Positions 1-64,000 of a stretch of 64,000 nucleotides of DNA are shown here, one piece after another. The translations under genes were made by a program, and so were the position numbers. Below the pieces are notes generated by a model. The model made no database searches. It worked only from the letters and a program-made list of their open reading frames with translations, and was not told the origin of the DNA. The stretch lies in NCBI GenBank assembly GCA_025054875.1, contig JANWYS010000003.1, positions 2,862 to 66,861 of the forward strand, in the 5' to 3' direction. The stretch's first letter is position 1, and the number at the start of each line of letters is the position of its first letter. Source of the DNA: Cytophagaceae bacterium (GTDB lineage: Bacteria > Bacteroidota > Bacteroidia > Cytophagales > Cytophagaceae).

Positions 1-417
1 GAGGTAAATGGCGATGCTTTGTATGAAAAAATTCAGCAAGGTTATGTTCCTGTTATGTCGCCTTTAGTGTACGATAGAGAAACAGGCTACAAGCTCAACA
101 CCAATGCAGATACAATTGCCTATTTCACTGCAAAAAGCTTAGTGAAGTATTATGAGGTGCACTTGGTTTATTGCTTTGAACTAAAAGGAGTATTGGAAAA
201 CATTGAGGATAAAAACTCTGTAATACCTGAGATTACACCATCATATTATGAACAGCTGAAGCAAAAAGGAATAATATCACAAGGAATGATTCCTAAGTTA
301 GATAATGCTTTCGAAGCTATACATGCAGGTGTAAGCAGCGTGATAATATGTAAAGCTGATGATATGAAAAGTATCATCAATGAGGGTGCTTCACTGGGCA
401 CAACGATAAGGAAATGA
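1..417 (+). CDS. argB: acetylglutamate kinase, C-terminal part (5' end lies outside the window)
   Basis: Frame 1 is open from base 1. The translation has the amino-acid-kinase motif NTNADT and the C-terminal pattern GMIPKL..A...G typical of ArgB. Confidence 0.75.
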   Translation, partial: EVNGDALYEKIQQGYVPVMSPLVYDRETGYKLNTNADTIAYFTAKSLVKYYEVHLVYCFELKGVLENIEDKNSVIPEITPSYYEQLKQKGIISQGMIPKLDNAFEAIHAGVSSVIICKADDMKSIINEGASLGTTIRK

Positions 418-535
418 AGGATCATTTTGAGGTATATTCACTATGTCAGTTATCTTTCTGAAATTAAATGAGAGTGAATGATAATGGAGAACAGGCCTGC
501 AATCTTAAAAATAAAATACGCTTATGAAGGAGCTT

Positions 536-1612
536 TTACTTCAATTGTTGAAAGTATAGTTCAAGTTTAGGGTTTTTAACAACCTTAAATGTTTTGCCTT
601 TTGTTTTTTTTCTGATTTCTTCAATTCGTTTATCCAGCTTAGGGTGAGTGGTTAAAAATTCAGGAATATGAGATGCTGTTGAATCGTGTCTGTCTTTTAA
701 ATTTTCAAACAAGCTGATCATTCCGTTGGGGTCACCGTTATTTTTTAAAATAAGTTCATAACCGTATTGATCTGATTCGCTTTCGGCCTCTCTGCTGTGT
801 GAGAGTTGCTCAATCATTGCAGCTCTTTCGGCAATTACAGCGAGCATGCCACTGTAATCCTGAAAAACAATAGAAACGAACAAGTATGAGGATAAACTTT
901 TCATAAGAGCTTTTAATGTGTGACGATTTTCTACATGCCCGATTTCGTGGCCTAACAAACCGGTAAGCTCATGATATGATTTCATACTGTCGAGTATAGC
1001 GCTAAACACAACAATCTCTCCCCCCGGCAGGGCAAAGGCATTTTTTATATTCTTTTCATCCACTACTGTAATGTGTATGGGATATTCTACTTCTTTTTGC
1101 AGTTCGTCATAAAACTTATTGATAACTTCTGTCTTTGTTGAGTCCGTTTTCATGGCCGATACCCAGTTTTCTTTAATTTGCTTTCCGAGTTCTATCTCTA
1201 AATGTTTAGGAAAAGCTTCAACAGCGAGCAAAGCAGCCACCGGCAATATGTAAAAGTAAATTATGATGAACAAAGTTATGATTATCGTAGTGCCAACCAG
1301 AAAAGACTTCGCACCATGTTTTTTGAATATCAGATATACATCCCTTAGGTATTTAGCATCCGGTTTGCTTTTCTTGATTTCTTCTAAAAGTTCGATATCA
1401 TCTGTTTCTAAAAACTGGTATGGAAAAGATTTTCCAAATTTTATAATGATTCTTTTTTGTTCTTGACTGAAAGTGTTCACATCTTCATGTGAATACATAA
1501 TTTTAGAGCCGGTATGGCTCACAATAGTAAAACCCAAGTCGCTTACAGATACCAGCACATCTTGAGGTTTGGTTTGCTTGCCATCGAAATATTTAGCCTT
1601 TTTATACATCAA
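536..1612 (-). CDS. M48-family zinc metallopeptidase, membrane anchored
   Basis: HEIGHVENRH (HExxH) motif, an ALPGGEIVVF motif upstream, and one N-proximal TM helix. Overlaps the upstream DUF898 gene by 4 nt. Confidence 0.8.
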   Translation of the reverse strand: MMYKKAKYFDGKQTKPQDVLVSVSDLGFTIVSHTGSKIMYSHEDVNTFSQEQKRIIIKFGKSFPYQFLETDDIELLEEIKKSKPDAKYLRDVYLIFKKHGAKSFLVGTTIIITLFIIIYFYILPVAALLAVEAFPKHLEIELGKQIKENWVSAMKTDSTKTEVINKFYDELQKEVEYPIHITVVDEKNIKNAFALPGGEIVVFSAILDSMKSYHELTGLLGHEIGHVENRHTLKALMKSLSSYLFVSIVFQDYSGMLAVIAERAAMIEQLSHSREAESESDQYGYELILKNNGDPNGMISLFENLKDRHDSTASHIPEFLTTHPKLDKRIEEIRKKTKGKTFKVVKNPKLELYFQQLK

Positions 1613-2586
1613 TAGAGTAGTGATAAATCCATTTCGTCCATCATTGCTTCGCCAATGGATCCACCCATGTTGAAACGGTCCACTTGGGTTACTTCATCAA
1701 AATCTATGTTTGCCATCACATATACATGATTTGCAAAAAAATTATATCTGCGTATGACAGCCCATGGAGTAGCTATACCCAAAGAGAACAAAATTATGAG
1801 TGCATTTACAAAAGACAACTTGAAAAAATCCCAGCCTGTAATATTGGCTCTGAGCGTACCGATTTTTTCTCCTTGTATCATGCGTATATTGTTAAAAAAA
1901 TAATTATAGATATTTGCTCTCCATTTGAAGTAGTATATGTATAAACTTAAACTAACCAGAATGGCTCCCAGAAAATTTAGTTCAAACATTTTGATTCCTT
2001 CGGCTGTATATTTGAATTGAATGTTACCAAATCTTGTGGCATCTATCAATTTTCTCATGATTTTGTTTTGCATCCAAACGCGGTATATACCGAGTGTAAT
2101 TATCATTAGAAAAATGCCTTTTGCAAATTCAGCCAGTATTTCTTTGTAGTTTGATGAATTTGAAAAAAATACTCCTCTCCAGGAAGAGCGTGAGCAGCGG
2201 TAGCGCATAGTACCTACCAGAGCTAAAGGTATCGTGAATACGAGTGAAAGAAAATAAATACCCATTATGGTCAAGCCTTCATAGAGGTACCCGGCATCAA
2301 TTGCCATATTGATTAAAAAGAAGGGCAACACAATTACAGCAAAAGACATCAGCATTCCTCTCACCATCTCATTGCCCGTACCATGAAAAGAAAACCTTGA
2401 ACCGAGAAATTCAAGATTATTGTAGTGAAACCTCATGATAGCAGCTTTTGCCCATGGGTAGTAAAAGCCCAAGGTAACAATGGTCAGCAATACATTTACG
2501 ATGTAAATACCAAAATAGTCTTTTACCTGACCATGATAGTGAAAGACTTTACGAGCATTTGTTAGGTCAACTTTGGATGATGTCAT
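1609..2586 (-). CDS. DUF898 (YjgN-like) multi-pass membrane protein
   Basis: Repeated hydrophobic segments and the LGFYYPWAKA / LGIATPWAV signatures typical of the YjgN/DUF898 family. Confidence 0.7.
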   Translation of the reverse strand: MTSSKVDLTNARKVFHYHGQVKDYFGIYIVNVLLTIVTLGFYYPWAKAAIMRFHYNNLEFLGSRFSFHGTGNEMVRGMLMSFAVIVLPFFLINMAIDAGYLYEGLTIMGIYFLSLVFTIPLALVGTMRYRCSRSSWRGVFFSNSSNYKEILAEFAKGIFLMIITLGIYRVWMQNKIMRKLIDATRFGNIQFKYTAEGIKMFELNFLGAILVSLSLYIYYFKWRANIYNYFFNNIRMIQGEKIGTLRANITGWDFFKLSFVNALIILFSLGIATPWAVIRRYNFFANHVYVMANIDFDEVTQVDRFNMGGSIGEAMMDEMDLSLLY

Positions 2587-2604
2587 AGGTTAACTTTAAA
2601 TTTG

Positions 2605-2627
2605 ACAGAAATATAACAGAAATATAA
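2605..2627 (+). promoter_or_regulatory. perfect tandem 11-mer ACAGAAATATA x2, candidate Pho-box-like response-regulator site
   Basis: Exact direct repeat at 2605-2615 and 2616-2626, 126-148 bp upstream of the pstS ATG. Related 11-bp-periodic motifs lie upstream of both PhoX-like genes. Confidence 0.35.
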
Positions 2628-2752
2628 ATCATGTAACTTGGTTTTCAATGAGATTTCTTTTTAACAAAATGTTTAGCAAGACTATCGAAAGTTTAATATT
2701 AAGTTAACATTACTTTTGAAATATTGGGTTTTCAAAAACCAAAAATTCAATC

Positions 2753-3793
2753 ATGAAAAAATACATATTGATTCTTGGCATTGCCTATGTGGCCTGCTCT
2801 TGTGGAGGCGGCAACACAACTAATGAAAGTACTAATACGTCCCAGAATGTTAAAGATATACAAATAGACGGCTCCAGCACAGTATATCCGGTATCTTCGG
2901 CCATTGCTGAAGAATTTATGAAAGCTGAAACCGGAGTGAATATAACCATCAGCGAATCGGGCTCAGGAGGAGGGTTCAAAAAATTTATACGCCAGGAAAT
3001 AGATATCGCCAATGCTTCGCGCCCAATCACCAAAAAGGAAGACAGCCTGTGCAAAGCTGCAGGAGTAGAATATCTTGAATTACCTATTGCTTATGATGGC
3101 TTAGTGGTAGTTGTAAATCCTAAAAACACCTGGGTTGATTATTTAAAGAAAAGCGAACTGAAAAAAATGTGGGAACCTGCAGCCGAAGGGAAAATAACAA
3201 AATGGAGTCAAATACGGCAGGGATGGCCGGACGAAGAAATACACCTATATGGAGCGGGTACCGCCTCGGGCACTTTTGATTATTTTACAGAAGCAATTTG
3301 TGGTAAAGCCAAAGCTATTCGTAAAGACTACAATCCCAGTGAAAACGACAATGTATTGGTACAAGGCATCTCTTCAGATAGGTTAGCCTTAGGTTATTTT
3401 GGTATTCATTACTATAAAGAAAATTCAAAAATTTTAAAACTTGTTCCCATAGATGATGAGGATGATACAAATGGCAAGGGCCCGATATATCCGAATGAAA
3501 TCACTGTAAAGAACGGCACATACCAGCCTTTATCCAGACCATTGTTTATTTACGTGAATAAAAAGTCAACCGAACGTCCGGAAGTAGATAAATTTATCCA
3601 ATATTACCTGGATAGCGCTGCTGTTAAGGTGCCGGAAACCGGATATATTACCCTTAACAAGTCTACTTATGAATTGGTTAAAAAAAGATATTTAGATAAA
3701 ATAACGGGTTCTCTTTATCTGGATATTAAAACATTAGTGGGTATCAGGCCGGATGAGTTGTATATGTCAGAAGCATCACAAACAGCTCAATAA
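2753..3793 (+). CDS. pstS: phosphate ABC transporter substrate-binding lipoprotein
   Basis: Lipoprotein-type signal peptide (..YVACSCGG), the GSSTVYP and SGSGGG motifs of PstS, and first position in a pstSCAB cluster. Confidence 0.9.
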   Translation: MKKYILILGIAYVACSCGGGNTTNESTNTSQNVKDIQIDGSSTVYPVSSAIAEEFMKAETGVNITISESGSGGGFKKFIRQEIDIANASRPITKKEDSLCKAAGVEYLELPIAYDGLVVVVNPKNTWVDYLKKSELKKMWEPAAEGKITKWSQIRQGWPDEEIHLYGAGTASGTFDYFTEAICGKAKAIRKDYNPSENDNVLVQGISSDRLALGYFGIHYYKENSKILKLVPIDDEDDTNGKGPIYPNEITVKNGTYQPLSRPLFIYVNKKSTERPEVDKFIQYYLDSAAVKVPETGYITLNKSTYELVKKRYLDKITGSLYLDIKTLVGIRPDELYMSEASQTAQ

Positions 3794-4665
3794 TGAAAAA
3801 GAAAGAAATTATAGTAGAGAAATTTTTGTTGGTTTGCACGCTAATCACTGTATTTACCAGTGCCGCCATAATAGGTATATTGCTTTATCAGACGGTATAC
3901 TTTTTCAGTGAAGTGTCCGTATGGGAATTTTTCACCAATACAAAGTGGACTCCGTTATATTACGTAAAGAACTATGGAGTATTGCCTCTGCTGGCGGGTA
4001 CTTTTCTTACTACTGTGATATCTTTACTGGTGTCTGTACCATTGGGACTCACCATAGCGATATACTTAAGTGAGTATGCACCAAAACGTTTTCGCGAAAT
4101 GGTGAAGCCATCTTTAGAAATTTTATCAGCCATACCCACAATAGTGTATGGCTTTTTTGCACTCACGTTTGTCACTCCGCTCTTACAAAACATTTTTCCC
4201 CAAATGGCAGGATTTAATGCACTTTCTCCGGGAATTGTGATGGGCATAATGATATTGCCTTTAGTATCTTCATTGAGCGAAGATGCTTTACATGCGGTGC
4301 CGCGCTCATTGCGAGAGGCATCTTTGGCAATGGGAGCCACAAGATTTCAAACCTCTTTCAGGGTGGTAATTCCTGCTGCTTTTTCAGGAATCGCCGTATC
4401 AGTAATACTAGCCATATCAAGAGCGGTGGGAGAAACCATGATTGTAGCTATTGCTGCCGGGCAACAACCTCAATTTACATTGAATCCCTTTGTGCCCATC
4501 AAAACAGCTACTACTTATATCGTAGAAGTATTCAGCGGGGACATTGAGCATGATACCGTTGAATATCGCACTATATTTGCTGTCGGAATGACTTTGTTTG
4601 TATTTACATTTATCCTGAACAACATTAGCTATTTTTTAAAAAAACGATTCCAAACTAACCTGTGA
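3793..4665 (+). CDS. pstC: phosphate ABC transporter permease
   Basis: Six-TM permease with the EAA-like loop (EDALHAVPRSLREASLAMGAT). Start overlaps the pstS stop. Confidence 0.9.
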   Translation: MKKKEIIVEKFLLVCTLITVFTSAAIIGILLYQTVYFFSEVSVWEFFTNTKWTPLYYVKNYGVLPLLAGTFLTTVISLLVSVPLGLTIAIYLSEYAPKRFREMVKPSLEILSAIPTIVYGFFALTFVTPLLQNIFPQMAGFNALSPGIVMGIMILPLVSSLSEDALHAVPRSLREASLAMGATRFQTSFRVVIPAAFSGIAVSVILAISRAVGETMIVAIAAGQQPQFTLNPFVPIKTATTYIVEVFSGDIEHDTVEYRTIFAVGMTLFVFTFILNNISYFLKKRFQTNL

Positions 4666-5543
4666 TTACATTGAAAAACAGACCAAGCGATAAAACACGA
4701 TTCTATCAATGGCAAGATAAAGTTTTCAAATATTTTGCCTTGTGTTGCACACTCATCGGACTTTTTGTTTTAGCGTTATTGTTGTATAACATACTCAGTG
4801 TTGGGCTACACAGGCTCGATTGGAATTTTCTTAATTCTACCTCTTCACAAAGAGCGTCGAATGCGGGTATAAAATCAGCTATGGTGGGTACTGTCTACAT
4901 TGCCCTTTACACCTCACTTTTTGCTTTACCCATTGGTATATCCGCTGCTATATACTTAGAGGAGTATGCGGGCAAAAATAAATTTACCAACTTTCTTGAA
5001 GTAAACATAGCTAATCTGGCTGGCGTTCCATCGGTCATATACGGGTTATTAGGCCTTGAGGTATTTTCAAGAATCATGATGCTTAAAAACAGTATCTTGA
5101 CTGGCAGCTTAACGTTGGCATTATTAATACTGCCTATCATTATTGTGTCAACCCGGGAAGCATTAAAAAGCGTACCTTACTCACTTCGTGAAGCCTCTTA
5201 TGCTCTGGGAGCCAGTAAATGGCAAACCATATGGCATCAAGTGCTGCCTGCATCTTCGGGAGGCATATTTACAGGTATTATTCTGGCTCTGTCCAGAGCT
5301 ATCGGTGAAACAGCACCTCTTATCGTGATAGGAGCGGTAGTCTTTATCAAAACTGTGCCCAACTCAATCATGGACAAATTTACCGTGTTGCCCATACAAA
5401 TCTTTCACTGGATATCACAACCACAAAAAGCATTTGCTGCCAATGCCGCAGCAGGAATCATAGTCTTGCTACTCATAACATTTTTGCTTAATGGCATAGC
5501 AGTGTACCTGCGTTATCGTTGGCAGAAAAAAATTAAATGGTAA
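4662..5543 (+). CDS. pstA: phosphate ABC transporter permease
   Basis: Permease with REALKSVPYSLREASYALGASKWQ. 4-nt overlap with pstC. Confidence 0.9.
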   Translation: MITLKNRPSDKTRFYQWQDKVFKYFALCCTLIGLFVLALLLYNILSVGLHRLDWNFLNSTSSQRASNAGIKSAMVGTVYIALYTSLFALPIGISAAIYLEEYAGKNKFTNFLEVNIANLAGVPSVIYGLLGLEVFSRIMMLKNSILTGSLTLALLILPIIIVSTREALKSVPYSLREASYALGASKWQTIWHQVLPASSGGIFTGIILALSRAIGETAPLIVIGAVVFIKTVPNSIMDKFTVLPIQIFHWISQPQKAFAANAAAGIIVLLLITFLLNGIAVYLRYRWQKKIKW

Positions 5544-5558
5544 ACTTGAACTAATTCT

Positions 5559-6314
5559 ATGTCTCAAAAAATTGAAGTAAAAAACGCAAACGTATATTAT
5601 GGCATGGAACATGCCCTAATTAATGTATCCATGAACATAAAAGCAAACACCGTAACCGCTTTGATAGGCCCCTCCGGATGCGGGAAGTCCACCTTTCTCA
5701 GATTGTTTAACCGAATGAACGACCTCATAGAAAATTGCCGCGTGGAAGGCCAGATATTGGTGGATGGACAAGATATATATAATCCTAAAGTAAACGTAAA
5801 CGAACTTCGCAAATCTATCGGAATGGTATTCCAAAAACCCAATCCGTTTCCCAAATCTATATATGAAAACGTAGCCTATGGGTTGAAGGTGAACGGAATA
5901 AAAGATAAACGATTGATAGAGGAAAAAGTAGAGCAATCCTTGAAACAAGCAGCTCTTTGGGATGAAGTAAAAGATAAATTGAAAAAATCCGCACTTGCAC
6001 TTTCCGGAGGCCAGCAACAACGCTTGTGCATAGCGCGTGCATTGGCTGTATCTCCCTCTGTACTTCTTATGGATGAACCGGCTTCCGCCTTAGATCCCAT
6101 ATCCACTATGAAGATTGAAGAGCTCATCTTCAACCTTAAATCTTCATATACCATTCTCATCGTGACCCACAATATGCAGCAGGCCACACGCACCAGCGAC
6201 AAGACAGCATTTTTTTACATGGGTGAATTAGTTGAATACGACGACACCCGAACTCTATTCACCAACCCTAAGTTTGAACGCACTCAAAACTACATAACCG
6301 GAAGATTCGGATAA
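5559..6314 (+). CDS. pstB: phosphate ABC transporter ATP-binding protein
   Basis: Walker [10 protein letters not shown], signature LSGGQQQRL, Walker B LLMDEP. Length and C-terminal ...YITGRFG are typical of PstB. Confidence 0.95.
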
Positions 6315-6457
6315 TCAACAGTTTTTTGTTATTAATTTTTTATTGCCAATCAAATACTTACAAAAGAAATTTTAATAATTTCGAAACCTTAATAAAAAAC
6401 GTATTTGGGTAGTTTGCCGTTATATCTAATAAACATCATCAGAAAACAACTTTTAAA

Positions 6458-7156
6458 ATGAACATCCTTGAAGCAGAAATTGGCGAACTTAAAACTCAAC
6501 TCATCAACATGACCTTACTGGTGCGCGGTCAATTGGAAAAAGCTATTTCTGCTTTCTACAGCTTTGACAAAAACCTGGCAAAAGAAATTATTAAAAATGA
6601 AAAGCGCGTAAATGGAAGCGAAATCGTAATACATGCTAAAAGCGAACATATACTGGCCTTGTTCAATCCGGTAGCCATTGACCTGCGCTTTGTAGTGGCT
6701 TCTTTGAAAATGGTATCCGATCTGGAGCGCATCGGCGACAATGCAAAAGGAATAGCTCAATTCATCATTCGCTGCGAAAAACCATTTGATGAAGAGCTCA
6801 TCCGGGCTTTCAGGTTTCGTGAAATGACCGACACCACCCTAGACATGCTTTCTATCCTCTGCGAGTCATTTGAAACCGACGACACACAACTGGCAAGATC
6901 TCTTTTCGGCCAAGACGAATTACTTGACGAAATCAATGTAAATGCAAACTTTGTACTTGCTGACTATGTAAAAAAACAAAAAGATACAGAATCCATACTG
7001 CAAGCCATTTATTTTCTCTCCATCATCAGAAAAATGGAGCGCACCGGAGATTACATTACCAATGTAGCCGAAGAAATAATATTTTACGTAAAAGCTAAAG
7101 TATTAAAACATAAACGTAAACACCTGTCTAAATTCGGAGACTCAATGGATGAATGA
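6458..7156 (+). CDS. phoU: phosphate signalling complex protein PhoU
   Basis: Two PhoU repeats, each with the E(R)xGD motif (DLERIGDNA, KMERTGDYI). Lies downstream of pstB. Confidence 0.9.
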   Translation: MNILEAEIGELKTQLINMTLLVRGQLEKAISAFYSFDKNLAKEIIKNEKRVNGSEIVIHAKSEHILALFNPVAIDLRFVVASLKMVSDLERIGDNAKGIAQFIIRCEKPFDEELIRAFRFREMTDTTLDMLSILCESFETDDTQLARSLFGQDELLDEINVNANFVLADYVKKQKDTESILQAIYFLSIIRKMERTGDYITNVAEEIIFYVKAKVLKHKRKHLSKFGDSMDE

Positions 7157-7772
7157 CCAGGCATTCTTAAGTATAGTAAAAAATTTTGTCCCTTTACCCT
7201 CGTTGCGTTATTGCTACGATTTATGGCTACAACATCCTTTTCAGTTGGTCATTAAGAAAAAGAGAAATTCCGTATTAGGCGATTATACTTTTAATCCTAC
7301 ATCCTTCAAGCATACCATCACTATAAACGGAGATTTAAATCCATACTCATTTTTAATAACCTACCTTCATGAGATTGCTCACCTTATCACGGGTTTACGC
7401 TACGGATACAACGTGAAGCCACATGGTGAAGAGTGGAAAAATTGTTTCAAAGAAATTGTTTATCCCATACTTAAAGAAGAGGTTTTCCCGCCCGATATCA
7501 TACATCCGCTTTTTGAATACATCATAAACCCTAAAGCAACCTCATGTTCAGATATTGCCTTACTGAAGGCGTTGAGTAAATACGATACCGTAACTCTTTA
7601 TTTCCTTTCGGATGTAAAGGAAGGAACTACTTTTCGGTTCAACAAAAAATATTACGTCAAAGAATCAGTGCTACGCACAAGAGCCATTTGTATGGAACTC
7701 AAAAGCAAGAAAAAATATTATGTGCCACTGAGCGCACAAATAGAAATCATTCAATATAGTATGTTTTCGTAA
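7149..7772 (+). CDS. SprT-like zinc-metallopeptidase-domain protein
   Basis: HEIAHL (HExxH) motif in an SprT-like context. Start overlaps the phoU stop by 8 nt. Confidence 0.6.
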   Translation: MNDQAFLSIVKNFVPLPSLRYCYDLWLQHPFQLVIKKKRNSVLGDYTFNPTSFKHTITINGDLNPYSFLITYLHEIAHLITGLRYGYNVKPHGEEWKNCFKEIVYPILKEEVFPPDIIHPLFEYIINPKATSCSDIALLKALSKYDTVTLYFLSDVKEGTTFRFNKKYYVKESVLRTRAICMELKSKKKYYVPLSAQIEIIQYSMFS

Positions 7773-7935
7773 CTTAGGTAGATATTCCCAATAGTGTGAA
7801 AGTGATGTGAGTTTTACTTGACATAACTTTTCCCAATACATAAACACATTTTATGCATTAGAATTATGTATTGGACTTTCGTTGCCTTTTGTGTAAATAT
7901 TTTTCTGTTGGATATTATGTGAGGGAGAAAGTATG

Positions 7936-9396
7936 TTAACCTACTCTTAGTTTTTGTCCTACTTTCAGTTTGTCGCCAGGCAGGTTATTCATTTTTTTTA
8001 ATTTTTCTATTGGTATGCCTCCGTATTTTTTAGATATGGTCCAAAGAGTATCACCCGGCTGTACGTAGTGGTATTTAGCATTTGTGGCAGATGATTGAGA
8101 GGAATAGCTGTTTGCAGCAGCCTTATTACCACTACCGGACGATGTTTTATAAATGAGAAGTTTTTGCCCTACACTTACGTAATTGTTTTTCATTCCATTC
8201 CAGATTTTAATTTGATTTATAGTAACTCCATATTTTGAGGCGATAAGGCTGAGGGCTTCGCCCTTTTTCACCGTATGATAGAGCTTTGTGGTATTTCCCG
8301 TTGAGGTAGCATAAGTGCCGGAATATTTTATCTTGCGGGTGGTATGTACAGTCTCTATCACAGGGGGTGCTTTTTTACATAAAGAGAGTATCTCTTCTTT
8401 TCTCATTAAAAAATCTGCCATGCGATCGGTGGGAATACGTATCGTGTAGCTCATGTGTGCGGGCAAGATGTTCGTACGTATGGCAGGATTTAGTTTAACA
8501 AAATCTTCATAACATAGATTAAGTTCTTTGCACAGAATATTGAAATTTACAAAGCCGCTTACGGTAATGGTGTCGAAATTTATGGGGTAGTGTATAGAAT
8601 CGGGGTACATGTTGTGGTCTTCCAGGTGATTCATGAGGTAAACTACCGCTACATACTGAGGCACGTAGCCGCGTGTTTCGCGAGGTAAGTAGTTATATAT
8701 TTCCCAAAACTTTTTCTTGTTGCCTGACAGGCGTATGGCTCTGTTTACATATCCCGGTCCGCAATTGTATGCCGCCATGGCCAGTTCCCAATCGTTGTAC
8801 ATGCTGTACAACCAGTTCAATAATTTACATGCTGCTTCTGTTTCTTTATATAAATCAAGCCGTTCGTCAATGTATTCATTAACCTTCAATCCAAATTGCC
8901 TTCCGGTAGCAGGCATAAATTGCCATAAACCTGCCGCTCCGGCCACTGACACTGCAAATGGGTTTAAGCCTGACTCCACAACGGCCAGGTACTTTACCTC
9001 ATCCGGTATGCCATACTTTTTTAACATCTCTTCAAATACCGGAAAGTATAAATGACGGCGGCTTTCCATTGTAGTAAGATAACTGCGATGACGTATAGAA
9101 AAATAATCAATAAAACTACGCACCGTGCCGTTAAATGTCAGACACACATCTCCTTCAAGGCATGAGAGACGATCTTCTATCACATAATTGGGTTCATTCG
9201 GTACATAATCTTTGGGATATAGCCTTGAAGGGGAATTTTCCTGAGGCATAAAGAGTTGAGCCTTCCCCGGAAAACTTTGAAAAGGCAGGCTATCTATACA
9301 TTCCTCATATTGTGCATATGCCACAGTGGAGAGAGTACAAAGAACCAGCAATAACATTTTATGATTACAGAGCCCTATGTTACCTCTGGTGTGCAT
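7936..9396 (-). CDS. lytic murein transglycosylase (SLT domain) with C-terminal LysM repeats, MltD-like
   Basis: SLT catalytic block VVESGLNP...GAAGLWQFMPATG and two LysM-like repeats (YHTVKKGEALSLIASKYG..., YHYVQPGDTLWTISKKYG...). The real start may be the Met at 9357, just before the signal peptide. Confidence 0.85.
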   Translation of the reverse strand: MHTRGNIGLCNHKMLLLVLCTLSTVAYAQYEECIDSLPFQSFPGKAQLFMPQENSPSRLYPKDYVPNEPNYVIEDRLSCLEGDVCLTFNGTVRSFIDYFSIRHRSYLTTMESRRHLYFPVFEEMLKKYGIPDEVKYLAVVESGLNPFAVSVAGAAGLWQFMPATGRQFGLKVNEYIDERLDLYKETEAACKLLNWLYSMYNDWELAMAAYNCGPGYVNRAIRLSGNKKKFWEIYNYLPRETRGYVPQYVAVVYLMNHLEDHNMYPDSIHYPINFDTITVSGFVNFNILCKELNLCYEDFVKLNPAIRTNILPAHMSYTIRIPTDRMADFLMRKEEILSLCKKAPPVIETVHTTRKIKYSGTYATSTGNTTKLYHTVKKGEALSLIASKYGVTINQIKIWNGMKNNYVSVGQKLLIYKTSSGSGNKAAANSYSSQSSATNAKYHYVQPGDTLWTISKKYGGIPIEKLKKMNNLPGDKLKVGQKLRVG

Positions 9397-9398
9397 AA

Positions 9399-10829
9399 TC
9401 AGTTAGTTTGTAGTTCAAGCATATATTTTGAAAATGCCAACAACTCTTGTTCTGCAAAAGATTTTGTCATTAGCTGTATGCCTATGGGCAAGCCATTTGA
9501 ATCGCAACCGTTAGGTATGGATATTGCTGGCAGTCCACAAAGATTTGCTTGTACAGTGAATAGGTCTGCCAAGTACATTGACAACGGATCACCTTCATGC
9601 TCTCCAATTTTAAAGGCAACCGTTGTAGTGGTAGGAGTAATGAAGAAATCGTATTGACTCAGGATACGGTCTGTTTCTTCCTTAATCAATCTTCTTACTT
9701 TCTGGGCTTTGGTATAGTAGGCATCATAGTACCCCGCACTGAGAACAAATGTGCCCAGCATAATTCTTTTTTTCACCTCCTTACCAAAACCTTGCGAACG
9801 TGTTTTTTTGTACAAACTTACCATATCTGTAGCCCCCTCTGCTCTGTATCCGTAGCGTACACCATCGTATCTCGACAGGTTAGAGCTGGCTTCTGCAGTG
9901 GTGAGGATGTAATAAGTGGGCAGTATGTAATCGAGCAACTTAAATTGCACGGGCTCAACAATATGGCCTTGCTTTTTCAGAAGTTCCAGTGCCTTGAGCG
10001 TGTGTTTTTTAATTTCATCGCTCACACCTTTACTCTCAACGCTTTCGCGCAGATACCCTATTTTATACTTTTTTGATGTTTTGAGCATCTTTGTATACTC
10101 AGGAACTTCTCTTGAAGATACCGTAGAGTCATAATCATCTCTGCCGGCTACCACTTCCAGCAATAACGCTGCATCTTCAATGCTGCGAGTTATGATGCCT
10201 ATACAATCGAAAGAAGAAGCATAGGCGATAAGCCCATACCGCGATATGCGGGAATAAGTGGGTTTTAACCCTATGATTCCACAAAAGGCTGCTGGTTGCC
10301 GCACGGAGCCTCCTGTGTCAGAGCCTAATGAAGCCAAACATAAATCAGCCTGTACAGCCGCTGCCGAACCTCCTGAAGACCCACCCGGCACACGGCTATT
10401 GTCAACATCGTTGAGTACAGGGCCAAATGCCGAATTTTCGTTTGACGAACCCATTGCAAACTCATCACAATTCTGACGGCCTATAATGATAGCATCTTCA
10501 TCTATCAAGCGCTGCACGGCTGTGGCGTTAAATTTCGATTTAAAACCATCTAATATCTTGCTGGAAGCTTGCAGTCTATGGTCTTTGTGGCATAATACAT
10601 CTTTAAGTCCTACCACCATACCGGCCAGGCGGCCTGCCTTGCCGGCTGCTATTTTCTTATCTATTTCTTCAGCTTTTGCTAATGCCTCTTGTTCGTACAC
10701 CTCTAAAAAGGCATTCAGTGATGATTTTTTTTTGATGTTGCTCAGATAATATCGGGTGAGTTCAACGCAAGATGTTTTTCCTGCATCTATATCTTCCCTG
10801 ATTTCTTGTAATGAGTGATAGCGTTTCAA
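9399..10829 (-). CDS. gatA: Asp-tRNA(Asn)/Glu-tRNA(Gln) amidotransferase subunit A
   Basis: Amidase signature GGSSGGSAAAV...GSDTGGSVRQPA. Size of 476 aa and N-terminal pattern are typical of GatA. Confidence 0.9.
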   Translation of the reverse strand: MKRYHSLQEIREDIDAGKTSCVELTRYYLSNIKKKSSLNAFLEVYEQEALAKAEEIDKKIAAGKAGRLAGMVVGLKDVLCHKDHRLQASSKILDGFKSKFNATAVQRLIDEDAIIIGRQNCDEFAMGSSNENSAFGPVLNDVDNSRVPGGSSGGSAAAVQADLCLASLGSDTGGSVRQPAAFCGIIGLKPTYSRISRYGLIAYASSFDCIGIITRSIEDAALLLEVVAGRDDYDSTVSSREVPEYTKMLKTSKKYKIGYLRESVESKGVSDEIKKHTLKALELLKKQGHIVEPVQFKLLDYILPTYYILTTAEASSNLSRYDGVRYGYRAEGATDMVSLYKKTRSQGFGKEVKKRIMLGTFVLSAGYYDAYYTKAQKVRRLIKEETDRILSQYDFFITPTTTTVAFKIGEHEGDPLSMYLADLFTVQANLCGLPAISIPNGCDSNGLPIGIQLMTKSFAEQELLAFSKYMLELQTN

Positions 10830-10833
10830 GAAA

Positions 10834-11034
10834 CTACGAATTTTTAGATTCTTCCAACCCCTTGTTCACCTCGTCTTTTATTTCTTTAGTAGCGTCTTTA
10901 AATTCGCGTATGCCGCGTCCCATACCTCTTGCTAACTCCGGTATTTTCTTGGCTCCGAAAAGTAACAATAACACAAGCACGATGAGAAACAACTCTTGCG
11001 GACCCATTCCTAAAAACAACAGTATTTTTTCCAT
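10834..11034 (-). CDS. tatA: twin-arginine translocase subunit TatA/E
   Basis: 66 aa with an N-terminal TM helix followed by [17 protein letters not shown] and an amphipathic helix. Confidence 0.85.
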
Positions 11035-11330
11035 AATGTAATAATTTATATTTACAAAGATAAGGAAATATTGTCAGGGCTGCAACTTGACAGATGAAGA
11101 TTCTACCCCTTAAAAATTTACTTTTCAAATTGTTCATTCCATCTGTAACTGCTTTTGGTTGTATAATCTCGTATACCAACCGATGCATATCATCAAACAC
11201 CTCTTTCAAATCCTCATTACATCGTCTCTGACACACAAAAATGGTATAAAAAATCCAGCAAGGATGAAGCTGAAACTTTAAGAAAGTTACCTATTTCGAA
11301 AAATTCAGAAAAGCACATTTTAACTGAGTC

Positions 11331-11613
11331 TGCGCATTTAGCGGAGAAGTGTGTGGAATGTTTTTTCATGCAGGGCGCGCCCCTGTGGGGCCGGGCTGTC
11401 CGCCACTCCGCTCTCGCTTCGGTGCTCCGCTAAAGCTCCGCACTGGCCGTGCCGGCCATGGCTCCCATCCCTCGCGCAAAGTTCTCTCGAGCTTTTTCAG
11501 ATTAGTAAGAAAATGTGAGAAAATTCGACGAAATCCGGGCGCCGCCCTTTAGGGCGGCGCCCGGAACTAAATCTTTCAAGAAAAAAACCACCCCATCGTC
11601 CTTTGCCATTGAG
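11331..11613 (+). repeat. GC-rich structured intergenic repeat, copy A
   Basis: About 280 bp with a core far more GC-rich than the flanking sequence. Near-identical to 22926-23197 and, with an insert, to 57930-58290. Contains hairpin TGGCCG-tgc-CGGCCA (11444-11458) and a 13-bp GC hairpin CCGGGCGCCGCCC-ttta-GGGCGGCGCCCGG (11535-11564). Confidence 0.9.
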
Positions 11614-11618
11614 GTTAG

Positions 11619-11640
11619 AATGAATATAACACAAATTTAA
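11619..11640 (+). promoter_or_regulatory. Pho-box-like 11-bp-periodic motif upstream of the PhoX-like gene
   Basis: AATATAACACAAATTTAA (11623-11640) matches 16/18 with 2610-2627 upstream of pstS. Lies 88-105 bp upstream of the 11728 start, in the same orientation. Confidence 0.3.
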
Positions 11641-11727
11641 CTTGTCCTTTCAGCCTAAGATATATTCATTAGCGTATTTTGTAGCGGAAACAAACACTGA
11701 ATCACAATTACAGCATCTGTACTGTTT

Positions 11728-13590
11728 GTGTCAATTACATCATGTATACCATGGTTTTGCCATGCCCAAACTATTGGTACATTTACTTCAGTTAATCCTA
11801 ACGGAAGAAACCAATTACTAAACATACCTTCTACTCATAAGTTTCAACGCATTACGCGAACTGGAAACAGTTTGACATTTGGAGGTACCCTTGGAAGCAC
11901 ACTTGACTTTACAGGATATATCCCTAAGTCTGGCAGCAGCAGCAATGGGTACTTATCCATAAGTTCAGAAACTACTCCGGCTGCATGTGCCATATTTGAT
12001 ATAACCTTAAATGGTGCCACGGGACTTTGGGGTATCAACACTTCTGGCAACGTCAACTTTACTGGTTTTGGCAGCACATCAAGATTTTGCTCCGGTGGCG
12101 TTATGCCTTGGGGTACAGTGGTGGTATCTGAGGAAAGTTTCACCACCGGCGATGCAAACGGCGATGGTTATCAAGATGTAGGTTGGCATATAGAGATAGA
12201 CCCCGCAACGCGCACGGTAGTGCCCAAAGATGGCACCGGATTCGGTGGCAATGATAAAGCTTGGGCTATGGGCAGAATGACTCATGAAAATATATGTGTT
12301 CGTAGTGATCAGAAAACTTTCTATTATGGTGTAGATGACGGAACTTATGGCTTTATATTCAAATTCGTAGCAACTAACCCTGCAAATATGAGCAGTGGTA
12401 CACTCTACGTGCTGGATATGGATGGTACTCCCGGCACCACGGGAGTGTGGGATGTAGTACCCAACACTACAAAAGCTGAACGCAATAATGCGATGACTAC
12501 TGCTAATTCATTGGGAGGGTACAATTTTGATGGTGTGGAAGATGTGGAGATAGGCCCCGACGGCAAGGTATATTTTACTTCAAAAAACACAGGCAGAATA
12601 TATCGCTTCAGAGATCTTGGCGCTACGGTAGACCAGTTTGAAACATATGTACAAAATTTGAATTACGACGTAGATGGCCCAGGGCCTTTCCCTCCTGAAG
12701 CATGGGGTACCGGAAACGATAACTTAGCATTTGACGGAGAAGGCAACCTGTGGGTACTGCAAGATGGGGGAGAAGACCATATATGGGTGGTTGGAGCTTC
12801 TCATGTGCCTACCGGACCTCACAACGTGCGTTTGTTTGCCACTACGCCTGATGGGTGTGAACCCACAGGCATTACGTTCACTCCAGACCATAGGTATTTG
12901 TTTGTTTCTTTTCAAAATCCAAATGCTACTAATACTGCTTCTCAAACTGATGCAGCAGGAGCTTCCGTTGTGTTTAATACCAGTACTACTGTAGTTATCG
13001 CAAGAGGTGAGTTTTTAGGAGTACCTTTACCCGTTGAATGGAGCAGTTTTGATGTTTCTATGGTCAATCAGGGAGTGGGAGTGGCTTTGCAATGGTCAAC
13101 CACAGCGGAGAGAAATAACAATTTATTTGAAATAGAGCGTAGCGAAAACGGTTTGCAATTTGAAAAAATTGGAGAAGTAAAAGCTGTAGGCAATACTAAT
13201 GAAATAAGCGCTTACGAATTTATTGATAAAAAAATTCCAACAGCTGATAACATCTATTACCGATTGAAACAAGTAGACAACAATGGGGTATACAGCTACT
13301 CAGCCGTACGTCAGATTTCGCCAAATAATCTGGCGTCATTGAAAATAAATACTCTATTCCCTAATCCTGTCACTCATGAAGTACAACTCGAAGTATCGTC
13401 TGATAAAGATGAAAAAGTTAAAGTTGAGATATGTGATATGGAGGGAAAATTAGTAATGGCGTTTTTTGTAGATATGAAAAAAGGCAACAACAAATTTTCC
13501 ATAAAAGCAGATGAATTGAAGGCAGGAATATATTCACTTACTCTTACCGGCACCAATCATAAGGAATCACGTGTTTTTATAAAAAAGTAA
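11728..13590 (+). CDS. PhoX-like (DUF839) beta-propeller phosphatase with T9SS C-terminal sorting domain
   Basis: DUF839/PhoX-like blocks (..FIFKFVATNP..., GPDGKVYFTSKNTG, NLAFDGEGNLWVLQDG, FTPDHRYLFVSFQNP) and a C-terminal Por-secretion tail (LFPNPVTHEVQLEV...GIYSLTLTG). The start is uncertain: there is no in-frame ATG, and GTG 11728 sits inside a hydrophobic leader. Confidence 0.75.
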   Translation: MSITSCIPWFCHAQTIGTFTSVNPNGRNQLLNIPSTHKFQRITRTGNSLTFGGTLGSTLDFTGYIPKSGSSSNGYLSISSETTPAACAIFDITLNGATGLWGINTSGNVNFTGFGSTSRFCSGGVMPWGTVVVSEESFTTGDANGDGYQDVGWHIEIDPATRTVVPKDGTGFGGNDKAWAMGRMTHENICVRSDQKTFYYGVDDGTYGFIFKFVATNPANMSSGTLYVLDMDGTPGTTGVWDVVPNTTKAERNNAMTTANSLGGYNFDGVEDVEIGPDGKVYFTSKNTGRIYRFRDLGATVDQFETYVQNLNYDVDGPGPFPPEAWGTGNDNLAFDGEGNLWVLQDGGEDHIWVVGASHVPTGPHNVRLFATTPDGCEPTGITFTPDHRYLFVSFQNPNATNTASQTDAAGASVVFNTSTTVVIARGEFLGVPLPVEWSSFDVSMVNQGVGVALQWSTTAERNNNLFEIERSENGLQFEKIGEVKAVGNTNEISAYEFIDKKIPTADNIYYRLKQVDNNGVYSYSAVRQISPNNLASLKINTLFPNPVTHEVQLEVSSDKDEKVKVEICDMEGKLVMAFFVDMKKGNNKFSIKADELKAGIYSLTLTGTNHKESRVFIKK

Positions 13591-13621
13591 GAAATTAATT
13601 CACAAGATGGATTATGAATTC

Positions 13622-13657
13622 ATGCCACACATCACTGTGCACCGTAATGTGTGGCAT
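13622..13657 (+). terminator. hairpin downstream of the PhoX-like gene
   Basis: An 11-bp perfect stem ATGCCACACAT / ATGTGTGGCAT with a 14-nt loop. T-rich sequence follows about 10 nt later, so it is not a textbook terminator. Confidence 0.4.
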
Positions 13658-13823
13658 GTGTAAAAGGTTTTATTTATCGTCAGTAGAAGCCAAAAATTTT
13701 CGTTCCCAAAAACTCTGTAGTTGAATTTAGAAAGATGGCCAATACTAATTTTGACAACTTCAGATTTACATATCCACATAAAAATGTAAATTGCGTAATG
13801 ACAGGGTTGATATTCATACATAA

Positions 13824-15161
13824 ATGTATTTACGCAAGCACGTTTTTTTCTTATCGTTGAGTACACTCTTTACTACTTTAGTTCTTGCTCAAGGGCAAGT
13901 ACTCGATAGAATAATAGCAAAGGTTGATAACCATATAGTGCTTCAATCAGAGCTTGATTTAGCATACGCACAATTTGTGGCCTCTTATGACGGCCTTTTG
14001 CCGGACGATACACGCTGTCGTGTGTTGGAAACACTTATCATCAATAAGGTACTTTTAGCCAAAGCAGAAATAGATTCTGTGGTAGTAGACCGCCAACAGG
14101 TAGATGAGCAGCTGAATCGAAGAATGGACTATTTTATAGCTCAAATAGGCTCTGCCCAGCGTCTTGAAGAATACTACGGAAAAACAATAGATGAACTCAA
14201 AGCAGATCTTCGTAAGCAGGTAAAGGAACAAATGATAATACAAAAAATGCAGGAGAACATAACCGGTAAAATAAAAGCCACTCCGGCCGAAGTAAAGAAG
14301 TTTTACAACGATATCCCCAAAGATAGTCTTCCATTCTTTTCTACAGAAGTAGAAGTAGGACAAATCGTAAAAAAAGCTATCATAAACGATGAACAAAAGA
14401 GAGAAGCAAGAAGGAAATTAACAGAAATAAAATTACGTATTCTCAATGGCGAGGATTTTTGCAACTTTACCATATATTCCGAAGATCCGGTATCGGCAAA
14501 AAAATGCGGTGAATTAGGATTCTTCAAAAAGGGTGAGTTAGTACCAGCCTATGAAGCGGCAGCCCTGAAATTAAAGCCGGGAGAAATATCTGATGTAGTG
14601 GAGACGGAGTTCGGATTCCATCTTATACAACTCATTGAGCGTCGAGGTCTCGAATACAATACGAGGCACATTCTCATAAAAGCTAATTCATCAAAAAAAG
14701 ACATCAACGCTTCTATCCAGTTTCTGGATGACCTGCGCAAAAAAATTTTAGCCGACAGTATAAGCTTCGAAAAAGCTGCACGCGAATACTCTGACGATAA
14801 AGTAACCAGTGCAAACGGAGGATGGTTTCAAGACCCCAATACAGGCGACATTCGCATACCCATGGAAAATATAGATTCAGACATATTTTTTATAATTGAT
14901 ACTATGAAGGTTGGAACAATTTCTCCTCCCATAACTTTTAAACTGCCGGGCGGTGAGGACGCCGTGCGATTGGTTTATTACAAACTAAAATTACCACCTC
15001 ACCAAGCCAATCTGAAAGACGACTATCAGAAAATCTACAAGGCTTGTCTTGAAGAGAAAAAAAACAATGCCATTAATCAATGGTTTGATAAAACAAAATC
15101 CGAAGTTTTTATTGAAATAAATCCCGATTACAAAAATTGTCCTATATTAGAAACACAGTAG
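13824..15161 (+). CDS. SurA-like periplasmic chaperone / PpiC-type peptidyl-prolyl isomerase
   Basis: Signal peptide, SurA N-terminal-like region, and parvulin motifs (FGFHLIQL). Confidence 0.8.
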   Translation: MYLRKHVFFLSLSTLFTTLVLAQGQVLDRIIAKVDNHIVLQSELDLAYAQFVASYDGLLPDDTRCRVLETLIINKVLLAKAEIDSVVVDRQQVDEQLNRRMDYFIAQIGSAQRLEEYYGKTIDELKADLRKQVKEQMIIQKMQENITGKIKATPAEVKKFYNDIPKDSLPFFSTEVEVGQIVKKAIINDEQKREARRKLTEIKLRILNGEDFCNFTIYSEDPVSAKKCGELGFFKKGELVPAYEAAALKLKPGEISDVVETEFGFHLIQLIERRGLEYNTRHILIKANSSKKDINASIQFLDDLRKKILADSISFEKAAREYSDDKVTSANGGWFQDPNTGDIRIPMENIDSDIFFIIDTMKVGTISPPITFKLPGGEDAVRLVYYKLKLPPHQANLKDDYQKIYKACLEEKKNNAINQWFDKTKSEVFIEINPDYKNCPILETQ

Positions 15162-15168
15162 ATGATTT

Positions 15169-16134
15169 ATGGAAACATTAAAAAATGATGTTGAAACAGC
15201 AAACGAACTTTTTGAGAAATATTCTCAATTGAAAAAGGAAATATCAAAAGTAATTATCGGGCAAGAAGAGATTATCCGGCTGGTGCTTACGGCTATATTT
15301 TGTCAAGGGCATTGCCTGCTGGTTGGCGTACCAGGATTAGCAAAGACACTTTTGATTAATACCATCTCATCCGCACTAAATCTTCAATTCAAGCGTATCC
15401 AGTTTACTCCTGACCTAATGCCCTCTGATATATTGGGATCTGAAACGCTTGATATAAACCGGAATTTCAAATTTGTAAAGGGACCGATTTTTGCAAACAT
15501 CATACTTGCCGATGAGATAAACCGTACTCCACCCAAAACTCAATCTGCTCTGTTGGAAGCTATGCAAGAGCATTCTGTAACTATTGCCGGACAAATCTAT
15601 TCATTAGATAAACCTTTTTTTGTACTTGCTACTCAAAACCCAATTGAGCAAGAAGGCACTTATCCACTTCCCGAAGCTCAACTCGACCGCTTCATGTTTA
15701 ACCTCAAAGTTGAATATCCTACCTACCGTGAAGAAGTAGAAGTGGTAAAGAGAACAACTTCTCAGAATCATACTTCTGTACAACCGGTCTTGAATGCCGA
15801 ACAGATTATCAGTTTTCAAAGACTGGTTCGCAATGTACCCGTAGCCGACAACGTGATAGAATACGCTGTATCGTTGGTAAACAAAACACGACCTCATACC
15901 GCTAATGCTTCTCCGTTAGCCACGCAATATCTGGAGTGGGGGGCAGGCCCAAGAGCCTCTCAATTCCTTGTTCTCGGCGCTAAATGTAACGCCCTGTTGA
16001 ACGGCAAATATTCTCCTGATGTGGAAGATGTTCAGTCTATAGCCAAGCCAGTGCTCAGGCATAGAATAGTGCGTAACTTTAAAGCTGAAGCAGAAGGTAT
16101 CACTGTGGATGAAATCATAGACAAGTTGTTATAA
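15169..16134 (+). CDS. MoxR-family AAA+ ATPase
   Basis: Walker A GVPGLAKT, Walker B ILADEINR, and the MoxR block LLEAMQE..VT. 321 aa. Confidence 0.9.
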   Translation: METLKNDVETANELFEKYSQLKKEISKVIIGQEEIIRLVLTAIFCQGHCLLVGVPGLAKTLLINTISSALNLQFKRIQFTPDLMPSDILGSETLDINRNFKFVKGPIFANIILADEINRTPPKTQSALLEAMQEHSVTIAGQIYSLDKPFFVLATQNPIEQEGTYPLPEAQLDRFMFNLKVEYPTYREEVEVVKRTTSQNHTSVQPVLNAEQIISFQRLVRNVPVADNVIEYAVSLVNKTRPHTANASPLATQYLEWGAGPRASQFLVLGAKCNALLNGKYSPDVEDVQSIAKPVLRHRIVRNFKAEAEGITVDEIIDKLL

Positions 16135-16443
16135 CAAGCAGGAAAGTGAAATTAATCCCATTTTATACAGTAGAAAAAATTTGAATTCGTAAAACTACAG
16201 AAGTTGCTACGGATGAATGGATTGGTAAGAGACATTGGCAAATGTCTATGCATTAGTAAGAGTTCATCGAAATTCGGACAACCATGCTTCTATTTGCATA
16301 AAACGGGTTAAAACGGATGGGCAAAAGCTAATCAATTTAGTGTTCCTCGTTATCGCAATGAAATGATGTGCCTTTATTCAATCTGGCTTTTTTATATTGT
16401 AAAACTAAAGAACGATACGTTTTTGCACTACAAACTTTAGAGA

Positions 16444-16590
16444 GGCTGTAGGGGAAGGAGTCGAACCTCCAAGGGGCAGTTAGCCACAGGACAAGAATTA
16501 ATTTTTGTGGTCAACCCAATATCCTGCGTTTATCCCGTTATCCCCACCCTCGAGACAGGAGGGCATGGCTGCCAGTTTCATCACCCTACA
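16444..16590 (-). ncRNA. tRNA-Asp(GUC)-like RNA with a 76-nt variable region (unclassified tRNA-like gene)
   Basis: A 7-bp acceptor stem pairs TGTAGGG with CCCTACA. U8 is present, and A14, G18G19 and A21 sit at canonical spacing. The anticodon arm is CCCTC-CTGTCTC-GAGGG and the T arm is GGAGG-TTCGACT-CCTTC. Discriminator G is followed by CC. A 76-nt insert lies between the anticodon and T arms. Confidence 0.6.
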
Positions 16591-16622
16591 ATTAATTCAA
16601 TATTCCTCATGAATACCGGCAA

Positions 16623-16653
16623 CAAAAGTACGAAGCATTTCTGAGTATTCAAA
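16623..16653 (-). promoter_or_regulatory. Bacteroidota-type promoter match (TTTG-N19-TACTTTTG) upstream of the tRNA-like gene
   Basis: On the minus strand, TTTG (16653-16650) is followed by a 19-nt spacer and then TACTTTTG (16630-23). This fits the -33 TTTG / -7 TAnnTTTG consensus and ends about 32 nt before the predicted mature 5' end. Confidence 0.4.
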
Positions 16654-16737
16654 AAAAATCAATGAAATTTATTTTATATTGAATATTTCATAAAAAAACA
16701 CCATTTTAATTGAAAAAATATTAAAACAACAGACCTT

Positions 16738-17202
16738 ATGGCTGCGGATAATTATCAGATTGACAACACAGATATGCAGATACTTCGCTGTCTGATGAAA
16801 GATGCCACCACGCCTTACACTGATATTGCCAAACAGCTCAATGTATCGGGAGGAACTGTACATGTGCGAATGAAAAAACTAATGGATGCCGGCATCGTCA
16901 AAGGAGCTACTCTAAACATTGATTACACAAAGCTTGGGTATGATATTACGGCATTTATAGGCATATATCTTGAGAAAAGTTCTTTTTACGATCGGGCAGC
17001 TAAAGATTTGGCCAAGATACCCGAAGTAATTAATGTGCATTATACCACAGGCAACTACAGTATGTTTGCGAAAATTATCTGCAAAGACACCAATCACCTA
17101 CGCCAGGTGCTGCACGACAAAATTCAAAAAGTAAGCGGCATAGAACGTACGGAAACACTCATTTCATTGGAAGAAACTATTAATAGAAATATAAAGTTGT
17201 AA
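16738..17202 (+). CDS. Lrp/AsnC-family transcriptional regulator
   Basis: N-terminal HTH (DNTDMQILRCLMKDATTPYTDIAKQLNVSGGTVHVRMKKL) plus a C-terminal RAM/AsnC_trans_reg domain. 154 aa. Confidence 0.9.
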   Translation: MAADNYQIDNTDMQILRCLMKDATTPYTDIAKQLNVSGGTVHVRMKKLMDAGIVKGATLNIDYTKLGYDITAFIGIYLEKSSFYDRAAKDLAKIPEVINVHYTTGNYSMFAKIICKDTNHLRQVLHDKIQKVSGIERTETLISLEETINRNIKL

Positions 17203-17411
17203 TAACAATGACACCTCACCTTCGCTGACAACATACCTTGCCATGCAATGCCTGTGTTGAATAGTCTTTCTGAAATTACTTTCTGTGATGTCCGGTATGA
17301 GCATTATGTATTTAGGTACGTTTCATGAAGGAGAGTCTTTGCTCTCAGAACTTCACTGGTTTGGTTCCATTGCATATCATAAGAAGACGTAAACTGTTGA
17401 GCGATGCTACT

Positions 17412-17984
17412 TCATATCCTCAGTATGGCTCTGAACCCTCGCGAGGCGTAGTACGATTCTGCACCATTGTGATAGGTGAAAACTTGATTATAGCGGCGGT
17501 CGCAAAATAGTGCGCCACCGAGTTTTCTGATGCTTTCAGGGGTAAATATCCAGCTGGAAGTTTTTGTATCAAAATTTCCTAAGGTTTGTAAATATCTGTA
17601 TTGATCTTCATTCAAAATTTCAGTACCCATATTGGTTGCCATCTCCATGGCACTGGTTTCAGGTTTGTTCTGTTTTCTGGATTTCAAGGCTGCATCATCA
17701 TAACATATACTACGCCTGCCTGATGGACTTTGCTCACTGCAATCAAAAAAAATAACTTCGTTTGTTTCTTTGTCAATGCCTACTACATCAGGTTCTCCGC
17801 CGGTGCGTTCCATTTCGCTAAGCGACCAAAGTTTTTCCGGATTTGAAAGTATTCTTTGCTCCACAAAACTCCACTCTATGTTCTTATGCCGGTTCATATT
17901 TTTTTCGAAGCGTTGTTTTATGGTATTTATGAGGCCTTGTGCGTCTATAATTTTCTTTGCGTTCATAAGAGGAGAACAATACAA
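17412..17984 (-). CDS. DUF4256-family protein
   Basis: Block NPEKLWSLSEMERTGGEPDVVG, recalled from DUF4256 proteins. The real start may be the Met at 17966. Confidence 0.55.
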   Translation of the reverse strand: MYCSPLMNAKKIIDAQGLINTIKQRFEKNMNRHKNIEWSFVEQRILSNPEKLWSLSEMERTGGEPDVVGIDKETNEVIFFDCSEQSPSGRRSICYDDAALKSRKQNKPETSAMEMATNMGTEILNEDQYRYLQTLGNFDTKTSSWIFTPESIRKLGGALFCDRRYNQVFTYHNGAESYYASRGFRAILRI

Positions 17985-18002
17985 ATGAATTTGCTAAGTG
18001 GC

Positions 18003-18518
18003 TCATCGTTTAAACCACTCAGCGTACATAACGTAGTTGTTGGATATACGCATATTAATATCGGCGAATATCTCGGGACTTACTTCTTTAACTTTTTTTG
18101 CGGGCACGCCGGCATAAATGGAGCCGCTTTCTATTCTCGTGTTTTCCAGCACTACAGCACCGGCTGCTATGATTGAATTTTTTTCTATGTATGCGTGGTC
18201 CATCACAATTGAACCCATGCCAATAAGCACATTATCTTCCACACTACATCCGTGCACTATAGCTCTGTGTCCTATGGATACGGAGTTACCTATTGTTGTT
18301 GGGGCTTTTTGATATGTACAGTGAATCACGGCGCCATCCTGCACATTTACTTTGTTGCCTATGCGAATGTAGTGTACATCGCCACGTACTACGCACCCAA
18401 ACCAAAAAGTGCAATCATCCCCTGTCACTACATCGCCTACTATCGTAGCATTGTCGGCAATAAAGTTGTTTTTTCCGAATAACGGATGTTTATCTTTTAC
18501 CGGTAATATCAGTGGCAT
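18003..18518 (-). CDS. gamma-carbonic-anhydrase-like hexapeptide-repeat protein (YrdA/PaaY-like)
   Basis: Left-handed beta-helix repeats with the conserved His pattern (IGHRAIVHGC). 171 aa. Confidence 0.8.
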   Translation of the reverse strand: MPLILPVKDKHPLFGKNNFIADNATIVGDVVTGDDCTFWFGCVVRGDVHYIRIGNKVNVQDGAVIHCTYQKAPTTIGNSVSIGHRAIVHGCSVEDNVLIGMGSIVMDHAYIEKNSIIAAGAVVLENTRIESGSIYAGVPAKKVKEVSPEIFADINMRISNNYVMYAEWFKR

Positions 18519-18930
18519 CTAAATCAGATTATATGTCGGTAAATATATATGGATTTTATGTAATGAAAAATGGTCATACAGCAACTTGTAAATACGATTC
18601 CTAAATGCCTCATCTGTTATGCAGATCGAAATAAAATTACTCAATCGCTCAATAGTTTTTTGATTGTGCATTCAAACTGCTACGGCTATATGAGTTCAGT
18701 TTATCATCAAGAAGTTTGAATTCGTAAAGTCATGCAGCAGGTGTTGGCCATACAACGAAATCAATTACATACCACGTGTAATGGATCATGAGAATCTCGT
18801 TTTATCAATCAGACAGAGGCTTTTGCTGTTTTTTATCATCCACAAATTATCAACCTGTTATCCTCATAATATTTTTTACACTTTATTTGAGGTATCTTTG
18901 GAGTCCTTTTCTCATATAATAGAGCACACA

Positions 18931-19671
18931 ATGAAAAGATTGTTAAGTTTTTTTTCAAGAAAAAAACCGCAGCATAAATCCGGTACAAACAGCCATCTTC
19001 ATACATACCGGTTAAAAGGATATACTGAGGAAGAAATGTTTGGCAAAGAAGATGTAAAGGAAATCATAGACGATTTTGAAAAAGCTGTGAAATATCTTTC
19101 TGTGCGCATATATAACAAAGACTACATATTGTCTTTTAAGCATGATGAATTAGTATACAGAAAAGACCTTGAAGGTACGGTAACCGTATTGGTGCTTGAC
19201 CTGCCACACTCTGTAGAAAGCCTGCTACGTATGAACGTAGAAAAGTGGAGCAAAAACGACGATGAGCTTTTTGCAATAGCTATACAAAATGTTGCAGAAA
19301 AATATAAAAGAGAGGTAGAAAAAACCGACCAAATATTTTATACCCTCACCGGAGATGATGTGTTTATTACTTCTTCTGTATTTCATCTTTCTTCTTACCC
19401 CGCTCTGATGGGTAAGTATGGAGCAATATTTTGTATACCCACACGACATATACTACTGGTATGCCCGATAAGCAGTGATCTAGATGCGGAGGTATGTCTC
19501 CAACTAATGATACCTCTTGCCGATAAAAAAACGGAAGAAGATGCAGAAAACGCCATTACCAACAACCTGTTTTGGCACTATAATGGAACGAATGAACTCA
19601 TCTACACCTATTATCTGCCTAATCGTTTAAAGTATGTATTGCCGCCGGACCTGGAAGAAATGATTTATTAA
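18931..19671 (+). CDS. hypothetical protein
   Basis: The ORF runs 18781-19671, and the ATG at 18931 (MKRLLSFF...) is the more plausible start. No recognisable motif. Confidence 0.5.
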   Translation: MKRLLSFFSRKKPQHKSGTNSHLHTYRLKGYTEEEMFGKEDVKEIIDDFEKAVKYLSVRIYNKDYILSFKHDELVYRKDLEGTVTVLVLDLPHSVESLLRMNVEKWSKNDDELFAIAIQNVAEKYKREVEKTDQIFYTLTGDDVFITSSVFHLSSYPALMGKYGAIFCIPTRHILLVCPISSDLDAEVCLQLMIPLADKKTEEDAENAITNNLFWHYNGTNELIYTYYLPNRLKYVLPPDLEEMIY

Positions 19672-19950
19672 TTGCTTGAGATACTCGAAGGTAAATGAAT
19701 GCTTTCGTTTAAAGTCTTAGCCGGATAGTCTGCAACAAAAGGTTTACAAACTATATTGGGTTAAACACATTTTATACAAAAGAGACATTGGTTTCAGAAT
19801 ATCAAATTCATTGTTTCTAATGCATGGGATCAGAAGATGTAGCTTTCAACAATTTTGCAAACGGTAAGTTATCATGACGGGTAAATAAAATTCTGCATAA
19901 ATAGGCTTATACATGTGTGTATGTTACTGGTGTGCACAAAGTTGCATATT

Positions 19951-20046
19951 CCCTGCCAGGGATAGAACGGAAAGCCCGCAGCATAGCGCGGGTTCTGTGC
20001 CTGGGCTGCGAGGACTTGCAGTGATAGCCCGGCCGCCGGCCTGCGA
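19951..20046 (-). repeat. diverged, inverted member of the GC-rich repeat superfamily
   Basis: The reverse complement shares the end modules GCCGGGCT(A/G)TC and (C/T)ATCCCT(G/C)GC with copies A-C. It is a GC island in an AT-rich spacer. Confidence 0.6.
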
Positions 20047-20261
20047 ATTCCATACAAAAGATGCTGAAATATAGCAACAGGGTAATTTGTACTTGCTATA
20101 CACCGCATATCATATGATAAGGCCGACGGGGCGGTATGAAGGAAATAATAACTCTCATCATACACCTGTACAATGTTCTATTTCAAACCACCTGAATTGT
20201 TCTTTTATGAAGCATTTTTTGTACCTTGTTGCGCTTTCGATGTCAGAGTATAAGAACAATT

Positions 20262-21233
20262 ATGCAATACAGAAAATTCGGAAAAACAGGGTGGCAAGTC
20301 AGCGAAGTAGGCTACGGCATGTGGGGTCTTGCGAGCTGGAAGGGTTCGGATGAACGTGAGTACATGGCTGCATTAGATATGGCTGTGGAAATGGGATGCA
20401 ATTTTTTCGATACAGCGTGGGCATATGGCGCCGGTCTCAGCGAGCAAGTATTGGGAAAAATCATTAAAAAACACGATACCTCAAAATTGTATGTAGCCAC
20501 CAAAGTACCTCCTAAAAATAGGAAATGGCCGGCTTTAGGTGAGTATACCTTGCAGGATTGCTATCCGTACGAACATATTATAGAGTATACAGAAAAAAGT
20601 TTGAAAAACTTAGGTGTGGATACAATTGACCTGCAGCAGTTTCATACATGGCACGATAACTGGGCATATCAAGATGAATGGAAAGAAGCTGTAATAAAAT
20701 TAAAAAAAGAAGGTAAGATACAACACATGGGAATAAGCGTGAATCGCTGGGAGCCGGAAAACTGCCTGAAAGCGCTTGATAGTGGTCTCATTGATTCTAT
20801 ACAAGTGATATATAACATTTTTGACCAGGCGCCGGAAGATGCATTATTTCCGGTATGTGAGCGATTAAATATAGCCATCATAGCACGTGTGCCTTTTGAT
20901 GAGGGAACACTTACGGGAACTCTCACAAAAGATACAGTTTTTCCTGAAGACGATTGGCGAAGCACGTATTTCGTTCCTGAAAATTTAATACCTAGTGTGG
21001 AGCGTGCCGATAAATTAAAACCTCTTGTGCCTTCCGGAATGACTATGGCCGAAATGGCTCTTAGGTTCATTCTGCACAACAAAACGGTATGCACCGTCAT
21101 ACCCGGTATGCGTACTACAAAAAATGTGAAACAGAATATGGCCGTAAGCGACAACGTATCACTTCCTATGGGTTTAATTAATGAATTGAAAAAACATCGT
21201 TGGGACAGGACTCCCACAAGCTGGTCGCAGTAA
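20262..21233 (+). CDS. aldo/keto reductase
   Basis: MQYRKFGKTGWQVSEVGYGMWG.., FFDTAWAYG.., and conserved AKR blocks. ATG 20262 is preferred over the upstream alternative start. Confidence 0.9.
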   Translation: MQYRKFGKTGWQVSEVGYGMWGLASWKGSDEREYMAALDMAVEMGCNFFDTAWAYGAGLSEQVLGKIIKKHDTSKLYVATKVPPKNRKWPALGEYTLQDCYPYEHIIEYTEKSLKNLGVDTIDLQQFHTWHDNWAYQDEWKEAVIKLKKEGKIQHMGISVNRWEPENCLKALDSGLIDSIQVIYNIFDQAPEDALFPVCERLNIAIIARVPFDEGTLTGTLTKDTVFPEDDWRSTYFVPENLIPSVERADKLKPLVPSGMTMAEMALRFILHNKTVCTVIPGMRTTKNVKQNMAVSDNVSLPMGLINELKKHRWDRTPTSWSQ

Positions 21234-21296
21234 TACTATCATCAAGACATCAGCAGTTGCAATTTTATATTTCACAAAATACCGGTTAGTGGCCGG

Positions 21297-21629
21297 CTAA
21301 TGCGTTTTTACATAGCGTTTCTTTTTTGCTCTTACTTTTTTCTTGTCCTTTCTCATCTGTTTGTTGTGGCGTCTATCAGCTTCTCTTCTTGTTATCTCAT
21401 CTTTTTTTCTTTTAGCTTCTACTTCTTTCTTTTTTTTCTTGAGATTTTTCTTGTCTTCTTTCGTCATTTTTTCCTCTTGTCCTTTTTTAAAGTCGGCTTC
21501 CAAATCTTCTTGAGTTCCCATACCTTTTGCTTTATTTTTCCTCTGTTTGCCCTCCGATTGTGCCACCGAATGATGTTGAATCAATAACAGAAAAAACAAA
21601 AAAATTGCCATGAGTATCATTCTTTTCAT
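21297..21629 (-). CDS. small secreted lysine-rich protein
   Basis: Signal peptide followed by a very K/E/R-rich low-complexity region. No family recognised. Confidence 0.45.
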   Translation of the reverse strand: MKRMILMAIFLFFLLLIQHHSVAQSEGKQRKNKAKGMGTQEDLEADFKKGQEEKMTKEDKKNLKKKKKEVEAKRKKDEITRREADRRHNKQMRKDKKKVRAKKKRYVKTH

Positions 21630-21705
21630 AACCTGTGTTTTTTTTTGAAGTATTATATAGTGAATATACGAATCGTTTGTCTAAATTTCATCGAAATTGA
21701 AAAAG

Positions 21706-22572
21706 ATGAAAGTGATGAAAATAAAATTTTTTATTTCCCTCACCGTATGGGCTATATCCGTTCAATCAGGCCGGAGTCAATATACATCGTTGCTGTGGGA
21801 GGTTCATGGAAATGGTATTAAGAACAAATCATATTTGTATGGAACTATACATATAAAAGACAAACGCGTGTTTGAACTTAAGCCCTCTGTAAAACGAGCA
21901 TTCAAGAAATGCAAAGCTTTTGCAGGCGAGGTCATTTTGAGTAGCGATTCCATGATGATGATGGCAGAATACATGCTCATGCCGCCCGGAAAGCAACTTA
22001 GCGATATGATGAGTAAAGAAGATTATGAAAAAGTATTGGAAAAGATTAATGAAAAATTTAAAGAATTATCTTTTATCGCTAACATGATTAAACCTATCTA
22101 CCTGGGCATTTTACTCGGGTATGAAGAATTCCCCGAATCTATGCCCTATAGCTTAGACGAGCAACTGCAAATAGAGGCTGAAAGTAATAAAAAGAAAATA
22201 TTCGGCCTGGAGTCAATTCGTGAACAATTGGAAACACTCAACAGCATGCCAATGGAAGATCAAATAAAAACTCTCATAGAACTGGTAAATAATGATGATG
22301 AAAAAAATCAAATGTTCGATTCGCTCGTGCAGATATATCTTTCTCAAAATTTAGATTCTCTCTACAGCTTTGTAATACAAAGCGAATATTTGTCAAAAGA
22401 ATTCAACCTCGTGTTACTAAAGAATAGAAACATAAAAATGACAGAAAGAATAGAAGCTATTATTAAGAAACATGGTACATTTATAGCTGTGGGAGCTGCT
22501 CATTTGCCGGGCGAATACGGATTAATTGATTTGTTGCGTAGTAAAGGTTATGTGGTGAAACCCGTGTATTAA
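21706..22572 (+). CDS. TraB/GumN-family protein
   Basis: GTIHIKDKRVF near the N-terminus and AVGAAHLPGEYGLIDLLRSKGY near the C-terminus are TraB/GumN hallmarks. Confidence 0.8.
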   Translation: MKVMKIKFFISLTVWAISVQSGRSQYTSLLWEVHGNGIKNKSYLYGTIHIKDKRVFELKPSVKRAFKKCKAFAGEVILSSDSMMMMAEYMLMPPGKQLSDMMSKEDYEKVLEKINEKFKELSFIANMIKPIYLGILLGYEEFPESMPYSLDEQLQIEAESNKKKIFGLESIREQLETLNSMPMEDQIKTLIELVNNDDEKNQMFDSLVQIYLSQNLDSLYSFVIQSEYLSKEFNLVLLKNRNIKMTERIEAIIKKHGTFIAVGAAHLPGEYGLIDLLRSKGYVVKPVY

Positions 22573-22925
22573 AGACATGTAAGAGATAATAAAATATTCA
22601 GACAGGTAGTAAAAAGTTTTACAGTAATATAAAATTCTCCCAGGTTCTTGTTCTGACTGATTTAAGAAATACAATGCTTGATGTCATTAACATGCATAAG
22701 GTGAACGTTTTTTGATTATGCTGATCTGACAGTAACCATATGCCATAGGTATAAGGTTTAATAACAATTTACATATATCTCGGCGATGGGAATAAGTTTA
22801 GAAAAATAACGCTTCTGCTAACCCTATTTTATGCTGCAGGGACGTTCGTTAGAATCGCATAGAGTGCTTACTTACGCATAGCAACATAATAAAAGACATA
22901 TCCTTTTTCAATTTCAACATAGATT

Positions 22926-23197
22926 CCGCATTAGCGAAAAGTTTGGTGAATGTTTTATTTTGGGCGCGCCCTATCGGGCCGGGCTGTCCGCCACTTCGCT
23001 GTCGCTTCGGTGCTCCGCTAAAGCTCCGCACTGGCCTTGCAGGCCATGGCTACCATCCCTCGCGCAGGTTCTCTCGAATTTTTCAATTTCATAAGAAAAT
23101 GTGAGTTCCTGAAGAAGTCTGGGCGCCGCCCTTTAGGGCGGCGCCCAGACCTAAATCTTTCAAGAAAAAAAACACCTCATCGTCCGTTGCCATTGAG
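22926..23197 (+). repeat. GC-rich structured intergenic repeat, copy B
   Basis: Collinear with copy A. Hairpins TGGCCT-tgc-AGGCCA (23032-23046) and TCTGGGCGCCGCCC-ttta-GGGCGGCGCCCAGA (23118-23149) both carry compensatory changes relative to copy A. Confidence 0.9.
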
Positions 23198-23538
23198 ACC
23201 CGTGCACAGCGAAGATCCGAACCTAAGCCTGAACTTTTTTTCTACCGCTGAAGCTGCCTTTAATCAGTTATTTGGAAGTAAAAATTTTTCTATTTTATAC
23301 TTATTGAAAAAATTACGGTGTCATGATTTAGTAAGAGAAAGTATTGGCCAAACTATCAGAAAAGTTATGCCTCTCATTGCAGATTGTTAACATTGTTGAG
23401 TGTATAAAATGCGTCAGGATGTTTTATGAGTATATTTTTTTTCTTAACTTTCACATCCTTTGCTGTTGCGAAACAGCGCACACGTTTGCTTAAACAAAGG
23501 ATTGTAATGCATTTTTGTTTCGCCGTACATTGTTAATT

Positions 23539-26487
23539 ATGAAAGTATCCACTTCAGCACCGTTTCAAATTATATATTCATATTTGCAGCATGAATATCT
23601 TGGATACATAATTGAACCATATGCCGTTCAGTTAGACGCAAACGGGAAATTGACGTTAAAACACCAGCATATATCGGCGAAAAATGCTGCAGAGTTTGCC
23701 TCACGAATGGACGAAACCGACAAAATACTTATTCAACTATGTGATGACATATCGCAAGAATCCATAGTACGTAAGTATACTAAAGGAAGTAAAGGCACAA
23801 ATAAAAAAATCAGTCATCAGGAATTTTTTTTTCGGGTGTTTAATAAAATAAAGCCCGATCCCCTGCAATCATATATTATTTCATTCGTAGAGCAAAGAGT
23901 GAACGAAATGCTGCTGCTCATGCACGATCGTATGTTTTTTGAAATGGGAAATGACGGCGAACCTACATGGAAACGTATACACGTGCTCACGCAAAAGGCT
24001 ACGGTCTTGTTTCACTTCATGCGAAATGAAGAAAATACACATTACTTCCCCACGATTAAATATGAAAATGAGAAAATAGATTTTCAATACAAAAATGCCG
24101 TATTGCTATGTAATCATCCCGCCTGGCTTGTAGTAGACGACAAAGCATTTACTTTTGAAAAAGAAGTTGACGGGCACAAGTTGAGGCCTTTTCTTCGTAA
24201 AAAATTTATTGAAATTCCAAAAAAGATGGAGGAAGAGTATTATGAAAAATTCATCTCTCCACTCATTGCCTCTTTTGATGTGCACGCCAAAGGGTTTAAA
24301 ATAAATACAGAACAGTATCAACCCAAACCCTTGCTGCAGTTTTCTGAATTGGCTATGGTAGGTACTCTCAACGTTTTTGCAGGCGAAACCACTGACATTG
24401 AAGAACTCGAAGAAACCGAATCAAAAATAGTTTTCGGCCTGTATTTCAAATATGGAGACTTCGTATTTCCGTCATCCAACCATTCTCCTTGTCATGTAAA
24501 AATGGAGAAAACAGAAGATTCCTACATCTTTCACAAAGTTCGGCGCTCAATTGAGTGGGAGCAATACATCATCAACGAAATAAAAAACATGGGTATAGAC
24601 TTGCAGCGCGGCAAAAAAGACCTGCCCAAAGCCGCTGCCTTTGCATGGATTAAAAAACACCGGAATAGACTCATAGAACTAGGCTTTGATATAAAGCAAG
24701 ACAGCAAAGATGATAAAAAGTATTTTTTCGGAGAATCCAGCATAAACATAGAAGTTAAAGAAAGCAACGACTGGTTTGACATTCATGCCGTAATCCGATT
24801 CGGTGAGTTTGAAATACCTTTCATTAAAATTCGAAAATATATCATCAAAGGCATCCGGGAGTTTGAATTGCCCAATGGTGAAATTGCCATAATTCCTGAG
24901 GAGTGGTTTCAGCAATACAATGAATTGTTCGCTTTTGTAGAAGATGAAGAAGAGGAGTCTCTACGCCTGAAAAAACATCATGTAAGTTTAGTACAGGATC
25001 TGAAAGCTGGTAATCTGGCTAAAGTGGAAATATCTTCAAAACTTGAAGCACTAAAAGATTTTGATAAAATTGAAGACTACAGCTTACCTTCCTTTTTCAA
25101 CGGACAGTTGCGTCCTTATCAAAAAGCCGGATACAATTGGATGAGATTTTTAGCCAGCTACAACCTTGGAGGGTGCCTGGCAGATGACATGGGGTTGGGA
25201 AAGACCGTGCAAACTCTCGCTATAATAGCACACCAGAAAGAAGCCGGCGCCACATCGGCAAGCCTGCTCATAATGCCTACATCTCTCATTTACAACTGGC
25301 AAAAAGAAGCTTCTAAATTTACTCCCGAATTGAAACTGTTTAACTACACCGGTATAAATCGTGAAAAAAATGTAGAACAATTTTCCGGATACGACCTGGT
25401 CATCACTTCTTACGGCACTGCACGACGTGATATTGAAGAACTCAAAAATTATTACTTCAACTACATCATACTCGATGAGTCGCAGGCCATAAAAAATCCC
25501 GATTCAAATACCGCTCGCGCCATACGGCAACTCAAATCCCGCCACAAGCTCATACTTACAGGTACACCGATAGAAAACAGCACACTCGACCTATGGTCGC
25601 AAATGAATTTTATAAACCCCGGCCTTTTAGGTTCGGAGGCCTTTTTTAAAAAAGAATTTCTTACTCCTATAGAAAAAAAACATGATGAAGAAAAAACCAA
25701 AAAGCTGCACAGCCTCATAAAACCCTTCATACTCAGAAGACACAAATCGCAAGTAGCTACCGAGTTGCCGGAAAAAATTGAAAACATTCATTACTCCTCC
25801 ATGACTGCAGCACAAGAACAGCTGTATGAGAAAACTAAATCGGCCTATCGTAACGAAATATTAGATTCAATAGAGCACAGAGGTGTGGGGGGCTCACAAA
25901 TATTACTACTGGAAGGCCTCACCAAACTTCGCCAAATTGCCAATCATCCATCTATGGTTGATGATAACTACGAGGGCGATTCCGGCAAGCTCATAGATGT
26001 AATGCACATGATGCATACTGCCTTGGCAAAAAATCACAAAATTTTACTCTTTAGTCAGTTTGTTAAACACTTAAATATCCTCAGAAAACAGTTTGAGGAC
26101 TTGAATTTACCATATGCCTATCTCGACGGCCGTACCAAAGACCGCGAAGAGCAGGTAGAAAAATTTCAAAACAATGACAACATAAGATTGTTTTTAATTT
26201 CTCTAAAAGCAGGTGGTGTGGGTCTGAACCTCACTTCTGCCGACTATGTATTCATATTAGACCCATGGTGGAATCCCGCCATAGAAGCTCAAGCCATTGA
26301 TAGGGCGTATCGAATCGGTCAAAAAAATACTGTGTTTACCTATAAATTTATAACACAAAACAGCGTGGAAGAAAAAATACTCAATCTGCAGCGACATAAG
26401 CAAAAACTTGCCAGCGACCTTATCACCACAGAAGAAAGTTTTGTGAAAAATCTATCCAAAGAAGATATCGTTTCTATATTCGATTAA
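23539..26487 (+). CDS. SNF2-family helicase/ATPase with a roughly 500-aa N-terminal region of unknown function
   Basis: SNF2_N motifs (LADDMGLGKT, DESQAIKN, LTGTPIEN) and helicase-C motifs (LISLKAGGVGLNLTSADYVFILDPWWNPA..QAIDRAYRIGQ). Confidence 0.9.
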   Translation: MKVSTSAPFQIIYSYLQHEYLGYIIEPYAVQLDANGKLTLKHQHISAKNAAEFASRMDETDKILIQLCDDISQESIVRKYTKGSKGTNKKISHQEFFFRVFNKIKPDPLQSYIISFVEQRVNEMLLLMHDRMFFEMGNDGEPTWKRIHVLTQKATVLFHFMRNEENTHYFPTIKYENEKIDFQYKNAVLLCNHPAWLVVDDKAFTFEKEVDGHKLRPFLRKKFIEIPKKMEEEYYEKFISPLIASFDVHAKGFKINTEQYQPKPLLQFSELAMVGTLNVFAGETTDIEELEETESKIVFGLYFKYGDFVFPSSNHSPCHVKMEKTEDSYIFHKVRRSIEWEQYIINEIKNMGIDLQRGKKDLPKAAAFAWIKKHRNRLIELGFDIKQDSKDDKKYFFGESSINIEVKESNDWFDIHAVIRFGEFEIPFIKIRKYIIKGIREFELPNGEIAIIPEEWFQQYNELFAFVEDEEEESLRLKKHHVSLVQDLKAGNLAKVEISSKLEALKDFDKIEDYSLPSFFNGQLRPYQKAGYNWMRFLASYNLGGCLADDMGLGKTVQTLAIIAHQKEAGATSASLLIMPTSLIYNWQKEASKFTPELKLFNYTGINREKNVEQFSGYDLVITSYGTARRDIEELKNYYFNYIILDESQAIKNPDSNTARAIRQLKSRHKLILTGTPIENSTLDLWSQMNFINPGLLGSEAFFKKEFLTPIEKKHDEEKTKKLHSLIKPFILRRHKSQVATELPEKIENIHYSSMTAAQEQLYEKTKSAYRNEILDSIEHRGVGGSQILLLEGLTKLRQIANHPSMVDDNYEGDSGKLIDVMHMMHTALAKNHKILLFSQFVKHLNILRKQFEDLNLPYAYLDGRTKDREEQVEKFQNNDNIRLFLISLKAGGVGLNLTSADYVFILDPWWNPAIEAQAIDRAYRIGQKNTVFTYKFITQNSVEEKILNLQRHKQKLASDLITTEESFVKNLSKEDIVSIFD

Positions 26488-26506
26488 TTTTCTCTGAAAA
26501 CTAAAT

Positions 26507-27079
26507 TCAATGCTCCAGCCGAATACCCATTTTCAATCCGGCCAAAGTACGTAGATAATACGTTTCGCCTGTGCGTAAGCCTGTTGACTTTATCTTGTAC
26601 AAAATTTTTACATATCTCGCTTTTTGCATACGCTTATATTTCTCCTCGTCAAGATATAATACAGTGATACTCGTTACCTCCTCTTTCTCAGAGCTAATAT
26701 GCGAGGCAACAAAAGTATTCTGTATATCAAAAAGTGAATCTGTAATAGTTTTGTTGTTGTTCAGAAAATACATTTGAATTTTTACTCTTACCGGCAAGTT
26801 GTGTTGATTTATGACTTTTAACTCTGCATATCGGATGGGAGTTTGAGAGGAAGACTCTTTTATATCCCATTCAGGCATAGTTATCAAAACCGTATCGTGC
26901 AGGTGAAGGGTATCTGAGATTTCAATTAAGTTGTTTGTGAATTGTATGTTACTGCTAAGTAAGGGCAATACAACATCCGGAGTGTATGGCAAGTATTCTG
27001 CCTTTTTAAATTCATCCAGGTCCTTTTTAAAACATGACCCAAAGAGGAGTACTACACTTAATAATGCGACTCTTTTCAT
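26507..27079 (-). CDS. hypothetical lipoprotein
   Basis: Signal peptide with a lipobox-like LFGSC. No recognisable domain. Confidence 0.5.
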   Translation of the reverse strand: MKRVALLSVVLLFGSCFKKDLDEFKKAEYLPYTPDVVLPLLSSNIQFTNNLIEISDTLHLHDTVLITMPEWDIKESSSQTPIRYAELKVINQHNLPVRVKIQMYFLNNNKTITDSLFDIQNTFVASHISSEKEEVTSITVLYLDEEKYKRMQKARYVKILYKIKSTGLRTGETYYLRTLAGLKMGIRLEH

Positions 27080-27354
27080 AACATTTTCAATATTATTAAA
27101 CGCATTTGGCCGGATATTAGTTTTACTCGCAAAACATACAGAATTACGCTATGTAAAATTCAACGTCATCACAATCGCACTTAGTGTCTTATATCCGAAG
27201 CTATCTCCATGTACTTAAGTTTTCATGACCAAGTCGTTTCAAGGCTTTGGAGCAAAATTATTACGTCAAAACGAAATCCGGTTTTTCTGATGAAAATAGG
27301 TTCGTTTAATAGAGATAATAGAGACCTTTTTTAAGAGGATGCATAGGCTGAATG

Positions 27355-27849
27355 CTATTCATGAATGAATTCCCACCTTTCAAACATAGCGGCTTGGCCG
27401 TGATACAGGCCATTTTCATCTGTGATATTCCAAAGTATGGTGTCGTATATTCTGAATCGCTCACCAATTGAAGTGATGCGTACTCCTGTGTAATCCGGTA
27501 TGAATCCATATGTTTTGGCACGCTTCAGCAATGCGTCACGTTCGGCTTGCATCATGGGTTCAGCAGAGTATCTGGAAGGGAGTTTTACAAAATCCTGCCA
27601 TGACAGTTTCCACAATGCTTGCGCAGCAAGATTGGCGTAGTTAAATACAGGATCGGCTTCCGTGCCATGAGATACCACCACAAAAGGCGCATGATACAGT
27701 ATTTCGGCAAGCTCAGATGCTTTCAGGTTTTTATAATCGGGTATGAGCATGCGGCCGGTGTATGTTTGAAAACTACTGCATAAAAGCTGAACATGGCGAA
27801 TAGCAAAGTCAGACAGATGAGGCTTATCGTTCATATGTTTTTTATGCAA
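27355..27849 (-). CDS. MEKHLA-domain protein
   Basis: Blocks APFVVVSHGTEADPVFNYANLAAQALW..SWQDF..LPSRYSAEP are typical of bacterial MEKHLA proteins. Confidence 0.65.
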   Translation of the reverse strand: MHKKHMNDKPHLSDFAIRHVQLLCSSFQTYTGRMLIPDYKNLKASELAEILYHAPFVVVSHGTEADPVFNYANLAAQALWKLSWQDFVKLPSRYSAEPMMQAERDALLKRAKTYGFIPDYTGVRITSIGERFRIYDTILWNITDENGLYHGQAAMFERWEFIHE

Positions 27850-27863
27850 ACGATGTATACAGG

Positions 27864-29582
27864 TCAGGGATACTTTGATTTGAAGTTTGAGACTCCGGTT
27901 TCGAGATATTTTGTAAAGGCCTCTACATCGCGTTCATAGCCAATTATAGGTTGTACAAGAGGTTGCTCGGTATAAGGGTCAAGAAGTACATAGTAGGGTT
28001 GTGCGGAATTTCCGAATTTTTTTTCTAAATAATGGTTTACCTCACCAATAGTAGTAAGTACATCGCCGTCTTCTTTTTTTATCCACTCGCTTTCGGGCAG
28101 TTTGTAACGCACGTCTACATATAGTGCAAGCATCACATAGTCGTTGTTTAATATTTTTTTTACGGAAGGTTGTTTCCATACATAACTTTCCATGAGGCGG
28201 CAGTTTACACAGCCTTTGCCCGTAAAGTCAATAAAAATTGGTTTCTTTTGTTTTTTTGCGACCTCTACGGCCTGCTTGTAATCATAGTATCCGGAAAACC
28301 CATCAGGGAAGTGAAAATAGTCAGAGTATTTAATTTCTTCGGATTGTACTGCCGATGATTGTTCTTTTTCGTTAAAGATTTGCCTTACTATTTTAGGTAA
28401 ATCGAAGTCGTGGCGGTCGTTGGGTGGAAGTAATCCGGAAAGCGCATTAAGAGGGGCACCAAACATACCCGGAAGTAAATAAATAGCAAATGAAAAAGGG
28501 ACAAAGGATAATGACAACCTGGCCACACTTATCCTTTTTCCGTGGTCGCTGTCGTGTGGGAGTTGATAAAGGCCTAATAAATAAAAGCCAAGCAATATAG
28601 CCAGCATAGCCCACAAGGCTATGAATATCTCTCTGTCAAGTATACCCCATCCGTACACTAAATCGGCAGTGCTCAGAAACTTCATTGCCAGGCCAAGTTC
28701 TAAAAACCCTAATGAAACTTTCATTACGTTCATCCATCCACCCGATTTAGGCAATGATTTTAGCAAAGAAGGAAACATGGCAAATATAGTGAAAGGCAGA
28801 GCAAAAGCAGATGAATAGGCCAACATGCCTAATATGGGTTTTGCGGCAATCCCTCCCTCTGCCTCTATGAGAATAGTACCCACAAAGGGTGCTGTGCACG
28901 AAAAAGATACCAATACCAACGTGAAAGCCATAAAAAATATTCCATAATAGCCTCCACGGTCGGCTTGCCTATCTACTTTATTTATCCAACTTGAAGGCAA
29001 TGTGATTTCAAACATTCCCAAAAAGGAAAGGCCAAAAATTACAAACACTACAAAGAAAATGATATTGGTAAGCCAATGTGTACTCAAGAAGTTTGCATAG
29101 TCGCTCCCCAAAAACAAAGCCGGTACAACGCCAAGCGTGGTATATATGAGAACTATACTCAATCCGTAAACAACAGCTTTAAGAACAGCTTGTTTTTTTG
29201 TTTTGCTGGATTTAGTAAACAATGATACGGTCATGGGAACCATAGGAAATACGCAAGGCGTAAGCAATGCTAAAAATCCTGCGCCAAAAGCAACAAGCAT
29301 ATATCCCCACAATGAATTATCGGATTGGGTTGGACTTTTGTATTGTGTGGTATTATTGCTTTCTTTCGAGGTTGTCGGGATTGGCACAGCAGATGAGTCT
29401 TTTCCTGAGGCGGACAGCTCTTTTTTAAGTTGTTCAATGATCAGATTATTTAAGCTATCTCTTTTTATGAGGTAATCTACATATCGTGCAGTTTGCTCCA
29501 ATTCTTGCTTGGGTACGCTCACATTTTGCGCAGTTGCATTTACATGAAGTAGCAAAAAAACTAACCACCAGAAGTGTTTCAT
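27864..29582 (-). CDS. DsbD-type thiol:disulfide electron transporter (transmembrane beta domain plus C-terminal thioredoxin domain)
   Basis: TM cysteines in LTPCVFPMVP and SFSCTAPF, and a C-terminal thioredoxin CxxC (GKGCVNC). ATG 29582 forms an ATGA overlap with the upstream gene's stop. The ORF track begins at TTG 29591. Confidence 0.85.
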   Translation of the reverse strand: MKHFWWLVFLLLHVNATAQNVSVPKQELEQTARYVDYLIKRDSLNNLIIEQLKKELSASGKDSSAVPIPTTSKESNNTTQYKSPTQSDNSLWGYMLVAFGAGFLALLTPCVFPMVPMTVSLFTKSSKTKKQAVLKAVVYGLSIVLIYTTLGVVPALFLGSDYANFLSTHWLTNIIFFVVFVIFGLSFLGMFEITLPSSWINKVDRQADRGGYYGIFFMAFTLVLVSFSCTAPFVGTILIEAEGGIAAKPILGMLAYSSAFALPFTIFAMFPSLLKSLPKSGGWMNVMKVSLGFLELGLAMKFLSTADLVYGWGILDREIFIALWAMLAILLGFYLLGLYQLPHDSDHGKRISVARLSLSFVPFSFAIYLLPGMFGAPLNALSGLLPPNDRHDFDLPKIVRQIFNEKEQSSAVQSEEIKYSDYFHFPDGFSGYYDYKQAVEVAKKQKKPIFIDFTGKGCVNCRLMESYVWKQPSVKKILNNDYVMLALYVDVRYKLPESEWIKKEDGDVLTTIGEVNHYLEKKFGNSAQPYYVLLDPYTEQPLVQPIIGYERDVEAFTKYLETGVSNFKSKYP

Positions 29583-30253
29583 GGACGGCAAGATGAATAT
29601 TTGTTTACAAATTTTTTTAAATGTTGAATCGCAATATCGTTGCCTTGCAGGTCTTTAGGTGAATATTTCTTTTTTTCCTGCTCTAATTCAGCTACCGTTG
29701 TGATTCGGTTTGTATAGTTTTTTTCTGTTTCATCTTTTTTTATATCATTAGGTTTATGAGCTTCTTGTGATGTAATAGGGGGAGCTTTTGCGATTACTTT
29801 TAAGTTGGTCAGTGAAAATTTTTCGTCAAAGGGTATGCATTTGCCTTCTATATCATTACACACCTGATAATAAATTTTACCGGCTATGATGGGATTAGCT
29901 CCCGTTATTTTTACTGTTTGTCTGAACTCAGCTTTGCCGGTGAAGTAGGTAATGTTGCCGCCCCATATAGAATCGTATTTTGTTTTAGCATTTACGGGTT
30001 TTATGCTGCCTATAAGTTTTACTGAAGGATGTTCGTTGAAAGAAAACTCCGTTACCATAGGCCCCAGGTCTTTGTCAAAATCTGAAGAGTAGAGATACCA
30101 ATTTTGAAGTATGCGCGCGGAGAATATTACGTCAATGGTTTCGCCTTGTTTGATGGTTGTTTTTGAAAAAGTAAACGTCCATGTTACAGGCTTAAATTCC
30201 TGCGCCTGTATATATGTAGTGGCCAAAACTAAAATGTAAGTAACAACGCGCAT
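29579..30253 (-). CDS. DsbD N-terminal (alpha) domain-like periplasmic protein
   Basis: Signal peptide and an Ig-like DsbD_N-type region (PVTWTF...WYLYS...) with a Cys pair in YYQVCNDIEGKCIPF. Confidence 0.6.
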   Translation of the reverse strand: MRVVTYILVLATTYIQAQEFKPVTWTFTFSKTTIKQGETIDVIFSARILQNWYLYSSDFDKDLGPMVTEFSFNEHPSVKLIGSIKPVNAKTKYDSIWGGNITYFTGKAEFRQTVKITGANPIIAGKIYYQVCNDIEGKCIPFDEKFSLTNLKVIAKAPPITSQEAHKPNDIKKDETEKNYTNRITTVAELEQEKKKYSPKDLQGNDIAIQHLKKFVNKYSSCRP

Positions 30254-30976
30254 AATGTACCTTTAAGATTGCGGCTAAAGTTAGTAATAATTGAATAATT
30301 GAACACAAATAGTGTGTAAAAGTTCAGAAATACTTCGTCCCCATATAATCATTAGCTTAAATATTCTAATGGCCGCTATTAGAAAATTCTGATTTTAAAG
30401 TGCCGTTAAAAAAATTTTTATGTGCCCTTGAACTATGCCATAAAAAATTATTTTGACACAAATTATTGATAAATCCGAGACATCTAGTAACCATCACAAG
30501 GCCTATCGTGCCGGTTTTTCTAACGGCTCTCTGAGGTTATGTGGTGTCTGCTTTAACGAATACCAATTCAGACAATTGGCCAAATACTAAGCGGCTAATC
30601 CATTGAACCCATTTTAGTATGTAATAGAAACACTGCTGTCAGAATTTCACAGAGTTCTCTCTACTGAATTGTAATAAAAAATTCAACGGCTAACCAATAC
30701 ATCAATAACAATTTTTATCGCTTTTGAATCCCTAATTTTTTCTACAACATAAGATAGCATAACTGTCAAACTCTGAACAATATAACATCAGGAGATGTAC
30801 TTAAGGTGCACAGTGTAAGGTGATAAAGAGTGGTTTTACCTTTAGCTTTTTCGCTCAAGAAAGAATATTTTTTAGATTGAAAAAACAGAGATGATGAATT
30901 TTCTAAAACACCTTATTAGATTTAAATTAAAATTCTAAATTTAGATGTATGTTGAACCTGTTAAACAATTCAGCCT

Positions 30977-31597
30977 ATGAAAAAAATTATCTGTATTTTT
31001 TTTGTATTCACGTTCGTAAGCATGAGTTTTGACTTTAAAACAACTCAGCAAAGTAAGCTTATGGTAGATAAAATACCTACTTCGGTAGAAGAGTTCATAA
31101 CCTTGCGCGATAAAATAGCTACTACTCCTGAGGGAGGTGCTGTAGCGTTTGTTGTGGCAACCATCATGTATTCAAACAACCCTCAAATAGGCAGACAAGC
31201 GATAATTATTCAAAGCGACAGAAAGTTACTTTCCGAATGCGGCCCTGACAAAGGTTATAAAGGTTTTGACCTTGGCTCATCTTCAGATTTTTTGGTGCGC
31301 CAATTAGATCAAAAAAAATATATACCGTACTCTTATGTAATGGGAACATCGAATGCCAATGGGTACGCCTTAGGCAATCCGCCTTATAATTTCCAGGTTT
31401 CTACCAATGCGAGCAGCAAGGGCGCTGATGGCACCATGAAAGTATTTATAGCCTCCACGGGAGCTGACAGCCCAAGGCCTATCACTTTGCGCCAAAATGA
31501 TAAAGGCATATGGAAAGCAGCTGAGTATTCAAGTATTTTTTCCGGAGTACGCCCACCCGTTCAAAAATCTAAAGGAGACGCTGGAGGAGATTTTTAA
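30977..31597 (+). CDS. hypothetical secreted protein
   Basis: Signal peptide. No recognised motif. Confidence 0.5.
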   Translation: MKKIICIFFVFTFVSMSFDFKTTQQSKLMVDKIPTSVEEFITLRDKIATTPEGGAVAFVVATIMYSNNPQIGRQAIIIQSDRKLLSECGPDKGYKGFDLGSSSDFLVRQLDQKKYIPYSYVMGTSNANGYALGNPPYNFQVSTNASSKGADGTMKVFIASTGADSPRPITLRQNDKGIWKAAEYSSIFSGVRPPVQKSKGDAGGDF

Positions 31598-31644
31598 GGT
31601 AAGTATCCTGTTTCATTCATTACAAGAGGTAAAAAAATTATTCT

Positions 31645-32214
31645 TCATGAATTTTTATTAACTAAAGTCATGAAAAAATATATAATACCATACAGCAACA
31701 AAATTGAGCTGAGGAGTATGAAGGAAATGATGGGGTAGTAAAAAATTGTCATCAGCAAAGAAAGAGCGAAAAATATAACACCTGTCACAAGTATCAGAAT
31801 AGCCCGCTTCATGGCCGGGTCTTGTTCGGAGAGTTGATGTATTTTTTTTATCCTTTTCGATTCAATCATCTTAGCTAAAAATTTCTTTTGGGCATCTCTG
31901 TGTTTATGGCATGTTTCATTTGACGATGGTTTCAAATCATTCATGGTAGATTCTGCCGTAGAACACACTGAATACATTCTCTCCATATTACTGTGGTCTC
32001 TTTTTAACAATTGTTTCCCTGACGAGTCATTGCTTGCCAATAATGAAGGTTGTTCAGGCTTCTGTATGTTGCTCTTTATACTCTGCTTTCGATATTCATC
32101 CGAAATGTATAAAGGTGAATGGCTACATAAGCTGCATTCTCTTTTATAGAGGGCAGCATGTGTGGTACTACAGCAGAAAAGTAGTAATATGATACCTTTA
32201 ATATTTTTTTTCAT
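31645..32214 (-). CDS. hypothetical membrane-anchored protein
   Basis: N-terminal signal peptide, a polar Cys/Ser-containing middle region, and two C-terminal TM helices. Confidence 0.45.
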   Translation of the reverse strand: MKKNIKGIILLLFCCSTTHAALYKRECSLCSHSPLYISDEYRKQSIKSNIQKPEQPSLLASNDSSGKQLLKRDHSNMERMYSVCSTAESTMNDLKPSSNETCHKHRDAQKKFLAKMIESKRIKKIHQLSEQDPAMKRAILILVTGVIFFALSLLMTIFYYPIISFILLSSILLLYGIIYFFMTLVNKNS

Positions 32215-32241
32215 TCTGCCAATATAGTATTTTCAGAAAAT

Positions 32242-33036
32242 CTATAAAACAGAGGCAATCGCTGAAGCGCTACCGCACAAAAAACACTCGTTGGTTAGCA
32301 TGGGTTTGTTATAGTAGAATCTTTCGTTTTGCATATTTAACATGACTCCGCCGGCTGCTTCCAATATGGCCTGGCCGGCAGCAGTATCCCATTCCATAGT
32401 AGGGCCATGACGGTAGTATATATCGGCTTTACCTTCAGCAATAAAGCAAAATTTAAGTGAACTCCCTATAGAGATATTTTCTATGATGTCATATTTTGAA
32501 AGCACCAACTTTTCGGCAGCATCAGCATGCGAACGGCTACCTATGCTTATAAGAGAGGTTTTACGTTCGGAAACACGTAATATCTGCTTTTCATTTTTTT
32601 TTTTGCTCATTGCTATATTATCGCTTGCATAGTAGAGTGTGTCTGTTGCCGGAGCGTATATTACTCCGGCCATAGGGTAATGATTTTTTATGAGAGCTAT
32701 GTTTACCGTAAATTCCCCATTTCGTTTGATAAACTCTTTAGTTCCATCCAGCGGATCTACCAACCAATACTCGTTCCACAAGCGTCTTTGCTCATATGGA
32801 ATATTTTTTCCTTCTTCTGAGAGCACCGGTATGTGAGGAAAATGTTTTTTTAACTGTGTTTCAATAAACTCATTCGCCTGTTTGTCAGCAAGAGTTACCG
32901 GCGAGCGATCAGACTTTCGTTCTATAAGTTCATAAAAATCTTTTCTATTGTATACTTCCAGTATTTTCTTGCCTGCTTCAATTGCTATGCGATTAATAAT
33001 TTCAATATCCATTTCAATTGCAGAATGAAATTGCAA
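32242..33036 (-). CDS. cysQ: 3'(2'),5'-bisphosphate nucleotidase
   Basis: Inositol-monophosphatase-fold motifs (SEE, WLVDPLDGT, W.TAAG) and adjacency to cysCDN. Confidence 0.85.
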   Translation of the reverse strand: MQFHSAIEMDIEIINRIAIEAGKKILEVYNRKDFYELIERKSDRSPVTLADKQANEFIETQLKKHFPHIPVLSEEGKNIPYEQRRLWNEYWLVDPLDGTKEFIKRNGEFTVNIALIKNHYPMAGVIYAPATDTLYYASDNIAMSKKKNEKQILRVSERKTSLISIGSRSHADAAEKLVLSKYDIIENISIGSSLKFCFIAEGKADIYYRHGPTMEWDTAAGQAILEAAGGVMLNMQNERFYYNKPMLTNECFLCGSASAIASVL

Positions 33037-33125
33037 AATACAAAAGTATAAAAAGCTGCGGCTGATTTGTGTAGAGTATTTATGTTAAAATTTACTAATT
33101 TTGCCAGCCTATAAAAAAAAAGAAT

Positions 33126-33728
33126 TTGGAAAACATACATCCTATATTTGACACCATTTTAAATCGTAGAGACAAAGAAAAACTTCTCAGGCAACATTCC
33201 ATAGTAGTGTGGATGGTAGGCTTGTCTGGCTCGGGAAAAAGCACACTTGCACGAGCTATGGAAAACCGGTTGTATGCAGAAGGCTACATGACACAACTGC
33301 TGGATGGGGATAACCTGAGAACAGGCATAAATAACAACTTAGGATTTTCTGAAGAAGACCGTACAGAAAACATACGTCGCTCGGCAGAAACGGCCAAGCT
33401 GTTTATGAATGCCGGAATTATTACCATTTGTTCGTTTATCAGCCCCACACGTGAGGTGAGAGCGCTGGCAAAATCTATCATAGGAGAAAAAGACTATTTT
33501 GAAGTATATGTAAATGCTCCCATTGAAGTATGTGAATCGCGCGATGTGAAAGGTCTTTATAGAAAGGCGCGCAACGGTGAAATAAAAAATTTTACCGGCT
33601 TGGATGCGCCTTTTGAAGCCCCTGAACATGCAAATGTTGAAGTAAGAACAGACTTATACCCCTTGGAAGATTGCTTAGAACAAATTCTTAGACCTTTATA
33701 CGAAAAAATTAAATTCTCAAACACGTAA
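33126..33728 (+). CDS. cysC: adenylyl-sulfate (APS) kinase
   Basis: P-loop GLSGSGKST, the LDGDNLR motif, and FISP. TTG start as given in the ORF track. Confidence 0.9.
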   Translation: MENIHPIFDTILNRRDKEKLLRQHSIVVWMVGLSGSGKSTLARAMENRLYAEGYMTQLLDGDNLRTGINNNLGFSEEDRTENIRRSAETAKLFMNAGIITICSFISPTREVRALAKSIIGEKDYFEVYVNAPIEVCESRDVKGLYRKARNGEIKNFTGLDAPFEAPEHANVEVRTDLYPLEDCLEQILRPLYEKIKFSNT

Positions 33729-33739
33729 TACCAAAAGCA

Positions 33740-34645
33740 ATGAGCTCATATCGTCTTTCTCATTTGAAGCAATTAGAATCGGAAGCCATATTTGTAATAC
33801 GCGAAGTGGTGGCACAGTTTGAAAATCCTGTATTATTGTTTTCAGGAGGCAAAGACTCCATCACGCTTGTACGGTTAGCTCAAAAAGCTTTTTGGCCAAG
33901 TAAAATACCCTTCCCGCTATTGCACATAGACACCGGACATAATTTTGCAGAAACCATACAATTCAGAGATGAATTGGTAGAGCGTGTAGGCGTAAAATTA
34001 ATCGTGCGCTATGTACAAGATTCTATAAACCGTGGCACTGCTGTAGAAGAGAAAGGTCCTAACCCAAGCCGTAATGCCCTGCAGACCATAACACTACTCG
34101 AAGCCATTGAAGAGTTTCGTTTTGATGCTTGCTTCGGTGGAGCACGTCGCGATGAAGAAAAAGCAAGAGCTAAAGAGCGCTTCTTTTCTCACCGCGATGA
34201 ATTCGGACAGTGGGACCCTAAAAATCAAAGGCCGGAGCTGTGGAATTTATTCAATGGCAAAAAACATATAGGCGAGCATTTTCGCGTATTTCCCATCAGC
34301 AACTGGACGGAAATGGATGTATGGCAGTACATCGCCATGGAAAATATTCCTATCCCTTCCATATACTTCAGTCACAAGCGCGAAGTTGTAAACCGCAGAG
34401 GTACTCTGCTGGCAAAATCCGATTACATTACTTTACTTAACGGCGAAAAGTATGAAGAAAAACAAGTGCGCTTTCGCACCGTTGGCGATATGACCTGTAC
34501 CGGTGCAGTTGAATCGGATGCGGCTACTTTGGAAGATATCATCAGAGAAGTATCTATGGCACGCAATACTGAACGTGGCACAAGAGCCGATGATAAACGC
34601 ACCGAAACCGCCATGGAAGACCGAAAAAAACAAGGATATTTTTAA
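33740..34645 (+). CDS. cysD: sulfate adenylyltransferase subunit 2
   Basis: PAPS-reductase-fold block FSGGKDS plus the characteristic CysD C-terminus (...RTETAMEDRKKQGYF). Confidence 0.95.
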   Translation: MSSYRLSHLKQLESEAIFVIREVVAQFENPVLLFSGGKDSITLVRLAQKAFWPSKIPFPLLHIDTGHNFAETIQFRDELVERVGVKLIVRYVQDSINRGTAVEEKGPNPSRNALQTITLLEAIEEFRFDACFGGARRDEEKARAKERFFSHRDEFGQWDPKNQRPELWNLFNGKKHIGEHFRVFPISNWTEMDVWQYIAMENIPIPSIYFSHKREVVNRRGTLLAKSDYITLLNGEKYEEKQVRFRTVGDMTCTGAVESDAATLEDIIREVSMARNTERGTRADDKRTETAMEDRKKQGYF

Positions 34646-34657
34646 CACGTTAAAAAA

Positions 34658-35935
34658 ATGACCAACAACAGCACAATAGATAACTATCTGAACATGGATC
34701 TGCTCCGCTTCACCACTGCCGGTAGCGTGGATGATGGTAAAAGCACTCTTATAGGACGACTTCTTTACGATTCCAAATCCATATTCGAAGATCAACTGGA
34801 AGCCATAGAAGAAGCCAGCAACAAAAAAGGGAAAGAATATGTTGACCTCTCGTTACTAACCGATGGGCTCAAAGCCGAACGCGAGCAAGGCATAACCATT
34901 GATGTAGCTTATCGCTACTTTGCGACTCCGAAAAGAAAATTTATCATTGCCGATACCCCCGGCCATGTACAATACACACGCAACATGGTTACCGGAGCTT
35001 CTACCGCAAATTTGGCTATTATACTCATAGATGCACGCAACGGTGTCACAGAACAAACCTGCCGGCATACCATCATCGCTTCATTGCTTCAGATAAAACA
35101 CATCATAGTATGCATCAACAAAATGGATCTGGTAAATTTCAGCCAGGACGTATTTGAAAAAATAAAAAACGCATACCTGCAATTTGCGGCACCTTTGAAT
35201 ATTAATGACATCCAATTCATTCCTATATCCGCATTGCATGGCGACAATGTAGTGGAACCCTCCACTAACATGCCTTGGTATACAGGCGGAACGTTGCTCA
35301 GCAACCTGGAAAATGTAAACATTGAAAACGATGCAGACTTCCAACATTTCCGGTTCCCTGTTCAGTATGTAATAAGGCCACACTCTGAAAAATATCATGA
35401 CTTCAGAGGATATGCCGGAAGAATAGAAGGAGGTATATTGAAAAAGGGAGATGAAGTAATAGCATTACCCTCCGGCATTAAAACCAAAATTAAATCCATA
35501 GAAACTTTTGATGGACAACTGGAAACAGCTTTCACACCCATGTCGGTAACCCTCACTCTGGAAGACGATATAGACATTAGCCGCGGCGATATGATTGTGA
35601 AGCCCGATAGTATACCTCATACCGCTCAGGAAATAGAACTCATGATATGTTGGCTTAACGAAAAAAAGATGCAACCGGGAGGAAAATATATCCTCAAACA
35701 TACCACCAAAGAGGCCAAGTGCATTATTAAAGAAGTCAAATACAAAATAAACATCAACACACTTGAACCTATAACAGACAACAGAGACGTAGGACTGAAT
35801 GATATTGCCAGAGTTGTCATCAAATCAGCTTCACCTGTTTTCTATGATACCTACTCGCAAAACCGCTCTACAGGGAGCCTCATTCTGATAGATGAATTTA
35901 CAAATGAAACTGTAGGCGCCGGCATGATTCAATAA
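34658..35935 (+). CDS. cysN: sulfate adenylyltransferase subunit 1 (GTPase)
   Basis: GTPase motifs GSVDDGKST, DTPGH, NKMD. 425 aa, with no fused APS kinase domain. Confidence 0.95.
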   Translation: MTNNSTIDNYLNMDLLRFTTAGSVDDGKSTLIGRLLYDSKSIFEDQLEAIEEASNKKGKEYVDLSLLTDGLKAEREQGITIDVAYRYFATPKRKFIIADTPGHVQYTRNMVTGASTANLAIILIDARNGVTEQTCRHTIIASLLQIKHIIVCINKMDLVNFSQDVFEKIKNAYLQFAAPLNINDIQFIPISALHGDNVVEPSTNMPWYTGGTLLSNLENVNIENDADFQHFRFPVQYVIRPHSEKYHDFRGYAGRIEGGILKKGDEVIALPSGIKTKIKSIETFDGQLETAFTPMSVTLTLEDDIDISRGDMIVKPDSIPHTAQEIELMICWLNEKKMQPGGKYILKHTTKEAKCIIKEVKYKININTLEPITDNRDVGLNDIARVVIKSASPVFYDTYSQNRSTGSLILIDEFTNETVGAGMIQ

Positions 35936-36271
35936 GCTCAAATGCATTTAGGTTTTACATTCTTATAAGCTTTTTTAATGATTATTTTGAGTTTATCGCG
36001 CAACGAGGAGGAGGAATGTCGTCAGTTGGCCTTTGCTTTGTACGGAGCAGGTTTAATGTCGGAATAACAGATGGTCATCGGTGTTTGGAGAGTTGAAACA
36101 CGGAGAGATTCACATGATTAGGACTGGTGGTAAGTGATGGGATATAGGGCATAGAAGAGGTGATAAGACTGCATTTTCCAACGGCATGCTTGCAATTATG
36201 TGTTATGCGCCTAAAGCAAAATAAATAGAAACAGATTCGCCCAAAGGATAGTTTTAGTTCTTCATATAGGT

Positions 36272-37090
36272 TCATGGTAATACAGAAATGTATGTTTTCC
36301 ATTGAGGTGAACCTTTTATGCTTGCAGGGTTAGGTTTAGAATCAAATATGCCAAATATGGCCGACCCGCTGCCACTCATGGCGGCATATTCTGCGCCGTG
36401 CATGTATAACATTTGTTTTATCTCTGAAAGTAAGGGATGTTTAGCAAATACTGTTTTTTCAAAATCATTTATCAATTTGTCTTTCCAATTACGGATCGGC
36501 TGTGCCAATAATATATCTTCTATTTTGACAGTGGGTTTCGCCGGAACAGTTTGCGCATAAGCATTTCCGGTAGATACATGCACATCAGGATACACAACAA
36601 TTATGTGTTTTCCCCTCAGAGAGAGGTTTATTTCTTTCATTATATTTCCACGGCCATAAGCGATACTAGGTTTATTGTGCACAAAAAAAGCGCAATCACT
36701 TCCTAAAGATGAAGCCAGTTGTGTCAAGTCATCTTTCTTCAGATTTAGTTCAAACAATTCGTTGAGTAAGCATATGGTTGCGGTAGCATCTGAAGAGCCT
36801 CCTCCAAGGCCTGCTCCCATGGGGATGTTTTTATACAATAAAATTCTTACCGGCGGCAAATCGTATTTCTCTTGCATGAGTTTGTACGCGCGTACACACA
36901 GGTTATTATCTATGCTTCCTGCTATAGGTAGGCCTCTTGACTCAAATGAAAATGTATCACTCTTCAATATTTCCAAAGCATCGCTCCATAAGATAGGGTA
37001 GAAACAGGTTTCTATGTTATGATATCCGTCTTCTCTTTTACTTACTATGTTTAGCCCAAGGTTTATTTTAGCATTAGGAAATGCAATCAT
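36272..37090 (-). CDS. ispE: 4-(cytidine 5'-diphospho)-2-C-methyl-D-erythritol kinase
   Basis: N-terminal PNAKINLGL and the GHMP kinase motif PMGAGLGGGSSDA. Confidence 0.9.
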   Translation of the reverse strand: MIAFPNAKINLGLNIVSKREDGYHNIETCFYPILWSDALEILKSDTFSFESRGLPIAGSIDNNLCVRAYKLMQEKYDLPPVRILLYKNIPMGAGLGGGSSDATATICLLNELFELNLKKDDLTQLASSLGSDCAFFVHNKPSIAYGRGNIMKEINLSLRGKHIIVVYPDVHVSTGNAYAQTVPAKPTVKIEDILLAQPIRNWKDKLINDFEKTVFAKHPLLSEIKQMLYMHGAEYAAMSGSGSAIFGIFDSKPNPASIKGSPQWKTYISVLP

Positions 37091-37138
37091 TGATTCTTGT
37101 GTAAATTGCCTTAGTAAGATAACCTAATATGTTATAAG

Positions 37139-37756
37139 ATGAATACCTTTTATAAACTTTTTTTAAAGCGGTGTCTTGATATAGTAGGGTCATTTATGTT
37201 GTTATTGATACTATCTCCTCTGTTGGTTGGTGTATCCATGATACTGCTGTTTCTTAACAGAGGTAAGGTGTTTTTTTTGCAGCCCAGGCCCGGAAAAAAT
37301 GAAAAAATATTTACCATAATAAAATTCAGGACTATGACCGATGATGTAGACGAATATGGAAATTTACTACCGGATGAAAAAAGAATTACCAAATTGGGTT
37401 CCTTTTTAAGAAAAACATCTATTGATGAGCTCCCACAACTTATCAATGTATTAAAAGGCGACATGAGCCTGGTCGGCCCCAGGCCATTGCTGGTAGAATA
37501 TCTTCCCCTATATAATGAAAAACAGAAAATGCGCCACTTAGTAAAACCGGGATTAACCGGATATGCTCAAATAAACGGACGAAACAACACTACCTGGCCA
37601 GAACGTTTTGAAAACGATTTATACTATGTTTATAATATATCCCTATTTCTTGACTTGAAAATAATTTTCAAAACCATGTTAATGTTATTTTTTCATAATG
37701 AGGGCTTGAATAACACTATCGAAAAATTTAAGGGAAACAATAACATAAACCAGTAA
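37139..37756 (+). CDS. polyprenyl-phosphate sugar-phosphate transferase (bacterial sugar transferase family)
   Basis: One TM helix plus DELPQLINVLKGDMSLVGPRP and the rest of the PF02397-type domain. Confidence 0.85.
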   Translation: MNTFYKLFLKRCLDIVGSFMLLLILSPLLVGVSMILLFLNRGKVFFLQPRPGKNEKIFTIIKFRTMTDDVDEYGNLLPDEKRITKLGSFLRKTSIDELPQLINVLKGDMSLVGPRPLLVEYLPLYNEKQKMRHLVKPGLTGYAQINGRNNTTWPERFENDLYYVYNISLFLDLKIIFKTMLMLFFHNEGLNNTIEKFKGNNNINQ

Positions 37757-37922
37757 TTATTGCGTTACGTATAACTATTATTTTCTGATTTTAGCTAAAA
37801 ATTGCGGGTAATTAATGCGCAATTAAAAATAAACTTATCCTGCACTTTATGCGTACATTTCCCTTAAACGCATTACTTAAATTTTTAAACGTAAGTCAAA
37901 CCATTAAAATAAAAAAGAAAGT

Positions 37923-38896
37923 ATGAAAAAAATTTTAACAGTAATTACTTCGCTTACTTTCCTTAGCGGAGTTGTTTTAGCACAAAACGGAGATTATCGG
38001 GCAATCAAAAAAGCATAAGCGGAAAAGGGTTTGAGTTTATGCTAAAGGGAAATGGAGCTAAAAACTGCTTAGCTACCAATGGCAATACTAACTCTGTTTG
38101 GGGTGAGTTTTATGGTAATGTACACAACAACTATCAGAATACTTTCACTCCTAATGCTGTGTCTATCAATCCAGGTACAATGAAAATCAGTTACAATGGT
38201 TCCACCACAAACCTTGGGGCCGGAGTATCATGGCACTTTTATACGTTGAGATTCCCTTTGGATAATTGCGGCTACGGTTCAGACCCTGTTGATTTATCTG
38301 ATGACGCTAAAAGAAAAATAGAGATTACAGCTATGGTAAGCAACACTACTAAAGACATAGTTGATGTAAGTTTTTTCTTGTATGGAAATACTGCATTTGC
38401 AGATGGCCACCCGGCGACCGACCCAAGACCAGTAGCAAAGTTTAGAAAAAACAGAAAAATGAAGTTTACTGCCACACTGCCTGAAAAAGATTGGCAAGGT
38501 AACGTTATTGACTTAACAGGCTCTGTAGCTTTGGTAATCGAATTTGAGGCTGTTGCATTAGACTTTACTATCTACAATATTAAAGTAGGAGATGTTGTCA
38601 CTTCGGCAAACGGCATGGTAGACCTTACCACCGACATCTCTAACCCCGAAATAAACAACAATTTAGTGTCTGTATATCCTAATCCAACAAAAGATATGTT
38701 AAATGTAGACCTCTCAGCATTGGAGGGTGCTTACGCTAACCTTAAATTATTCAATTCTAACGGCTCATCCATCATGGAGGCTTACACATCTTCAGGCATT
38801 CATACCTTTAATGTGTCCGGGTTAGAAAAAGGCATTTACTTGCTTCAAGTTAACTCCGGAAATAAAATTTCAAACAAGAAAATTGTGATAGAATAA
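37923..38896 (+). pseudogene. T9SS-sorted secreted protein interrupted by a frameshift at an A6 tract
   Basis: The signal peptide ORF MKKILTVITSLTFLSGVVLAQNGDYRAIKKA* (37923-38018) is in frame 0. The body ORF is open from 37967 (track 38039-38896) in frame 2. It ends in a Por-secretion tail (VSVYPNPTKDMLNVDL...GIYLLQV). One extra A in the A6 run at 38007-38012 fuses the two. Confidence 0.6.
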
Positions 38897-38911
38897 TTCA
38901 CAAACATTTCG

Positions 38912-38945
38912 GGCAGAGGCTGAACATGCCTCTGCCTATTTTTTA
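38912..38945 (+). terminator. Rho-independent terminator
   Basis: A 9-bp GC-rich stem GGCAGAGGC / GCCTCTGCC with a 7-nt loop, followed directly by TATTTTTTA. Lies 16 nt after the stop of the T9SS protein gene. Confidence 0.75.
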
Positions 38946-38988
38946 TAAAATCCTCACTTTATTTTATTACCTTTAAAGAATAGTATAG

Positions 38989-40365
38989 ATGGCAGTAGCA
39001 GTGAAAAAAGCACCGGAAATGATCAAAACAACCTCTCAAAAAACAAAAGTGCCCACATCAGGATATTTTGTCCCGATGATTATAATAGCATCACTTTTCT
39101 TCATATTCGGATTCGTAACATGGATAAACGGGGCTCTCATTCCATTCATGAAATTGGTATGCGAGCTTAGCGAATCGCAAGCTTATCTGGTAGCTACTGC
39201 TGTTTACATCTCATTTGTTGTGATGGCTTTGCCGGCCTCAACGCTTTTAAAAGAAATCGGTTACAAAAACGGCATGTCCATAGGATTATTGATTATGGCT
39301 GGCGGAGCATTACTTTTTATTCCTGCAGCTTCATCGAGAATATATTCCACATTTCTTTTGGGATTATTTATACAAGGTACGGGCATCACCGTATTGCAAA
39401 CCGCAGCTAACCCTTACGTGACTATACTTGGCCCTATTGAGAGCGCAGCTAAGAGAATTTCTATCATGGGAATATGCAACAAAGTAGCGGGCATGTTAGG
39501 CTCCGCAATATTTGGTGTACTGTTGCTTTCTGGACTAAACGAAGAAATGGCAAAAGAAAAATTATCTTCTAATATTTCGAATGAGGAGAAAGAACAACTG
39601 CTAAATACACTGGCCGACAGTGTAGTGGTTCCATACATTGTGATGGCATCGCTACTAATAATATTTGCTTTTCTCATTCGTTTTACCCCACTACCAGAAA
39701 TTGAAAATAATTCTAATTCACAGGATGAATCAAATCAAGAAACTACTAAAAAACACATATTTCAGTTTCCTCATCTTCTGTTGGGTGTATTGACTTTATT
39801 TGCCTATGTGGGTGCAGAAGTGATAGCCGGAGATACTATCATAAACTACGGCTTGGCTCTTAACATTCCAAAATCTGAAGCTAAATTTTTTACTTCTTAT
39901 ACATTAGGTGCCATGGTATTTACTTATGGTTTAGGTGTTTTGCTTATTCCGAAATATATTAGTCAAGGTATGGCTTTGCGCATAAGCGCCGTTTTGGGAG
40001 TGATATTTTCTATAGGTATATTGGTGACCGAAGGTTACAATTCCGTTCTCTTTGTAGCAGCACTGGGCATTGCAAATGCACTCGTTTGGCCTGCAGTGTG
40101 GCCCTTGGCAATTAATGGATTGGGTAAGTTTACTAAAACAGGTGCTGCCCTGCTTATCATGGGTGTGTCAGGAGGCGCCATCATACCTCCACTGTTTGGT
40201 GCCATAGTAGATAATAAAAAAGAATTATTGATGGCAAGCGGCATGCCGGAAGCTAAAGCATTGGCTGATGCTTACCATACTCATTACTGGATACTGATAC
40301 CTTGTTATTTGATCATCCTCTACTACGCTGTTTGGGGGCACAAAGTAGGGTTGGCTAAAAAATAA
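38989..40365 (+). CDS. MFS sugar transporter, FucP / glucose-galactose (GluP) family
   Basis: 12-TM MFS protein with an N-terminal pattern (FFIFGFVTWINGALIPFMK) typical of the FHS/GluP family. Confidence 0.8.
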   Translation: MAVAVKKAPEMIKTTSQKTKVPTSGYFVPMIIIASLFFIFGFVTWINGALIPFMKLVCELSESQAYLVATAVYISFVVMALPASTLLKEIGYKNGMSIGLLIMAGGALLFIPAASSRIYSTFLLGLFIQGTGITVLQTAANPYVTILGPIESAAKRISIMGICNKVAGMLGSAIFGVLLLSGLNEEMAKEKLSSNISNEEKEQLLNTLADSVVVPYIVMASLLIIFAFLIRFTPLPEIENNSNSQDESNQETTKKHIFQFPHLLLGVLTLFAYVGAEVIAGDTIINYGLALNIPKSEAKFFTSYTLGAMVFTYGLGVLLIPKYISQGMALRISAVLGVIFSIGILVTEGYNSVLFVAALGIANALVWPAVWPLAINGLGKFTKTGAALLIMGVSGGAIIPPLFGAIVDNKKELLMASGMPEAKALADAYHTHYWILIPCYLIILYYAVWGHKVGLAKK

Positions 40366-40377
40366 GAGTTTTCTTTT

Positions 40378-41613
40378 TTATTCTGATGTTATCAGCAGGC
40401 TGCATGCGTACATATACAGGTACAATGCTATGCCAAGTTGATTTTCAATGGTGGCTTCTACCATGAATGATGTGATTGCTATTACGGCACTCATGATGAA
40501 TAAGATTTTATTGTAATTCTCCACGAACACAAATGGCGCCAATGAAAGCCAAATCACAGCCAGCAAGCCAATAATACCAAGCCCTGCATAGAAGTATACA
40601 AATTGATTATGCGGAATCAATATTTTGTCTTCCGGGAAATCCTGCCTAATGTTTTTGTATCCCTTAGTCATTTCATCGCGTATATCGCCCATTCCTGTAC
40701 CAAATAAAAAATTATCATTTCCTAACTCTAATCCTAATCGTATAGATAATAGCCGATTACCATCAGAATAGTAAGCTACATCTTTACCATCAAAATACCT
40801 TTTTACATCTTCTTGCATATAGGCAATTTTATTTTTAAGAGTTGGCAATGTAAAATACATAACTACCGGTATAGATGTGATTAACAATAAACCTATTAAA
40901 ACATATTTCACATTCCTGCTTCTGATTATGTATGTAACCATCCATACAAGTACTCCACAATAAAAAGCCAGCAATCCACTGCGTACAGATAGAATATGTA
41001 AGAACGCCAAATTGAAAAGGCCTATGCATAGAATTGAGTACAAACCAAATTTGTTGAAATATTTCCCATCAATATACATATGCGCGCAGGCAAAAACAGA
41101 AAAAGTAATCATCAAACTGAAACGAATATGATTGATATCAAAAGGCAAAGGTATTACATGAGCCATCTTGTACATCTGATTGATTTGTTCATAGTTTTTT
41201 GCATAGTTGATTAATGAACACACACACACCAAACTTACACATAGAGAAAAAAACAATAGCAAGTAAGCAAACCATCTGGAACATTTAATGTCCATCAATA
41301 CAACAATAGCGTAAGGAAATATCAAAAATGGTAGTTTTAAAACCAGTCTTTCAAAGAATTCTTTTTTATTCTCTGAGAAAAAAAAACTAAATGCAACTAT
41401 AACAAATACAAAAGCCAACGATAACAACATTTTGCTGCGCCATATTTTTCTCAGATAATTCAGACAATCGCCCGCCAACAAAGCTCCCGCCAAAATCAAC
41501 ATCATGCCTATACTCATCAAGGCCCGCGACACAAACATGCCGACGGTGAGTATAAAAAATCCCCAATAGGAAATTGTAAAGGAAATTTTTCGGAGAGTGT
41601 AAATTGCTGCCAA
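40378..41613 (-). CDS. O-antigen ligase / Wzy-like polymerase family membrane protein
   Basis: Polytopic (more than 10 TM) protein with one large loop. The call rests on topology and neighbourhood only. Confidence 0.55.
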   Translation of the reverse strand: MAAIYTLRKISFTISYWGFFILTVGMFVSRALMSIGMMLILAGALLAGDCLNYLRKIWRSKMLLSLAFVFVIVAFSFFFSENKKEFFERLVLKLPFLIFPYAIVVLMDIKCSRWFAYLLLFFSLCVSLVCVCSLINYAKNYEQINQMYKMAHVIPLPFDINHIRFSLMITFSVFACAHMYIDGKYFNKFGLYSILCIGLFNLAFLHILSVRSGLLAFYCGVLVWMVTYIIRSRNVKYVLIGLLLITSIPVVMYFTLPTLKNKIAYMQEDVKRYFDGKDVAYYSDGNRLLSIRLGLELGNDNFLFGTGMGDIRDEMTKGYKNIRQDFPEDKILIPHNQFVYFYAGLGIIGLLAVIWLSLAPFVFVENYNKILFIMSAVIAITSFMVEATIENQLGIALYLYMYACSLLITSE

Positions 41614-41703
41614 AATAAAATATTAGTTTTATTTGTTATGCTTGCGTAGTATATTTGAAAACATACACAAGCTGAAAGCAAAAATAAGGCGAAAGGGAAA
41701 AAA

Positions 41704-42291
41704 GTGGAAGAGAACAAAAAAAAATCCCCCTACAAAAATAAAGCCGAGAAAGATGCTTTGTTCGAAAAAGAATTTATGCATCTCATTACTCCCCTCTACA
41801 ATTTTGCTTATCGGCTCACCTTTAATGAAGACGATGCCAATGACCTGGTGCAGGAAACCTACCTTAAAGCGTATCGTTTTTTCGATTCTTATGAAAAGGG
41901 AACTAATGCCAAAGCATGGCTGTTTAGGATTTTGAAAAATAGTTTCATCAACGAATACCGGAAAAATGTGAAGCAACCCGGTAAAGTTGATTATCAGGAA
42001 GTAGAATCGTACTACAACTCCGACGACATAGACGAACCCATAACTCAGGATTTAAGGGTGGATAGCGTTAAAGACTTGATCGGAGACGAAGTTGCGAATG
42101 CTTTAAATTCTTTGGATGTAGATTTCAGAACTATAATCATTTTGTGCGACCTCGAAGAATTTACATATGAAGAAATTGCCAAGATTCTCGACATACCCAT
42201 CGGCACGGTGCGTTCACGACTTCACAGAGCGCGTAACATCCTCAAAGAAAAGCTCAGAGAATATGCCCGGAACATGGGTTATAACGGATAG
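41704..42291 (+). CDS. ECF (sigma-70 family) RNA polymerase sigma factor
   Basis: Region 2 (DANDLVQETYLKAYRFF...WLFRILKNSFINEYRK) and region 4 (EFTYEEIAKILDIPIGTVRSRLHRAR). GTG start as given in the ORF track. Confidence 0.9.
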   Translation: MEENKKKSPYKNKAEKDALFEKEFMHLITPLYNFAYRLTFNEDDANDLVQETYLKAYRFFDSYEKGTNAKAWLFRILKNSFINEYRKNVKQPGKVDYQEVESYYNSDDIDEPITQDLRVDSVKDLIGDEVANALNSLDVDFRTIIILCDLEEFTYEEIAKILDIPIGTVRSRLHRARNILKEKLREYARNMGYNG

Positions 42292-42327
42292 AAAATTCCA
42301 CCTCTTCCAATAAATAAAACCTCGCCT

Positions 42328-42612
42328 ATGATTAAAACCATTACTCACCTCATTCACCGATTGATTGGAAAGAAAGAACATTCTTATTGTTGTAAAAATT
42401 GCATCAACGACTTATACCTGGTGCTTGACGGAGAAGCCGAACAAAAGCAAGAAGAAGAATTACTGAAACACATTGAAAAATGCGAGCCCTGCTTCACAAG
42501 ATATCAAATAGAGAAATCCGTGAAAGAAGTTATTAAATACAAGATACAACACAAACAAGTTCCTCCCCAACTCATACATTCTATTAAAGAAAAAATAAAC
42601 GGCATTATTTGA
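42328..42612 (+). CDS. zinc-finger (zf-HC2) anti-sigma factor, soluble type
   Basis: HxxxCxxC motif (HIEKCEPC) plus upstream Cys residues. 94 aa, immediately downstream of the ECF sigma gene. Confidence 0.65.
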   Translation: MIKTITHLIHRLIGKKEHSYCCKNCINDLYLVLDGEAEQKQEEELLKHIEKCEPCFTRYQIEKSVKEVIKYKIQHKQVPPQLIHSIKEKINGII

Positions 42613-42733
42613 GCTTCTTCAACTGTAATGCCTGCATAAGAAGCTTCGCACAAGTTTTGTGTTGCACAATCCTTTGTCATGGCTATCAATCCATTTTACA
42701 AAAAAACGTATTTTTATTCCCTAAAAGTATTTT

Positions 42734-44623
42734 ATGAGTCACTGGCTTTGTTTTTTACTCTACGCTCTCCTACCAATGATTTCGCTCGCACAACATGATG
42801 AGGGACTCAAAGGAACTTTCGGCATTAAAAACCCGCAAAAAGAATACGTAAAGTATTGTCAAGAATGCAAAAACACGTTGCAAAAAATGCCTCCCGAAAT
42901 AAAATACGGCGTGCAAGGTTTTGACGGATACATCTATTTCATCATAAATGACAGAGAATGGTATCACCGACTATTCAAAAAAAAATTTGATGGCATCGCC
43001 ATTGACATAATACGCAAACAGCAATACCCATGCGGAAAGAAAAACCTACTGGCTGATTCCTGGGCATACAAAGGCGAACTCCTGAAACCTATGTATCTCT
43101 CTGACATGAATAAAAACATGTATCAATACAGCGATGGATCCATTGCTATACGATACGCCAAAATACCGGAAAACGTGGATACCTCTGCCACCGAATACAA
43201 CCTGCTCATCATAAAAAATAAATACCTGTGCCATTACTCTACCTTTTATGATGTACGCGGGCAAAAATGGCAACTCCTCGATATGGATATGATACCCGAC
43301 TCTGTTGACCAATCAGTATCCATGCAATCCACAATACTCCTCAATAAAGAATGGATATTTGATGTACCTTTCGAAAAAAATAAATATGAATACAACCCTC
43401 AGGATGTAAAACCCATACACGACTCCCTACGGCTCAATGATTTTTATATTAAAAAAATAACCATAAAAGCTTTTTCGTCCATAGAAGGACCTACCGAAAA
43501 AAACATAATGCTACAGCAGAAAAGAGCCGAGAGTATTGTAAAGGCCCTTCAGATGTCGCAGGTAGAAACCATAAATGCACACATATATGCTTCCGAAAAT
43601 TGGGTCGAATTTCTTTCCGACATTGAAGGCTCCAAATATGCTTACTTGAAAAATCTTACTAAAGATGCCATAAAGGAAAAATTAGAAAACAAAGAAATAT
43701 CTGCCGAACTGGAACCTATCCTCAAAAAACATCGGAAAGCCATATTGCATATTCAGCTTGAAAAAAAAGTTTCACATCTGCACTCCGACTCTGCAGTTCT
43801 ACGCATGCAACTGGAAAACGCCATCGCCGAAAAAAATATATTAAAAGCTCACGAACTGCAACAAATAATTTTTTCCAAAATACGAACCGCTAAATGGCCT
43901 TGTCAAACACTTTCCGGCATTGAAATACCCAAAAAAGCCGAGTACAAATCCTTACTTCATAGCAAAGCGCTATTTTTATATACACAAGCCGATACATCAC
44001 TCGTCTCTTTGCTAAAAGAATTTTCAGAACTCTTAAAACTCTCTCCCAAAGATCCCCGCATTCGCTACAATTTCTGTATACTACGATTGAAACATTGGGC
44101 CATAAATGAATCCGCTGAAGACCCCAAGCAATTACTGAACGACATTTTGGAGCTAAACAAATCTTCTATCAATAAAAATCTCATCAACAGATTACTCATA
44201 AACTATTACATCATTTACGGCGAACGCATGTATCAGCAAAAAAAATATGAGGAAAAGGACAAGGCCGTTAAATTTATCTATTCCAATTATGCTTCCCTCC
44301 AACTCACTTATGCCGATGTATTACATATAGCCGAATATTTTGTGGCGTATGCAAAATATTCCTGGGCAGAAAATCTTTTGGCCATGTATGCTAATAAAAT
44401 TGACGTGACCGAAGATTTACTTTTTTATTATCTCAATTTAACTATCATAAAGCCCAAACTCACGTCTACAGCGGCATACAGAAGTATTATGCTCAATGCC
44501 ATAAACATAAATCAAGTCCGCTTTTGCAATTTATTTAAACCCTTCGCTAAGGGAGGTATTAGCTTTCAACTGTTAGAAAACGATTATTTGAAAAACACCT
44601 ACTGCGAAAATTGTCTTGAATAA
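42734..44623 (+). CDS. hypothetical secreted protein with a degenerate OmpA-like segment and a helical-repeat C-terminal half
   Basis: Signal peptide. IKAFSSIEGPTEKNIMLQQKRAESIVKAL resembles the OmpA_C core (G.TD..G....N..LS..RA). No other motif recognised. Confidence 0.5.
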   Translation: MSHWLCFLLYALLPMISLAQHDEGLKGTFGIKNPQKEYVKYCQECKNTLQKMPPEIKYGVQGFDGYIYFIINDREWYHRLFKKKFDGIAIDIIRKQQYPCGKKNLLADSWAYKGELLKPMYLSDMNKNMYQYSDGSIAIRYAKIPENVDTSATEYNLLIIKNKYLCHYSTFYDVRGQKWQLLDMDMIPDSVDQSVSMQSTILLNKEWIFDVPFEKNKYEYNPQDVKPIHDSLRLNDFYIKKITIKAFSSIEGPTEKNIMLQQKRAESIVKALQMSQVETINAHIYASENWVEFLSDIEGSKYAYLKNLTKDAIKEKLENKEISAELEPILKKHRKAILHIQLEKKVSHLHSDSAVLRMQLENAIAEKNILKAHELQQIIFSKIRTAKWPCQTLSGIEIPKKAEYKSLLHSKALFLYTQADTSLVSLLKEFSELLKLSPKDPRIRYNFCILRLKHWAINESAEDPKQLLNDILELNKSSINKNLINRLLINYYIIYGERMYQQKKYEEKDKAVKFIYSNYASLQLTYADVLHIAEYFVAYAKYSWAENLLAMYANKIDVTEDLLFYYLNLTIIKPKLTSTAAYRSIMLNAININQVRFCNLFKPFAKGGISFQLLENDYLKNTYCENCLE

Positions 44624-45004
44624 AAAAATCGCCGTAAGCTTAATATACGCTTCACTCTCTACTCATCTCCTTTTCGGTTTGCTTGCCATATTTAACCACA
44701 AAGTAACTTTAGCTTTAAAAAAATTTATATACACCTCCACAAAAGAAATACCTTAAAAGACAGCATCATTGCTTGGCACGAGCAAATAGATGATAAGGTG
44801 GGTTTAAAATTATTACTTCCTTTACCGAATTTTTGCAGTATACACTTGGCAAAATAAAATTTATCATCATCAATGAATACAAGTCTTTCAACTATCACAA
44901 TCGCAAGATATGAAAAAGAACTCATCTCCCCTGGTGTTCCCTATTCTGTTATGTATCTGGACTTCGCCGTATTTCGGGCCTTCGAGTTTGTAGTACGTTG
45001 CGAA

Positions 45005-45772
45005 CTAATATTCGGCCAGGAACTCTACTTCTTTAAAACCAAAGTATGATACTCCGCTTTCCGTTGTAAGCTCTAATCTCCCAAACCTGTCTATTCCGGT
45101 TATCATTGCCTGAAAAACTTGCCCATACGCGCGATACATCCTTTTATCATGCAACCCATACAACTTTTTTATGTATTCTTCTTTCAATTCACTTTTTTGA
45201 GGAGATTTCAGTTTTTCGTATTGATTTTCTATCTCATATAATAAGCTATCCAGCAGCGAGTTTAAAGGAGTGTGTGCGCCTATCAGGTTGGCAAATGAAG
45301 TTGCTTTTGGAACAGTAAACTCTACCTGATTTACATTAAGCCCTATACCTAAAATAGAAGATGTAATACATTTATCACGAATGGTATTTTGGATAAGTAT
45401 GCCGGAAATTTTATGGTTGTTAGCATAAACATCGTTTGGCCATTTTAACATTACTTCGTACGCATGACACGTATATTCGTCCACAACTGCGGCAATTGCA
45501 AGGCTTGCCATCATGTTCAGATAAAATTGGTCATTAACTGATAGAAAGGTTGGTTTCAAAACGATGCTTAAGAGGAGGTTTGCCCCAGGCTCTGACTCCC
45601 ATCTGTTGCCTCTTTGTCCTTTGCCATGCGTTTGAAAGTCTGTTATCACAATTGTGCCCTCCTCACAGCCTTCAGTCAACAATGATGCAGCAACATCATT
45701 TGTAGAATGACAGCTTGGCAGATAAATTAGTTTGTTTGGCGCAAACAATTCTGTTTCTATAATATTGTACAT
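45005..45772 (-). CDS. birA: biotin--[acetyl-CoA-carboxylase] ligase (no HTH domain)
   Basis: GKGQRGNRWES motif and KWPNDV block. 255 aa. Confidence 0.9.
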   Translation of the reverse strand: MYNIIETELFAPNKLIYLPSCHSTNDVAASLLTEGCEEGTIVITDFQTHGKGQRGNRWESEPGANLLLSIVLKPTFLSVNDQFYLNMMASLAIAAVVDEYTCHAYEVMLKWPNDVYANNHKISGILIQNTIRDKCITSSILGIGLNVNQVEFTVPKATSFANLIGAHTPLNSLLDSLLYEIENQYEKLKSPQKSELKEEYIKKLYGLHDKRMYRAYGQVFQAMITGIDRFGRLELTTESGVSYFGFKEVEFLAEY

Positions 45773-45823
45773 TTTTTGTTAATTTTGTTTACGTGAAGTT
45801 AAATTAATTTTATACGTCAAAAC

Positions 45824-46348
45824 GTGCCTAAGATAAAGAAATTAAATTCCGAATATCCATTGCTGATATGTGTGTTATTCGGAATGCAAGAGAAAAAAGC
45901 TTTTGATATAGCTGTTATAAATTTTAAAAAAATATCCGGTGCTGTTGCCGATTTCTTTGTACTTTGTTCTGCAAACACAGATACACAGGTAGACGCCATA
46001 GCAACTGAGGTAGAAAAACAAGTAGCAAAACAATTGAAACAAAATCCCTGGCAAAGGGAAGGGTTTCAAAATAAAGAATGGGTATTGATTGATTATTGTG
46101 ATGTTGTAGTGCACATTTTCAGAAAAGAAAAAAGAGCTTTTTATGATTTGGAAAATTTATGGGGCGATGCCGATATAACATACATTGGAGAAAATGATAT
46201 CATAGACCCTAATATTATTCATGAATCACAAAAGACAAATGTGCGCAAAGATACCCAAGAAGTAAAAAAGAAAACACTGAAAAAAACTAACAAAGAATCA
46301 AAACAAAAAAACATAAATGGAAGAGAACAAAGAAAAAACCGAAAATAA
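45824..46348 (+). CDS. rsfS: ribosome silencing factor RsfS with a roughly 50-aa lysine-rich C-terminal extension
   Basis: The RsfS/iojap core ends in DFFVLCSANTDTQVDAIA...EWVLIDYCDVVVHIF...RAFYDLENLWGDA. The extension overlaps the ftsH start by 32 nt. Confidence 0.8.
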   Translation: MPKIKKLNSEYPLLICVLFGMQEKKAFDIAVINFKKISGAVADFFVLCSANTDTQVDAIATEVEKQVAKQLKQNPWQREGFQNKEWVLIDYCDVVVHIFRKEKRAFYDLENLWGDADITYIGENDIIDPNIIHESQKTNVRKDTQEVKKKTLKKTNKESKQKNINGREQRKNRK

Positions 46349-48422
46349 AAAGAAGAAAAACCCGTTGGGAGATAATAATCCCTTTAACTCTAACAAACCG
46401 GGCAACCCAAAGAACAACTATCAAATGTGGGTTATCATATCTCTATTGACGGTAATATTTGGTATATTATGGTTTGGAAAGCAAAACTCCGCAACAGAAA
46501 TTTCATGGAAAAAATTTGAAGATATATACTTACGAAAAGATATAGAAAAAATTGTGGTTGTGAACGACCGCATTGTGGAGATAACCCTAAAACGTGAAGC
46601 CTTAACAAACTCATATTACAAAAATCTGCTGCGTGAACGCAACGTGTTTGGTGGCGACAGCGGTCCGCATTTGTATTACAAAACGAGTTCGGCAGAAAAA
46701 TTTGAGGAAAAGCTGCGGGAGTTTTACACCAGAGCAAAAATCAAGGAGAGTGACCAGATTGATTTTAAAACAGAAGAACGCAGCGATTTTTCAGGGCAAC
46801 TCATGACTTGGGGTATGCTACTGCTCATGCTCTTTACATTTTGGTACCTCATGCGCAGAGTCACTAATGTTGGGCCGGGAGGACAAATATTCAACATTGG
46901 TAAATCCAGGGCAGCTCTGTTTGATGCTGAAAATAAAGTTAAAGTAACCTTTGCTGATGTAGCAGGCCTGGAAGAAGGCAAGGAAGAAGTTAAGGAAATA
47001 GTAGAGTTTTTGAAAAACCCCACCAAGTTTACGAAACTTGGTGGTAAAATTCCCAAAGGTGCATTGCTGGTAGGCCCTCCCGGAACAGGGAAAACTCTCT
47101 TGGCCAAGGCTGTGGCGGGCGAAGCCGGTGTGCCCTTCTTTTCTCTTTCCGGTTCTGATTTCGTAGAAATGTTTGTAGGTGTAGGCGCTGCCCGCGTACG
47201 CGATTTATTTAAGCAAGCCAAAGAGAAAGCCCCCTGCATAATTTTTATAGATGAAATAGATGCCATAGGCCGCTCTCGCGGAAGAGGTTCGCTTCCCGGC
47301 GCTAACGATGAGCGCGAAAACACTCTCAATTCTTTGCTGGTTGAAATGGACGGTTTCTCTACCGACTCAGGGGTTATCATTTTAGCAGCTACCAATAGGC
47401 CTGACGTGCTCGACAGCGCCCTGCTAAGGCCAGGAAGATTCGACCGACAAATCACCGTAGATAAGCCTGACATCATCGGAAGAGAAGCTATTTTCAAAGT
47501 TCACTTGAAACCTCTAAAACTCGCTCCCGAAGTAGACCCTAAAAAACTAGCCGCTCAAACACCCGGATTTGCAGGCGCCGAAATTGCCAACGTATGCAAC
47601 GAAGCAGCCCTGATTGCGGCAAGAAAAAATAAAGAAATGGTGGACATGAGCGACTTTCAGGATGCTATAGACAGGGTGATCGGAGGCCTTGAAAAGAAAA
47701 ATAAAATCATATCTCCTGAAGAAAAACGAATAGTAGCCTACCACGAAGCAGGACATGCTGTAGCCGGTTGGTTCCTGGAGCATGCCGACCCTTTGGTTAA
47801 AGTAAGCATCGTACCAAGAGGTGTTGCTGCTCTGGGATATGCTCAATATCTACCGAAAGAACAATTCCTCTATACTACTGAGCAATTGCTTGACGAAATG
47901 TGTATGACACTCGGCGGAAGAGCTGCTGAAGAAATCGTATTCGGAAAAATATCTACCGGCGCTCTCAGCGACCTGGAGCGCATCACTAAGATGGCTTATA
48001 GTATGGTTACTGTCTATGGAATGAATGAAAAAATCGGAAACATATCTTTCTACGACTCCAAACAAAGTGAATATACGTTTAGCAAGCCCTACTCGGAAGC
48101 CACCGCTGAAACCATTGATGATGAGGTAAGAAAGTTGGTGGGCAAAGTTTACGAACGGAGCAAACAACTTCTCATGGACAAAAGAAAAGAGCTTGAAATC
48201 GTTGCGCAAGAACTTCTTAAAAAAGAAATTATATTCCAGTCCGACTTAGAAACACTCATCGGTAAAAGGCCTTTTGAAAAGCAAACAACGTATCAACAGT
48301 TTACAAATGGCACATTAAATGCAAAAACACCTACTTCTGAAATCAACTCTACTCAAGCCGAATCAAAATCTTCAGAAGAACAAAAAAACAATAGTGCTGA
48401 CAACACAACAGGCACTTTGTAA
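46317..48422 (+). CDS. ftsH: ATP-dependent zinc metalloprotease FtsH
   Basis: Two TM helices, AAA Walker A GPPGTGKT, Walker [12 protein letters not shown], and the HEAGHA zinc site. Confidence 0.97.
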
Positions 48423-48462
48423 ACATTGGATTTCAATAGTCATAGATTGAAGCGACTGTTTC

Positions 48463-49254
48463 ATGACACGCAAAACCGAATACATTCCCTCCGGCAAAAA
48501 AATTTACTTTGCCTCTGATTTTCATTTAGGCATACCTGATCACGAAACCAGCAAGGCAAGAGAAAAAAAAATAATACGTTGGTTAGATTTCATAAAAGCA
48601 GATGCTCATGCCATTTACCTGTTAGGCGATGTATTTGACTTTTGGTATGAATACAAATATCTGGTTCCAAAAGGTTTTGTACGTTTTCAGGCAAAACTCG
48701 CAGAGCTTACAGACAGCGGTATCCGCGTACATTGGCTTATCGGAAATCACGACATGTGGATTTTTTCCTACTTTCAGAAAGAATTAGGTGTGGAGGTACT
48801 CAAATCAAACCTACAGATAAACATCAACGGACAAAGCTTCTACATAGGCCATGGCGATGGACTTGGCCCGGGAGATTATTTTTACAAATTCCTAAAACTT
48901 ATTTTCCGAAATCCTTTTTTTCAGTGGGTATTCAGAATGGTTCCTCCTTCAGTGGGAATGAACATAGCCAGATATTGGTCATCCAAAAGCAGATTAGCTA
49001 ACATGAAAGAAGAGAAATTTGATTTGCAAAAGGAATACTTATATCAGTTTTGCAAAAAAATGCAAAGCAAACAGCCACATGATTTTTATATATTCGGACA
49101 TCGCCATCTGGTGCTCGACATTGAGGTGACCGGCAGCCGCTACATAAACCTTGGCGAGTGGGTGTCGAACAATCTATGTTGCTATGCTTCTTTCGATGGC
49201 AATCATTTATTGCTTCATACTTTTGATGATAGCCATGACACATCATCACTATGA
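48463..49254 (+). CDS. lpxH: UDP-2,3-diacylglucosamine diphosphatase
   Basis: Calcineurin-like motifs SDFHLG, GDVFDFW, GNHD, GH.H. Typical rsfS-ftsH-lpxH neighbourhood. Confidence 0.8.
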   Translation: MTRKTEYIPSGKKIYFASDFHLGIPDHETSKAREKKIIRWLDFIKADAHAIYLLGDVFDFWYEYKYLVPKGFVRFQAKLAELTDSGIRVHWLIGNHDMWIFSYFQKELGVEVLKSNLQININGQSFYIGHGDGLGPGDYFYKFLKLIFRNPFFQWVFRMVPPSVGMNIARYWSSKSRLANMKEEKFDLQKEYLYQFCKKMQSKQPHDFYIFGHRHLVLDIEVTGSRYINLGEWVSNNLCCYASFDGNHLLLHTFDDSHDTSSL

Positions 49255-49434
49255 TGTTAGCTTAGCTGACAACAAACCATCATAAACCCATTCTATCAGG
49301 GATAAAAAAATTTTGATTCACTATACTTTAAGATGACTTAACTTTCTACATAGCTGATGCCAGATTTGGAGAGCAACTCGTTGATAAAATTACTGAAATT
49401 GCTTTCATGAATAAAAAAGGTGATAAAGATAGGA

Positions 49435-50868
49435 TCATTTAAAACCCGTAATAGCCAGAGTAAGCGATTTATCAAAAGGGTATGAGTTATTATCGTCGGG
49501 GTGCTGTATGTTTACGAAGTATGTTTTACCATCCGGAGTGAAGTAACCTCCGGTAGTTTCTGCACCTGCAGGCGCAATGAGAAAACGCTGCAAATCATCT
49601 ATGGTAGGGTTTTGTACAGATAGGTCTAACCACCATATTTCATTTGTATAAATATTTTTTTGTTCTCCTTCCTTGTTCACTCTTCCTTTTGTTACTCCCA
49701 CTAAGTCTTCATTTATCACCAAATATTTTTTTCCTTTCCATTGTGTATGGCATATTCCATCCGGATTGGAGAAATGCTTGTTTCTTTTTCCGGCACCGCC
49801 GGCAAGATAAACTTTCATTTCGTCGGTAGCCGGATCAAAAACAAGTACACTTCCGTAAGGGTAATCGTATTCATAATCGCTATTTTTCTTATACGCAGAC
49901 AAATGATTAGCAGGTATGCCTCCTTTCTCTATTTCTTTTTTCAAAGAAAAGTCATCTGCTCCTGTTTCGGTGATGTAAATTTTCCCATCCACGCCTGTCA
50001 TCCATTCCATGCGCACAAAAATACTAGCGCCCATGCGTAGGGCTACATCTCTGATGATAACTAAAGAATCCATTTCCATGGGAAGTTTTATCCATACACC
50101 TTTGTGACTATCCGGAAGCTGTTTGTAAGCGTATAGTTGTCCTTTGTCAAATTGATTTTCCTTTTCACATACAAATTTAAAAAACACGCTAGGTAAAAAA
50201 TCATCGGTAAGATAGACGGTTTTATTGTCGGGCATAACATATGCGGCTTCATGAGAGTAGCGCCCCATGGCATACAGTTTTGAAGTGGCTTTATACTCTT
50301 TGGGATTTATCTCTACCATCCATCCGAAATTATGATAGCGTGGCCTGCCATTATAGTCAGATGTGTCGCGAAATCCTTTTTTAAACATTTCAGCGTTGCT
50401 TGCCGGTGGAAATTCTTCTGCCGATAATATAGTGCCTTTTGAGGAGGCATAATAGCCACTGCAATTATTGTAAGTACCACCAATAGCAGAAAAGTCAATA
50501 GCTATTTTTGACCCATAGGTTCTCCACCCGTTTTTATTTTTTACAATACTCATTATAGTGCCTCCTCCTCCATCGCCTAGAATATCGCTTGAAGTTACCG
50601 ACTCATGACCTACAAACAATTGTCCATACTTACTTGAAGCTTTGAAAGGCATGTAAACATTGTAGTCGTGCATACCTTTAGCTGGAGCAGGTTTGCCTTG
50701 TATACTAAATACGGTATCTTCTTCGCGGAATAACACATCATACTTCAAACCTTCCGGTATAATTACTCTGCTTACATTAAACTCTTCATCAAGTGGCTTA
50801 AAAGGCAATTGTGCGTACAATCTATTCGACCCATATAAGCATAAAGCTATTAAAAATACTTCTTTCAT
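49435..50868 (-). CDS. phoX: PhoX-like (DUF839) secreted phosphatase
   Basis: Signal peptide and DUF839 blocks (VFFKFV...GQLYAYK, ITETGADD, FSNPDG, GGYFTPDGKTYFVNIQHP). Confidence 0.7.
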   Translation of the reverse strand: MKEVFLIALCLYGSNRLYAQLPFKPLDEEFNVSRVIIPEGLKYDVLFREEDTVFSIQGKPAPAKGMHDYNVYMPFKASSKYGQLFVGHESVTSSDILGDGGGGTIMSIVKNKNGWRTYGSKIAIDFSAIGGTYNNCSGYYASSKGTILSAEEFPPASNAEMFKKGFRDTSDYNGRPRYHNFGWMVEINPKEYKATSKLYAMGRYSHEAAYVMPDNKTVYLTDDFLPSVFFKFVCEKENQFDKGQLYAYKQLPDSHKGVWIKLPMEMDSLVIIRDVALRMGASIFVRMEWMTGVDGKIYITETGADDFSLKKEIEKGGIPANHLSAYKKNSDYEYDYPYGSVLVFDPATDEMKVYLAGGAGKRNKHFSNPDGICHTQWKGKKYLVINEDLVGVTKGRVNKEGEQKNIYTNEIWWLDLSVQNPTIDDLQRFLIAPAGAETTGGYFTPDGKTYFVNIQHPDDNNSYPFDKSLTLAITGFK

Positions 50869-50940
50869 GAATCAACAAAGCTGTTTCACATATATATTAA
50901 TGATTGGAGAGAAGCAAAAAAAACCTCAGTTAAATCTTTA

Positions 50941-50958
50941 TTAAACTCTTGTTATATA
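50941..50958 (-). promoter_or_regulatory. Pho-box-like motif upstream of the second PhoX-like gene
   Basis: The minus strand reads TATATAACAAGAGTTTAA, matching 13/18 and 14/18 with the pstS and phoX-1 sites. Lies 73-90 bp upstream of the ATG, in the same orientation relative to the gene. Confidence 0.25.
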
Positions 50959-51484
50959 AGACTTGTAAACTTAATGCCACCATACGTATCATAGCTTTTG
51001 CTTTCAATATTTTAAATAGTCTCTTGTGCATACCATTTGAACATATGGCAACTATGAATCCATTGCTATTCTGTAAAAAAGCAAGCTATGCTCCCTGTAG
51101 AAGTGACGGACTACAAAATTGCTAAGAGTTACCTTTTCTATTGCTTTGATGATACTTACGATAGTAATCCGCAAATGGTGATGCAATGTGTGTACTAATT
51201 ACTTGTAAGGTTTTCTGACGTATACTAAAATCTTACTTCAAAAAAAAGTATTTATTGTCAACATTTTGAAATCCGAATGTTCTGATATCCGCCATTAGAA
51301 TAATTTGAACTTATGACAATTTTGTTTGTGTGGAAATTGAACATGCAAAATGCGGGCTGTACAATCTGCGCTAACCATCGCGGAAAATGTTTCTTTTTAA
51401 CCTTCTGAACGAGTCTTATCAGAACTCATTATTTTGTATGTTAAAGTGTAAGTATTAGTTTTATGCCGGATAATGTTTTTACTT

Positions 51485-52213
51485 ATGACGTATTGCCTTG
51501 GCATAAAACTTCGTAGTGGACTTGTAGCTATTGCCGACACCCGCATAACTTCGGGTAATGAGACTACAACGGCAAAAAAAATATATGTATACCGTCATGA
51601 GAGACAAAGCTTATTTATAATGACCAGCGGCCTGCGATCCGTCAGGGACAAAGCGGTAACATATTTTCAAGAAGCCTTAGAGGAGCATGGGCCTGAATTT
51701 AATAAAGTATACAAAGCTGTTAATGCGTTTGGTACTCAGTTGAGAAGAGTAGCCGGAGAAGATAAAGCAGCTTTGGAAAGTGCCGGATTTCACTTTAACC
51801 TGAACGCAATAGTAGGCGGACAACTGAATGATGATGATGAGCATAAACTGTATTTGATATATCCGGAAGGTAATTGGGTAGAAATTGGTGAGCATTCGCC
51901 ATTTGTAATCATTGGTAACTCCGGATATGGGAAGCCTATTCTAAACCGCACTCTCACTTACGACTCCGCCATATCAGTGGCTTTGAAAGCCGGGTTTCTG
52001 TCTTTTGACTCAACACGTGTAAGTGCCAATGATGTAGAGTTTCCGATAGATGTGGTGCTCTACAAGCGTGGTTCATATCACATCGCAGAGCATCGCTTTG
52101 AAAAGGAAGACCTGGCCAAAGTTTCTGAGTTTTGGGATCAGCAGCTTCAGGTAGCTCTGAAAAATATACCTGAAGAGTGGATGGATGTGGCGATAAAAAA
52201 AATGAACAAATAA
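51485..52213 (+). CDS. Anbu-type proteasome beta-subunit homologue (Ntn hydrolase)
   Basis: Begins MTYCLGIKLRSGLVAIADTRITSG..., the MT(Y)C N-terminus with Thr2 nucleophile typical of Anbu. The ORF track offers an upstream ATG at 51473 that would bury the Thr. Confidence 0.7.
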   Translation: MTYCLGIKLRSGLVAIADTRITSGNETTTAKKIYVYRHERQSLFIMTSGLRSVRDKAVTYFQEALEEHGPEFNKVYKAVNAFGTQLRRVAGEDKAALESAGFHFNLNAIVGGQLNDDDEHKLYLIYPEGNWVEIGEHSPFVIIGNSGYGKPILNRTLTYDSAISVALKAGFLSFDSTRVSANDVEFPIDVVLYKRGSYHIAEHRFEKEDLAKVSEFWDQQLQVALKNIPEEWMDVAIKKMNK

Positions 52214-52214
52214 C

Positions 52215-52865
52215 ATGCTGGAAGCAATAGACCTATACAAGGCATATCCGAATGTTCAGGTATTGAAAGGTGTGAGCCTCCGTATAGCGAAAGGAGAAGT
52301 TGTGTCCATAGTGGGTGCATCGGGAGCGGGGAAGAGCACTCTCTTACACATATTGGGCACGTTAGACCGGCCAGATAGGGGCAAGTTGCTATTTGACGGA
52401 GAAGAAATAACGGGATACTCTGAGCAAAAACTTTCGGCATTCAGAAACAAAAATATGGGCTTCGTGTTTCAGTTTCATAACTTACTTCCGGAGTTTACGG
52501 CTCTGGAGAACGTATGCATACCCGGATTGTTGGGCAGGCGAAATAAGAAGGAAGTATCCGCTAAGGCGAAACACCTTTTGCATAGCCTGGGATTGGAGCA
52601 TCGCATGCACCACCGCCCCGGAGAGCTTTCCGGTGGAGAACAACAGCGTGTATCCGTAGCCAGAGCGTTGATTAACGATCCCATGATAATCTTTGCCGAT
52701 GAGCCCACAGGAAATCTGGATTCTCACAATGCTGAGGAGATAAATAGATTATTTTTTAGCCTTCGCGATCAGTTGCATATTTCTTTTGTGATAGTGACAC
52801 ACAACGAGCGCCTGGCTGCTCAAGCTGACCGCATGCTCGCCATGCAAGATGGCCGGTTGCAATAA
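52215..52865 (+). CDS. ABC transporter ATP-binding protein, LolD/MacB-ATPase-like
   Basis: Walker A GASGAGKST, signature LSGGEQQRV, Walker B IIFADEPTGNLD. Starts 1 nt after the stop of the Anbu-like gene. Confidence 0.85.
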   Translation: MLEAIDLYKAYPNVQVLKGVSLRIAKGEVVSIVGASGAGKSTLLHILGTLDRPDRGKLLFDGEEITGYSEQKLSAFRNKNMGFVFQFHNLLPEFTALENVCIPGLLGRRNKKEVSAKAKHLLHSLGLEHRMHHRPGELSGGEQQRVSVARALINDPMIIFADEPTGNLDSHNAEEINRLFFSLRDQLHISFVIVTHNERLAAQADRMLAMQDGRLQ

Positions 52866-52879
52866 CAGAAGAAACCATT

Positions 52880-53725
52880 TCAGGATTTCAGCATTCCAAG
52901 CAACACCGAGAGTTTAGATTTCATTTCGCGACGATCTACGATGAAATCCAGGAACCCATGCTCTAGTAAAAATTCAGCACTTTGAAATCCTTCGGGGAGG
53001 TCTTTTCCTATGGTTTCGCGTATCACACGGGGACCTGCAAACCCGATGAGAGCACCCGGCTCGGCCACATTGAAATCGCCGAGCATAGCATACGATGCCG
53101 TCACACCTCCCGTTGTAGGGTCAGTGAGCACGGATATGTAAGGTATACCGTCTTTGTCCAGTAAGGCTAGTCGCGCGGCCGTTTTGGCCATTTGCATCAG
53201 CGAAAATCCGGCTTCCATCATTCGGGCTCCTCCCGATTTGGAAATCATGATAAAGGGATATTTTTTCTTTCGTGCTACATCTATTGCTCTTGCTATTTTT
53301 TCTCCAACCACAGATCCCATGGAGCCTCCAATGAACTTGAAATCCATACAGGCAATGACTACAGATATTTCATTCATTTTTCCATAGGCTGCCCGCACGG
53401 CATCATTGAGTCCTGTTTTTTTCATGGATGAATTTATGCGTGCGGGATAAGGTTGTGTGTCAATAAATTTAAGGGGATCTGCAGAGCGTATGTTGGGATA
53501 TATTTCCGTAAAGTTGTTGCCATCAAATAATATTTCAAAATATTCTTTTGAGCCTATTCTGTCGTGGAAACCACATTCCGGACATACATAGTTGGAATGG
53601 GCGTGCTCTTCGGCTTGCATTATTTTTTTACAGTGGCTGCATTGATGCCACAACCCATCAGGCACCTCCAATTTTTGTTCGGTAGGTGTTACAATTCCTT
53701 TTTCGGTTCGTTTATACCAAGACAT
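52880..53725 (-). CDS. accD: acetyl-CoA carboxylase carboxyltransferase beta subunit
   Basis: N-terminal zinc ribbon (CSHCKK...CPECG) and a carboxyltransferase domain ([11 protein letters not shown]..., SGGARMMEG). Confidence 0.95.
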
Positions 53726-53990
53726 GTGCTAAGAAGATTAGTATTTCAAGTAATATGATTGTACACTAAAACACGTACTACTGTGAGGGGCTTGGAGAGT
53801 GGATACAGCTGCCTCAATTGACAGTATGCACGAGGCTTCAGTAGTCATATTATTCATGTGCAAAACTCAACGGGTGAATTTTTAATGTGCAAATATACGA
53901 AATATTCTGATGATTTTACAAACCAACAGCTAAGACGGAAAATGTAAGGATGTATTTGTTAACATGATTTTTACTTTTGTCTCTGCCTGC

Positions 53991-54581
53991 TTATTTAGTG
54001 AATTCTACGATTTGTGAATAGTGTACACGCCCATCGGGTTCCACAAACTTCAGTCGGTATTTGTTAGGTCCCGGACGTACACCATCAGTGTTGTAGTTGT
54101 TAAGAAACATAGAGCCGTTTCCCGGTATCTCTTTCATCAAAATCCACCTGTCATTATTATAATACTCGAGTAAATATTTTCCACGTGCCCGTTCGCCTTT
54201 GGTTGACCATATGATGGCATCTTTGTCAACCTGAAAAGAATTGAAGTGAAAACTACTGGAAGGTTTTATTACTTGTGGGTTTAACAAACGCGGTTTGCAA
54301 TTGTCTTTATGGGTTATTTTTACGGTGATCTGGTCATTTATTTTGTACATAGACAAGTCAATTTCATACGCGCCTGTAGTAATGTTTTCCATTACCTTTA
54401 CATCATTCACATATACCGCATTGGTGCAGTAAGTTGTTCCATCTCCTATTGAAGGATTTTGTATAAATATGTTCTTGCCCTGATAAATACCGGAAATTAC
54501 GAATATTCCTGCCCAGCAGGTATATGAATAGAAAGCAATTATTGTTGTTATAAAGGGTTTCAATAATAAAGGTTTATTCAT
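53991..54581 (-). CDS. hypothetical secreted/membrane-anchored protein
   Basis: N-terminal hydrophobic segment. No recognised motif. Confidence 0.5.
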   Translation of the reverse strand: MNKPLLLKPFITTIIAFYSYTCWAGIFVISGIYQGKNIFIQNPSIGDGTTYCTNAVYVNDVKVMENITTGAYEIDLSMYKINDQITVKITHKDNCKPRLLNPQVIKPSSSFHFNSFQVDKDAIIWSTKGERARGKYLLEYYNNDRWILMKEIPGNGSMFLNNYNTDGVRPGPNKYRLKFVEPDGRVHYSQIVEFTK

Positions 54582-54687
54582 GTTCTGAATGTAATTGTAG
54601 GGTGAAAGGTTTCGTAAAAACGCATAAGATTTGACCTTTAAAAATAAAACTTTACTACCAAAAATAAAAAGGCAAATGATATCAAAT

Positions 54688-55611
54688 TTATTTTAAACTA
54701 ATCTCAAATTGTACGAGTTCGATAAAATCTTGTATTCTGTTTTTTAGTTCAGATTGATCAAGATTTATCAATCGTTCTGTACCAAACTTTTCTACACAAA
54801 AGGAAGCCATAGCTGAACCGTAAATGATGGCTCTTTTCATGTTATCAAAAGAAGTGTTTCCGGTATGGGCAAGGTATCCTATGAAGCCTCCGGCAAATGT
54901 GTCGCCGGCACCGGTAGGGTCAAATACTTCTTCCAGTGGCAGGGCCGGAGCGAAAAATACCTTGTTATTATGAAAAAGTAGTGCACCGTGTTCTCCTTTT
55001 TTTATGATGAGATATTTTGGCCCCATTGACATGATTTTTTTTGCGGCCTTAGCTAATGAGTATTCGTTGGATAGCTGCCTTGCTTCTTCATCGTTTATGG
55101 ATAATACATCTACCATACTCAAGGTTTTTTCAAGTTCTTTTCTCGCTGTGTCCATCCAAAAGTTCATGGTGTCCATCACAATGAGTTTTGGCCTTTTGCG
55201 AAGCCGCTCTATGACCGTGCTTTGCACGGATGGTGTCAGGTTGCCCAACATTAAAAATTCACAATCCTGATACGATTCAGGGAGCACCGGATCAAAGTTG
55301 GCCAGCACATTCAATTCTGTGACCAAGGTGTCGCGCGTGTTCATGTCGTTGCGATATCGGCCAGACCAGAAAAAAGTTTTTTCATTTTTTTTTACCTGTA
55401 GTCCTTCTGTGTTAATGCCGTGTCTTTGCAACATTTCGATTTGTTCTTTCGGAAAATCATCTCCAACCACAGCAACCAGGTTTACTTTGTCTGTAAAATA
55501 AGAAGCTGAAAGTGATATGTAAGTAGCTGCTCCTCCTATTATTTTATCGGTTTTACCAAAAGGGGTTTCTATAGCATCAAATGCAACTGATCCTACTACT
55601 AATATACTCAT
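54688..55611 (-). CDS. PfkB-family carbohydrate/nucleoside kinase
   Basis: N-terminal VVGSVAFD, GGAATY, and the C-terminal PfkB signature DPTGAGDTFAGGF. Confidence 0.85.
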   Translation of the reverse strand: MSILVVGSVAFDAIETPFGKTDKIIGGAATYISLSASYFTDKVNLVAVVGDDFPKEQIEMLQRHGINTEGLQVKKNEKTFFWSGRYRNDMNTRDTLVTELNVLANFDPVLPESYQDCEFLMLGNLTPSVQSTVIERLRKRPKLIVMDTMNFWMDTARKELEKTLSMVDVLSINDEEARQLSNEYSLAKAAKKIMSMGPKYLIIKKGEHGALLFHNNKVFFAPALPLEEVFDPTGAGDTFAGGFIGYLAHTGNTSFDNMKRAIIYGSAMASFCVEKFGTERLINLDQSELKNRIQDFIELVQFEISLK

Positions 55612-55722
55612 ACGGTGCTAATTTGTTTATCATGATTTGCCGGTAAATATGCAGGTTTTTATTTGTTTTACAATTATTTTTATTGTTCAGATTGGTTTTA
55701 TGAAAACAGTAATTGATTTATC

Positions 55723-57261
55723 ATGAAAATAGAAAATTTACTGAAAAGCCTCAAAATAAATTCAATCAACGGATCTTACAGTACGGGGAAAGAATGGGGA
55801 ACGTGTTCCGGTACGGATAAAGTGATACACACCCCTATAGATGGTTCAAAAATTGCGACAGTTCGTTATGCCGATAAGCAGGCATATGAACATGTGGTCA
55901 TTACGGCTTGTTCAGCGTTTGAGTATTGGAAAACTGTGCCGGCCCCTCGCAGAGGAGAGGTAATAAGGCAGATAGGCAACACACTACGCACATACAAGCG
56001 TGAACTTGGCATGTTGATTACCTATGAGTCGGGGAAAATATTAGAAGAGGCTTTAGGCGAAGTACAAGAAATGATAGATATATGCGATTTCGCTGTTGGC
56101 CTTTCACGGCAGTTACATGGCTTTACGATGCATTCTGAGAGGCCGTTGCATCGCATGTATGAACAGTATCACCCGTTGGGTATAGTAGGTATAATTACAG
56201 CTTTTAACTTCCCGGCAGCTGTATGGTCATGGAATGCGATGATTGCAGCCGTGTGCGGAGATGTATGCCTGTGGAAACCTTCCGAAAAAACTCCTCTCAC
56301 AGCTATAGCATGCCAGAATATAATAGCTGAAGTGCTTGAGAAAAATCAACTTCCGGAAGGCATTTTTAACCTGATAATAGGGGATAGTAGTGCAGGCCAT
56401 TGGATAGCATGCGATAAACGCATACCATTAGTCTCTGCCACAGGTTCTACTGCCATGGGCAGAAATGTGGCTCAGACTGTCGGAGCCAGATTGGGAAAAA
56501 CTATTCTTGAATTGGGAGGAAATAACGCCATCATACTTACAGAAAATGCAGACATAGAATTAGCGTTACCGGCAATCACTTTTGGAGCTGTTGGCACATG
56601 TGGGCAGAGATGCACATCTACCCGAAGGCTCATTGTTCATGATTCCATATACGACAAAGTTTTGGAGAGGTTAAAAATCATCTACGAAAGCCTGCCGGTG
56701 GGCAATCCCTTAGACCCTTCCACGTTGGTAGGCCCTCTGATAGATGAAAATGCCGTAAAAAATTTTTTGTCGGCCATTGAAACAGCCAAAAGACAGGGAG
56801 CCTCATTAGTAACAGGAGGAAAGCAACTTTCAGGAGATCAATACCCAGGTGATCTGTATGTGCAACCTAGCATCCTGGAAGCTACGCCAGACATGCCAAT
56901 AGTTAAAGAAGAAACATTTGCACCCATATTGTATGTAATAAAATACCACGGAAACGTGCATAATGCCATACAGATACAAAATGATGTTCCTCAGGGGCTA
57001 TCTTCTGCAATTTTCTCTGACAATCTGCAGGAAACTGAAATTTTTCTTTCTTCGCAGGGTTCTGATTGTGGAATCGCAAACGTAAACATAGGCACTTCCG
57101 GCGCAGAAATTGGTGGTGCTTTTGGTGGTGAAAAGGACACAGGAGGGGGAAGAGAATCGGGTTCTGATGCATGGAAAGCTTATATGAGAAGGCAAACCAA
57201 TACCATTAACTTTGGTAAAGAACTTACTTTAGCTCAAGGAATCAAATTCACTGTATCTTAA
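55723..57261 (+). CDS. NAD(P)-dependent aldehyde dehydrogenase, ALDH7 (aminoadipate-semialdehyde dehydrogenase)-like
   Basis: ALDH motifs ELGGNNA and catalytic GTCGQRCTSTRR. Overall length and N-terminus resemble antiquitin-type enzymes. The subfamily call is tentative. Confidence 0.8.
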   Translation: MKIENLLKSLKINSINGSYSTGKEWGTCSGTDKVIHTPIDGSKIATVRYADKQAYEHVVITACSAFEYWKTVPAPRRGEVIRQIGNTLRTYKRELGMLITYESGKILEEALGEVQEMIDICDFAVGLSRQLHGFTMHSERPLHRMYEQYHPLGIVGIITAFNFPAAVWSWNAMIAAVCGDVCLWKPSEKTPLTAIACQNIIAEVLEKNQLPEGIFNLIIGDSSAGHWIACDKRIPLVSATGSTAMGRNVAQTVGARLGKTILELGGNNAIILTENADIELALPAITFGAVGTCGQRCTSTRRLIVHDSIYDKVLERLKIIYESLPVGNPLDPSTLVGPLIDENAVKNFLSAIETAKRQGASLVTGGKQLSGDQYPGDLYVQPSILEATPDMPIVKEETFAPILYVIKYHGNVHNAIQIQNDVPQGLSSAIFSDNLQETEIFLSSQGSDCGIANVNIGTSGAEIGGAFGGEKDTGGGRESGSDAWKAYMRRQTNTINFGKELTLAQGIKFTVS

Positions 57262-57319
57262 TTTTAAAAAATCATGTAATATATTTAGAAAATATTAACA
57301 TATTTGCATAACTTTATTT

Positions 57320-57766
57320 ATGGCAATTATTAAAACGAACATGAATATAGTGGATGTGAAAAAGTATCATTCAGTGATGTTGATTGATGATAATGAGATA
57401 GACAATCTCATTAACCAAAAAATGATTGAAGCCGCTGATATTAGTGAAAACATTTTTATCCATTCCGGAGCTAAGAGTGCCATTGAGTTTCTGCAAAACA
57501 TTGAAAAATTAGCTAAAGGACCACTTGAGCTTTACCTGCCGGAAATCATCTTTCTCGACATAGATATGCCCATAATGGATGGATTTCAATTTTTGGATGA
57601 ATTTGAAAAGCTCTCAGACATAATTAAGCAGAATTGTAAAATAGTAATGCTAACATCCTCACTTAATCCACAAGATATGAACAAAGCCAAAAAAAATAAA
57701 TATGTTATAAAATATTTAAACAAGCCTCTTACTCAGGAAAGTTTGAAGAAAATACTATTCTCGTAA
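57320..57766 (+). CDS. stand-alone response-regulator receiver domain protein
   Basis: DD pair (LIDDNEID), phospho-acceptor context IFLDIDMP, and conserved T (MLTSS) and K (KYLNKP). Confidence 0.85.
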   Translation: MAIIKTNMNIVDVKKYHSVMLIDDNEIDNLINQKMIEAADISENIFIHSGAKSAIEFLQNIEKLAKGPLELYLPEIIFLDIDMPIMDGFQFLDEFEKLSDIIKQNCKIVMLTSSLNPQDMNKAKKNKYVIKYLNKPLTQESLKKILFS

Positions 57767-57812
57767 AGGCCATCGCGAAAATTACTTCTTGCCAGTAACT
57801 TTTTCTAGTTCT

Positions 57813-57830
57813 GCCACTGACGTCAGTGGC
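57813..57830. other. perfect 18-bp palindrome GCCACTGACGTCAGTGGC
   Basis: Self-complementary over all 18 nt with a central TGACGTCA. Lies 47 nt after the response-regulator stop, with no T-run after it. Confidence 0.9.
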
Positions 57831-57929
57831 ATGGGAAGAAAATTTATTTATCTGCTGAAAGTCCGGTTAACTGAATTTGCTAACGATTTTATCTATTCAA
57901 AGCATAGGCTCGTTTTGTTCCATTTTCAT

Positions 57930-58290
57930 ACATTAGCCCGGATACTATCCCAAAAAGTGTGGTGAATTGTTTTTTTATGTAGGGCGTGCCCCTGGGGGGC
58001 CGGGCTGTCCGTCACTCCGCTATCGCTCCGGTGCTCCGCTGAAGCTTCGCACTGGCCTTGCAGGCCATGGCTCCCATCCTATGTACAACATTGGATTTCT
58101 CGGTGATTATGAAGAGAAGTAGTGGGGGGATTTTATCCGTGGATGTGGGGTAAAGTCTAGTGTTGTACCTTCTAAACTTCCCGATTGGAAATCGGCCGGC
58201 ATTCCCTCGCGCAGGTTCTCCCGAACTTTTTCTTTTTCGTAAGAAAATGTGAGTTCTTGAAGAGGTCCGGGTGCCGCTCGGACCAAAATC
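57930..58290 (+). repeat. GC-rich structured intergenic repeat, copy C, carrying a nested 126-bp insertion and a degenerate 3' hairpin
   Basis: Collinear with copies A and B through ...GGCTCCCATCC (58079) and again from CTCGCGCAGG (58206). The sequence at 58080-58205 is absent from A and B. The terminal hairpin is reduced to GGTCCG...CGGACC (58264-58283). Confidence 0.85.
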
Positions 58291-58539
58291 TACATCAAAA
58301 CAAACGCAGCTATGCGCTTCCAAAAGCACATTGCAAGGTGAAGCCCAAACGTTGCGGTACTTCATAAGCACTCTCCTTCGGTGGCCAGCGCCTCAGCTTA
58401 ACATAATAATTTGCTAATGTGGATAAGCATAACAAGTATTTTAGCCTCGCAAAACAAAACTACACCGCATCAAATATAACACATCAAGATACATTAGTTA
58501 AAGAGCTCTCTCTTTTCGTACGGGTAATAGTTATTGTCC

Positions 58540-61071
58540 TTATTCTAACTGTTTTTCTTTTTTCTTCACAGAGAGCTTCAGTACATCACTACCTTCCTCA
58601 TGATCGGCAAGTATGATATCACCTTCGGTAAGTTCACCTTTAAGAATTTCTTCGGCTACCGAATCTTCAAGATATTTTTGTATAGCTCTGTTTAGAGGCC
58701 TAGCCCCATATTGTGGGTCATATCCTTTGTCGGCCAGGAAGTCTTTTGCTCTTTCAGTAAGCTCAACACTGTAACCGAGTTGCTCTATGCGTTTAAATAC
58801 ATTCTTCAATGTGATGTCAATGATACGATGTATGTCTTCTCGTTGAAGGTTGTTAAATATGATCACATCATCGAGTCGGTTCAGGAACTCAGGAGAGAAG
58901 GCCTTGCGAAGGGCATTTTGGATGGTGCCTTTCATTATTTCATCCATGTTGTCTTTTTTGGCTTTAGTAGCAAAGCCGATACCTGAACCAAAATCTTTCA
59001 AATCGCGTACACCGATGTTAGAGGTCATGATGATGATGGTATTTCGGAAATCCACACGACGTCCCAAGCCATCGGTGAGTATGCCATCATCAAGCACTTG
59101 TAGCAAAATGTTGAACACATCGGGATGTGCTTTTTCTATCTCATCGAGGAGCACTACGCTATAAGGCTTTCTTCTTATTTTTTCGGTGAGTTGTCCGCCC
59201 TCTTCATAGCCTACATATCCTGGAGGTGCTCCTACAAGCCTTGACACAGAAAATTTTTCCATATACTCGCTCATATCAATGCGCACGAGCGCATCTTCCT
59301 TGTCAAACAAGTATTCGGCAAGGGCTTTGGCGAGTTCGGTTTTACCTACTCCTGTAGGGCCTAAGAAAATGAATGACCCAATGGGCTTGCGAGGATCTTT
59401 GAGGCCTACGCGTGTACGTTGTATGGCTTTTACCAGTTTTGCTATGGCCTGGTCCTGGCCTATTACGCGGCGCTGCAACTCGCTTCCCATAGTGAGCAGC
59501 TTAGAACTTTCGCTTTGAGCTACACGACTTACGGGTATACCGGTCATCATCGCAATAACTTCAGCCACATTCTCTTCAGTGACGTCGTAGCGTTTCTTTT
59601 TGGTTTCTTCCTCCCAACGGAGTTTAGCATTCTCAAGCTGCTCGTTCAGTTTTTTCTCCTTGTCGCGCAGAGCAGCCGCTTCTTCATATTTTTGACTTTT
59701 CACTACGCGATTTTTCTCTTTTTTAATTGCCTCTATTTGTTCTTCCAGTTTCACGATATCTGCCGGTACGTGTATGTTGTTGAGGTGTACGCGTGCACCG
59801 GCTTCGTCAAGCACATCTATGGCTTTGTCGGGCAGGAAGCGGTCTGATATGTAGCGGTCTGATAGTTTTACACAACTTTGTATGGCCTGGTCAGTGTAGT
59901 TTACGTGGTGATGGTCTTCGTATTTTTCTTTTATGTTGTTGAGTATTTCTATAGTTTCTTCCGGAGTAGTAGCGTCTACCATCACAATCTGAAAACGTCT
60001 TGCTAGGGCGCCGTCTTTTTCAATATATTGGCGATATTCGTCTAATGTAGTTGCGCCGATGCATTGTATATCTCCCCGAGCCAGAGCGGGCTTAAACATG
60101 TTGGAAGCATCTAATGAGCCGGATGCACCTCCCGCACCCACTATGGTGTGTATTTCGTCTATAAATAGAATAACTTCAGGAGATTTTTCCAATTCGTTCA
60201 TCACAGCTTTCATGCGTTCTTCAAACTGGCCTCTATATTTGGTACCGGCCACTAGTGAAGCCAGGTCAAGCGTCACTACACGCTTACCGAAAAGTACGCG
60301 CGAAACTTTTTTCTGTACGATGCGTAGAGCCAAACCTTCAGCAATAGCGGTTTTGCCTACACCAGGCTCCCCAATCAGAATGGGGTTGTTTTTCTTTCTG
60401 CGGCTTAGTATTTGGGCTACGCGTTCGATTTCTTTTTCCCGGCCCACAATTGGATCGAGCTTACCTTCCTCTGCCAATTTGGTGAGGTCGCGTCCGAAAT
60501 TGTCAAGCACAGGTGTACGCGATTTTTCAGAACTTCCTTTAGGAGAAGATTCCCGCCCCGACGGGTTTGAACTTGAACCGAATATTTTGGAGTTGTCATC
60601 ATCATCCCCCTCATCCGTTTGCGACAGAGGCATGTTGATTTGTAACTCTAACAATTCGCGTACTACTTCATAGTTTACGTTATACTTATCTAGTATTTGT
60701 GTCGCCAGATTATCTTCATCACGCAAAATGGATAGAAGCAGATGTTCAGAGTCTACTATATCGCTTTTGAATATCTTGGCTTCAAGGTATGTGATTTTTA
60801 AAATTTTTTCAGACTGCCTTGTCAGAGGTATGTTGGATAGATTTCGCACAGTTGACGATGCAGTACCCTTGATAGTCTGCTCAATAGTTCTGCGCAACTC
60901 GTCGAGCGACACTCCCATTTTTTTCAAGAGACTCACGGCTAACCCTTCACCTTCACGGATTATGCCCAACAAGAGGTGCTCGGAGCCTATATAGTCATGC
61001 CCCAACCGCAGGGCTTCTTCTTTGCTGAGGGATATTATTTCTTTTACTCTGTCAGAAAATTTGGCTTCCAT
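58540..61071 (-). CDS. clpC: Clp/Hsp100 AAA+ chaperone, ClpC-type (Clp_N repeats, UVR-like middle motif, two AAA modules)
   Basis: Double Clp_N, Walker A GEPGVGKT and GPTGVGKT, Walker B FIDEIH and LLDEIEKA, and a short coiled middle region (KYEEAAALRDKEKKL) rather than the long ClpB M-domain. Confidence 0.9.
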   Translation of the reverse strand: MEAKFSDRVKEIISLSKEEALRLGHDYIGSEHLLLGIIREGEGLAVSLLKKMGVSLDELRRTIEQTIKGTASSTVRNLSNIPLTRQSEKILKITYLEAKIFKSDIVDSEHLLLSILRDEDNLATQILDKYNVNYEVVRELLELQINMPLSQTDEGDDDDNSKIFGSSSNPSGRESSPKGSSEKSRTPVLDNFGRDLTKLAEEGKLDPIVGREKEIERVAQILSRRKKNNPILIGEPGVGKTAIAEGLALRIVQKKVSRVLFGKRVVTLDLASLVAGTKYRGQFEERMKAVMNELEKSPEVILFIDEIHTIVGAGGASGSLDASNMFKPALARGDIQCIGATTLDEYRQYIEKDGALARRFQIVMVDATTPEETIEILNNIKEKYEDHHHVNYTDQAIQSCVKLSDRYISDRFLPDKAIDVLDEAGARVHLNNIHVPADIVKLEEQIEAIKKEKNRVVKSQKYEEAAALRDKEKKLNEQLENAKLRWEEETKKKRYDVTEENVAEVIAMMTGIPVSRVAQSESSKLLTMGSELQRRVIGQDQAIAKLVKAIQRTRVGLKDPRKPIGSFIFLGPTGVGKTELAKALAEYLFDKEDALVRIDMSEYMEKFSVSRLVGAPPGYVGYEEGGQLTEKIRRKPYSVVLLDEIEKAHPDVFNILLQVLDDGILTDGLGRRVDFRNTIIIMTSNIGVRDLKDFGSGIGFATKAKKDNMDEIMKGTIQNALRKAFSPEFLNRLDDVIIFNNLQREDIHRIIDITLKNVFKRIEQLGYSVELTERAKDFLADKGYDPQYGARPLNRAIQKYLEDSVAEEILKGELTEGDIILADHEEGSDVLKLSVKKKEKQLE

Positions 61072-61154
61072 TTCTTAAGTGTTATCAAAACTTTTTGTAA
61101 ATGTAACGTATTTATTAAACTTTACCGTATTGTTTTAATCATTTTCTTACATTC

Positions 61155-61760
61155 TTAAACCAAATACGATAGGCTATTGTTCCCCTCACAAAAGAGCAAA
61201 TCTATTATGGAAAGATTAGGCTCAAAATCTCTGCCAAAAACTTGTTTGTACTCTACTCCCTTAAACTGACTTGCTTTTTTTGCATTGATACTCATTCTGT
61301 AATCTTTAATATCTTTTGCTATGGCTGTGGTAACCTCCGTGTATCCTTTGTGTATAACTATTTTATTAACATCATTCATCACAAAGTTGAGACATACGTT
61401 CAATAATTCAAAATTTAAGTCATATAGATAATCATGTCTTTTGGAAATTATGTTTTGAATACTTTCAAAGTAAAACTCAAAAAACGGAGCTTTACCATAT
61501 GCAGATTGTATGCTGCGGATATGTATCTTTTGCCATGGCAAACTGTAATCTATTTTAATATCTTTGAACGGCTTGTTTAAAGGATGCTTTACCGGCACTA
61601 TTAATGCTAATTTTTGGGTAGAAGTAAGTATATACGTTCGATTTAAATAACTTTGTTTTTGAAACCGTAAAGCACCGTCTAAATACACATCAGAGTAGTT
61701 GAGCAACAAGTGAAAATACTCCAGACATGGCAAATATTGTGGTTCTATCAATAACTTCAT
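61155..61760 (-). CDS. WbqC-family protein
   Basis: MKLLIEPQYLPCLEYF...FQKQSYLNRTYI...LIVPV resembles the WbqC N-terminal pattern. ATG 61760 is preferred over the track start at 61808. Confidence 0.6.
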   Translation of the reverse strand: MKLLIEPQYLPCLEYFHLLLNYSDVYLDGALRFQKQSYLNRTYILTSTQKLALIVPVKHPLNKPFKDIKIDYSLPWQKIHIRSIQSAYGKAPFFEFYFESIQNIISKRHDYLYDLNFELLNVCLNFVMNDVNKIVIHKGYTEVTTAIAKDIKDYRMSINAKKASQFKGVEYKQVFGRDFEPNLSIIDLLFCEGNNSLSYLV

Positions 61761-62254
61761 GTAGCAAGTTAAATTTATATCGCTTGGTAAATACTCAGTC
61801 AAACACAACTCTTTTTTATCATAAAATCTTCGATTGTATTATGAAAAATTAATAAAAATGTACATGTAAAATAAATAAGATACTTTCCCTGCAGTTTGTA
61901 TTTACTTGCCCTATCTACACCCCCATGTCTTTTAAATGAAGTATCCTTTCTTGCGGGCATACGTATGCATGACGCCCACCAAGAGCGGCAAAGCGATAAC
62001 CGGCTACCGCACCCGCACGGAAAGTTATGCGCATTACTACATCTTCGGCATGCCCATGCCGGGAAAGAGCTACCCCTAAAAGTAATCTGAGCGGAAGCAG
62101 ACTGGGCATAAAGAGGTTCTCTAAGCATAATCTCCACTCTACAAGTAGAGAGGCATAAGGATTGAAAATTTTCAAGCCTTTTCGTTTTTTTATAATCACA
62201 TACATCTTTGAGTATTTTGTATTAGCTTTGGCGATGAAATATATCACTTAATGC

Positions 62255-62602
62255 ATGTACATAGAGATATTAAAATCAAAAATACACAACGTACGCATCA
62301 CTCAGGCGGAACTGCATTATGTAGGCAGTATAACGATTGATGAAGATTTGTTGGATGCTGCGCAAATGCAGGAGTTTGAGAAAGTGCTGGTAGTGAATCA
62401 AAACAATGGAGAGCGTCTGGAAACATATATAATAAAAGGTGAACGCGGCAGCGGAATCATATGTATGAACGGCCCGGCAGCACGTAAAGTGCAGTTGGGC
62501 GATATTGTAATTGTAATGTCTTTTGCCTCCGTACACATAGACGAAGCTAAAAACTGGAAACCCATATTAGTATTTCCAAATGAACAAAATCGCCTCATAT
62601 AG
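62255..62602 (+). CDS. panD: aspartate 1-decarboxylase
   Basis: [27 protein letters not shown] contains the self-processing G-S site and PanD consensus. 115 aa. Confidence 0.95.
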
Positions 62603-63608
62603 ACAAGATATTGAAAGAATATTGTTGAGATACGTATTGCCTCTGTTTATAGCAGGTTCACTTATGGGATGGGTGTTGAAGGATATGAGTCTTGAAGAAA
62701 TGTGGCAGAGGGTGACGGCTGCAAATCCTTACTGGGTAGGTGTTACGGTTGTGATCGCTTTGCTATCTCATGTGAGCCGGGCGTACAGGTGGAATCTGCT
62801 CTTAGAACCCTTGGGCTACAAACCTGGAATAAAAAATACAACAATAGCCGTGCTGTCCGGTTACTTCGGAAATATATTTGTTCCAAGAGGAGGAGAGGTT
62901 GTTCGTTGTATGGTGCTCAACCGAACCAATAAAATACCCGTGACTACCGGTTTTGCTACAGTGATAGCTGAGCGCGCATTTGATTTACTATGTTTGTTTA
63001 TACTCATCTTCTTTTCCTTTGTAGTGGAATACAAAAGATTTTGGGCATTAATTGATAAGATGAAAGAAGTAAAAAAAACATCTGCAAAAAGCCTTGGAAA
63101 TTCATTTGAATTTTACGCCTTCATAGGTATGGGTATGATAACCTTGCTTCTCTTCATATATATCTTGAGAAGAAGCATGTTTATGAGAAAAGTAAAAGAG
63201 TTTCTCATGAAACTAATCTCAGAAGCCATACTCAGTTTTAAAAGTCTAAAGCGCAGGAATGAATTTTTGTTGCATACTGCCATAATATGGATAGGATATT
63301 TTCTGATGACTTATTTGATTTTTTTCTCACTTCCTTCTACTTCACATTTGGGACCATTGGCAGGATTAGTGATACTCATAATAGGCGGACTGGGCATGTC
63401 TGCACCGGCATCAGGGGGTATTGGAGCTTTTCACATAATGGTGGCCAATGGGCTTACGCTGTTTTATGGCCTTTCAAGCAAAGATGGTATCACCTATGCG
63501 TTTGTGTTGCACACTTCGCAATTGTTTACCATTTTTTTCTTTGGAGGGCTAAGCTTGATTGTTAGTTTTTTCATAAATCCAGATTCCGAAAAAAACAATT
63601 CAGTTTAA
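62580..63608 (+). CDS. UPF0104 / lysylphosphatidylglycerol-synthase-TM-region (flippase-like) membrane protein
   Basis: Polytopic membrane protein with the RAYRWNLLL motif in the first loop. Overlaps the panD 3' end by 23 nt. Confidence 0.7.
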
Positions 63609-63926
63609 CCTTAATAAACCATTGGCAGCATATATTTCTAATGCCATACTTTGGGCAACAACCCTATAGACTGTTGATTCGCATTTCTATTGGAAAATGG
63701 TTTTAAAACAAAACACAACTCTATTTTGGTGATGGTATCTACAGGGGAATTTGAGTTCCCACCATCAAACTCTGTTAAGTTTTTTGGTTTTAATAATTTG
63801 TATTCATTACCTTTGCATGGTGTCGAGATGATTTCACCTCTACATGCTAAGCGTATGGCTTAAGCTACCAAATGCCCGTGTAGTAATAATCTTATTGCCT
63901 GCTTCCACATAAAAAGAATAAACACA

Positions 63927-64000
63927 CGGGATGTGGCGCAGCCTGGTAGCGTGCTTGCATGGGGTGCAAGAGGTCGTGGGTTCAAATCCCGCCATCCCGA
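63927..64000 (+). tRNA. tRNA-Pro (anticodon GGG)
   Basis: Cloverleaf by eye: acceptor CGGGATG/CATCCCG, D arm GCGC-AGCCTGGTA-GCGT, anticodon arm CTTGC-ATGGGGT-GCAAG, T arm GTGGG-TTCAAAT-CCCGC, discriminator A at 64000. No encoded CCA is visible before the window ends. Confidence 0.9.

Follow-up and report, generated by a model that had tools for sequence, protein, structure and literature searches.

A tRNA-Asp-like RNA with an oversized variable arm, found beside asnC in Bacteroidota and within phage tRNA arrays

The 64,000-nucleotide stretch of DNA from a Cytophagaceae bacterium analysed here (the window) contains what its sequence and that of its relatives mark as an intact gene of a widespread and apparently uncatalogued RNA family, a real and conserved RNA gene that is neither a chance fold nor a decayed tRNA. 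The body of the predicted RNA is that of a class II-type tRNA, with a 7/5 acceptor/T branch, a Leu-type D arm and every core tertiary position, and its anticodon loop is of the tRNA-Asp type apart from a pyrimidine at position 37. The reading favoured here, with some reserve, is that the RNA is processed like a tRNA, probably aminoacylated, and acts as a non-standard mimic of tRNA-Asp and not as an ordinary decoder. It combines signals of a chargeable tRNA (the acceptor end, the identity nucleotides, C74 and placement in tRNA operons) with features that speak against ordinary decoding (the pyrimidine at position 37 and a variable (V) arm of up to five times the normal maximum), and a tight genetic link with an amino-acid-sensing regulator is added to these. 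A family of two Bacteroidota orders and hundreds of uncultured phages, including one of 636 kb, has thus escaped tRNA finders and Rfam; since these do not detect it, annotation pipelines systematically miss it.

Anatomy of the cloverleaf

An earlier note on this DNA had described a cloverleaf with all of its usual arms and landmarks and a 76-nt V region, and this description was confirmed from sequence (Table 1). The element has a 7-bp acceptor stem, a 5-bp T stem, U8, T54-Ψ55-C56 and A58, and the D loop contains A14, G18G19 and A21. The 3-bp D stem and 11-nt loop are also as the note had them; they are not a defect but the normal D arm of class II tRNAs of the Leu type, being near-identical to the D arms of class II tRNA-Leu genes in the same contigs (e.g. 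L130). The class II body was not recognised in the note, nor were the linkage to AsnC and the setting in phage tRNA arrays described below. Two Logan contigs of the same organism, obtained by exact-protein look-ups, both break within the element at 16561–16580.

Table 1. Features of the RNA gene and its surroundings (window coordinates)
Feature	Position	Strand	Remarks
RNA gene	16445–16590	−	Complete cloverleaf; 146 nt; one gross anomaly, the 76-nt V region
Acceptor stem, 5' strand UGUAGGG (DNA TGTAGGG)	16584–16590	−	7 bp with 16447–16453
U8, G9 and class II-type D arm	16565–16583	−	Stem AUG/CAU, 3 bp; 11-nt loop AAACUGGCAGC
Position 26 and anticodon arm CCCUC-CUGUCUC-GAGGG	16547–16564	−	GUC 16554–16556; U37 16553; C38 16552
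V region, 76 nt	16471–16546	−	Between anticodon and T arms; closed by GGGG/CCCC
V-arm helix PV1, GGGG/CCCC	16542–16545 with 16473–16476	−	Compensatory changes
V-arm helix PV2, CGG/CUG	16535–16537 with 16477–16479	−	Compensatory changes
V-arm A-rich internal loop, GAUAAA opposite GCUAA	16529–16534 opposite 16480–16484	−	Conserved
V-arm helix PV3, CGCAGGAUA/UGUCCUGUG	16520–16528 with 16485–16493	−	Compensatory changes
V-arm apical motif GGGUUGACCAC	16507–16517	−	Conserved in long forms
T arm GGAGG-UUCGACU-CCUUC	16454–16470	−	Read from sequence
Acceptor stem, 3' strand CCCUACA, with G73 and C74	16445–16453	−	C75 at 16444; CCA encoded in part
5' leader, at most ~30 nt	16591–16622	−	Inferred from promoter position; removal by RNase P presumed
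Bacteroidetes-type promoter	16623–16653	−	−33 TTTG 16650–16653; 19-nt spacer; −7 TACTTTTG 16623–16630
AsnC-like regulator gene	16738–17202	+	Divergent from RNA; Pfam AsnC_trans_reg and HTH_AsnC

Across the family, the loop YU-GUC-U37-C38, G73, G2:C71 and U1:A72 are invariant or nearly so, and the window element carries the full family signature (Y-U-G-U-C-Y37-C38, U1:A72, G2:C71, G73-C74 and a V arm with GAUAAA/CUAA). In the metagenome set the near-invariance of the 5' half was partly imposed by the search pattern, and the independent evidence comes from sequences collected with a pattern for the 3' half only. Where the pattern left them free, U1, G2 and U3 were each conserved at 97–98%. U1:A72 was found in 76 of 78 sequences, with U1 and A72 each present in 112 of 114; G2:C71 was invariant, and 6 of the 7 acceptor pairs covary in the family alignment. 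The D stem covaries in the 3'-ascertained set (AU/GC/UA/CG and UA/CG), as does the anticodon stem in the 3'-half-only set, in which G34, U35, C36 and C38 are invariant. Position 37, a U in the window, is likewise U in 110 of 114 members, the remaining 4 having C; in the 3'-half-only set it is U in at least 90% and otherwise C (e.g. L083/L087). No purine occupies this position in any of more than 200 family members. U33 is nearly always present. In the T arm, G53, T54, T55, C56, G57, A58 and C61 are invariant and 4 of the 5 stem pairs covary, and C71, G73 and C74 are invariant in the family alignments. The invariance of C74 was rejected as a special signal because 330 of 349 canonical tRNA genes (95%) in related loci also encode it, a complete CCA being rare. 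An eighth acceptor pair between position −1 and G73 was likewise rejected, position −1 being variable.

The variable arm

Two details of the V region were revised from those given in the earlier note. In place of a CCACA/TGTGG hairpin, TGTGG is part of the 3' strand of the V-arm helix (16485–16493) and its partner is CGCAGGATA (16520–16528), with CCAC lying in the conserved apical motif. The supposed tandem duplication of GGGATAA(A)C is really two short helices and a bulge, with the conserved A-rich loop (GAUAAA opposite CUAA). The V-arm motifs are kept in alignments A2 and A3, and most members conserve the A-rich internal loop, whereas the apical part is variable or missing in short paralogues. 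Rfam scans of the window and 15 phage loci matched no ribozyme or intron family to the V arm. An intron in the V region, which the note had entertained, is therefore unlikely, since the arm varies in length from ~20 nt (L314) to ~110 nt yet always keeps a base-paired stem, and no such family matches it. V-arm insertions that are naturally tolerated may be of interest for the engineering of tagged or orthogonal tRNAs.

Homologues, covariation and detection

More than 200 distinct homologues were recovered from bacteria and phages. They were found upstream of AsnC orthologues, in IMG/VR phages (15 loci, later 106) and in at least 120 metagenome loci, and are carried by marine Flavobacteriales of the MED-G21 type. 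Among cultured or complete genomes, Sporocytophaga myxococcoides has two copies, Cytophagaceae bacterium ABcell3 has five in tandem, the largest bacterial tandem array seen, and Fulvivirga ligni has one; with S. myxococcoides and F. ligni as cultured carriers, experiments are feasible.

When a 37-pair structure was applied to an alignment of 78 sequences, 95.4% of cells were paired, compared with 44–56% in slid controls, and double (compensatory) changes were present in 30 of the 37 pairs, those of the V arm included. The covariation score was 0.50, as against 0.07–0.14 in controls, and none of 500 shuffles reached this value. Of the 31 pairs that RNAalifold predicted, 26 show compensatory changes. 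The fold of the window element taken as a single sequence is unremarkable (MFE −52.1 kcal/mol, z = −1.76), so that the support for the structure lies in the comparative data. A covariance model (R1) scored family members at 75–157 bits and the window element, the second-best member, at 155.9 bits (E ~1e-40); this last score is partly circular because the window sequence is in the R1 seed alignment, and independent members, including the copies from cultured genomes, scored 114–147 bits. True tRNAs reached at most 46 bits, the top scorers being tRNA-Asp and the class II tRNAs for Leu and Ser.

Rfam 15 gave no match to the window element, either at the gathering threshold or at E up to 10, and none to the element in any of the 15 phage loci, and ARAGORN did not call the window element. 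These results agree with the earlier view that it is not a tmRNA, tRNA-Sec, SRP RNA or 6S RNA. ARAGORN does call the window element as tRNA-Asp(gtc) once the V region is deleted or shortened, and makes the same call on a natural 92-nt member (L314). No description of the family was found in the literature searched, in which the sole possible earlier sighting is the csRNA DNAVirus_1850 discussed below.

Genomic context in bacteria

The promoter that had been proposed for the locus, TTTG-N19-TACTTTTG at 16623–16653, is borne out by the homologues. In the window TACTTTTG starts 40 nt upstream of the RNA 5' end, and 42 of 55 homologous loci linked to AsnC have an exact TAnnTTTG no more than 75 nt before the RNA; the motif is invariant in alignment A1. 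A sigma-70 scan found no promoter, as expected for this phylum. Strong terminators lie downstream of the RNA gene in relatives; none that is convincing was found for the window copy.

Among the neighbours of the RNA in bacteria, only the AsnC-like gene is conserved. The best NCBIfam match of the regulator is the AsnC equivalog NF008384 (179 bits, cutoff 227), with Lrp at 45 bits. Its start lies 147 nt from the RNA 5' end in the window. In the curated bacterial set, 54 of 56 loci have a divergent AsnC homologue upstream of the RNA, the median distance being 145 nt, and the linkage is seen in 48 of 120 metagenome loci among the matches listed. AsnC linkage together with a promoter of its own is the pattern of the Cytophagales and marine Flavobacteriales. 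The linkage is not absolute, as an AsnC orthologue with 75% identity (L089/L090) has no RNA upstream, and a shared intergenic region alone could explain it. The note had placed the gene between moxR and asnC; the link with asnC is conserved, but that with moxR is not, as none of 80 moxR loci from other species carries the RNA and the covariance model agreed on the subset that was re-searched. Only AsnC and sufBCD recur among bacterial neighbours, in the order asnC then sufBCD. Some bacterial copies adjoin thrA- or rluD-like genes, an adjacency that appears incidental, as in these loci the RNA comes with a promoter and a terminator of its own.

Genomic context in phages

Phage copies are embedded in tRNA arrays on the same strand, 4–10 nt from the neighbouring tRNAs. 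A canonical tRNA-Asp (A37) accompanies the RNA in at least 10 phage arrays and in one bacterial locus (L238), and every canonical tRNA-Asp in the contigs that bear the RNA has A37, most of them starting with G1. A blastn search of INPHARED with three family members gave a single match, to an unannotated 636-kb uncultured phage; at the sensitivity of blastn, the RNA was not found in cultured phages. The conserved phage neighbours are a protein of ~170–200 aa and one of ~94–125 aa, neither with a family match, an exonuclease and TerL, and the hunt for a partner protein found no conserved neighbour that suggests a function for the RNA. Nor were defence or toxin genes consistently found near it.

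Proposed function and alternatives

In bacteria the RNA would be transcribed from its own Bacteroidetes-type promoter, probably under the control of the adjacent AsnC-type amino-acid-sensing regulator, and in phages it would be transcribed within a polycistronic tRNA array. The tRNA-processing machinery would then excise it, with RNase P cutting at U1, 3' trimming to G73-C74 and completion of CCA by the CCA-adding enzyme; such processing is proposed because of the same-strand phage arrays with their close spacing, and because C74 is encoded as it is in neighbouring tRNA genes. The mature RNA is predicted to fold into an L, with the V arm standing out from it to serve as a docking module. Binding by AspRS is most likely and aspartylation probable, since G34, U35, C36, C38, G73 and G2:C71, the known AspRS identity set of E. 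coli, are invariant. The earlier argument from AspRS identity was a reasonable one, and the invariance across the family strengthens it. As a class II synthetase, AspRS comes to its tRNA from the variable-loop side, and a V arm of this size might be an obstacle to it. The pairing of G73 with a long V arm is also a SerRS signature, as has been argued for allo-tRNAs (PMC5389517). The invariant pyrimidine 37, the giant V arm and the coexisting canonical tRNA-Asp genes make a role as specialised substrate, scaffold or regulator more likely for the RNA than ordinary decoding. The pyrimidine at position 37 weakens decoding and does not by itself forbid it.

It is rather unlikely that the RNA is a genuine translating tRNA that delivers an amino acid to GAY codons and has the V arm as a decoration or regulatory handle. 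It would then be either one more isoacceptor for Asp or, in the manner of allo-tRNAs and the V-arm tRNAs of nematodes, a missense tRNA charged with Ser. The complete cloverleaf with all positions of the tertiary core, the near-constant U33, the 7/5 branch, residence in phage tRNA arrays under the same C74 rule and the ARAGORN call on the 92-nt member are all in keeping with translation. GUC is frequent among the long-V-arm allo-tRNAs (PMC5389517), and tRNAs with engineered aptamer tags in the V arm reportedly retain their activity in translation (PMC7590224). Against this, position 37 is never a purine in this family while every canonical tRNA-Asp that shares a contig with it carries A37, and a decoder would be redundant beside those resident genes. 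Translation would also leave the V-arm motifs and the AsnC linkage unexplained, and a single anticodon loop throughout the family differs from the situation in allo-tRNAs, whose anticodons serve 35 codons.

A second alternative, which we regard as unlikely, is a non-decoding scaffold, or amino-acid workbench, for tRNA-dependent Asn synthesis. AspRS would charge the RNA through GUC, C38 and G73, GatCAB would accept U1:A72 and amidate Asp to Asn, U37 and the V arm would keep the product off the ribosome, and an Asn-sensing AsnC would induce the RNA when Asn is scarce; in phages it would amount to an "auxiliary metabolic gene" made of RNA. The regulator does match AsnC best among the families, and the gene divergent from asnC in E. 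coli is asnA. The window organism encodes GatA (TIGR00132, 579 bits). U1:A72 is near-universal in the RNA and G1 prevails in canonical tRNA-Asp nearby; amidation by bacterial GatCAB is promoted by U1-A72 and prevented by G1-C72 (PMC1635274). There are Bacteroidetes that possess AsnRS, GlnRS and GatCAB but neither AsnA nor AsnB (PMC4206432). The argument is purely inferential, however, and the enlarged class II D loop may be a GatCAB antideterminant, like U20A in tRNA-Asp (PMC1635274). Further points against it are that gatCAB, aspS and asn genes do not recur beside the RNA in bacterial loci, that sufBCD and not Asn genes follow AsnC, and that the benefit to a phage is not evident. If this alternative were true, the RNA would take over the function of asparagine synthetase in those Bacteroidota whose AsnRS, GlnRS and GatCAB are not accompanied by AsnA or AsnB, phages would have captured an RNA-only metabolic gene, and the RNA would be a tRNA-derived cofactor whose product is not destined for the ribosome. 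The family offers in any case an entry to the question of Asn supply in Bacteroidota without asparagine synthetases.

The RNA might also be a decoy or competitor that soaks up a tRNA-directed enzyme, whether an anticodon nuclease or toxin against GUN/QUN tRNAs, TGT or AspRS, although this too seems unlikely. Such an RNA would protect or modulate the pool of real tRNA-Asp, an effect of use to phages; the host would then have domesticated it, or else phages would have borrowed it from the host. An invariant anticodon loop with a lone deviation at position 37, the frequent company of canonical tRNA-Asp in phages and up to five tandem bacterial copies, which fit a dosage-dependent role, would suit a decoy. 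Neither defence nor toxin genes recur in its neighbourhood, and a decoy would leave unexplained the invariant acceptor end (U1:A72, G2:C71, U3:A70 and G73), the V-arm motifs and the AsnC linkage. Of the three options in the earlier note, it is the novel V-arm class or tRNA mimic that the data support, and the intron is unlikely as set out above. The last of them, widened here to a dead relic in the form of an insertion-damaged tRNA-Asp gene or a tRNA fragment at an integration site, is refuted by the comparative data: tRNA finders and Rfam make no call, and a small number of low-GC partial copies, reduced to acceptor and T arm, lie near real copies elsewhere (L240 986–1093 and L214 2465–2572), but every helix, that of the supposed insertion included, covaries extensively in a family of over 200 homologues kept across two Bacteroidota orders and many phages, the promoter is conserved, and the window copy scores second best of all. 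The homologous loci, which the note had named as the place to look for decay, instead conserve the arms and the V arm with compensatory changes and V-arm motifs of their own, and no tRNA of canonical length was found at the syntenic site in relatives.

Relation to known RNAs

The closest likeness is to class II tRNAs (Leu, Ser, Tyr and Sec), with which the RNA shares the 3-bp D stem and 11-nt Leu-type loop, a V arm between positions 44 and 48, A15:U48, G18G19, the TΨC loop, the 7/5 branch and an encoded C74, as in neighbouring tRNA genes. Their V regions are ~13–21 nt, whereas that of the RNA is 76 nt in the window and up to ~110 nt elsewhere, with a conserved internal loop in nearly all members and an apical motif in the long forms. 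Unlike them, it has a class I-type (Asp) anticodon, a pyrimidine at position 37 and G73 with U1:A72, and the long-armed members tested were not called by the Rfam tRNA model, or by ARAGORN where it was run. Canonical elongator tRNAs (RF00005) are ~72–95 nt with a purine at position 37, as opposed to 146 nt and U37 here.

Non-canonical tRNAs with long V arms include the nev-tRNAs of nematodes. What such tRNAs are for is an old question to which the family provides an entry. Allo-tRNAs resemble the RNA in having a long V arm with the anticodon of an amino acid normally carried by a short-V tRNA, and in G73. They occur in bacteria and in phage tRNA clusters, with GUC among their predominant anticodons, and have been proposed as missense suppressors and/or regulatory RNAs (Mukai et al., PMC5389517). 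Allo-tRNAs divide a 12-bp acceptor/T branch as 8/4 or 9/3, and have a Sec-like D arm, in which a long stem carries a tetraloop, and anticodons for 35 codons (PMC5389517). The RNA family differs in its 7/5 branch, in which both stems covary, its Leu-type D arm, one invariant loop (GUC-U37-C38), a V arm several-fold longer and conserved synteny with AsnC.

The stable RNAs found in phage tRNA clusters are another old question opened by the family. T4 rnaC and rnaD (species 1 and 2; 139 and 119 nt), annotated merely as "small, stable RNA", lie inside the phage tRNA cluster adjoining a tRNA, and their sizes recall the long and short paralogues of the RNA. The 3' part of rnaC is T-arm-like, but neither RNA has an Asp-like anticodon arm. 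Homology was rejected, as R1 scored a part of rnaC at 12.8 bits, lower than any of the eight real tRNAs of T4.

YrlA is a tRNA-mimicking non-coding RNA of bacteria and phages that is modified and processed by tRNA enzymes (PMC4201824). Its ends form a Ro60-binding stem that replaces the anticodon stem, its "acceptor" is a closed stem-loop and its gene lies beside Ro60/Rsr, whereas the ends of the RNA described here form a true acceptor stem and an anticodon arm is present. The idea of a Y RNA, raised by a UUGACC motif, was rejected on this architecture and on the lack of an Rfam match; no Ro60 was found among annotated neighbours, the most frequent of which were AsnC and Suf proteins at bacterial loci and packaging genes at phage loci.

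Like the RNA, tmRNA joins a tRNA-like acceptor/T-arm domain to a large insertion, and the two share some phage arrays. It differs in having no anticodon arm, G3:U70/A73 Ala identity, pseudoknots, a tag ORF and a length of ~350 nt. A tmRNA was rejected because ARAGORN and Rfam make no such call on the element, yet detect true tmRNAs in related phage loci.

The csRNA DNAVirus_1850 is a candidate structured RNA with 27 occurrences in IMG/VR (Fremin et al. 2023, PMC10690425), compared here by its description only. The study gave no anatomy, host copies, AsnC linkage or function for it. DNAVirus_1850 overlapped an ARAGORN tRNA-Asp call at one site (PMC10690425), as would be expected if only a short-V member of the present family were visible to ARAGORN.

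An intact tRNA-Asp-like gene with an enlarged variable arm

The RNA gene between moxR and asnC is intact and belongs to a large family of class II-type tRNA-Asp-like RNAs that appears to be uncatalogued. A hypertrophied, motif-bearing variable (V) arm marks the family, which occurs both in Bacteroidota, with a link to AsnC, and in their phages, with a link to tRNA arrays. Direct reading of the minus strand gave UGUAGGG-UG-AUG-AAACUGGCAGC-CAU-G-CCCUC-CUGUCUC-GAGGG-U-[V region]-GGAGG-UUCGACU-CCUUC-CCCUACA-GC. On this re-reading, all coordinates and landmarks in the earlier note proved correct: the 7-bp acceptor stem and U8, the 3-bp D stem with its 11-nt loop, the anticodon GUC at 16556-16554 with U37 and C38, the canonical T arm followed by G73 and CC at the 3' end, and the 76-nt variable region closed by GGGG/CCCC. 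Thermodynamic folding of the single sequence returned a cloverleaf (-52.1 kcal/mol) with an unexceptional z of -1.76.

ARAGORN did not call the element, its sole call in the window being a tRNA-Pro at the window end, and Rfam 15 had no match to it at gathering thresholds and no meaningful one at E-values up to 10. ARAGORN called tRNA-Asp(gtc) once the V region was deleted or cut to class II length in silico; V-arm length is therefore the sole cause of the finder failure.

Coordinates of the features discussed (L-numbers, loci fetched for comparison; R1, covariance model of the family)
Feature	Sequence	Position (strand)	Details
tRNA-Asp-like RNA gene	window	16445-16590 (-)	
AsnC-like regulator gene	window	16738-17202 (+)	top NCBIfam match, E. 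coli AsnC equivalog, 179 bits (cutoff of 227 not reached); Lrp, 45 bits
GatA gene (Asp-tRNA(Asn)/Glu-tRNA(Gln) amidotransferase subunit A)	window	9399-10829 (-)	TIGR00132, 579 bits, above cutoff
tRNA-Pro(GGG) gene	window	63927-64000 (+)	abuts window end; ARAGORN; Rfam, 60.2 bits
Overlap of contigs L081 and L082	window	16561-16580	20 nt
tRNA-like sequence	L273	323-429	107 nt; R1, 43.6 bits
Weak R1 match	L240	986-1093	25-38 bits and GC 0.29-0.34 over the four weak matches
Weak R1 match	L214	2465-2572	
Weak R1 match	L245	6803-6894	
Weak R1 match	L309	7511-7613	
3' side of the RNA	L083/L085/L086	1-2740	
Tad2-like (Thoeris anti-defence 2) domain small protein	L201	1124-1375	PF11195, E = 1.5e-23
rnaC and rnaD	phage T4 (L327, NC_000866)	70908-71171	139 nt and 119 nt, in tandem beside tRNA-Arg

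Homologues and covariation

Among 80 loci reached by synteny through moxR in other Cytophagales species, none held a homologue of the element, which is tied to its asnC-side neighbour and not to moxR. In metagenome contigs, orthologues of this AsnC-like regulator with 76-79% identity are accompanied by a divergent homologous RNA some 150 nt upstream, whose V region is 41 nt in some and 77 nt in others; a pattern scan of metagenomes yielded at least 120 loci. In IMG/VR, 15 phage contigs were matched with a pattern from the 5' half of the element and 106 phage stretches with a pattern confined to the V arm and T loop. The latter made no demand on the 5' half; a tRNA-like 5' half was found in all of the 106 with enough upstream sequence, except L131 and L177, which are apparently disrupted copies.

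The RNAalifold consensus of a 78-sequence family alignment contained 31 pairs, 26 of them with compensatory changes. An explicit structure of 37 pairs (acceptor, D, anticodon and T stems and three V-arm helices) had standard pairs in 95.4% of cells, as against 44-56% with partners slid by 1-3 columns, and a covariation score of 0.50 as against 0.07-0.14 for the controls. Changes on both sides were seen in 30 of the 37 pairs, and none of 500 shuffles reached the observed pairing and covariation values. Scores with R1, built from this alignment, drew a clean line between the family, at 75-157 bits, and true tRNAs, at no more than 46 bits; among the latter, tRNA-Asp(GTC) and class II Leu and Ser ranked highest. 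The window copy, itself part of the R1 seed, scored 155.9 bits, and independent copies in cultured or complete genomes scored 114-147 bits. These independent copies are two in tandem in Sporocytophaga myxococcoides, five in tandem in Cytophagaceae bacterium ABcell3 and one in Fulvivirga ligni; in MED-G21-type Flavobacteriales, which are abundant in the sea, a short form adjoins AsnC. Since cultured hosts carry copies, function is open to experimental testing there. Of the three options first offered, a novel V-arm tRNA and a tRNA mimic both stand, as a non-canonical tRNA or mimic class, whereas a tRNA-Asp decayed or damaged by insertion is excluded by the covariation, the R1 separation and the independent copies in other genomes.

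The weak, low-GC R1 matches are separated from genuine copies by a few hundred nt to about 1 kb, and the only one read, in L240, keeps just the acceptor strands and T arm; they may be integration remnants at the RNA gene or a minimal derivative. Two Logan contigs of SRR15826902 (L081 and L082), with 99.9% identity to the window, each stop within the RNA gene. This break may come from low coverage alone or from a branch in the assembly graph (a second copy or strain variation).

Anatomy of the family

The D arm of the family (UG-NNG-AAAYUGGCAGAC-CNN) is essentially the same as the D arms of class II tRNA-Leu in the same contigs, and the body is accordingly that of a class II tRNA, not a degenerate class I tRNA. 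The tertiary core is invariant (U8, A14, A15 with U48, G18G19, A21, G53, T54, T55, C56, A58 and C61). The anticodon loop reads Y32-U33-G34-U35-C36-Y37-C38, with GUC and C38 invariant and U at position 37 (rarely C, never a purine); two sequences of the unbiased set have C in place of U33. The canonical tRNA-Asp genes of these contigs share the loop apart from A37. Whereas the inner acceptor pairs covary freely, U1:A72, G2:C71, U3:A70, G73 and C74 are conserved at 97-100%. C74 was rejected as a signal special to the family, being encoded in 330 of 349 ordinary tRNA genes called by ARAGORN in L083-L327 (mostly phage contigs), where a full CCA is rare. C74 without CCA is thus an unusual, uniform 3'-end rule of these ordinary genes; because the family RNA obeys it, CCA is presumably added.

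In the V arm, PV1 (4 bp) is followed by a 4-nt bulge and PV2 (3 bp), and then by an A-rich internal loop, PV3 and a variable apex. The internal loop sets GAUAAA opposite CUAA, both CUAA adenines being present in 113 of 114 sequences, and presumably resembles a UAA/GAN-type tertiary-contact motif. Long forms of about 142-150 nt, including the window copy, have an apex with GGGUUGACCAC, and short forms, of 109-113 nt, are capped by a GNRA-type tetraloop on a 3-bp stem; the two forms occur as tandem paralogues at several bacterial loci. In one natural member of 92 nt (L314) the arm is no longer than that of class II tRNAs, and ARAGORN calls this member tRNA-Asp. The tRNA-like sequence in the phage tRNA array of L273 combines a T arm and 7-bp acceptor stem with a D arm of class II type, receives no ARAGORN call and may be another non-canonical or intron-containing tRNA.

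Bacterial and phage contexts

Among the matches listed from the metagenome scan (at least 120 loci), an AsnC homologue (42-74% identical) lies upstream and divergent in 48, 19 are in tRNA arrays, 15 have too little upstream sequence and 38 are other, mostly phage packaging-module loci, with small groups beside rluD-like or thrA-like genes. In a curated set of 56 AsnC-linked loci, AsnC was found in 54 (median gap 145 nt); the only recurrent neighbours were AsnC and, beyond it, sufB/sufC, and the 3' side of the RNA was variable. Of 55 loci, 42 have an exact Bacteroidetes -7 motif, TAnnTTTG, in the 75 nt upstream. The promoter suspected for the window copy was borne out, with the -7 motif TACTTTTG starting 40 nt upstream and TTTG before it at the right spacing. 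Strong terminators lie 10-20 nt downstream in relatives; none that was convincing was found after the window copy. Two canonical tRNA-Asp genes are also present at bacterial locus L238, 1.4 kb from the RNA.

In one lineage (L083/L085/L086), about 1 kb without called genes separates the 3' side of the RNA gene from an MmeI/Eco57I-type restriction-modification gene. Sister lineages have different genes there, and the 3' flank therefore behaves as a variable island, as tRNA gene flanks often do. At L211, L244 and L285, a 118-119-nt form, equipped with a promoter motif of its own and a strong terminator, precedes by a few hundred nt a same-strand thrA-like gene (bifunctional aspartokinase/homoserine dehydrogenase), another neighbour from aspartate-family metabolism, possibly by coincidence. 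In L244, the stretch between the RNA terminator and the next gene, about 60-330 nt downstream of the element, holds about six tandem copies of a repeat unit of about 38 nt (…AAGCCTTGGCGAAGGCGGGTGCATCCAATTTTAAGG…).

The RNA-carrying phage contigs are genuine (terminase, portal, exonuclease and PhoH genes). In many phages the RNA lies within same-strand tRNA arrays, often 4-10 nt from its neighbours; at least 10 such arrays also hold a canonical tRNA-Asp(GTC), and some a tmRNA. In a second phage lineage the RNA is flanked by the large terminase gene on one side and, on the other, by a gene whose product of about 170-200 aa has no family match. The sole match in the deposited phage genome collection was a 636-kb uncultured phage, again in a tRNA array. 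In 13 phage loci (L201 and 12 others), the RNA is followed after a few hundred nt by the gene of a small Tad2-like protein.

Possible working of the RNA

The RNA has a conserved structure, a promoter, a place in tRNA arrays, a 3' end that follows the rule of tRNA genes and an identity distinct from that of the resident tRNA-Asp. RNase P and 3' processing would excise it, with CCA then added; folded as an L, it would offer its protruding V arm as a docking surface, and proteins reading an Asp anticodon loop and a U1:A72/G2:C71/G73 acceptor end could recognise both of its ends. Aspartylation is the most economical guess, because the invariant nucleotides G34, U35, C36, C38, G73 and G2:C71 are the E. 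coli AspRS identity set. Charging by AspRS is made less certain by the approach of class II synthetases, which come at the tRNA from the V-loop side. A long V arm combined with G73, cited as the signature for SerRS in the case of allo-tRNAs (PMC5389517), also counts against it. Given its pyrimidine at position 37 in all members, its conserved V-arm motifs and its redundancy with canonical tRNA-Asp, the RNA is less likely to be an ordinary decoder.

A speculative mechanism, an AsnC-controlled, non-decoding scaffold for Asp-to-Asn conversion, would fit several observations but appears unlikely. Relative to asnC, the RNA occupies the place that asnA has in E. coli. The GatA gene lies 5.6 kb from the RNA gene, and tRNA-dependent amidation machinery is therefore present in the organism. 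The family RNA unites an Asp anticodon with U1:A72. In bacterial Asp-tRNA(Asn), U1:A72 is the determinant for amidation by GatCAB, which G1:C72 blocks in tRNA-Asp (PMC1635274). Some Bacteroidetes have AsnRS, GlnRS and GatCAB and lack asparagine synthetase (PMC4206432). However, the enlarged D loop might act as a GatCAB antideterminant, asn or gat genes are not consistently adjacent to the RNA, and asnC is followed by sufBCD, not Asn genes.

Relation to known RNAs

The nearest known kind is that of the non-canonical V-arm tRNAs, which comprise allo-tRNAs and the V-arm tRNAs of nematodes and other eukaryotes. These differ from the family in branch geometry and D arms, in their diverse anticodons and in their far shorter V arms, although GUC is among the frequent anticodons of allo-tRNAs (PMC5389517). 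YrlA and tmRNA are tRNA mimics of different topology. No description of the family was found in the literature searched. In a large-scale IMG/VR screen, the candidate RNA DNAVirus_1850, overlapped by a tRNA-Asp call at 1 of 27 sites (PMC10690425), may belong to it. Phage T4 rnaC and rnaD, annotated only as small stable RNAs, were rejected as homologues, R1 detecting no homology; they are analogues in position and size within a phage tRNA cluster, their tandem paralleling the long-plus-short tandem paralogues of the family.
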